The translations under genes were made by a program, and so were the position numbers. From the NCBI GenBank assembly GCA_964654805.1, contig CAZZJU010000003.1:1-32886 (forward strand): a DNA stretch of 32,886 nucleotides, given 5' to 3'. This stretch comes from an uncultured Thermotogae bacterium (GTDB taxonomy: Bacteria > Bipolaricaulota > Bipolaricaulia > UBA7950 > UBA9294). The notes beneath the pieces are model-generated. The model was not told the DNA's origin. It was given only the letters and a program-made list of their open reading frames with translations, and made no database searches. This document shows, in pieces, positions 1 to 32,886 of the stretch (its first letter is position 1; each line of letters starts with the position of its first letter).

Positions 1-75
1 ACTGTACATATACCATCCTCATCATAGAGTTGGCACTGGTGTCGTGCAGCTGACCCTTTCAAGCCCCAGTGAATG

Positions 76-348
76 TTAATGGAAGATGTATAAAAATACA
101 TCCAGCCGATGTAGGGCAGTGTTCTCCGGGGACATCGGGGCCAGATTGAGCGCCTTCGCCCGTTCCTCGGTGATCGGAACGCAGATCAGCCCACGAGCGA
201 CCCGGGCCATGAAGTTGATCGCCTCCGGGGTGGCGTGCTCGGCCGCGATCACGAGGTCTCCCTCGTTCTCCCGGTCCTCGTCGTCCACAATGATGAGCAT
301 CTTCCCGGCCCGGATTCGGGCTATCGCCTCTTCAACCGTGATGAACAT
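76..348 (-). pseudogene. ribB: N-terminal ~80 aa of 3,4-dihydroxy-2-butanone-4-phosphate synthase (RibB or RibBA), truncated
   Basis: Motifs [15 protein letters not shown] and [15 protein letters not shown] are typical of RibB. Similarity ends after ENTALH (~109), followed by an unrelated tail and TAA. It lies directly downstream of riboflavin synthase. The truncation may be an assembly artefact. Confidence 0.85.
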
Positions 349-925
349 TCAGCATCCTCTCCACGTATTTGCCCAGGATATCGAACTCCAGATTAACCGC
401 GTCCCCGGGGTGTCGGTCGCAAAGATTGGTGCCTTCATACGTTTTATCGATCACCGCACACTGAAAGCTCGAACTGCTCACCGCAAATGCAGTCAGGCTA
501 ATCCCGTCGACCGCAATTGATCCCTTCTCCACCAGGTAGCGCGCGTACTCCGGAGGATAGCTAAATGTAAATTCCCATCCGGTATTCCGCCGTACAATCT
601 TATTCACACGCCCGATTGCATCAATGTGCCCGAGCACGATATGCCCGTCGAGCCCTTCTTCCGGCCGGAGCGGAAGCTCCAAATTCACACGCATTCCGAA
701 AGAAAGGCTGCCGATGGTTGTTCGGCGGGCGGTCTCCTCGGATACATCTGCCGTGAATTTCCCGTTCCCGAGCTCGCGGACTGTCAAGCATGCGCCGTTC
801 ACCGCAACGCTACTCCCAGGGGAGAGCCGGATAAAAACATTCTCCGGCACTTCGACGGTGAGTCTGCCGTTCCTCTGGTCTGCCACTCGGCCCAACCCGC
901 AAACGATTCCTGTAAACATCGGCAT
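332..925 (-). CDS. ribE: Riboflavin synthase (alpha chain type)
   Basis: N-terminal MFTGIV (ATG at 919, alternative ATG at 925), [43 protein letters not shown]. Confidence 0.95.
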
Positions 926-930
926 TTCCG

Positions 931-959
931 AGTTTAGCGGAACGGATTTACGTTATCAA
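931..959 (-). promoter_or_regulatory. Sigma70-type promoter for ribE-ribB
   Basis: Minus strand TTGATA-17 nt-TAAACT, 5 nt before ATG 925. Confidence 0.6.
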
Positions 960-1010
960 TGAAGTTGCAAAGAAAGACTCCTTGGGATACTCTTCTCTTT
1001 GGAGGTTAAC

Positions 1011-2564
1011 GTGCGTAAATACACCGTTTATTCACTGCTGGGATTTGTTTTTATTCTCCTTATCTTTTCATCTGTCTCTCTGGGTCGGAATACAAGTATC
1101 ACTTATAAAATCTACGCCGAAGGGAAACACCGAGATATCGAAGTGAAGACCGCCCTTGCTGATTACGTGTTTTCTGAAGACGGTGGAACTTTGAAGAGCG
1201 TTTATCTCTATTTCGCCCCTTACGGAACTAAACCGACTGAACTCATCCCAGGGACGAAGACCAGCTTTAAAGACGGTTCGTATACCCGCCAGTATTTGGC
1301 GAATATCGTCTTCCCGTTCTCGGTCCAGACGGAAGGAACGACATCATTCGGAACCTACACTCTTTCCCCTCCTAAGTCTCCTTCCCCGGACGAACTTATA
1401 GTGGAGTTCATCGGCACGTTTGCCGGGGCAAAAGTTACAAAAAAGTTTGTTCTGCACAATGAGCCCTATTACACTGTTGACTGCACCGTAACGATCGAGA
1501 ACACTTCCAATAAACCGCTTCCGTTAGCACTCGTTCTCGGGGACTACGCACCAGGCAGTAGCCCTTCCCTTGTCTACCAATTCGATGGAACGGCGAGTTC
1601 CGCACCATTGGCCCCTGGCTCTTATACCTCGTTCGACGGAGTCGGGCTGATGGACAAAGCAACTGTATATTTCCTCATCACACGGGAGATGAAAGGGGTC
1701 GCTCCGTTCACTGCCTCCCATGGTGAGCGACGTCTTTTCGGGATCAATTTTTCCGCTCCCCCGGGAAAGAATTCCTATTCCTTCACCCTATACGGAGGAC
1801 GTAGGCGCTACTTACTGATGGAAGCTGTCGGATTAGGGAGTTTGGACAACCCAGGTACAGGAGCACGGATGATCATTCCTGTGGTCCAGTTCTTGGAATG
1901 GCTGTACCGGCACACAGGCAACTACGGATGGGCGATCATTCTGTTCACCCTGGTGACACGGTTGGTGTTGTTCCCGCTCATGCGCAAACAATACCACTCG
2001 ATGGCCAAGATGCAGAAGCTCCAGCCGAAGCTGCGTGAGATTCAGAAGAGGTTCAAGGATGACCGCCAGCTTCTCCAACAGAAGATGATGGAGCTTTATA
2101 AACGGGAGGGAGTAAACCCGATGGGCGGATGTCTCCCGATGTTCATTCAACTACCGATTCTGATCCTCCTGTGGAAGGCAATCCTGTATTCTAGCGAGGC
2201 AATCCACCTTTCACCCAGCTTCCTTTGGATACCGGATCTCAGCCTGCGCGATCCGTACTTCATTCTAGTAATTCTTACTACCGGGGCGATGATCCTTCAG
2301 CAGCGGTTGATGACCCCGATGACCGCCGACGCAAGTGGGTCGCAGAAGTACATGGGATACATCTTCCCGCTGTTCATGGCCTTCTTCTTCTGGAACTTCC
2401 CAGCCGGTCTGTGGTTATACTATCTGCTTACAACCGTATCCCAGGTCGGGCAGCAGGCGTTCGTCAATTGGGAATTGGCTAAAGCGGAAGCCGGAGCCCC
2501 TTCCGTGGCACCGGAAGAACCGGAGGAGGAACCAGGGAATGGAGACGGTCAAAGCGGCAATTAG
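1011..2564 (+). CDS. yidC: Membrane protein insertase YidC with large extracytoplasmic domain
   Basis: GNYGWAIILFTLVTRLVLFPL, GVNPMGGCLP, FLWIPDLSLRDP, PAGLWLY. GGAGG at 1001-1005 precedes GTG 1011. Followed by jag and mnmE. Confidence 0.95.
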   Translation: MRKYTVYSLLGFVFILLIFSSVSLGRNTSITYKIYAEGKHRDIEVKTALADYVFSEDGGTLKSVYLYFAPYGTKPTELIPGTKTSFKDGSYTRQYLANIVFPFSVQTEGTTSFGTYTLSPPKSPSPDELIVEFIGTFAGAKVTKKFVLHNEPYYTVDCTVTIENTSNKPLPLALVLGDYAPGSSPSLVYQFDGTASSAPLAPGSYTSFDGVGLMDKATVYFLITREMKGVAPFTASHGERRLFGINFSAPPGKNSYSFTLYGGRRRYLLMEAVGLGSLDNPGTGARMIIPVVQFLEWLYRHTGNYGWAIILFTLVTRLVLFPLMRKQYHSMAKMQKLQPKLREIQKRFKDDRQLLQQKMMELYKREGVNPMGGCLPMFIQLPILILLWKAILYSSEAIHLSPSFLWIPDLSLRDPYFILVILTTGAMILQQRLMTPMTADASGSQKYMGYIFPLFMAFFFWNFPAGLWLYYLLTTVSQVGQQAFVNWELAKAEAGAPSVAPEEPEEEPGNGDGQSGN

Positions 2565-2991
2565 GGCCTATCTGTCCGAGCTTCTTTCCATCATGGAGGA
2601 AGAGGCTACCTTCGAAATCGAGGGAGATTCTTACGACGACATCTACATCAATCTTACCGGCAGCCTTTTCTCCCTCCCCGAAGAACGGCCCGTTCTAACA
2701 GCTTTGCAACACCTTCTACGGACCCATTTACGTCGAGTTACGGGCAAGGACTGCGAGATTATCCTCGACGTGAACGGCGCAGTGAAACGCAGACGGGCCG
2801 AACTGATCAGGTTCGCCCTTACCGCCGCTGAATCGGTCCGCCGGGAACACAAGCGAATCAGGCTGAACCCGATGCCACGCCTCGATCGGCGTACGATTCA
2901 TATAACGCTCGCCAACTTTCCTGGAGTACGCACTTACAGCGTTGGAAAGGGAGACCAACGCCGGGTGGTAATCGAGCCGGAAGAGACATGA
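2539..2991 (+). CDS. jag: Jag/KhpB-family RNA-binding protein (KH-like plus R3H, no Jag_N domain)
   Basis: R3H motif LNPMPRLDRRTIH, TYSVGKGDQRRVVI, ILDVNG. Sits between yidC and mnmE. ATG 2539 has GGAGGA upstream; the longer ORF-track start lies deep inside yidC. Confidence 0.85.
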   Translation: METVKAAIRAYLSELLSIMEEEATFEIEGDSYDDIYINLTGSLFSLPEERPVLTALQHLLRTHLRRVTGKDCEIILDVNGAVKRRRAELIRFALTAAESVRREHKRIRLNPMPRLDRRTIHITLANFPGVRTYSVGKGDQRRVVIEPEET

Positions 2992-4355
2992 TTGAGCCCG
3001 ACACGATAGCCGCGATTTCCACCCCGCTCGGGGAAGGGGGGATTGGAATCGTGCGCATGAGCGGTCCGCGGTCGATCGAGATCGCGGAGAAGGTATTCCA
3101 ACCGAGCTCTCGAATCTGTCTTTCCCGGGTTCCAACTCACACTCTGCATCACGGGTTCATCATCGACGGAGAAAGAAAAATCGACGAGGTTTTGGTCTCA
3201 GTGATGCGCGCTCCACGGACTTACACCCGCGAGGATATCGTGGAGATCAACTGTCATGGTGGGATCGCCGCCGTCCGCGCCGTGCTCGATTTGCTACTGC
3301 GTAACGGGGCGCGGCTCGCCGAGCGCGGGGAGTTCACCAAGCGTGCGTTCCTGAATGGGAGGATCTCCCTTGATCAGGCGCAAGCGGTCCTCGACGCAGT
3401 GCGGGCCCAGACCCAACTCGGGCTCGAAGCGGCGATCGAGCGGATCGGAGGAAGGTTTACACAAGAGATCGCCACTTTGCGGGATGAAATCGCAACTGTT
3501 CTGGCTGACATCGAAGTAGAAATTGATTATCCCGACATCGACGCTGACGTAGAGCCGTTCCTTCCCCGAATCAAACACCTGCGTGACAGGGTAGATAAAC
3601 TCATCCGGCAGGCGGACCGCGGACGGGTGGTGCGTGAAGGACTGACGGTTGCGATCGTCGGTCGGCCGAACGTGGGTAAATCGACCCTTCTGAATACGCT
3701 CCTTGCTGAAGAAAGAGCGATCGTAACCCCGATACCGGGCACAACCAGGGATACCGTGGAAGAAGTAACAGAGATATCCGGAATTCCGGTGCGCTTGATA
3801 GACACGGCTGGGTTACGCTCTCCAACCGATGAAGTGGAGAAAGAAGGGGTCAAGAGAGCCAAGCGCGCGGTCGAAAGATCCGATCTCATACTTCTGCTGC
3901 TCGATAGAAGCGCTCCTCTCTCCGAAGAGGACAGAAGATTACTCTCCACGGACTGGCGCCGTCCGGCAGTACTCGTATTGAATAAATCGGATCTCCCTCC
4001 AGCGTTTGATAACGACGAAATTGAATTCAACAACTACCTAAAAGTTTATGAGATATCTGCCAAAACAGGCGATGGGGTGAATAATCTGGCGAAGGGGATC
4101 GTCGACTCCGTCCTTGCAGGAGGAGTCCCGGCCCGTGGCACGTTCCTTCTGCTCGACACGTGGGAGCGAGACCTGTTACATCGCACTAGAGACGCCCTCC
4201 ATCGCGCGGTGGACGCAGTGACATCGGGATTCAGTCTGGATATCGTAGCAGAAGAGCTGAAAACGGCTTATCTTGAAGCGGGCAAACTCCAAGGCATAGA
4301 CATTTCAGAAGATATCCTCACCAAGATATTCGCCCGTTTCTGCGTGGGAAAGTGA
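2988..4355 (+). CDS. mnmE: tRNA modification GTPase MnmE (TrmE)
   Basis: DTIAAISTPLGEGGIGIVRMSG, GRPNVGKS, PGTTRD, DTAG, NKSD, C-terminal FCVGK. Confidence 0.97.
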   Translation: MIEPDTIAAISTPLGEGGIGIVRMSGPRSIEIAEKVFQPSSRICLSRVPTHTLHHGFIIDGERKIDEVLVSVMRAPRTYTREDIVEINCHGGIAAVRAVLDLLLRNGARLAERGEFTKRAFLNGRISLDQAQAVLDAVRAQTQLGLEAAIERIGGRFTQEIATLRDEIATVLADIEVEIDYPDIDADVEPFLPRIKHLRDRVDKLIRQADRGRVVREGLTVAIVGRPNVGKSTLLNTLLAEERAIVTPIPGTTRDTVEEVTEISGIPVRLIDTAGLRSPTDEVEKEGVKRAKRAVERSDLILLLLDRSAPLSEEDRRLLSTDWRRPAVLVLNKSDLPPAFDNDEIEFNNYLKVYEISAKTGDGVNNLAKGIVDSVLAGGVPARGTFLLLDTWERDLLHRTRDALHRAVDAVTSGFSLDIVAEELKTAYLEAGKLQGIDISEDILTKIFARFCVGK

Positions 4356-4445
4356 TTGATGTCCCCACCCAACGGGACAACGGCGCGCTTTTTGCATCTC
4401 TTTCGTCTTTCTCGAAGAAGACAGAGAAGATACACTGGTTACGGA

Positions 4446-6086
4446 ATGAAAATTACTGCGAAAAAAATGTCTTTGCCGCTGATCCGGGAACACGTTGCCG
4501 GAATTTTGCACCTGATCATGTATCCTGTTGCCGCCACTGTGTTGCTCCTCGCGTTCATCGGCCCGCGATTGGAGCTGGTTGGGCTGTTCCTCGGTCTCCT
4601 TTTGCTCTCAGTACGCAAATGGCAGCCAGTCAGCGCGGTCGGTGCTGCATTGGCGGCAATCGGATTTGGGTTCAGAGTCCGCTTTGTCACTGATCCCACC
4701 GGAGGATATTTTTTCCTTAACTGGATTTCAATTCCGCTTACGTTGGGATGGATTCTATTCATCATTTGGACGCGCGAGGCTCTGCGACGTGGGTTCCCGC
4801 AACGCGGGATCCAGCTCGCGATAGACATGATTTTAGTCCTCACTGCGTTGCTCCTCGGGCTAGCCTCGCCGCAAACCCGCACTTTACCGGTCGCTTTCTA
4901 TATTCCCATCGTCTCTCTGTTCCTCATCGCCCTCGAGCTGAAACGAGCATTGAATGACGCGTCGATTAAGGAAGATCATTCGGCAATTGCGTTTATGTTA
5001 GCATTGTTCGGAATAAGCGGAGCGATGAAGGGAGCGGTGTCGATTTCCCTCATCGGGCCACTTGCCACGCTCGGATTCCCGTTGTTCGCCACTGCTCAGC
5101 TCAAGTTCATGATCGGGGGTGCTGATGAAATCGTATTTTCATCCCACCGTTTCTCAATAACCGGCTTTCTGGTGACTTCACTCCTCGTCTCAAGTGCGTT
5201 TACCATCGCGGCGGTGGGATTCGCCAAAAGCACCCCTGCGTACGCCATTGTCCCCGTGGCGCTAACCTTAGGATTATTGGTTTTCCAACGCGTCGGAAGC
5301 GGAAGCAAAAGATCACGGCTCATTGTGCCCGAAGGAGAGCGATTCGCCTTTGGGATCAGGTTCGCTGCTATATCCCTCGATGATGCTGTAGTGCGCGTGG
5401 AACGGATGCTCAGGGAAAAAGGGAATGGACGATTCGTCGTCACCCCGAACAGCGCTTCTATCATAAAGGCAGAGATGGAACCGGCTCTGCTCACCGCCTA
5501 TGAACAGGCAGATCTTGTGCTTCCGGACGGGATCGGTGTGGTGTGGGCAAGTCGACTTCTTGGAATACCCATTCCCATGCGAGTAACCGGTGTCGATCTG
5601 GTAGAGCGCGTCCTCTCTCGAGCAGGGGCCTCCGGAACGCGGGTCTTCCTGCTCGGGGGAAGACCCGGTGTAGCGGCCCGGGCGGCGGCTCGGCTGAAAG
5701 CGCGGTATCCCGACCTCATCATAGTCGGGATACATCACGGATACTTCCACAATGATGATAAAGTGATAAACACGATCGCCGCAGCGAATCCTGACTTGGT
5801 GCTAGTGGGAATGGGCGTACCCCGCCAAGAGTTGTTCATGCTCACTGCTCGAGCGAAACTCACCGGAGTAGTGATGATCGGAGTGGGCGGGGCGCTCGAT
5901 CTGTTCGCCGGCGACTGTCGAAGAGCCCCTGAAATCTGGCAACGTCTCGGATTGGAATGGCTCTACCGGCTGATTCAAAATCCGCGCCGGATTGCGGAAG
6001 TAATTATGGTCTTCCGGTTCGCCATCCGAGTGCTGCTTCTGTGGGTGTCACTATTGTCCCGACGGCTTGCTCTCCAAGAGGATTAA
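4446..6086 (+). CDS. WecG/TagA/CpsF (GT26) glycosyltransferase with an N-terminal multi-TM degenerate TagO/WecA-like domain
   Basis: C-terminal half has VVTPN, ADLVLPDGIGVVWA, RVTGVDL, VGMGVPRQE, GVGGALD, RAP and LGLEWLYRL. The N-terminal ~290 aa are hydrophobic and resemble GT4/WecA. Start uncertain (4446 or 4467). Confidence 0.85.
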   Translation: MKITAKKMSLPLIREHVAGILHLIMYPVAATVLLLAFIGPRLELVGLFLGLLLLSVRKWQPVSAVGAALAAIGFGFRVRFVTDPTGGYFFLNWISIPLTLGWILFIIWTREALRRGFPQRGIQLAIDMILVLTALLLGLASPQTRTLPVAFYIPIVSLFLIALELKRALNDASIKEDHSAIAFMLALFGISGAMKGAVSISLIGPLATLGFPLFATAQLKFMIGGADEIVFSSHRFSITGFLVTSLLVSSAFTIAAVGFAKSTPAYAIVPVALTLGLLVFQRVGSGSKRSRLIVPEGERFAFGIRFAAISLDDAVVRVERMLREKGNGRFVVTPNSASIIKAEMEPALLTAYEQADLVLPDGIGVVWASRLLGIPIPMRVTGVDLVERVLSRAGASGTRVFLLGGRPGVAARAAARLKARYPDLIIVGIHHGYFHNDDKVINTIAAANPDLVLVGMGVPRQELFMLTARAKLTGVVMIGVGGALDLFAGDCRRAPEIWQRLGLEWLYRLIQNPRRIAEVIMVFRFAIRVLLLWVSLLSRRLALQED

Positions 6087-7804
6087 TCCTCTATTAAATC
6101 CACTGCCTCCACCTGTACTGTCCCCCGCCAGTCGTCAAAACCAGGCCGGAAGATGAGTCCCTTACCGGTCGCCTGCTCAAACTTGTCAATATGACGCCCC
6201 ATCCGAAAGGCGATAAACGGTATGCTTTTCCCATTCTGGCTTACCATGCCTTTAAGATGCTGGCGTTGTCCACCGACGAGTGTCAGGTCGAAGAAACGGC
6301 AGTCCCGCATAAGGAAGAGAGGAGCGGGATTACCCGGACCGTACGGAGAGAGCGAACGAATGTTAGTGTAGAATCGCATATCGATCTCGGCCGCGTCGAT
6401 AGTCGCATCATACTGCTGCTTTATCGCTGTGGAATACCCCTCTTCGTGGGTCACACACTCAAGGAGCCTCGCCTGCAGCTCAGCCAGGAGCTCATTTTTC
6501 ACGGTGAATCCAGCAGCCATCTTGTGTCCGCCGTACCGCACGAGGATATCGGCATTTTTTCTTAGACAGGCGATCATATCGAACCCATCCACACTCCGAC
6601 ATGAACCGCGGCTCACCTGATCCCCTTCAGAGATGATCACTGTCGGAACGCGGTAACGGTCGGCGAGGTTGGATGCAGCAAGCCCGATGATCCCCTCGTT
6701 CCAGTACTTCCCAGAAAGAATGATTATCCCATCTTGACGTGGATCTATTCCTTCCTTGGCCATCTCCTCCTGAGCTTGCGCTATCAGGTCCGTCTGCGCT
6801 ATCTCCCGGTCGCGGTTGTAGTCTAACAAAACCTCGCTCAAATACTCGGCGCGTTCCTTCAACTTAGTGGTCAACAGGAGAAACGCGACCTTGGGATCGC
6901 CAGCGCGGTTAGCCGCATTCAGCTTGGGAGCGATGATGTAGCCGATATCCGACGCGGTGAGCTTCTTCGGATTGAGCGACAACCGTTCCATCAAGACGCG
7001 TAGTCCTAGGGACGATCCTTCCCCGCGTGCGATCAGGTTGAACGCCTCACGCACAAGCGCGCGGTTCTCCACCTCTCCATCATCCGAGAGGGGAACAAGA
7101 TCTGCAATTGTGCCCAATCCCACAAGGTCGAGCAACTGATACGGCACCGGCTTGCCAAGCCGCTCGTACAGGGCGCTTAGCAGCTTGTAGGCAACTCCAA
7201 CCCCAGCAAGATGACGGTTTGGATATTTATCTCCGGGCAGTTGAGGGTCGATCACCGCGGTCGCCGGGGGAAGTGTCGCCGGAGGCACATGATGATCGGT
7301 GATGATCGTATCCACCCCTGCCTCGCGCAGGGCAGCAACCTCATCGGTATTGGAGACACCGCAGTCCACTGTAAGAACCAGTGAGAAACCTTCGTCGATC
7401 GCCCGCAGCACGAACTCATGGGAAAGACCGTGTCCGTGGCGGCGGTCGCCGACTTCCACCTTGATAGTCCCCTTTGGAAAAAGAGGGGAAAGCCCACGGT
7501 AGAGAACGGCCGCCCCGGTCAACCCATCAACATCAAAATCACCGTGGATGAATAACTTCTCACCGCGGGACACCGCCGCGAGCAGGCGTGCGATCCCTTT
7601 ATCTATTCCCGACAGGGAAAAGGGAGAATGAAACTGCGGAAATCCCGGATCGAGCAGTCCCCGCCATCGCTTCCCACCTCGCCGTGCGAGTAGGATACCA
7701 AGACCACGGGAACAGCCAAGAGAAGAGACCACCTCCCCGACTATCTCTTCATCCGGGGCGGGAGCAAGTTCCCATTCCCTTCCTGGGAAGAGAAGGGAGT
7801 TCAT
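6083..7804 (-). CDS. recJ: Single-stranded-DNA-specific exonuclease RecJ
   Basis: HGDFDVDG, TVDCG, ITDHH, GTIADLVPL, PKLNAANR, RGSCRS, GGHKMAAG, PYGPGNP. Confidence 0.96.
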   Translation of the reverse strand: MNSLLFPGREWELAPAPDEEIVGEVVSSLGCSRGLGILLARRGGKRWRGLLDPGFPQFHSPFSLSGIDKGIARLLAAVSRGEKLFIHGDFDVDGLTGAAVLYRGLSPLFPKGTIKVEVGDRRHGHGLSHEFVLRAIDEGFSLVLTVDCGVSNTDEVAALREAGVDTIITDHHVPPATLPPATAVIDPQLPGDKYPNRHLAGVGVAYKLLSALYERLGKPVPYQLLDLVGLGTIADLVPLSDDGEVENRALVREAFNLIARGEGSSLGLRVLMERLSLNPKKLTASDIGYIIAPKLNAANRAGDPKVAFLLLTTKLKERAEYLSEVLLDYNRDREIAQTDLIAQAQEEMAKEGIDPRQDGIIILSGKYWNEGIIGLAASNLADRYRVPTVIISEGDQVSRGSCRSVDGFDMIACLRKNADILVRYGGHKMAAGFTVKNELLAELQARLLECVTHEEGYSTAIKQQYDATIDAAEIDMRFYTNIRSLSPYGPGNPAPLFLMRDCRFFDLTLVGGQRQHLKGMVSQNGKSIPFIAFRMGRHIDKFEQATGKGLIFRPGFDDWRGTVQVEAVDLIED

Positions 7805-8697
7805 TTACCTCTCTTTGCCCCTGCCTTAATGGTCCACCAGTAGAGGATCGGGTTGGCGATGTACATCGAGGAATATGTACCGACTATAACTCCGATCAGC
7901 AGCGCAAGGGAGAATCCACGCAGGACTGTTCCTCCAAACAGGAACATGATGAATACCGGTATAAATGTGGTGAACGAAGTGTTCAACGTACGGGAGAGCG
8001 ATTGGTTGACACTTTTGTTTATGATATCAAAGATCGACATTTTGCGTTCGATTTTGATGTTCTCCCGAATGCGGTCGAAGATAACGATCGTGTCGTTCAG
8101 GGAATATCCAACGATCGTCAAAAACGCGGCGATCGTGGCTAAATTCACCTCGATGTGGAACAGGGCAAACACTCCAAGAGCAATCGACACGTCGTGGATT
8201 AACGCCACAACCGCACCAACTGCGTAACGGAGGCGGAATCTCCACGAAACGTAAACAAGTATCACGAGAAGTGCGAGGAGGACAGCCTGCCAACCTTTTT
8301 CCGCCAGTTCTCGGCTCACTTGCTTACCTACTGAGTAGCGGCTCACGTCCACCACTTTGAACTTCTTCCGCAGGGTATTCTCTATCTCCTGGATCGTGCT
8401 CTGATTCGCTTCCACATCCAGCTTGGTAGTGATCACCATCGTATCTTTTCCGGCCACTTTCTGAATAACGCTCTTGGAAAGGTCGACTGGAGCGGGAATC
8501 TCAGCAAGGACTTTACGTACATCAGCGGTGGAAACCGGCTCGCCGAACTTGACCGTGAATTCCGTTCCACCAGTAAAGTCAATTCCCGGGTTGAGTCCTC
8601 TCACCCCGGGAATTACAAGGATCCAGCTCAATACCACGAACAGAATAGAAAGGGGAACGAAATACTTCGCCTTACCGAGGAAATCGTAGTGGTGCAT
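7801..8697 (-). CDS. secF: Protein translocase subunit SecF
   Basis: GIDFTGGT, ALIHDV, GYSLNDTIVIFDRIREN, LSRTLNTS, GTYSSMYIA. Confidence 0.96.
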   Translation of the reverse strand: MHHYDFLGKAKYFVPLSILFVVLSWILVIPGVRGLNPGIDFTGGTEFTVKFGEPVSTADVRKVLAEIPAPVDLSKSVIQKVAGKDTMVITTKLDVEANQSTIQEIENTLRKKFKVVDVSRYSVGKQVSRELAEKGWQAVLLALLVILVYVSWRFRLRYAVGAVVALIHDVSIALGVFALFHIEVNLATIAAFLTIVGYSLNDTIVIFDRIRENIKIERKMSIFDIINKSVNQSLSRTLNTSFTTFIPVFIMFLFGGTVLRGFSLALLIGVIVGTYSSMYIANPILYWWTIKAGAKRGK

Positions 8698-8715
8698 ACG
8701 GAGCCTCCTCCTGGG

Positions 8716-8976
8716 TTAAGCCGACTGGATCTTACGCATCCACCGTGACTTGATTCGACTCGCCTTGTTCTTGTGAAACGCATGTCCTTTTGCCGCTTTA
8801 TCGGCCGCTTTGGCAAGCTGAGGAATCAGAGCACGGGCCTTTTCCTTCTCCCCGGCAGCGAGATGAATGCGGATCTGTTTTATCACCTTCTTCACCGCCT
8901 TCTTTCTCGCCCGGTTTCTCAGGCGACGCTTCTCACTCTGGCGTAAACGCTTCTCTGCTGAACGGATGTTAGGTAT
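8716..8976 (-). CDS. rpsT: 30S ribosomal protein S20, probable ATA start codon
   Basis: PNIRSAEKRLRQSEKRRLRN...DKAAKGHAFHKNKASRIKSR. SD GAGGTG lies 6 nt upstream of ATA 8976-8974. Confidence 0.95.
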   Translation of the reverse strand: MPNIRSAEKRLRQSEKRRLRNRARKKAVKKVIKQIRIHLAAGEKEKARALIPQLAKAADKAAKGHAFHKNKASRIKSRWMRKIQSA

Positions 8977-9018
8977 TTCAATCACCTCTGAAAGCTATTC
9001 CACGTTGTGCATCGTCGA

Positions 9019-9047
9019 ATCTTAGCGGATCGGAAAGAGATAATCAA
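9019..9047 (-). promoter_or_regulatory. Sigma70-type promoter for rpsT-secF-recJ
   Basis: Minus strand TTGATT-17 nt-TAAGAT. Confidence 0.6.
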
Positions 9048-9161
9048 GACACCGGGCAATGGATAAACCATTGTGATGTTTGTCACCGAAAATACTGGGC
9101 AATCTGTCCTTTAAGCCTGCCGATGGGTATTTGCCGATAAAAAATTCCTGCCGGTCCTCTA

Positions 9162-9191
9162 TTGACCCACCCCCACCCTGGATAATATGAT
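9162..9191 (+). promoter_or_regulatory. Putative sigma70 promoter for nrdDG
   Basis: TTGACC-18 nt-TATGAT upstream of the nrdD SD (GAGGGG). Confidence 0.45.
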
Positions 9192-9235
9192 GGTCCGGTA
9201 TATCACAAACCATTATTTACGAGGGGGCATTTTAC

Positions 9236-11338
9236 ATGGAACGTATTGTAAAACGAGATGGTCGGGTGGTCCCGTTCGATGAGGCCAAGATAACAACGGC
9301 CATTTGGAAGGCAATGCGCGCTGTTGGCGATCCAGACGAGCGCGCGGCCAAGCGGCTATCCGAACGGGTGACGGGAATCCTCGACGAGCAGTTTACCGAT
9401 GACCTTCCCACGGTGGAGGAGATACAAGATATAGTTGAAGATGTGTTGATCGAGGAGGGATACACCCGCGTCGCCAAGGCGTACATTCTCTACCGTAAAC
9501 AGCATGAGGAAATCCGCGAGATGCGCGGAATTCTCGATGAGATTCCTTTTTTGGTCGAGGATTATCTGAACGACCGCGATTGGCGTGTGCGGGAGAATAG
9601 TAACATGACCTACTCTCTCCAGGGCTTGAACACACACATCACCGATCGGGTGATCTCTCACTATTGGCTTTCCAAGATCTATCCGCCCGAGATTAAGCGT
9701 CGCCACGAGAGCGGTGATTTTCACATCCATGACCTCGGAACCCTGGGGGCATACTGCGTCGGTTGGGACCTACGAGATCTGTTGTTGCGGGGGTTCCGTG
9801 GGGTAAGGGGGAAGATTGAGGCCCGGCCAGCGAAACACTTCCGCGTCGCCCTTCTCCAGGTGGTGAATTTCATGTACACCTTGCAGGGGGAATCCGCAGG
9901 GGCGCAGGCGTTCTCCAACGTCGACACCTACCTCGCCCCGTTCATCCGGGCTGATCGCCTCTCCTATGAGGAGGTGAAGCAGAACCTGCAGGAGTTCGTG
10001 TACAACATGAACGTCCCGACCAGAGTTGGGTTCCAGACTCCGTTCACCAATATTACCCTCGACCTCGAAGTGCCGAACTACATGCGGGGAGAGCCGGTAA
10101 TCATCGGGGGAAAGATCCAAAACTCTGTCTATGGTGACTATCAGCACGAAATGGACATGTTCAACCGTGCGTTCGCCGAAGTGATGACCGAAGGAGACAT
10201 GCACGGTCGGCCGTTCACCTTCCCCATCCCCACTTACAACATCACCGAGGATTTCGATTGGGATAACGAGAACCTCGTTCCAGTATGGGAAATGACCGCT
10301 AAGTACGGAATCCCTTACTTTTCCAACTTCATCGGGAGCGACATGCGGCCGGAGGATGCTCGCTCAATGTGCTGCCGGTTGCGGATCGATAACCGTGAAC
10401 TAAAAAAGCGCGGGGGAGGTCTGTTCGGAGCAAACCCGCTTACCGGCTCGATTGGGGTGGTGACAATCAACCTTCCGCGGATCGGTTACTTAGCGAAAGA
10501 TGAGGCAGATTTCTTCTCCCGGTTGGAGGAGTTGATGGATCTTGCCAAGGAATCTCTTATTATAAAGCGAAAGACCCTGGAAAAGCTGACCGACCAGGGC
10601 CTTTATCCTTACTCCAAATTTTATCTCTCCGGGATCAAGCAAGCCGAGGGCGGGTATTGGAAGAACCACTTCTCCACGATCGGGTTGATCGGGATGAACG
10701 AGGCGCTGTTGAACCTATTTGGAATCACGATCGCCGATCCCGAAGGGAGGGATTTCGCCGTCAAGGTCCTGAGCTTCATGCGGGATCGACTTGCCGACTT
10801 CCAGGAGGAGACCGGCGAGATCTTCAACCTTGAGGCGACCCCGGCCGAGGGAGCGAGCTACCGCCTGGCGCGGAAAGACATCGAGCGCTATCCGGACATC
10901 CGCATCCACAACCTGGAGGCTTACGGCGGAGAGACTCCGTACTACACAAACTCCACCCACCTGCCTGTCGGACTGACCGAGGACATGTTCGAGGCATTAA
11001 AGCTACAAGATCCGCTCCAGACGTTATACACCGGTGGAACAGTATTCCACGCGTTCCTCGGGGAAACTCCTACCCCGGAGGCGACCAAGCAGCTGGTGCG
11101 GAAAATCGCGGAGAACTTTCACCTCCCCTACTACACCTTGACCCCAACCTTCTCCATCTGTCCGGAGCATGGATACATGGCCGGAGAAGAGAAGGAGTGC
11201 CCGATATGCGGGGCGAGGACCGAGATCTACTCGCGCATCGTCGGTTATCTCCGACCGGTCGAGCAGTGGAACGATGGCAAACGGGCCGAGTTCGCCGATC
11301 GGAAGACCTACTCGACCGCCCCGGCGACGCGGGCATAG
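9236..11338 (+). CDS. nrdD: Anaerobic (class III) ribonucleoside-triphosphate reductase with N-terminal ATP cone
   Basis: ATP cone IVKRDGRVVPFD...KI, FHIHDL, RSMCCRL, GSIGVVTINLPR, EATPAEG, YYTNS, Zn site CPEH...CPIC and glycyl-radical loop YSRIVGYLRPV. Confidence 0.96.
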   Translation: MERIVKRDGRVVPFDEAKITTAIWKAMRAVGDPDERAAKRLSERVTGILDEQFTDDLPTVEEIQDIVEDVLIEEGYTRVAKAYILYRKQHEEIREMRGILDEIPFLVEDYLNDRDWRVRENSNMTYSLQGLNTHITDRVISHYWLSKIYPPEIKRRHESGDFHIHDLGTLGAYCVGWDLRDLLLRGFRGVRGKIEARPAKHFRVALLQVVNFMYTLQGESAGAQAFSNVDTYLAPFIRADRLSYEEVKQNLQEFVYNMNVPTRVGFQTPFTNITLDLEVPNYMRGEPVIIGGKIQNSVYGDYQHEMDMFNRAFAEVMTEGDMHGRPFTFPIPTYNITEDFDWDNENLVPVWEMTAKYGIPYFSNFIGSDMRPEDARSMCCRLRIDNRELKKRGGGLFGANPLTGSIGVVTINLPRIGYLAKDEADFFSRLEELMDLAKESLIIKRKTLEKLTDQGLYPYSKFYLSGIKQAEGGYWKNHFSTIGLIGMNEALLNLFGITIADPEGRDFAVKVLSFMRDRLADFQEETGEIFNLEATPAEGASYRLARKDIERYPDIRIHNLEAYGGETPYYTNSTHLPVGLTEDMFEALKLQDPLQTLYTGGTVFHAFLGETPTPEATKQLVRKIAENFHLPYYTLTPTFSICPEHGYMAGEEKECPICGARTEIYSRIVGYLRPVEQWNDGKRAEFADRKTYSTAPATRA

Positions 11339-11347
11339 GGAGATCGC

Positions 11348-11383
11348 GAACCCGCGGCGATAGATACTCATCGCCGCGGGTTC
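11348..11383. repeat. Perfect 14-bp inverted repeat (stem-loop) between nrdD and nrdG
   Basis: GAACCCGCGGCGAT-agatactc-ATCGCCGCGGGTTC. No poly-T tail. Confidence 0.85.
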
Positions 11384-11389
11384 ATTAAG

Positions 11390-12091
11390 ATGAACATCGC
11401 TCAGCTCCTCCCGACCACTCTGATCGAGTATCCGGGGAAGGTATCAGCCCTTATCTACACCGCCGGGTGCAACTTCCGCTGCCCGTTCTGCCACAACTCG
11501 GAGCTTGTCCTCCCGGCACGAATCAGGGAACTTCCACTCATCCCTGAGGACGAGGTGATAGCTCTTCTCAAAGACAGAATCGGCTTCCTCGACGCCCTGT
11601 CGATCACCGGTGGCGAGCCGACGTTGCAGCCCGACCTGGCGGAGTTTCTCGCCCGGGTGAAGGCACTCGGCTACCTGATCAAGCTCGACACGAACGGCTC
11701 CAACCCGGATGTGCTCGCCCGGCTCTTTGATATGCGGCTTGTTGACTACGTGGCAATGGACGTCAAGGGGCCGGAGGAACGGTATTCGGAACTTGCCGGA
11801 GTGAACGTGAATACGGATGCGATCAAGGAAACGATCCGATTGATCATCGACCGTGCGCCGGACTACGAGTTCCGCACCACCGTTGCTCCCACGATGTCCG
11901 CGGATGAAATCGAGGAGACAACTCGGTTGATCAAAGGGGCAAAGCGCTATTTCCTTCAAACATTCGTCGTGCCGGAAGAAAAGGAGATCGTGGACCCGAG
12001 CTGGAGTGGTCGGGTAGCCTTGTCAAGGGAAGAACTGCATGCGGTATGGGAAAAGATCAAGGACCGGTTCCCAGAAGGCGGAGTGCGGTGA
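11390..12091 (+). CDS. nrdG: Class III RNR activating protein (radical SAM)
   Basis: GCNFRCPFCHN, ITGGEPTLQ, KLDTNGS, YVAMDVK, YEFRTT. Directly follows nrdD. Confidence 0.93.
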   Translation: MNIAQLLPTTLIEYPGKVSALIYTAGCNFRCPFCHNSELVLPARIRELPLIPEDEVIALLKDRIGFLDALSITGGEPTLQPDLAEFLARVKALGYLIKLDTNGSNPDVLARLFDMRLVDYVAMDVKGPEERYSELAGVNVNTDAIKETIRLIIDRAPDYEFRTTVAPTMSADEIEETTRLIKGAKRYFLQTFVVPEEKEIVDPSWSGRVALSREELHAVWEKIKDRFPEGGVR

Positions 12092-12114
12092 TAGAATAGG
12101 GCGAGGGGTAAAGA

Positions 12115-12894
12115 ATGACTTTCAAAATCGCGACGTATAACGCCAACTCGATCCGCAGTCGGATCCCGCTCGTGCAGGACTGGCTCGCCCGCAACCGACC
12201 GGACGTTCTATGCATCCAGGAGACCAAGGTTCAGGACCAGGATTTCCCGCGAGAAGCGTTTGCGGAGATCGGGTACAACGTCGTGTTCCGAGGCCAGCCA
12301 GCGCACGCCGGGGTGGCGATCGCCTCCCGGGAGGAACCGGAGGAGGTCTCATTCGGACTCGATTCAGAACCTCACGATGAAGCGCGGTTGATCCGGGCGA
12401 CGATCCACGGAATCCCGATCGTCAATACCTACGTCCCCCAGGGAAGATCCGTCGACTCGGAGATGTTTGCCTACAAACTAGAGTGGCTCTCCCGGCTGCG
12501 TGACTACTTTGCGCGCAATTTCTCCCCGGATCACCCTCTCATCTGGTGCGGTGACCTAAACGTCGCGCCGGAGGAGATCGACGTCCACAACCCGAAACGG
12601 CTTAAGAACCATGTCGACTTTCATCCCGATGCCCGGGTAGCACTTGAGCGGATCAGAGAGTGGGGGTTTATCGACATCTTCCGCCGCCATCACCCGGACG
12701 AACCGGGGCAGTACACGTTCTGGGATTATCGGGTCCGCGGTGCGCTCGAACGCAACCTTGGTTGGCGGGTCGATCACATCTGGGCGACAAAGCCGCTTGC
12801 GGAAAGATCGACAGCAGCGTGGATCGACCGCGAGGCGCGCAAGGCAGAACGCCCATCCGACCACACGTTCCTCGTCGCCGAGTTCGAGCTCTAG
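12115..12894 (+). CDS. xth: Exodeoxyribonuclease III
   Basis: [51 protein letters not shown]. Confidence 0.95.
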
Positions 12895-14022
12895 CTAGCC
12901 CTCGACCGGTACCCAGGCCCGGGTCTCTACCGACCGGGCGACCGCCTCCAGTACCGCTTGAGCGCGTACTCCGTCGTAGAAGCTCGGTTCGGGGTTACGC
13001 CCTTCCGCGATCGCGGTGAGCAGCTCGTATACCGCGTGAACGAACGAGTGTTCGTACCCGAGGATGTGCCCCGGCGGCCACCATGCGTTGACATAGGGGT
13101 GCTCAGGTTCAGTGACGAGGATCCGCCGCAACCCGCGGGTCTCTTTGGGATCGTCGACGGAATACAACCACAGGACGTTCAGGTCCTCAGGGTTCCAATA
13201 GATACTTCCCTTGGTGCCGTTTACCTCAATATGCATGAAGTTCTTCCGCCCGGTCGCCATCCGGGTTGTCTCAAACACGCCGCGCGCCCCGTTCTCAAAT
13301 CGGGCGAGGAATGCCGCCGCATCATCGACTGTTACCCTTCCAATTCCCGACCCGTTGGGAAGTGGCCGTTTATCTACAAATGTGGCCATATCACCGACCA
13401 CTTCGGTAATCTCACCGACGAGAAACCGGGCAAGGTCGGTAATGTGGACAGCCGTGTCCCCGAGTGCGCCCGAGCCGGCTTTTTCTTTGTCGAACCGCCA
13501 GGTGAACGGCACGCGCGGATCGAGCCCCCAGTCCTGGAGGTAGAGGGCGTGGAACTGCCGGACCTCTCCGATCGCACCGCCGTCGATCAGCTTTTTGGCG
13601 AGCCGAATTGCGGGGAAGAACCGGTTGTTGAAGCAGACCATGTGCGGGATTTTGGACTCCTCGACCGCGGCGAGCATTCGCTTTGCTTCCGCGAGGTCGC
13701 GTCCGAGCGGCTTCTCGCAGAAGATCGCCTTGCCCGCCTGCGCCGCCGCAATCGTGATCTCAGCGTGGAGGTCATTCGTGGCACAGATATCGATTAAATC
13801 GATATCATCGCGGGTGATAGCATCGCGCCAGTTAATGGAGAATTCCTCCCATCCGAACCGAGATGCGAAATCCCGCAGTCCCTCTTCGTTCCGCCCGCAG
13901 ACAAGCTGCAGCCGTGGGATAAGTGGAGGATCGAAGAACGCCCGCACCTGGCGATACGCATTGGTGTGCGCTCGTCCCATGAACCGCTGACCAATAAGCG
14001 CAATGTTGATCCCGTTACTCAC
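12895..14022 (-). CDS. Gfo/Idh/MocA family NAD(P)-dependent oxidoreductase
   Basis: IALIGQRFMGRAH, CEKPL, GSGALGDTAVHITD, VDDAA, WWPPGHILGYEH. The GTG start at 14022 overlaps the upstream stop (GTGA) and has a GGGGAG SD. Confidence 0.9.
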   Translation of the reverse strand: MSNGINIALIGQRFMGRAHTNAYRQVRAFFDPPLIPRLQLVCGRNEEGLRDFASRFGWEEFSINWRDAITRDDIDLIDICATNDLHAEITIAAAQAGKAIFCEKPLGRDLAEAKRMLAAVEESKIPHMVCFNNRFFPAIRLAKKLIDGGAIGEVRQFHALYLQDWGLDPRVPFTWRFDKEKAGSGALGDTAVHITDLARFLVGEITEVVGDMATFVDKRPLPNGSGIGRVTVDDAAAFLARFENGARGVFETTRMATGRKNFMHIEVNGTKGSIYWNPEDLNVLWLYSVDDPKETRGLRRILVTEPEHPYVNAWWPPGHILGYEHSFVHAVYELLTAIAEGRNPEPSFYDGVRAQAVLEAVARSVETRAWVPVEG

Positions 14023-15332
14023 TTCTCCCCCTTGGGAACATGTCCCCACCGAGCAATTGAGTCGATTATCCCGGTGATGTACAACGGTCGATACTTGCCC
14101 CAATGATACCACGCGGATTTGAGTTTTAACACCAAGCTTTGAAGATAGTCAATAGTAGTAGTATCGTCGTCATCCCAAATTCCAACGAGAAGTAACGAAT
14201 CTTCCCGGTGGATGAGGTCATTCCATCCGTCGATCCGTGGTGTGATGAGCCTCGTGTGGACGATCTTCCAGAACTGATCAATGTCGTCCATCGTACCAGT
14301 GCCCGCTTTCAACCGGCAGACAAGATCCCACGCTTGCTGTGGCAGAACCGGCTTGAGCAACAAGGCACACGTGTACAACCGCTCCAGCCGCGCCTCGTAC
14401 AGGGCTTGATCACCTGTGGATATGGATACCGTATCCAGCCATTTGCGCCATCCTGGCACGAGAGCTGTTGCTTGCGCTTTCCAATCGGCAGCAAGTTGTG
14501 GCAACATGCGCCAGAATCCTGCCTGCCCGTTCTGAGTCACGATATAGGCAATCAAACTTGTTCCCACGTCATAAACAAGGGAGGGTGGAACATTATCCAA
14601 CCCACCGTACTGGGTCCATATAGCGGCTACTTTCTTCCACTGCTGGTCGGGATTGTTGCTTAAAGCATGTCGAGTATAGTCAGCAAACCCTTCTTGCACC
14701 AGCTTGGGGAACGAATCCACATCTATACCGCGTTTCTGGCACCACATGGTAAACAACCAGTGTCCAAGTTCATGCCGTAATATATCCTGCCAATGAGGCT
14801 CCCGGGCAATCGAGATAAGATCGTACGCTCGACGTCTATATGTCAAAATAAATCCTGGAGGATAGTCCCACACCATGGAGGTAAGGGTTATATCGGGTGA
14901 AGTTTTCCCGTTGGGATTAGGTGGGTAATCAAATTGACCAGCAAAGACGAAATTATCCCAGCTAACATGCATCAGCTCCGAATTGGGAAAGAATGCAATA
15001 ATTAACGGAAGAACTGAACGCCCGTTCCAACTGGGCTGCAGCATGCGATAATTGGCTGTGCCCGGCATAGGGGGAGATGCTGAGCTCGTTTGCACAGCGC
15101 TTGCCCAACTTGGTCCGGGAACCGGTATAGGCATCTTCCAAAACGTGAATACTTCACTCGTCGCCGTGATAAACTCGTTGGTTATTGCCGCAGCATCATC
15201 CGGTTTTCCTCCAACCCATATGACAACCCCGTACGGCCATGCAGTCGTCACCTCAGCGTATTGAGCCACTGCGGGCATGGCGATAACAAGCACCCATGCT
15301 CCCAGGAGTATCGGAAGCACTCGTTTAATCAC
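14019..15332 (-). CDS. Secreted hypothetical protein, putative gluzincin (peptidase MA-like) zinc metalloprotease
   Basis: Signal peptide MIKRVLPILLGAWVLVIAMPAVA; HELGH followed 18 aa later by EGFADY. SD GGAGGAGG is 6 nt before GTG 15332. Confidence 0.7.
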   Translation of the reverse strand: MIKRVLPILLGAWVLVIAMPAVAQYAEVTTAWPYGVVIWVGGKPDDAAAITNEFITATSEVFTFWKMPIPVPGPSWASAVQTSSASPPMPGTANYRMLQPSWNGRSVLPLIIAFFPNSELMHVSWDNFVFAGQFDYPPNPNGKTSPDITLTSMVWDYPPGFILTYRRRAYDLISIAREPHWQDILRHELGHWLFTMWCQKRGIDVDSFPKLVQEGFADYTRHALSNNPDQQWKKVAAIWTQYGGLDNVPPSLVYDVGTSLIAYIVTQNGQAGFWRMLPQLAADWKAQATALVPGWRKWLDTVSISTGDQALYEARLERLYTCALLLKPVLPQQAWDLVCRLKAGTGTMDDIDQFWKIVHTRLITPRIDGWNDLIHREDSLLLVGIWDDDDTTTIDYLQSLVLKLKSAWYHWGKYRPLYITGIIDSIARWGHVPKGEK

Positions 15333-15451
15333 GATCATCCTCCTCCAGGCTTATCATCACCGGTTCCCTAGCTTGAACAAGGTTATTATAATCAGCGAAT
15401 ACAAGTATGAAAGACTTGCGTTCCGAGGTAACTTGTCGTTATATGAGATCG

Positions 15452-16762
15452 ATGAAAAAAGCGATGGAAGAATCACTTTTCTCAGGTGATAGATCTGTAC
15501 CCTTGGCTGAGCGACTCCGTCCACGCGACCTTAGTGAAGTGATCGGGCAGAAGGAGATCCTCGGTGAGCACAGGGCATTGCGAACCCTGATCGAGCGGGG
15601 GAACTACCGTGCCCTCCTCTTTTGGGGACCACCTGGTACGGGAAAGACAACTGTAGGACGGATCATCGCTGCTCGCTCCGGTGCGCGGTTTGTCCATCTG
15701 TCCGCTGCTCTATCCGGAGTGAAGGAAGTACGGGCCGCCCTTGATGAATCGCGCCGCCGGTTCGAGCTCGAGGGCCAGCGTGATCTCCTCTTCCTTGACG
15801 AAGTCCATCGCTTTAACCGCGCCCAGCAGGATGTCCTCCTCTCCTATCTCGAGGAGGGAAGCGTCCTATTCATCGGGGCGACGACCGAGAACCCATCGTT
15901 CTCCTTAACGCCTGCTCTCCTCTCCCGTTGTCAACTCTTTTTGTTCAAACCCCTTTCTGCGGAGGAACTGCAGCTAATCATCCGCCGGGCCCTCTCCGCC
16001 CCGGAAGGGCTTGCCGGAAGGTACACCCTCACTCCGCAGGCGGCGGAGATGCTCATCTCGTTTTCCGACGGAGACGCGCGCCGCGTCCTCACTTCACTTG
16101 AGACTGCAGCTGCGATCACCAAAGGCAGAGAGATCGGGGTGAAGGAGATCGAACAAGCCCTACAGCGGAAAGCACTCCGTTACGATCGTGCCGGAGAGGA
16201 GCACTATAACCTGATCTCGGCGTTTCACAAATCGATACGCAATTCAGATCCCGACGCAGCTCTGTACTGGCTCGCCCGGATGCTCGAGGGCGGAGAAGAC
16301 CCACGCTTCATCGCACGGCGGCTGATCAGAATCGCCTCTGAGGATATCGGCCTTGCTGACCCCCGCGGGCTTGAAATCGCGGTTGCCGCTTCTGAAACTG
16401 TAGACCGCGTTGGGATGCCAGAGTGTGATCTCGCCCTCGCCCAGGCGGCAGTATACTTAGCCTGTGCCCCAAAGAGTAACGCGCTCTACGTGGGCTTGAA
16501 CGCGGCGAAACGCGACGTTGCGGAGCGACCGAACGAACCGGTCCCGCTTCATTTACGGAACGCACCGACGCGGCTGATGAAAGGAATCGGCTATGGAAAT
16601 GGGTACAAATATGCCCACGACTATCCTCATGGGATCGCCCCGATGGAGTGTCTTCCTCCCGGGCTCAAAGGGAAGTGCTACTACCGACCGAGTAAACGCG
16701 GAGCGGAACGGAATATTGCCGATCGGTTGGAAGAGATTAAACGGATTAAAGGAGAGAAATGA
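15452..16762 (+). CDS. rarA: Replication-associated recombination protein A (RarA/MgsA AAA+ ATPase)
   Basis: PLAERLRP, WGPPGTGKTT, LFLDEVHRFNRAQQD, GATTENPSF, ISAFHKSIRNSDPDAA, ASEDIGLAD, VPLHLRNAPT. Exact start uncertain. Confidence 0.95.
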   Translation: MKKAMEESLFSGDRSVPLAERLRPRDLSEVIGQKEILGEHRALRTLIERGNYRALLFWGPPGTGKTTVGRIIAARSGARFVHLSAALSGVKEVRAALDESRRRFELEGQRDLLFLDEVHRFNRAQQDVLLSYLEEGSVLFIGATTENPSFSLTPALLSRCQLFLFKPLSAEELQLIIRRALSAPEGLAGRYTLTPQAAEMLISFSDGDARRVLTSLETAAAITKGREIGVKEIEQALQRKALRYDRAGEEHYNLISAFHKSIRNSDPDAALYWLARMLEGGEDPRFIARRLIRIASEDIGLADPRGLEIAVAASETVDRVGMPECDLALAQAAVYLACAPKSNALYVGLNAAKRDVAERPNEPVPLHLRNAPTRLMKGIGYGNGYKYAHDYPHGIAPMECLPPGLKGKCYYRPSKRGAERNIADRLEEIKRIKGEK

Positions 16763-17529
16763 TGACCGAAGAATATGAAATCGAACTGATCGATTACCTA
16801 CGCGTGATGTGGCGATGGAAGTGGTTGATCATAGCTGTCCTTGTGGTATCCGTCGTCGTTTCCGCGGTTATAAGCTTCACCCAACCCGACCGCTACGTCG
16901 GGACCGTCACTTACAGAGTCGAAGAGTTCGGAACCGAGCTGGGCATTCCGACACCAAACCCTCAGAGCATCGCTTCCTTGCTTGAGAGTATCGAGCCGGG
17001 ACACGGGCTTTCTATGAAAGTGGAAGTGAAGGCTGATGACCTATCTTCTCAAGCAGAATATAATGTAACGTTAACCCTCACCGGTCATATGGAACCTAAA
17101 TCCCTAAAAGAACTCCTCTCTGATCTAACACCGCTAGTGCAAAACAAAATCGGTGCAGACATCAAGAGAAGGATAAACCAAGCGCTCGTTCTTGCAGATC
17201 AAAAAAAGGCACAGCTATCCAAGGCAAAAGAAATCCTTAATTCCCAAATAGAAGCTTCCACTTCAACAGACCTGACCGCAGCCCTTGCTGACCGCATCGG
17301 CGACCTGGCGCTCCAGCTTGCACAATTGGATGCACAAATAGAAACACTACGAGATACAAGCCTAAATGACTTCTTCAGTCTGGAAACATTAGAAGGGCCC
17401 ACTGTTTCCTTTGCTGGACCACACCGTAAGCTCAACATAGCCGTCGCCGCGGTCCTCGGAGGGCTCGTTGGAGTATTGCTCGCTTTCTTCTTGAATTACG
17501 TTTTTTCGTACCGCCAAAGAGAGGAATGA
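16759..17529 (+). CDS. Wzz/polysaccharide co-polymerase-like membrane protein
   Basis: EIELIDYLRVMWRWKWLII plus TM1, a coiled-coil middle, and a P..P..KLNIAVAAVLGGLVGVLLAF C-terminal TM, typical of Wzz. Confidence 0.8.
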   Translation: MMTEEYEIELIDYLRVMWRWKWLIIAVLVVSVVVSAVISFTQPDRYVGTVTYRVEEFGTELGIPTPNPQSIASLLESIEPGHGLSMKVEVKADDLSSQAEYNVTLTLTGHMEPKSLKELLSDLTPLVQNKIGADIKRRINQALVLADQKKAQLSKAKEILNSQIEASTSTDLTAALADRIGDLALQLAQLDAQIETLRDTSLNDFFSLETLEGPTVSFAGPHRKLNIAVAAVLGGLVGVLLAFFLNYVFSYRQREE

Positions 17530-17530
17530 A

Positions 17531-17704
17531 CTACCGTTTGTTCTTCCTCTCTTCGCGGTCCAAGTACTGGAGGATCGCTTCGACAACTAGGTAGTTAATC
17601 GAACGTTCTTTCTGTTTGGAAAGCTTCGTCAAGCGTTCGATGGGTCTTTTATCCATCTTGCTTTTGGGAATGTAGATTGATAAGGTATTAACCCTGTTGA
17701 CCAT
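17531..17704 (-). CDS. Small basic ribbon-helix-helix (CopG/Arc/MetJ-like) DNA-binding protein, 57 aa
   Basis: TLSIYIP beta-strand, then ERLTKLSKQKERSINYLVVEAILQYL helix-helix pattern. SD AAGGAGGTGA before ATG 17704. Confidence 0.8.
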   Translation of the reverse strand: MVNRVNTLSIYIPKSKMDKRPIERLTKLSKQKERSINYLVVEAILQYLDREERKNKR

Positions 17705-17731
17705 AGTATTCACCTCCTTCCACATTTATCT

Positions 17732-17760
17732 ACTATACTACAATAAGCAGCGTTAGACAA
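17732..17760 (-). promoter_or_regulatory. Near-consensus sigma70 promoter for the RHH gene
   Basis: Minus strand TTGTCT-17 nt-TATAGT. Confidence 0.7.
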
Positions 17761-17778
17761 GAGGAAAGAGGGGAAATT

Positions 17779-18051
17779 ATGAGAAAACGAATACATGGAA
17801 CGGTGTCAGGAAGGGTACAAGGAGTATTCTTCCGCGCTACGACCCGCGACCGCGCCCGTGCTCTCGGACTGTCTGGCTGGGTGAGAAACCTCCCTGACGG
17901 AAGGGTAGAGTTCGTCGCCGAAGGGGAGGAAGAGGACCTGCGCGAGTTGATTTCGTTCCTCCATGTGGGACCGCCTGGAGCACGTGTCGACTCGCTCGAA
18001 GTGGAATGGTCCGACCCTCAGGGAGAAGAGGGGTTCCACATCAGGGGTTAG
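17779..18051 (+). CDS. acyP: Acylphosphatase
   Basis: VSGRVQGVFFR, GWVRNLPDGRVE, GPPGARV. Confidence 0.95.
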   Translation: MRKRIHGTVSGRVQGVFFRATTRDRARALGLSGWVRNLPDGRVEFVAEGEEEDLRELISFLHVGPPGARVDSLEVEWSDPQGEEGFHIRG

Positions 18052-19691
18052 CCGATCTTCTTCTGGTAAACATAGCGCTTTATATCGAGTTTGACGCTCT
18101 TCTCGAACGGTTCATCCACCAGGCTCACGAGATCTTTGTACTTGATTCGCTTAAACACAGCGAGGTTCTCACTCTTTTTCCTGATTCGCTCCCAAATGAG
18201 ATCAAGAGCCTTATCCGGGTCTGTGATTCCCTGTTCTCTGAGCACGTTCCAATTCGGGTAGACCTTTGCCGCCACCGCTGGTGCTCCCTGGCGTTCGTCT
18301 TCGTATACCATGATCTCTTCGATCTCTGGAATGGTGAGAAGTTCCCACTCAATCTCCTCAGGATACACGTTCTTTCCGGTCTCGAGAACGATCACATTCT
18401 TAGCTCGCCCGGAGATGATCACCCGATCGCCTTCCATCCGGCCAAGATCCCCAGTATGGAACCATCCATCCGGATCGATTACCTCCGCTGTCGCCTCCGG
18501 GTTTTTGTAGTACCCCTTCATTATGTTAGGCCCACGGGCGATGATCTCTCCGACTCCCGATTCGTCCGGGTTGTAAATACGCACTTCCACCCCGGGAAAC
18601 GGTACCATCCCCGGAGCAGTGGCGAACTTATCACTCATCGTTAATACAGGAGAGGTCTCAGTAAGTCCGTATCCTTCCATGATTCCGATTCCCATTTTCC
18701 TGAATCCCTGCGCCACTTCTGGACTAAGCGGAGCTCCGCCGGAGGTGAAAAAGCGGAAGTTCTTACCGAACAGCTTTCGCTTAACCAAGCTCCCCATAAG
18801 CGTGGGAGAAAGCCGGTAAAGAGCTCGCTTCACCGGGCTCTGATTGATCGAATCCATGATCCGCGCGTACAGAACATGGTACAGTTTAGGCACTCCAAGG
18901 ATGATAGTAGGATGCGCTTTTTTCATTACTAACGCGAGGTTACGATCGACAGGAGCGTAGGTTGTCGTTGCGCCGGCGATGATCGGAGTGATCAGTGTGA
19001 TAGTCAAACCGTATATGTGATACCAAGGGACGATAGTAAGGAAATCGTCCCGCTCGGACAGATCCACCACCTTAAGAGCGGTGAGGGCGTTGGAGGTTAT
19101 GTTCCGGTGGAGCAGCATTGCCCCCTTAGCGTTTCCGGTTGTGCCCGAGGTGTACATAAGGATCGCCATATCATCAGGGGAGACCTCCTCGGCCGGCGTC
19201 GGTTTCCTCCCGAGGAGAAGCGCATCAAGGAACAAGGCTTCCTTATCCTGTGGCCTATCCATTGACACGATGAATAATCCCGGCAGAGAGCTCTTTTTTA
19301 TCTCATTCATCTCGGCGAGCTTAAACCCCGAGATTACAGCTCCTTTCACCTCCGCTTCGGTGAGAATGCGTTCGATCTCTCCCCGCTGCAGATCGGGATC
19401 AAGGGGCAGTACGGTTGCCCCTGTCTTCAGGATTGCGAAGAAAGCGGTCACCCATGCTGCTCGCGGCTTGGAGATCAAAGCGACCTTATCCCCTTTCTGC
19501 ACTCCGAGTTCCCTGAGTGCAGTGGCAAATCGTCCAACCATTTCGCCTAAACGGGAGTAAGAGATCTCATTGAGCACCAGACTGATCCCGCCACCGCGTT
19601 TCCTTTCCTTAGGAATCGGCATACGAAGAGCTATCCGATCGCTGTGCTCGCGCACTGCGTTATCGAAAAGTTCATTTATCGTCGGATACAC
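18048..19691 (-). CDS. Long-chain fatty acid--CoA ligase-like AMP-binding enzyme (paralog 2)
   Basis: YTSGTTGNAKG, SGGAPL, EGYGLTE, GWFHTGDL, GRAKNVIVL, GKNVYPEEIE. GTG 19691 has an AAGGAGG SD. Confidence 0.9.
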   Translation of the reverse strand: MYPTINELFDNAVREHSDRIALRMPIPKERKRGGGISLVLNEISYSRLGEMVGRFATALRELGVQKGDKVALISKPRAAWVTAFFAILKTGATVLPLDPDLQRGEIERILTEAEVKGAVISGFKLAEMNEIKKSSLPGLFIVSMDRPQDKEALFLDALLLGRKPTPAEEVSPDDMAILMYTSGTTGNAKGAMLLHRNITSNALTALKVVDLSERDDFLTIVPWYHIYGLTITLITPIIAGATTTYAPVDRNLALVMKKAHPTIILGVPKLYHVLYARIMDSINQSPVKRALYRLSPTLMGSLVKRKLFGKNFRFFTSGGAPLSPEVAQGFRKMGIGIMEGYGLTETSPVLTMSDKFATAPGMVPFPGVEVRIYNPDESGVGEIIARGPNIMKGYYKNPEATAEVIDPDGWFHTGDLGRMEGDRVIISGRAKNVIVLETGKNVYPEEIEWELLTIPEIEEIMVYEDERQGAPAVAAKVYPNWNVLREQGITDPDKALDLIWERIRKKSENLAVFKRIKYKDLVSLVDEPFEKSVKLDIKRYVYQKKIG

Positions 19692-21285
19692 CGTTTCCTC
19701 CTTTGTACAGATGGCGTTTGATATCCATGGTGCTCGTCTTTGGAAATGGTGCATCGACGAGGATTACATCGCTCTTCCTGCGAATTCGCTTGTGTGGGGC
19801 GAGGCGATGTTGACGGCGTTTGATCTCTTCCCAAATCGCCTCATGAGCGTCTTCCCAGCGGCCATCCGCCAGGAGGCGTTCTTTATTTGGATAGATCATC
19901 GCTTTCACCACTTCGTGCCCCTGCTCTACCTCTCCGCGTACGAGCACCTCCTCCACGTACGGGATCCGCGAAAGCTCCCACTCGATTTCCTCAGGATACA
20001 CATTCTTACCACTCTCGAGGACGATTACGTTCTTAGCCCGCCCTTTCAGGAATATTTCTCCGTCCGGATCGATAAACGCCAGATCTCCGGTGTGAAACCA
20101 GCCTTCGGGGTCGATTGCCTCCTTGGTAGCTGCTTCGTTCTTGTAGTATCCCTGCATCACGGTCGGACCACGCACGAGAAGTTCTCCTACTCCATCCGGA
20201 CGGGTGTTTATAAGCTTTACCTCGATCTTCGGCAGCGGCCGACCGACTGATCCACCCTTCGGAGAAAACGGATCGCAGAACGAAACAACCGGTGATGTCT
20301 CAGTAAGCCCATATCCCTCGAGGAGACCTATCCCAAGGCGGCGGAACCCCTTGCTCACTTTGGGATCAAGAGGAGCTGAACCGGAGATGAAGAAGCGGAG
20401 CTTCCCCCCTGTAAGCGCTTGCTTCACTTTATTGCCCACCAATTTCGGGGCGACCCGCAACATGATCCTCCCTGCCAGGCTGCTGCGAACCTGAGACATA
20501 AGCTTCTCATACATCGCGTGATACAGCTTCGGCACTCCAGTGAACACGGTCACTCCGTATTTGCCTAGGAGCTTGCTGATCGAACGGTAATCATCTGTAT
20601 ATAGGGTGAATGATCCGGTATAAAGAGGGAGGAAAAGGGCGGTTGTGAGTCCGAGGATGTGATGCCAGGGAGCAATCGCCAAAAACACGTCTTGCTCGGT
20701 GATCGGCATCACTGCGATGCACGCTTCGATATCGGCGGTGATATTGCGGTGGCTCAGCATGACTCCTTTGGAGTTTCCGGTTGTACCGGAAGTGTAGGCA
20801 AGCACCGCGATATCCTCCTCCGTGATCTCCACTGACGGCGGCTCTCCATCGTGAAGCAGTGAGGAAAACGGTGTCCTGTTCTCTCCGTCGTCGAAATCGA
20901 TCACCAGCGGGCCGTTCTTCGGTAAGCGAGTGAACAGCTTGCCAGGAGCGAATACGGCTTTCACCCCTGCTTCCTCGATTAATGCCTCGGCCTCGTTCTT
21001 GGCAAGCGTCGGATCGAGCGGGACTATCCACGCACCAAGTTTAAGGATCCCCAATGCGGCAGCCGCGAACCGGATGCGGGGACGGGACATTATCGCCACT
21101 CGATCCCCTTCCTCAATTCCTAATTTCGCCAGGCCAGCAGCAAGGCGAGTTGACAACCGGTCAAGTTCCTTGAAAGAAATCTTATCAGGTTCACCAGGAT
21201 GCCCTTTCGTGTTTCCCACCGCAGGGCGGTCAGGAAACCGTTCGACCGTGCGGGAAAAATACTCCGGTATGGTGAGGTAACTCAA
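19672..21285 (-). CDS. Long-chain fatty acid--CoA ligase-like AMP-binding enzyme (paralog 1)
   Basis: YTSGTTGNSKG, SGSAPL, EGYGLTE, GWFHTGDL, GRAKNVIVL. TTG start with AAGGAG SD. Confidence 0.9.
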   Translation of the reverse strand: MSYLTIPEYFSRTVERFPDRPAVGNTKGHPGEPDKISFKELDRLSTRLAAGLAKLGIEEGDRVAIMSRPRIRFAAAALGILKLGAWIVPLDPTLAKNEAEALIEEAGVKAVFAPGKLFTRLPKNGPLVIDFDDGENRTPFSSLLHDGEPPSVEITEEDIAVLAYTSGTTGNSKGVMLSHRNITADIEACIAVMPITEQDVFLAIAPWHHILGLTTALFLPLYTGSFTLYTDDYRSISKLLGKYGVTVFTGVPKLYHAMYEKLMSQVRSSLAGRIMLRVAPKLVGNKVKQALTGGKLRFFISGSAPLDPKVSKGFRRLGIGLLEGYGLTETSPVVSFCDPFSPKGGSVGRPLPKIEVKLINTRPDGVGELLVRGPTVMQGYYKNEAATKEAIDPEGWFHTGDLAFIDPDGEIFLKGRAKNVIVLESGKNVYPEEIEWELSRIPYVEEVLVRGEVEQGHEVVKAMIYPNKERLLADGRWEDAHEAIWEEIKRRQHRLAPHKRIRRKSDVILVDAPFPKTSTMDIKRHLYKGGNGVSDDK

Positions 21286-21322
21286 TAATTATCTCCTTCG
21301 TCGTTAAATTCCATATTCAGTC

Positions 21323-21350
21323 ATTATAGAAGGTCACTGGGAAAGGTCAA
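21323..21350 (-). promoter_or_regulatory. Sigma70 promoter for the acyl-CoA ligase pair, overlapping the xseB 3' end
   Basis: Minus strand TTGACC-16 nt-TATAAT. Confidence 0.65.
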
Positions 21351-21552
21351 AATCGGAAATGGAGAACACTCCCTGAGCGCTTTCAAGAACCTGCTTCACC
21401 TTAAGTTTCGCTTGATCGAGCGATTCCTTTATCTGAGCGGCGAGCCCGACCCCCTGTTCGAATAGCTCGAGAGCTTCCTCAAGCGGAATCTCCTCATCCT
21501 CAAGACGCTTGGTGATCTCTTCGAGCTTTTTCAGCGCTTCCTCGATCTTCAA
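21334..21552 (-). CDS. xseB: Exodeoxyribonuclease VII small subunit
   Basis: IEEALKKLEEITKRLE...LEEALELFEQG. TTG start with AAGGAGGTGA SD. Follows xseA. Confidence 0.93.
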   Translation of the reverse strand: MKIEEALKKLEEITKRLEDEEIPLEEALELFEQGVGLAAQIKESLDQAKLKVKQVLESAQGVFSISDFDLSQ

Positions 21553-22762
21553 TTTTCACCTCCTTTACCTGCGAAACAACTGTACCATCGCGCAGTATGG
21601 TCTCTATCTCATCTCCAGGCAAAAGCCGCGTTACACTCCGAAGCGCCGCCTTCTCGCCAAGACGGCGGGTGATGGAGTAACCACGGGTAAGGGGGAATTT
21701 CGGATCAACCAGGCGCAGTTTTTCCCCAAGCATTTCCAACTTCCTGACGCGAGACAGATAAGCTTCTCGCACCTCGCGGAATATCTCGGATAACTGTGCA
21801 TCCAAAGTCTGCTCGGCGGTCTCCAACCGGCGGGTGGGGATGCGATATATGTACGCTCGGAGAGAGCTATCAAGGAGGCGTTCTCCCCGTTCGATTCGAG
21901 TGCGAATATTCCTCACAGCGCGGGATAACAGAAAGTCAACGGATGAGATGATTTCCCCTTTGTCTGGGACAGCGAGCTCGGCTGCTGCCGACGGGGTAGG
22001 GGCACGCTGGTCGGCGACGAAATCGACTATTGTAAAGTCGATTTCGTGTCCGACGGCGGATATCACTGGGATCGCGCACGAGAATACCGCTCGCGCCACC
22101 CGTTCGTCGTTAAACGGAGCGAGGTCCTCGAGCGACCCTCCTCCTCGACCGATAATGAGAAGATCGAGCCGTTCCACCGTCTCGCTGAACACCTGCGCCC
22201 GTATAATCCCAGCTACGATCTCATCTGGAGCTTGAACTCCCTGCACTTGGCTCGGGAAAAGGTAGATGGCGGCGAGAGGCCAACGTCGGGAGGTTACCGA
22301 GATGATGTCTCGGATCGCCGCGCCGTTCGGTGACGTTACCACGCCAATCCGTTCCGGAAACCTAGGGATTGGCTTTTTGTGTGCAGGATCAAACAGGCCT
22401 TCGGCATCGAGCTTCCGCTTCAACCGCTCGAACGCCGCCTGGAGAGCCCCCAATCCAGCCGATTGGATGATCGAGACGACAAATTGGTACCTGCCGCGTG
22501 GTTCGTAGATCGTTAGTCTGCCGAAAGCGATTACCTGCATCCCATCCTCGAGCGGCGGGGCCGGGATTAAGTCAGCTCTACCGCGGAACCTGACGGCTGA
22601 AATCTCCGACGCCTCATCCTTGATCGTGAAGTAAAGGTGCCCAGCGGCGGAGCTCCGCAGGTTAGAGATCTCTCCTTGGAGCCAGATCGAGCCGATCCCT
22701 TCCTCCAGAAGCCTCTTTGCTTCCCGGTTAAGCTCTGAGACTTTGTATATCCTCTCTTCCAT
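21500..22762 (-). CDS. xseA: Exodeoxyribonuclease VII large subunit
   Basis: YKVSELN, GEISN, GHLYFTIKD, VTSPNGAAIRD, GRGGGSLEDL, SAVGHEIDFT, APTPSAAAE, LTRGYS. Start ATG 22762 or GTG 22768. Confidence 0.95.
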   Translation of the reverse strand: MEERIYKVSELNREAKRLLEEGIGSIWLQGEISNLRSSAAGHLYFTIKDEASEISAVRFRGRADLIPAPPLEDGMQVIAFGRLTIYEPRGRYQFVVSIIQSAGLGALQAAFERLKRKLDAEGLFDPAHKKPIPRFPERIGVVTSPNGAAIRDIISVTSRRWPLAAIYLFPSQVQGVQAPDEIVAGIIRAQVFSETVERLDLLIIGRGGGSLEDLAPFNDERVARAVFSCAIPVISAVGHEIDFTIVDFVADQRAPTPSAAAELAVPDKGEIISSVDFLLSRAVRNIRTRIERGERLLDSSLRAYIYRIPTRRLETAEQTLDAQLSEIFREVREAYLSRVRKLEMLGEKLRLVDPKFPLTRGYSITRRLGEKAALRSVTRLLPGDEIETILRDGTVVSQVKEVKIEDRGSAEKARRDHQAS

Positions 22763-22807
22763 GTTCACCGTTTGAGTGTACCCGCCTTTGCCCGTAGAAT
22801 TAAAGTC

Positions 22808-22836
22808 TTGCAAGCTGAAGCCCTTTCTGCTATAGT
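22808..22836 (+). promoter_or_regulatory. Sigma70 promoter with extended -10 for rnpA-greA-lysS; probably gives a leaderless mRNA
   Basis: TTGCAA-17 nt-TATAGT with TGn before the -10. ATG lies 7 nt downstream with no room for an SD. Confidence 0.7.
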
Positions 22837-22843
22837 TTTGCGC

Positions 22844-23329
22844 ATGCGCGAGGGTGGTACGGCCCGATTCCCCTCCGAGTTCCGGTTGAAGAAGAGAACC
22901 GACTTCAAACGGGTATACGAGGATGGGGCAAAACGGGTGGGGAAGTATTTTTCCATTTTTATCCTTCCCACCGAGAAAGAGGGGCGGATCGGGATTGTAG
23001 TCTCCCGCAGATTTGGGAAAGCGGTGGAACGCAATCGGATAAAGAGGCTTATACGTGAAGCTTATCGCCTAAATCGTGTAAAATTCGCGGGTATGGACCT
23101 AGTGGTCATCCCACGAGAGAGATGCAAGGGGAAAAGCGCAAAGGAGATCGAGCGCGCGCTTCTTACAGAGGTGAGAGAAGCGGCGCTGGAGGTGAAAGAT
23201 GGAAAAAGAAGTCATATACCTGACGAAAAGCGGTTACGAGCTGATGCAGAAAGAGCTCGAACATGCGAAAAAGATCCTGTACGAAGAGATCCCGGAGAAA
23301 CTGAAAGCGTCGAAGATCAGTGGCGGTGA
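22844..23329 (+). CDS. rnpA: Ribonuclease P protein component with a C-terminal extension overlapping greA
   Basis: RLKKRTDFKRVY, RIGIVVSRRFGKAVERNRIKRLIREAYR (RNR motif), DLVVIPR. Confidence 0.92.
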   Translation: MREGGTARFPSEFRLKKRTDFKRVYEDGAKRVGKYFSIFILPTEKEGRIGIVVSRRFGKAVERNRIKRLIREAYRLNRVKFAGMDLVVIPRERCKGKSAKEIERALLTEVREAALEVKDGKRSHIPDEKRLRADAERARTCEKDPVRRDPGETESVEDQWR

Positions 23330-23684
23330 CCTGCGGGAGAACAAAGAATATATGTACCTGCAGAGCGAGCAGCAGTATTACGAGCGCGAGGTGCGACGTC
23401 TCACTTCGATCCTCGAGGCCGCACAGATAATCCCTGAGGAGGAGATCGCCGCAGACGAGATCGGGATCGGTTCCAGTTTCATCCTCCAAGATATGGAGAT
23501 CATGGAGAGTGGAAACTTCACCCTGGTCAGTCCAGCCGAAGTGGATCTCGAAAACGGCAAGATCTCCATCGCCTCCCCGGTCGGCAAAGCACTCATTGGA
23601 AAGCATGAGGGGGATGAGATCAAGGTAGAACTCCCCTGGGGAACCACCCATTTCCGCGTCATCGCAATTAACAAAAACAAGTAG
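23199..23684 (+). CDS. greA: Transcription elongation factor GreA
   Basis: YLTKSGY, GDLRENKEY, ISIASPVGKALIG. SD GGAGGTGA. Common greA-lysS pairing. Confidence 0.92.
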   Translation: MEKEVIYLTKSGYELMQKELEHAKKILYEEIPEKLKASKISGGDLRENKEYMYLQSEQQYYEREVRRLTSILEAAQIIPEEEIAADEIGIGSSFILQDMEIMESGNFTLVSPAEVDLENGKISIASPVGKALIGKHEGDEIKVELPWGTTHFRVIAINKNK

Positions 23685-23686
23685 AC

Positions 23687-25168
23687 ATGGAAGACTCACT
23701 GTTCGAAGCACGGTTGGAGAAACTCTCCCGGTTACGTGCGCAAGGCATAGATCCTTATCCCCCGCGTGCCGAGCGCAAAGATTCGATTGGCTACTTGGTT
23801 TCCTGCTACTCTGAGCTTAATCCGGAAGAGCGCAGTGGGGACCGAGCATCGATCGCCGGACGAATTATTGCCATTCGCAGAATGGGAAAAGCGAGTTTTT
23901 TCGATTTGCGCGATGGAACCGGGAAGATTCAACTCCACGCCGCTGCCGACATCCTTGGGGAGGAGGAGTACAAGCTGCTGCGAAACTGTGATATCGGTGA
24001 CTTTATTTCGGTAACGGGAGAGGTCTTCCGCACCAAGCGCGGGGAGCTAACTGTCGAGGTGGAGGGGTGGAAACTCCTTTCCAAGGCGCTTCGACCTCTG
24101 CCCGAGAAGTGGCACGGGTTGAAAGATGTTGAGCTGCGCTATCGCCATCGGGCGCTTGATCTGATCGCCAACGACGACGTACGCGAGAAGTTCGTGCATC
24201 GTTCGCGGATGATCGCAGCAATGCGTAGATTCCTCGACCGCCGTGGCTTCCTCGAGGTGGAGACCCCGATCATGCAGCCGATCGCCGGTGGGGCGACAGC
24301 ACGACCGTTTGTCACCCACCACAACGCCCTCGACATCGACCTATACCTGCGCGTCGCTCCTGAGCTCTATCTGAAGCGACTCGTCATCGGGGGACTTGAG
24401 CGGGTGTACGAGCTCGGGAAGAACTTCCGCAATGAGGGAATATCCACCGAGCACAATCCGGAGTTTACTACCCTAGAGATCTATGAGGCCTACTCCGATT
24501 ACGAGGGAATGATGACCCTGGCCGAGGAGCTGATCTCGGAGAGTGCGCGCGAGGTCCTTGGGGATACTGTGATCACCTATCAGGGAAAGACGATCGACTT
24601 GACGCCTCCGTGGCGGCGCGTTGGCCTCCTGGACGCGGTGGAGGAAGCAACCGGAATCGTGGTATCAGGCAAGCCAGCGAAAGAGATTGTCGCTCAAGCA
24701 CGGGATAAAGGGATCGCCCTTCCAGAAGAAGAGCTATCCAGGGGAAAACTGATCGAAAAGTTGTTTGAGGACTTCGTCGAGCCGACCCTGATCCAACCGA
24801 CGATCGTCAAGGACTACCCGATCGAGATCTCCCCTCTCGCCAAGCGCAAGCCAGGAAGCGATGAGTTGGTCGAGCGATTCGAGCTGTTTATCGGTGGAAT
24901 GGAGGTAGCAAACGCGTTCACCGAACTGAACGACCCACTGGACCAGCGCGCCCGGTTCGAGGCACAGGAACAGCTACGGGAAAGCGGGGACGAAGAGGCG
25001 CAACGGATCGACGAAGACTTCCTCTTCGCCCTAGAACACGGAATGCCTCCCACCGGAGGCATCGGGTTCGGAATTGATAGACTGGCAATGCTGTTCACTG
25101 ATTCTCCGTCCATACGCGAAGTGATCCTCTTCCCCACCCTTAAAGGGAAGAAGGAGGACAAGAAATGA
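23687..25168 (+). CDS. lysS: Lysine--tRNA ligase (class II)
   Basis: RRMGKASF, LRPLPEKWHGL, EVETP, GGATARPF, LRVAPELYLKR, FRNEG...HNPEFT, RFELF, GMPPTGGIGFGIDRL. Confidence 0.98.
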   Translation: MEDSLFEARLEKLSRLRAQGIDPYPPRAERKDSIGYLVSCYSELNPEERSGDRASIAGRIIAIRRMGKASFFDLRDGTGKIQLHAAADILGEEEYKLLRNCDIGDFISVTGEVFRTKRGELTVEVEGWKLLSKALRPLPEKWHGLKDVELRYRHRALDLIANDDVREKFVHRSRMIAAMRRFLDRRGFLEVETPIMQPIAGGATARPFVTHHNALDIDLYLRVAPELYLKRLVIGGLERVYELGKNFRNEGISTEHNPEFTTLEIYEAYSDYEGMMTLAEELISESAREVLGDTVITYQGKTIDLTPPWRRVGLLDAVEEATGIVVSGKPAKEIVAQARDKGIALPEEELSRGKLIEKLFEDFVEPTLIQPTIVKDYPIEISPLAKRKPGSDELVERFELFIGGMEVANAFTELNDPLDQRARFEAQEQLRESGDEEAQRIDEDFLFALEHGMPPTGGIGFGIDRLAMLFTDSPSIREVILFPTLKGKKEDKK

Positions 25169-25737
25169 ACCCAGTATTAAGTCGGGTAGCTCGGCGCACC
25201 GATTTGCTAATTGAAGCGCTATTCCGTTGGGACCGGGAGACGCTGCAAGCGATCAGCGAACATCCGTGGTTGAAGAAACTATCCCTGTTCTTCCTTGTTG
25301 CCACTTATCTCGGGGACGGTTACCTGTGGGGCGGACTCGCCCTTGGATTGATCCTGTTCGGTCGACCAATCGACCGCATTTACATCTTGATCGGGCTCGC
25401 CGTATCAGTCGTCAACATTGCGGTATTCCGCATGTTTAAACTCGTATTCGCCCGCGAACGGCCGGTGCTGGTGATCAATTCGCTGCGTTCGCGGATGATC
25501 GATTCCTATTCCTTCCCGTCCGGACATTCCACCGTATCGTTCGGGCTGGCGTGGGTGATTACTTCATTTTACCCCCACCTGCCGATTCAATTGGCGGCTT
25601 ATTTCGTTGCGATAACGATCGGCATCTCCCGCATCTATTTGAAAGAACACTATCCCCTCGATGTCATCGGAGGAGCGGTACTCGGATCGTTCGTAGCCGC
25701 ATACCTTGTTCCTGTCTTCTCCAAGCTGTTCCTTTGA
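25165..25737 (+). CDS. PAP2-family membrane phosphatase
   Basis: K-x6-RP (KLVFARERP), SFPSGHS, SRIYLKEHYPLDV. Confidence 0.9.
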   Translation: MNPVLSRVARRTDLLIEALFRWDRETLQAISEHPWLKKLSLFFLVATYLGDGYLWGGLALGLILFGRPIDRIYILIGLAVSVVNIAVFRMFKLVFARERPVLVINSLRSRMIDSYSFPSGHSTVSFGLAWVITSFYPHLPIQLAAYFVAITIGISRIYLKEHYPLDVIGGAVLGSFVAAYLVPVFSKLFL

Positions 25738-25763
25738 ACTTTTCCCCCAACTTCCAGTAAAAT
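25734..25763 (+). promoter_or_regulatory. Putative sigma70 promoter for the aminotransferase
   Basis: TTGAAC-18 nt-TAAAAT. Confidence 0.5.
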
Positions 25764-25805
25764 GTAATGCGGTGCGTTGTGCCGACGCACGCGCAAGGGG
25801 GAACA

Positions 25806-27035
25806 ATGAATCGATTCATTTCCAAACGTGCCGCTGGCACGAAACGCTCGGCTATTCGGGAACTCCTAAAACTCACGGAAAAACCGGAAATTATCTCGTT
25901 CGCAGGTGGACTCCCCGACCCAGAGACGTTTCCACGTGAGGAATTGGCACAGATCGCCGCGGATGAACTCCGCAATCACTATGAAAACGTACTTCAGTAC
26001 GGGGCGAGCGAGGGGAGTCTCACTCTACGCAAGGCAGTATCGGCGTGGTTTGCCACGCATGGCCTGAAGGTCAGTGTGGACGAGATGCTCGTTACCACTG
26101 CTTCCCAACAAGGACTAGATCTGATTGGGAAGGCATTCATCGACCCGGGGGATGTAGTACTCTGCGGACTTCCCACCTACCTCGGAGCGATCCAAGCGTT
26201 CCGCCTGTTTCAGGCTGACCTCATCGGAGTCCCGTTGGAAAACGACGGGATGGATCTGGACGCGCTGGAAGAGAAAATAAAACAAGCAAAAGCTAACGGG
26301 AAAAGGGTTAAAGGCGTTTACGTGATTCCTGATTTCCAGAACCCAACTGGAATCACAATGTCGCTGGAAAAACGGATCCGTCTCTTTGACATTGCTCGTC
26401 GTGAGGATCTCCTTATCTTCGAGGACGATCCTTACGGCCAATTACGCTTTGCCGGGGAGCAAATCCCATCGATCAAAAGCATGGATGAAGACGGTAGGGT
26501 GATCCTCCTGTTCACGCTGTCGAAGGTCCTGTCAGCTGGGCTGCGGCTGGCGATCCTTGTAGCCGATACCCGGTTTATGGACGTCTTCGTACGGATGAAG
26601 CAAGCATCGGATCTTTGTACTTCCAAGCTCACCCAACACTTGGCGGCTCGCTTTTTCCTCGACTACGACATGGACGCGCATCTCGACTTACTGCGCCGTC
26701 GCTACCGAACCAAGCGCGATGCAATGCTCGCCGCTTTGTCCCGTCACATGCCGGAAGACGAAGGGATCGTCTGGACTCGCCCCGATGGAGGTTTGTTCCT
26801 GTGGGTTCAGCTCCCGGAGGAGATAGATACGGAAGAGATGTTCCCGCGCGCGCTTGAAAAGAAAGTCGCCTACGTAATCGGAAACGCTTTCTACGTCGAT
26901 GGAAGCGGAAGTAATGCTATGAGACTTTGCTACTCTGTGGTGAGTGAGGAAAAGATCGAAGAGGGAATAAAGCGCCTCTCTGAAGTGGTGCGTGAGGAAC
27001 TGGCACGCAACCGGATCAAAGGGCCTGTAGGATGA
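25806..27035 (+). CDS. PLP-dependent class I/II aminotransferase (LysN/Aro8-like)
   Basis: SAIRELLK, ISFAGGLPDP, LQYG, PDFQNPTG, EDDPY, TLSKVLSAGLR, PDGGLFLW. Confidence 0.92.
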   Translation: MNRFISKRAAGTKRSAIRELLKLTEKPEIISFAGGLPDPETFPREELAQIAADELRNHYENVLQYGASEGSLTLRKAVSAWFATHGLKVSVDEMLVTTASQQGLDLIGKAFIDPGDVVLCGLPTYLGAIQAFRLFQADLIGVPLENDGMDLDALEEKIKQAKANGKRVKGVYVIPDFQNPTGITMSLEKRIRLFDIARREDLLIFEDDPYGQLRFAGEQIPSIKSMDEDGRVILLFTLSKVLSAGLRLAILVADTRFMDVFVRMKQASDLCTSKLTQHLAARFFLDYDMDAHLDLLRRRYRTKRDAMLAALSRHMPEDEGIVWTRPDGGLFLWVQLPEEIDTEEMFPRALEKKVAYVIGNAFYVDGSGSNAMRLCYSVVSEEKIEEGIKRLSEVVREELARNRIKGPVG

Positions 27036-27036
27036 T

Positions 27037-27909
27037 ATGAAAGTCCGTCCAATAGTCGTCATCATGTTGCCGCTGGTCCTTGGACTAGTGGCTTTTTCCT
27101 GTGTCGCAGAGCAACAGATACTGCTTCTGCACGGTTGGCACGGAAGTGGGAGCAACTGGGATGAGGTCAAACAGGTATTGACCGATCCTCCATATCTGTT
27201 TAACCCGCACGACATCTTCGCTCCCACTCTGCCTGATACCGTCTCCCTCACCACATGGGCAGAGAATATTGCCTCCTACATTGAATCTATGCCCGTTGGA
27301 GAAGAGCTCACAGTCGTTGCTCATAGCTTCGCCGGGCCAGCAACCCTGCTTCTCCTCATTGCGGCTCAACATATGGAACAGGGCGATTATTCCACGTGGC
27401 TAGCTACTCTGATAAAGTCTGCTCCTGAGCTCTCCCGAATAGCGACAGAACTCTCCTCTGTGGCGGACAAAGGCGTCTGGATAAAAGCAGCAAAGCGGGT
27501 TAGTAAATTATTCCTGTACCATCCGGCTCTCGGCGGGGGCTGTTTTGCGTGTGATGCCTGCGGCGGGATTCCGCTTCCGCTTGTGTGTGACGCCGCAGTA
27601 CAAGACATGTGCGCTCTCTCCAGCGGAAAGGACATCCTGTTCTCCCAGGATGAGATCGCCCACCTTCCCGTACAGATTGTCGACATCTACGCGAGTAAAC
27701 TCGGATGTGCGGGAAACTGTCTCGGAGCGAAGGATACCGATGGGTTCGTCCCCGAGACAGCCCAGCGGCTTTTTTTCACCACCCCTAACTATCATGAAAT
27801 ACCAGGTAAAAAACACTGCCACGTCGATTTTATGATAGATCACGCGGCAGCTGCTGATATGTGCGCGATTATTTTTCCTGTTCCAGCACCTCAGGGATCC
27901 GAGATATAA
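27037..27909 (+). CDS. Secreted cysteine-rich alpha/beta hydrolase (lipase/esterase-like)
   Basis: Signal peptide, LLHGWHG oxyanion motif, VAHSFAG nucleophile elbow, TDGFVP acid and C-terminal His (CHVDF). Confidence 0.75.
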   Translation: MKVRPIVVIMLPLVLGLVAFSCVAEQQILLLHGWHGSGSNWDEVKQVLTDPPYLFNPHDIFAPTLPDTVSLTTWAENIASYIESMPVGEELTVVAHSFAGPATLLLLIAAQHMEQGDYSTWLATLIKSAPELSRIATELSSVADKGVWIKAAKRVSKLFLYHPALGGGCFACDACGGIPLPLVCDAAVQDMCALSSGKDILFSQDEIAHLPVQIVDIYASKLGCAGNCLGAKDTDGFVPETAQRLFFTTPNYHEIPGKKHCHVDFMIDHAAAADMCAIIFPVPAPQGSEI

Positions 27910-28930
27910 AACTGCGCATCAATCGCACCGTGTTCTCGAAATCGTTCAGCCGCATTGTGGAGGTCGGTGAGTGAATGAACCGACACGGCACGGAGACAAC
28001 ACCGGAAAGGATGCCAGCCCGTGTTACATGGATTGCACCAGCGTCAGTTCCTCCATAAGTGGGAAGCTTGTACTGATATGGGATGGCCTCATCATCGGCC
28101 ACTTGCTCTAACGCAGTTATCAGCTTCCGCGAGACGATAATCGATCGATCAGCCACCGTGATCGCCGGACCGCGACCGAGGCGCACCGGCTGGCTTTCCT
28201 CCGGTACCCCTGGCATATCCGCTCCAATCGTACCCTCGAGCGCGATTGCCAGGTCGGGATCGATCTGGTACGCGGCGGTGCGTGCCCCTCGCAATCCCAC
28301 TTCCTCCCCGATAACAAATGCAAAGACAACATCTACATCGAGTTCTTCGTCAACCAAACGGCGAGCGGTCTCCACCATTACCGCACATCCGGCCCGGTCA
28401 TCGAACGCCTTTCCGGTAACGTATCCGGAGTGAAGCTCCATGAACGGGTAGTGAATCGTGAGCGGATCGCCGATCCTGATCCCCATTTCGACGACCTCTT
28501 CTCGCGATGCGGCTCCGACGTCGATGAACATCTTATCGAGAGGAATCGGCTTCTTGCGCTCTTCCTCCGTCAGGATGTGCGGTGGGGCGGAGCCGATCAC
28601 CCCGTAGCGCTTCTCACCGGACCGGGTCATTATTTCCACTCTATGACCAGGAATCACTCGTGGATCCCATCCTCCGATCGGGGAAAACCGCAAATAACCC
28701 TTCTCATCGATCCATTTCACCATGAACCCAACCTCATCCATGTGAGCATCGAGCATCACGGTGAAGTTTCCCTTGCCCTTACGGACGGCGAACAGGTTAC
28801 CCAGGGTATCATCCCACATCGAATCGACGTACGGTGATACAAGCGTTTTGATCTCATCCCGGACTTCATCCTCAAATCCGGAGACACCGAACGCGTCGGA
28901 GAGCCGCCTGAGAGAACTGATCCATTCCAT
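27869..28930 (-). CDS. M42 family aminopeptidase (TET/glutamyl aminopeptidase-like)
   Basis: GVSGFE, DAHMDEVG, IGGWD, GKAFDDRAG, EEVGLRGA, GGTDAG, PCRFIHS. Confidence 0.93.
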   Translation of the reverse strand: MEWISSLRRLSDAFGVSGFEDEVRDEIKTLVSPYVDSMWDDTLGNLFAVRKGKGNFTVMLDAHMDEVGFMVKWIDEKGYLRFSPIGGWDPRVIPGHRVEIMTRSGEKRYGVIGSAPPHILTEEERKKPIPLDKMFIDVGAASREEVVEMGIRIGDPLTIHYPFMELHSGYVTGKAFDDRAGCAVMVETARRLVDEELDVDVVFAFVIGEEVGLRGARTAAYQIDPDLAIALEGTIGADMPGVPEESQPVRLGRGPAITVADRSIIVSRKLITALEQVADDEAIPYQYKLPTYGGTDAGAIHVTRAGILSGVVSVPCRFIHSPTSTMRLNDFENTVRLMRSFISRIPEVLEQEK

Positions 28931-28972
28931 ATCTGCCTCCTTAGGGGTAGGAGAGTATACCCAATTTACGCG

Positions 28973-29000
28973 TTGACTGAAATACCCCTGCTGGTAAAAT
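28973..29000 (+). promoter_or_regulatory. Sigma70 promoter with extended -10 for the thioredoxin reductase-like gene
   Basis: TTGACT-16 nt-TAAAAT with TGn before the -10. Confidence 0.6.
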
Positions 29001-29047
29001 TAAATGTCCCATCTAATCGCAAAAAACGGACTCTTCAGGGAGGAGAT

Positions 29048-30052
29048 ATGTACGATTTAGTGATAATCGGAGGCGGCCCCGCTGCGCTGACTGCGGCGAT
29101 CTACGCCGCCCGCAAGATGCTGAATACAGTGTTGGTTACGAAAGATCAAGGAGGGCAGCTTCTGCTGACACGGGAAATCGAAAACTGGCCGGGAACGCTC
29201 TCCATCGGGGGGTACGATCTCGTGCAAGCGTTTGTCAAGCACGTGGAGCGCTATTCCGTGGAGCAGCGTGTCGGACGTCCGGTGACCGCGGTGCGGTCGG
29301 ACGGAGAGCACTTCGTCGTGGAAATAGAAGGCGGGGAAACACTTTCGTCCAAGGCGGTACTCATCGCCACTGGAGGGCGCAGCCGGCCGCTCAACGTACC
29401 GGGAGAGAAAGAGTTTACCGGACGCGGGGTCTCCTATTGCGCTACCTGTGACGCTCCTCTCTTTTCCGGGAAGCCAGTCGCGGTGATCGGGGGAGGGAAC
29501 TCCGCGTTTGAGGCGGTTATTGACCTTCTACCGATCGCCACTGAGATACATGTGGTGGACGTCGCCGATCACTGGTTCGCCGATCCGATCCTGCAAGGAC
29601 AGGTTCTCGGCGTGGACAAGGTCCATACATACCAACAGCACAGAGTGGTTGAGGTCAAAGGAGATCAATTCGTAAATGCACTGGTGATCGAAGACATGAC
29701 CTCCGGAGAGAAGAAGGAACTACGGGTAGACGGTGTATTCATCGAGATCGGCCTGATCCCAAATTCCGATTTCCTTAAAGGGTTCATCGAGATCAACAAC
29801 CGGGGGGAAATCGTGGTCGACGAGGATATGCGTACCTCGGTCCCCGGGGTGTTCGCCGCCGGCGACGTGATCAACCGGACCGACAAGCAAGTCGTGATCT
29901 CCGCTGGTCAGGGGGCGAAGGCAGCCCTGTCCGCCTACCGTTACCTCGTGGAGGGAGGGAAGCTGGAGGCGCGTGATGCGGTTTCGCCAACTCCGAAGAA
30001 GGAGGAAAAGAAACCCGAGTCCTCCCTGTTCATTCCGCCACGGAACAACTGA
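29048..30052 (+). CDS. Thioredoxin reductase-family FAD-dependent disulfide reductase (AhpF C-terminal-like)
   Basis: YDLVIIGGGPAAL, IATG, GRGVSYCATCD, VIGGGNS, TSVPGVFAAGD. SD GGAGGAG before ATG 29048. Confidence 0.9.
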   Translation: MYDLVIIGGGPAALTAAIYAARKMLNTVLVTKDQGGQLLLTREIENWPGTLSIGGYDLVQAFVKHVERYSVEQRVGRPVTAVRSDGEHFVVEIEGGETLSSKAVLIATGGRSRPLNVPGEKEFTGRGVSYCATCDAPLFSGKPVAVIGGGNSAFEAVIDLLPIATEIHVVDVADHWFADPILQGQVLGVDKVHTYQQHRVVEVKGDQFVNALVIEDMTSGEKKELRVDGVFIEIGLIPNSDFLKGFIEINNRGEIVVDEDMRTSVPGVFAAGDVINRTDKQVVISAGQGAKAALSAYRYLVEGGKLEARDAVSPTPKKEEKKPESSLFIPPRNN

Positions 30053-30076
30053 GTTATTCCCATTAGACTCCTTTAA

Positions 30077-30108
30077 GCCCGGTCTGTGTAACAGGCCGGG
30101 CACTTTTT
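30077..30108 (+). terminator. Rho-independent terminator after the reductase gene
   Basis: GCCCGGTCTGT-gta-ACAGGCCGGGC stem (one G-U pair) followed by ACTTTTT, between convergent genes. Confidence 0.7.
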
Positions 30109-30952
30109 ACCCCAGGAACTTGGCGGTGAACAACGCAAATATCCCTACTCCCCAGCAGTAATATGCGAAATATCCCAGCCGTCCCCTCTGCAGCAGGCGC
30201 AGCAACCAGCGCAGAGCGATGATTCCCGTTATCAGTGCGAATAGTCCTCCCACCAAGTAGGGGCCGAACAGAGATGAACTGATCTGCTCCCGATGGATTT
30301 TCAGGACTTCGATGAGCATCGCCCCAAGGATCGCTGGGATGGCGAGAAGGAAGGAGAACTCAGCCGCCAGCTCCTGCCGCAACCCGAGAAGGAGCCCGGC
30401 TCCAATGGTGAACCCACTCCGGGAAATCCCGGGGAAGATGGCAAGTCCCTGCATCGTTCCGATGATAAACGCATCCCAGATGCGCATTTTACTTAGACTG
30501 CGGTTGTTTACAGCATGCCGGCCAGCGAAAAACAGGAGCACCCCGGTGATCAAAAGGCTTATTCCAACGGCCAGTGCAGAAGTAAACGCCCGCTCAATCT
30601 GCTGTTGCAGGAGCAGCCCAATGACGGCGGTAGGAATGGTCCCGATCAACAGCAACCACCACAGGCGTATCCCATCGGCTCTCTCTCGATCCGTCAGCTT
30701 GATCGGAACAACATAGCTTAACGGTACACGCAGCAATTGGACCACGCGGGACCGGAAGATCCATAGGACCGCAAGTAGGGTAGCAAAATGCACCGTTGCG
30801 TCGAGTAACAGCAGCTTTTCTGCACCCAGCTGCGGCTGGCGCCAAAACACCTGAAGCAGGACGAGATGTCCGGAGCTGCTGATCGGGAGAAATTCCGTCA
30901 CTCCTTGTACGATTCCCAATACGATAACAAACAACCACATGCCCGCTAGCAT
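30107..30952 (-). CDS. uppP: Undecaprenyl-diphosphate phosphatase UppP/BacA
   Basis: LGIVQGVTEFLPISSSGHL, HFATLLA, TIPT, QGLAIFPGISRSGFTI, AAEFSFLLAIPAILGA. Start 30952 or 30940. Confidence 0.95.
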   Translation of the reverse strand: MLAGMWLFVIVLGIVQGVTEFLPISSSGHLVLLQVFWRQPQLGAEKLLLLDATVHFATLLAVLWIFRSRVVQLLRVPLSYVVPIKLTDRERADGIRLWWLLLIGTIPTAVIGLLLQQQIERAFTSALAVGISLLITGVLLFFAGRHAVNNRSLSKMRIWDAFIIGTMQGLAIFPGISRSGFTIGAGLLLGLRQELAAEFSFLLAIPAILGAMLIEVLKIHREQISSSLFGPYLVGGLFALITGIIALRWLLRLLQRGRLGYFAYYCWGVGIFALFTAKFLG

Positions 30953-31051
30953 AGCTCCACCTAGGCCAGCGTGCAACCCATGGTTGCGCTTGTCACTCGG
31001 TCCGGGCTATGCTGCACAATATCGCATGGTCAGACGCGAGAAAGAGGGAAA

Positions 31052-31696
31052 ATGCAACATATTATTTCAGTTATCATTGAAACCGTGGATAAAATGGGTT
31101 ATCTCGGCATCGTCGCCGCGATGTTCCTGGAAAGCTCGTTCTTCCCGTTCCCGAGCGAGCTCGTGCTGCCGCCGGCTGGGTACCTCGCAAGCCAAGGGAA
31201 GATGGAACTGTGGGCCGTCGTCCTTCTCGGAATCCTGGGCTCGATCCTCGGAGCACTGTTCAATTACTGGATCTCGCTTGCGCTCGGCCGACCGCTGATC
31301 CTGCGGCTGGGCCGGTACTTCGGCCTCACTGAACACGCCTACGCCCGGGCGGAATCGTTCTTCCGCCGCCATGGCGAGATATCGACGTTTGTCGGGCGGC
31401 TCATCCCCGGTCTTCGCCAGTACATCTCACTCCCTGCTGGACTGGCGCGCATGTCGATCTCCCGGTTCGTTCTATTCACCGGGCTCGGGGCTGGGATCTG
31501 GACGAGCGTCCTCGCCCTCATCGGCTATCTCATCGGGAATAACCAGGCTCTTGTAACTAAATCGCTCCACCGGGTCACCCTCTATATGGGGATCAGTGTT
31601 GTCGTGTTGGTCACCGGTTACCTTATTTGGTATAAAAGACGAAAAGAGCCGTCAGTAGATTATGAGAACGATGGTGACAACAACGGAGGGAATAAA
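31052..31696 (+). CDS. dedA: DedA-family membrane protein; no stop codon, runs in frame into the ATPase
   Basis: Own translation (absent from the ORF track): MQHIISVIIETVDKMGYLGIVAAMFLESSFFPFPSELVLPPAGYLA...FVGRLIPGLRQYISLPAGLARM...WYKRRKEPSVDYENDGDNNGGNK. SD GAGGG before ATG 31052. Confidence 0.9.
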
Positions 31697-32692
31697 ATGC
31701 TGGATCAGAAACAGCAGGACGGCGATGACGCGCAAAAGGCGAGCGTAGAAGAACTGTTCGCCAAGTTGTCCAGCAGCCCGCAGGGACTGAGCTCGGCCGA
31801 AGCGCAAAAACGGCTCGCTCAGTACGGACCAAATGATATCGAGGAGAAGAAGCAGAGTTGGGTCCTCAAATTTCTCAGCTACTTCTGGGGACCAATCCCT
31901 TGGATGATCGAAATCGCGGCCGGTCTGTCCGCAATTCTCGGACACTGGGACGAGCTCTACATCATCATTTTCCTGCTTGTGTTCAACGCGGTGATCGGTT
32001 TCTGGCAGGAGTTCAAAGCGTCGAGTGCTTTGGATGCCTTGAAGGGGGCATTGGCACTCAAGGCACGGGTACTCCGGGACGGTAAATGGCAAGAGATCCC
32101 AGCTAAGGAACTCGTCCCCGGCGATTACATCCGGATCGTCCAAGGTGACATCATCCCAGCCGACGTGAAGCTGGTCGAGGGGAAGTATTTGACGGTAGAC
32201 GAATCAGCGCTTACTGGGGAATCCCTGCCGGTAACCAAGCAACCCGGTGACGTGACCTATTCAAGCTCCATCGCCCGTCAAGGAGAGATGAATGCCCTCG
32301 TGATCGGGACCGGAATGCACACCAAGTTCGGACGCACCGCCCAATTGGTGCAGAAGGCCGGTGCGGTCTCTCACCTTCAGCGCGCCGTGCTTCACATTGC
32401 CGATTACCTCATCTACATTAGCTTGGGGTTGGCGACCCTGCTCGTCATCGTCCAGTTATTCCGAGGCGATCAGCTGCTCACCATATTCCAGTTCGTGTTG
32501 ATCCTGGTTGTGGCTTCCATCCCGGTGGCCATGCCCGCGGTTATCTCGGTGACGATGGCATTAGGGGCACTGGCTCTGTCGCGAGAAAAGGCGATCGTCT
32601 CGCGCCTTCAAGCGATCGAGGAGATGGCTGGCGTCGACGTGTTGTGCAGCGACGAGACGGTAACCCTGACCCAAAACAAGCTCACGATGGGG
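31697..32692 (+). CDS. Plasma-membrane-type proton-efflux P-type ATPase (P3A), N-terminal half only
   Basis: Own translation: GLSSAEAQKRLAQYGPN, FWGPIPWMIE, VLRDGKW, LVPGD, GDIIPAD, VDESALTGESLPV, SIPVAMPAV, IVSRLQAIEEMAGVDVLCSDETVTLTQN. Own SD GGAGGG lies 6 nt before ATG 31697. Confidence 0.88.
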
Positions 32693-32886
32693 CATGGTCG
32701 AGCTCTCCTTGGACTGCCCGATGGCGAGCAGATCCTGGCGTTGGCCAAAGAGATCGAGACCAAGGGCCTCTCTGTCCGTGAGGTCGAGCGGCTTGTGCGT
32801 TCTCTCAGCGAGGAGCCCGCTCAAGCGAAGGCGCCCGCTCCCAAAGTCGTCGAGCCTGTGCTCGTGCCGTGGGCCAAGTCGATGGA
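32681..32886 (+). other. In-frame ParB/Spo0J-like fragment (post-HTH region), runs off the window
   Basis: LTMGHGRALLGLPDGEQILALAKEIETKGLSVREVERLVR matches the ParB pattern LSMGHARALL...GLSVRE.E.LV. Confidence 0.8.

Follow-up and report, generated by a model that had tools for sequence, protein, structure and literature searches.

A dedA gene open in frame into a P3A-type H+-ATPase gene in an uncultured bacterium: probably a recent, lineage-specific fusion by loss of one base

A DedA-family gene runs in frame, with no stop codon between, into the gene for a P3A-type proton-pumping ATPase in the DNA of an uncultured bacterial species, and at least three assemblies carry this read-through. The fusion is species-specific, the relatives examined keeping the two genes separate. 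The explanation that we rate as probable is a nascent fusion confined to one lineage, which arose by the loss of a single base, is recent and tolerated, and has a function that is putative.

The window, i.e. the whole stretch of 32,886 nucleotides that was analysed, is an entire contig (C3) of a metagenome-assembled genome, here called G000. The host is an uncultured vent bacterium, and its nearest records are labelled Bipolaricaulota. Near the 3' end of the window lies what may be regarded as a cluster of cell-envelope and ion genes, with uppP on the minus strand and, divergent from it, a putative operon of dedA (UptA-like) and then the P3A pump (Table 1). uppP, assigned by both the BacA and TIGR00753 models with the latter's cut-off of 217.5 bits just exceeded, has its probable start at ATG 30952 (TTG 30976 gives the longest reading frame) and is 75–99 bp from the dedA ATG, adjacent and divergent as the initial annotation had it. 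The oxidoreductase gene, of which the product is presumably thioredoxin-reductase-like, stands upstream of the locus as a conserved neighbour in the genomes G000, G001, G003 and G005; matches 82–86% identical to it lie upstream of dedA in the loci L029 and L034, and one occurs also in L011. The hairpin between it and the uppP 3' end has 11 pairs and a T-run. A scan of the plus strand for promoters and terminators in the dedA-to-pump interval found none.

Table 1. Coordinates of the features of the dedA-pump locus in the window
Feature	Coordinates	Strand	Basis or remark
Pyridine-nucleotide disulphide oxidoreductase	28973..30052	+	Pfam Pyr_redox_2, 168.5 bits
Terminator-like hairpin, interval between oxidoreductase gene and uppP 3' end	30077..30101	+	Consensus scan, pattern match only
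uppP/bacA, undecaprenyl-diphosphatase	30107..30976	-	Pfam BacA, 263.2 bits; TIGR00753, 218.9
DedA (UptA-like) part of fused frame, 215 codons	31052..31696	+	Pfam VTT_dom; NCBIfam best match UptA
A4 run	31642..31645	+	Native; 0 gaps in X1 and X2; identical in L109
Out-of-frame TAG	31656..31658	+	Stop in other frame; coincidental
Shine-Dalgarno-like GGAGGG	31685..31690	+	Sequence; 6 nt before ATPase ATG
Fusion point, Lys215 AAA then ATG directly	31694..31699	+	Sequence; relatives' protein tails
P3A-type H+-ATPase, N-terminal 332 codons	31697..32692	+	TIGR01647, 424.3 bits for window part
Phosphorylation motif, D-E-T-V-T in window	32651..32665	+	Contig-end artefact or rare variant
ParB-HTH-like chimeric contig end, joined in frame, not ATPase	32693..32886	+	Pfam HTH_ParB, 43.9 bits

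The listing of open reading frames has one frame, from 30971 (or from ATG 31052) to 32884, that is without a stop up to the window end. Between ATG 31052 and ATG 31697 are 645 nt, or 215 codons, and the 611-aa translation has Pfam domains of both partners: VTT_dom at residues 33–160, Cation_ATPase_N at 229–293 and E1-E2_ATPase at 336–511. In these respects the initial annotation was accurate, as it was in pointing to the AAAA run, to the TAG in another frame and to the Shine-Dalgarno-like GGAGGG, all of them seen in the sequence, and to the retention by the ATPase of its own Shine-Dalgarno box and ATG. The GGAGGG is inside codons of the DedA tail (N-G-G), and an equivalent purine-rich box precedes the separate ATPase gene of G003.

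Support for the junction comes from Logan contigs of the runs X1 (16.2 kb, depth 17) and X2 (4.7 kb), with 0 gaps across 31637–31703, and from the metagenome contig L109, in which the junction is identical and lies in a reading frame of 990 aa, open at its 3' end, with 963 aa in the DedA-ATPase frame. With differences from the window at 17 of 3443 positions, L109 represents another strain, and because X1, X2 and L109 all have the junction without indels, the fusion is not a sequencing error. The independent assemblies number three and not four, X2 and L109 being probably from one sample. A further run, X3, from which the window probably derives, has 0 differences to it and contigs that leave 31614–31707 uncovered, so that it is silent on the junction, on which a fourth, X4, with only small conserved pieces, is uninformative. 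Contigs hide minor alleles and the support for the junction is contig-level; an unfused allele in the population would be compatible with such data.

The 3' end of the window is a different matter. X1 and X2 have A at 32654 and G at 32661, and so D-K-T-G-T where the window has D-E-T-V-T; L109 too reads D-K-T-G-T, and has C at 32687. Over the 40 nt that lead up to a misjoin, three bases are peculiar to the window, two of them inside the phosphorylation motif. Because X1, X2 and L109 agree on D-K-T-G-T, the window is judged faulty there, with D-E-T-V-T in our judgement an artefact of the contig end or a rare variant. Beyond 32692, where X1 and X2 have loose ends to the window, X1, X2 and L109 all run on as ATPase, and the ATPase continuation joins another contig of the genome, C112. 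The last 194 bases of the window, 128 of which differ from L109, are a chimeric ParB-like tail outside the ATPase, and a 65-aa query from it gave no match in the genomes of 12 relatives. Neither this tail nor the aberrant catalytic motif is to be annotated as biology.

The assignment of the pump to the P3A H+-ATPases, made in the initial annotation, is borne out. The 748-aa L109 copy scores 968.3 bits with TIGR01647 against a cut-off of 615.5; among partial pieces, C112 (L006) reaches 531 (the window's piece is in Table 1). The window has the A domain, M1–M4 and the start of the P domain, the rest is G000:C112:1-1503, and L109 joins both parts. The best solved relatives are AHA2 and Pma1, the E-value for AHA2 being 2e-191 versus 4e-85 for the best non-P3A pump. 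The motifs TGES, DKTGT, TGD and GDGxND are all present, D-K-T-G-T is invariant in an alignment of 37 sequences, and Asn in M2, Arg in M5 and Asp in M6 are identical to the AHA2 proton path in the HMMER alignment to 5ksd_A (we take these to be N106, R655 and D684 of AHA2). In motifs and proton-path residues the pump resembles the P3A pumps AHA2 (5ksd) and yeast and Neurospora Pma1 (7vh5, 1mhs); it is unlike them in being bacterial, in having no long C-terminal regulatory domain and in having DedA in frame before it. When the faulty end is set aside, the ATPases of the two strains are separated by 6 synonymous changes and 0 non-synonymous ones, a pattern that indicates purifying selection. Prediction of a complex of the L109 ATPase (748 aa, 37-row alignment) with DedA 1–205 gave a score of 0.00, which is neutral on binding.

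The DedA part is full-length. Its VTT domain (PF09335; 31148–31531) scores 75 bits against a cut-off of 33.9, with the full model (1–123) covered, and 79.8 bits in the genome search; its last transmembrane helix ends W-Y-K-R-R-K, and an acidic and polar native tail (31646–31696) follows. The best NCBIfam match is UptA (NF052604), protein residues 1–198 being aligned to 1–194 of the model's 198. With 133.7 bits it falls short of the 250 set for equivalogs, and the protein is therefore named UptA-like and not UptA. The link to UptA that the initial annotation drew from the DedA family is supported to that extent. With UptA (B. subtilis YngC and the S. aureus homologues) it shares a single VTT/DedA domain of ~200 residues and genomic linkage to C55-PP phosphatase genes; unlike UptA, it has a score under the cut-off and, in the window, continues without a stop into a P-type ATPase. 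A role in C55-P transfer is putative and fits the context, orthologues having uppP or PAP2 beside them. E27, E36, R116 and R122 are invariant in an alignment of 33 DedA sequences, YqjA standing outside it, and we assume their equivalence to the membrane-embedded E39, D51, R130 and R136 of E. coli YqjA. All 47 invariant columns of that alignment are kept, by construction, the protein being its first row. Between the window and the L109 strain the DedA part has 0 synonymous and 2 non-synonymous differences, both in variable columns of the alignment; these are too few to interpret and would be compatible with relaxed constraint. A second VTT-domain gene in the genome (C9, 153 aa) adjoins an LCP-like gene.

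In related loci all 29 DedA reading frames end in a stop, at 196–226 aa. The two genes are adjacent and separate in G003, the dedA stop being 8 nt before the ATPase ATG, and in L033 dedA and its stop are followed by a 52-residue remnant of an ATPase; in both of these PAP2 replaces uppP. G005 has uppP-dedA with no ATPase after dedA, and G016 the ATPase without dedA. uppP adjoins dedA in the window, G001 and G005; PAP2, as well as a DedA-PAP2 fusion, is found beside orthologous dedA in G003, L033 and L030–L032/L035. Across species-representative genomes a pump is downstream in 2 of 80 DedA loci (67 of the 80 with at least 1 kb visible). A conserved uppP-dedA-ATPase module, for which the initial annotation had suggested comparing related genomes, is not supported by the gene orders of G003, L033, G005 and G016, and what it had set down as counting against its reading was found in part: relatives with separate genes and no conserved neighbourhood.

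How did the stop come to be lost? The closest DedA relatives, the proteins P0184, P0185 and P0186 (92%, 86% and 85% identity), share a K-E/A-P-S-V...N-N-G-G tail in the window's frame and stop at 219, 225 and 214 aa. The tails of P0184 and P0185 end D-A-G-S-stop and D-A-G-S-E..., and the window read from 31696 gives N-A-G-S-E-T-A-G-R-R-stop, the ends of these two tails matching ATPase-start-like sequence one base out of register. From these protein tails, and not from the relatives' DNA, this species appears to have one base fewer directly before ATG 31697. Because P0184–P0186 share the tail frame, the A-run is native and the TAG coincidental. The same shared frame rules out an insertion of 1 nt in the A-run, which the initial annotation had proposed as the origin of the fusion; the merging change seems instead to sit directly before the ATPase ATG. 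The insertion idea had seemed supported in that the G005 DedA ends at 201 aa, the shifted-frame length; aligned with G005 by MAFFT at the DNA level, the region gives an ambiguous result.

The course of events may be pictured as follows. Related species have the two genes of the operon separate and tightly packed, and in the organisms of P0184 and P0185, to judge from the protein tails, the dedA frame would extend a few codons past ATPase-start-like sequence in the other register. With one base missing at 31696/31697 the native DedA tail would read into the pump, no stop being left in the DedA frame because of that loss directly before the ATPase ATG. Ribosomes starting at 31052 would then make a DedA-ATPase polypeptide of ~1000 residues, and those starting at the retained Shine-Dalgarno box and ATG (31685–31699) the free pump. 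Such a fusion would be topologically permissible, because DedA proteins end, and P-type pumps begin, in the cytoplasm, with ~40 flexible residues between the two. The state of the DNA, its occurrence in several assemblies, the separate genes of the relatives, the family assignments and the contig-end artefacts are observed; the loss of a base as the cause, the making of the fused product and the cell's tolerance of it are inferred. The event was most likely recent and neutral or nearly neutral, rather than the evolution of a coupling device.

Adjacency of dedA to uppP and to pap2, and dedA-pap2 fusions, are described in the available parts of two papers (Roney and Rudner, bioRxiv 10.1101/2022.02.03.479048; Sit et al., PMC9876793). 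The dedA orthologues here resemble those pairs in having uppP or PAP2 beside them; they differ in that the partners there, in the available text, are phosphatases, a P-type ATPase partner being unmentioned in that text of both papers, the supplementary domain-architecture tables of which could list one. For YqjA the available part of a preprint puts the N-terminal helix in the periplasm and the C-terminus across the membrane from it, and reports a functional C-terminal GFP fusion (bioRxiv 10.64898/2026.09.20.752871); the soluble domain is C-terminal in all five DedA fusions that were checked.

The uppP/PAP2-dedA linkage is thus already published, and the DedA-ATPase pairing is without a second example found. 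In a protein collection from which fused products (5 sequences, that of L109 included) are themselves absent, so that the search had no positive control, there were 0 DedA-ATPase fusions among proteins of 957–2730 aa, and 0 of the 33 DedA fusions of 300–956 aa had an ATPase domain; of 10 N-terminally extended ATPases (from the best 150 representatives) 0 had a VTT domain. The sensitivity of these negative searches is limited. The 30 nearest Atlas clusters likewise held no DedA-ATPase combination, none of the papers listed by title and abstract in a literature search deals with a DedA-P-type ATPase fusion, and no conserved family of such fusions in independent lineages was met with. The initial annotation had known of no such fusion, in agreement with the protein-set and Atlas searches, and the search that it suggested, for proteins combining VTT and ATPase domains, gave no second case. 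In merging adjacent, co-oriented genes with loss of the stop and retention of the internal start, the case is like the 'Rosetta stone' fusions made by a one-base indel; unlike these, it has two polytopic membrane proteins as partners and no second example found.

Could the frame nevertheless be an error of assembly or sequencing, the genes being separated in the true genome by a stop or by a frameshift? The same contig is indeed faulty and chimeric at its 3' end, and no Logan contig of X3 covers the junction; against this, the sequence of 31637–31703 is the same to the base, with no indel, in three assemblies, each of a different study, the junction is ~1 kb from the faulty end, and a four-base homopolymer is not error-prone for short reads, which together make an artefact very improbable. 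A join that was selected, with the P3A pump energising or acidifying the membrane next to a C55-P flippase of UptA type that depends on protons and is itself downstream of UppP, is unlikely in our estimation, if less so than any other competing account. dedA followed by a P3A pump recurs in the clade (G000, G003, the L033 remnant and, putatively, the organisms of P0184 and P0185), the genes are packed closely enough to suggest co-translation, strains 0.5% apart have the fused state in common, a persistence that could also mean selection, dedA orthologues adjoin two unrelated types of C55-PP phosphatase (UppP and PAP2), which fits a UptA role, and DedA proteins are, in the available text, suspected PMF-dependent transporters (PMC9876793). 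Yet the fusion is in one species, every relative examined keeping the stop; the pump is dispensable beside dedA, being absent in G005, a remnant in L033 and without dedA in G016; it is downstream in so few of the DedA loci; comparable architecture was not found in very large protein sets; and the retained Shine-Dalgarno box and ATG argue for continued production of the free pump. Of the self-energised C55-P recycling module that the initial annotation imagined, the adjacency and the fusion stand, the conserved module does not, and the fused function is putative. That the cell produces a DedA-H+-ATPase of ~1000 residues which functions as a single protein we hold to be doubtful, a shade more so than the selected join.

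Read-through may on the other hand have been disabling, the tethered DedA being crippled, perhaps unable to dimerise, and its gene heading for loss, with the pump made from its own start and C55-P recycling left to another VTT-domain protein or to spontaneous flipping, a reading that is unlikely and slightly more so than the working single protein. There is indeed the second VTT-domain gene on C9, the 0/2 synonymous to non-synonymous count for DedA can be set beside 6/0 for the pump, and YqjA is mainly dimeric according to the available part of the preprint (bioRxiv 10.64898/2026.09.20.752871), the tethered pump here being 90 kDa. Nonetheless DedA is preserved from end to end with its two changes in variable columns, two substitutions are without statistical weight, and DedA proteins often carry, and tolerate, additions at the C-terminus. 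A recent, tolerated fusion by one-base loss is the reading to which we hold.

If the fused product did after all function as a single protein, it would mean, together with the clade's dedA-pump operon, that a UptA-type flippase is proton-coupled and can be energised locally by a dedicated ATP-driven pump, and the fused protein and UppP would make up a self-contained C55-P recycling unit; a natural covalent link of DedA to a pump would be a hint at proton coupling of C55-P movement and a ready construct for testing it. As the evidence stands its value is more modest, that of a clean, datable case of two polytopic membrane-protein genes merging by what was probably the loss of one base. The published linkage of dedA to uppP and PAP2 meanwhile gains a further group, Bipolaricaulota, where one type of phosphatase has also been exchanged in place for the other.

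The initial annotation's account of the frame stands: it is unclosed from ATG 31052, the ATPase Met at 31697 lies exactly 215 codons past the DedA Met with GGAGGG 6 nt ahead of it, and Pfam finds VTT followed by ATPase domains. As far as assemblies show, this continuous DedA-ATPase frame is real. Logan contigs from two other runs, of two other studies, cross the junction with 0 indels, that of run X1 being 16.2 kb (depth 17, 2 differences from the window) and that of run X2 4.7 kb (11 differences). A pattern search that left the length of the A-run at 31642-31645 variable matched one metagenome contig, L109, which like the window has four A's; it carries an oxidoreductase gene, uppP (minus strand) and one ORF of 990 aa (963 aa from the DedA ATG) that is open at the contig end and has VTT, Cation_ATPase_N, E1-E2_ATPase and Hydrolase domains. 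Since 17 of 3443 aligned bases differ from the window, L109 represents another strain of the same species, and as it carries X2's differences the two are probably from one sample, so that three independent assemblies are counted. A further run, X3 (0 differences from the window and probably its source), has no contig over 31614-31707 and is neutral on the junction. Two alternative contigs inside X3 show an A/G polymorphism at window position 31335 (His or Arg at DedA residue 95), where G is fixed in X1, X2 and L109.

The window is an entire contig (C3) of a MAG of 187 contigs, 1.71 Mb and 92% completeness; runs containing its sequence are labelled hydrothermal vent metagenomes, and the nearest public records with the same dedA bear the labels Candidatus Bipolaricaulota or Acetothermia.

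Features of the dedA-pump locus, of its continuation and of the corresponding intervals in relatives
Feature	Position	Strand	Remark
Oxidoreductase gene	28973-30052	plus	near 3' end of contig
Terminator-like hairpin	after oxidoreductase gene, 3' end of contig		sequence pattern
uppP	30107-30976	minus
Open frame DedA-ATPase	from ATG 31052, no closing stop in window	plus	75-99 bp beyond uppP
VTT/DedA domain	residues 33-160 of open frame		Pfam
Cation_ATPase_N	residues 229-293 of open frame		Pfam
E1-E2_ATPase	residues 336-511 of open frame		Pfam
ParB HTH domain (unexpected)	final 50 residues of open frame		Pfam
Remaining 500 residues of pump	G000:C112:1-1503 (L006)		start of contig C112
Oxidoreductase-dedA interval with DedA-PAP2 fusion gene and PAP2 gene	L012 (G003) 888-2385; L033 3138-5001	same strand
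Oxidoreductase-dedA interval with uppP	L011 (G005) 572-1438	opposite strand

The pump is a P3A proton ATPase, as had been proposed: it scores 968 bits with TIGR01647 (cut-off 615.5), its best solved relatives are by far AHA2 and Pma1, and in the alignment to AHA2 the proton-path Asn, Arg and Asp are identical. The best NCBIfam family of the DedA part is UptA with a score under the equivalog cut-off, which points to a UptA-like protein. No DUF368 was found in the genome. A second VTT gene (G000:C9:26916-27242; L111 1471-1932, minus) is short, 153 aa, and a few genes away from it is a 334-aa ORF that is probably LytR-CpsA-Psr-like (LCP-like).

How did the two frames come to merge? The initial annotation suspected a 1-nt insertion in the A-run. 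With one A fewer the frame would stop at TAG 31656-31658 and give a 201-aa DedA, and its resemblance to that of the related genome G005 made this attractive at first. The idea is ruled out by the closest DedA proteins among 5.8 billion sequences, P0184 (92% identity, 219 aa), P0185 (86%, 225 aa) and P0186 (85%, 214 aa), all of which share the polar tail in the window's frame, with 17 of 18 tail residues identical in P0184. Conserved in all three relatives, the tail is thus native to this lineage of DedA proteins, and the TAG in the other frame is coincidental. The three proteins terminate after the tail, P0184 4 and P0185 11 residues past the position of the window's ATPase Met, and the extra residues of these two (D-A-G-S and D-A-G-S-E...) correspond to what the window encodes from 31696 in a frame shifted by one base (N-A-G-S-E-T-A-G-R-R-stop). 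To judge from the protein tails alone, the simplest reading is that in the organisms of P0184 and P0185 the 3' end of dedA would extend, in another frame, over the beginning of the pump gene, and that the stretch from the Lys215 codon to the ATG is a base shorter here, which would have merged the two.

The end of the contig, about 1 kb away from the junction, is faulty. Past 32692 the window has ParB-like sequence and X1, X2 (in loose ends) and L109 have continuing ATPase, which passes directly to the opening codons of contig C112 of the same MAG; according to L109, C3 and C112 are only about 10 codons apart. The ParB-HTH-like coding sequence at 32693-32886, in frame with the cut-off ATPase, may come from another organism of the sample since 12 related genomes gave no match to it; ParB_N has no match anywhere in the MAG. 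The three window-specific bases (32654, 32661 and 32687) all lie within the last 40 nt ahead of the misjoin; two of them turn the catalytic D-K-T-G-T (32651-32665) into D-E-T-V-T, a Leu to Met change is also among the three, and the other assemblies have the canonical letters. Positions 32693-32886 are a chimeric contig end, and the ParB tail and the three bases are assembly artefacts or rare variants, not biology; an annotator taking D-E-T-V-T at face value would wrongly regard the pump as catalytically dead. C112 has a transporter-like ORF after the pump part.

Conserved clustering of uppP, dedA and the ATPase gene is not supported by the relatives. In the more distant G003 the dedA stop is followed after 8 nt by the ATPase ATG, the two being separate genes. 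In locus L033 the dedA stop is followed after 9 nt by a 104-codon ORF (5640-5954) of which only the first 52 residues match a P3A pump before divergence, and which is apparently what a deletion has left of a pump gene. A stop ends dedA in 29 of 29 ORFs of related loci (196-226 aa), and in G003 and G008. Among 80 DedA loci of species-representative genomes (67 with at least 1 kb of downstream sequence) a pump is 3' of dedA in two, that of G003 (L029) and the L033 remnant. G005 has the window's oxidoreductase-uppP-dedA order with an unrelated gene after dedA, and the window's pump query found no P3A pump in its genome; G016 has the pump (81% identity) without dedA.

What does vary in place is the phosphatase. 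UppP adjoins dedA in the window, G001 and G005, and PAP2 adjoins the orthologue in G003, L033, L030-L032 and L035, with a DedA-PAP2 fusion in addition in G003 and L033; both arrangements occupy the same site downstream of the oxidoreductase gene. Two unrelated types of C55-PP phosphatase have been exchanged at one site, and this supports a DedA role in C55-P recycling. The relevant part of a review (PMC12826051) has BacA/PAP2 and then DedA/DUF368 acting in successive steps, and passages of earlier work (bioRxiv 10.1101/2022.02.03.479048; PMC9876793) already report fusion of dedA to pap2 as well as adjacency of dedA to pap2 or uppP. The window also has a PAP2-family gene (190 aa, 25165-25737) 5 kb upstream of uppP, with only 33% identity over 88 residues to the PAP2 adjoining dedA in G003.

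Since no stop remains, ribosomes starting at 31052 should make DedA joined to the pump, and free pump should also be made from the conserved SD and ATG. P-type pumps have a cytoplasmic N-terminus. K-R-R-K follows the last DedA helix, and the soluble domain is C-terminal in five of five DedA fusions checked. For E. coli YqjA, a section of bioRxiv 10.64898/2026.09.20.752871 places the termini on opposite sides with the N-terminal helix periplasmic, and describes a functional C-terminal GFP fusion. On these grounds topology permits the join. Between the last DedA helix and the first conserved pump helix there are about 40 residues, most of them acidic.

We consider the event to be a stop loss between two tightly packed operon genes, real and species-specific, and probably a neutral, nascent gene fusion. 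That the whole is an artefact is very improbable with the junction crossed in independent assemblies. A selected coupling device is unlikely, the 'self-energised module' of the initial annotation being without support from conservation, with separate genes or no pump in relatives. A disabling read-through is about as unlikely. Between the window and the L109 strain the pump differs by 6 synonymous and 0 non-synonymous substitutions and is clearly under constraint; the DedA part has 0 synonymous and 2 non-synonymous, numbers too small to interpret.

A DedA-P3A-pump frame was not found elsewhere in our searches, in keeping with the earlier statement that no such fusion was known. The protein collection gave 0 matches to the fused architecture at 957-2730 aa and no ATPase domain in any of 33 DedA fusions with lengths of 300-956 aa; VTT occurred in 0 of 10 ATPases with long N-terminal extensions, among the best 150 of 71,817 representative matches, and the combination in 0 of the 30 nearest Atlas clusters. 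All these negatives are of limited power, because the product of L109 is itself missing from the collection. The DedA fusion partners that were found include metallophosphatase, rhodanese, acylphosphatase and NUDIX domains, and in the DedA homologue P0014 (641 aa, 45% identity) the middle and C-terminal domains of a Mur ligase are fused at the C-terminus, a further DedA architecture with a link to the cell wall.
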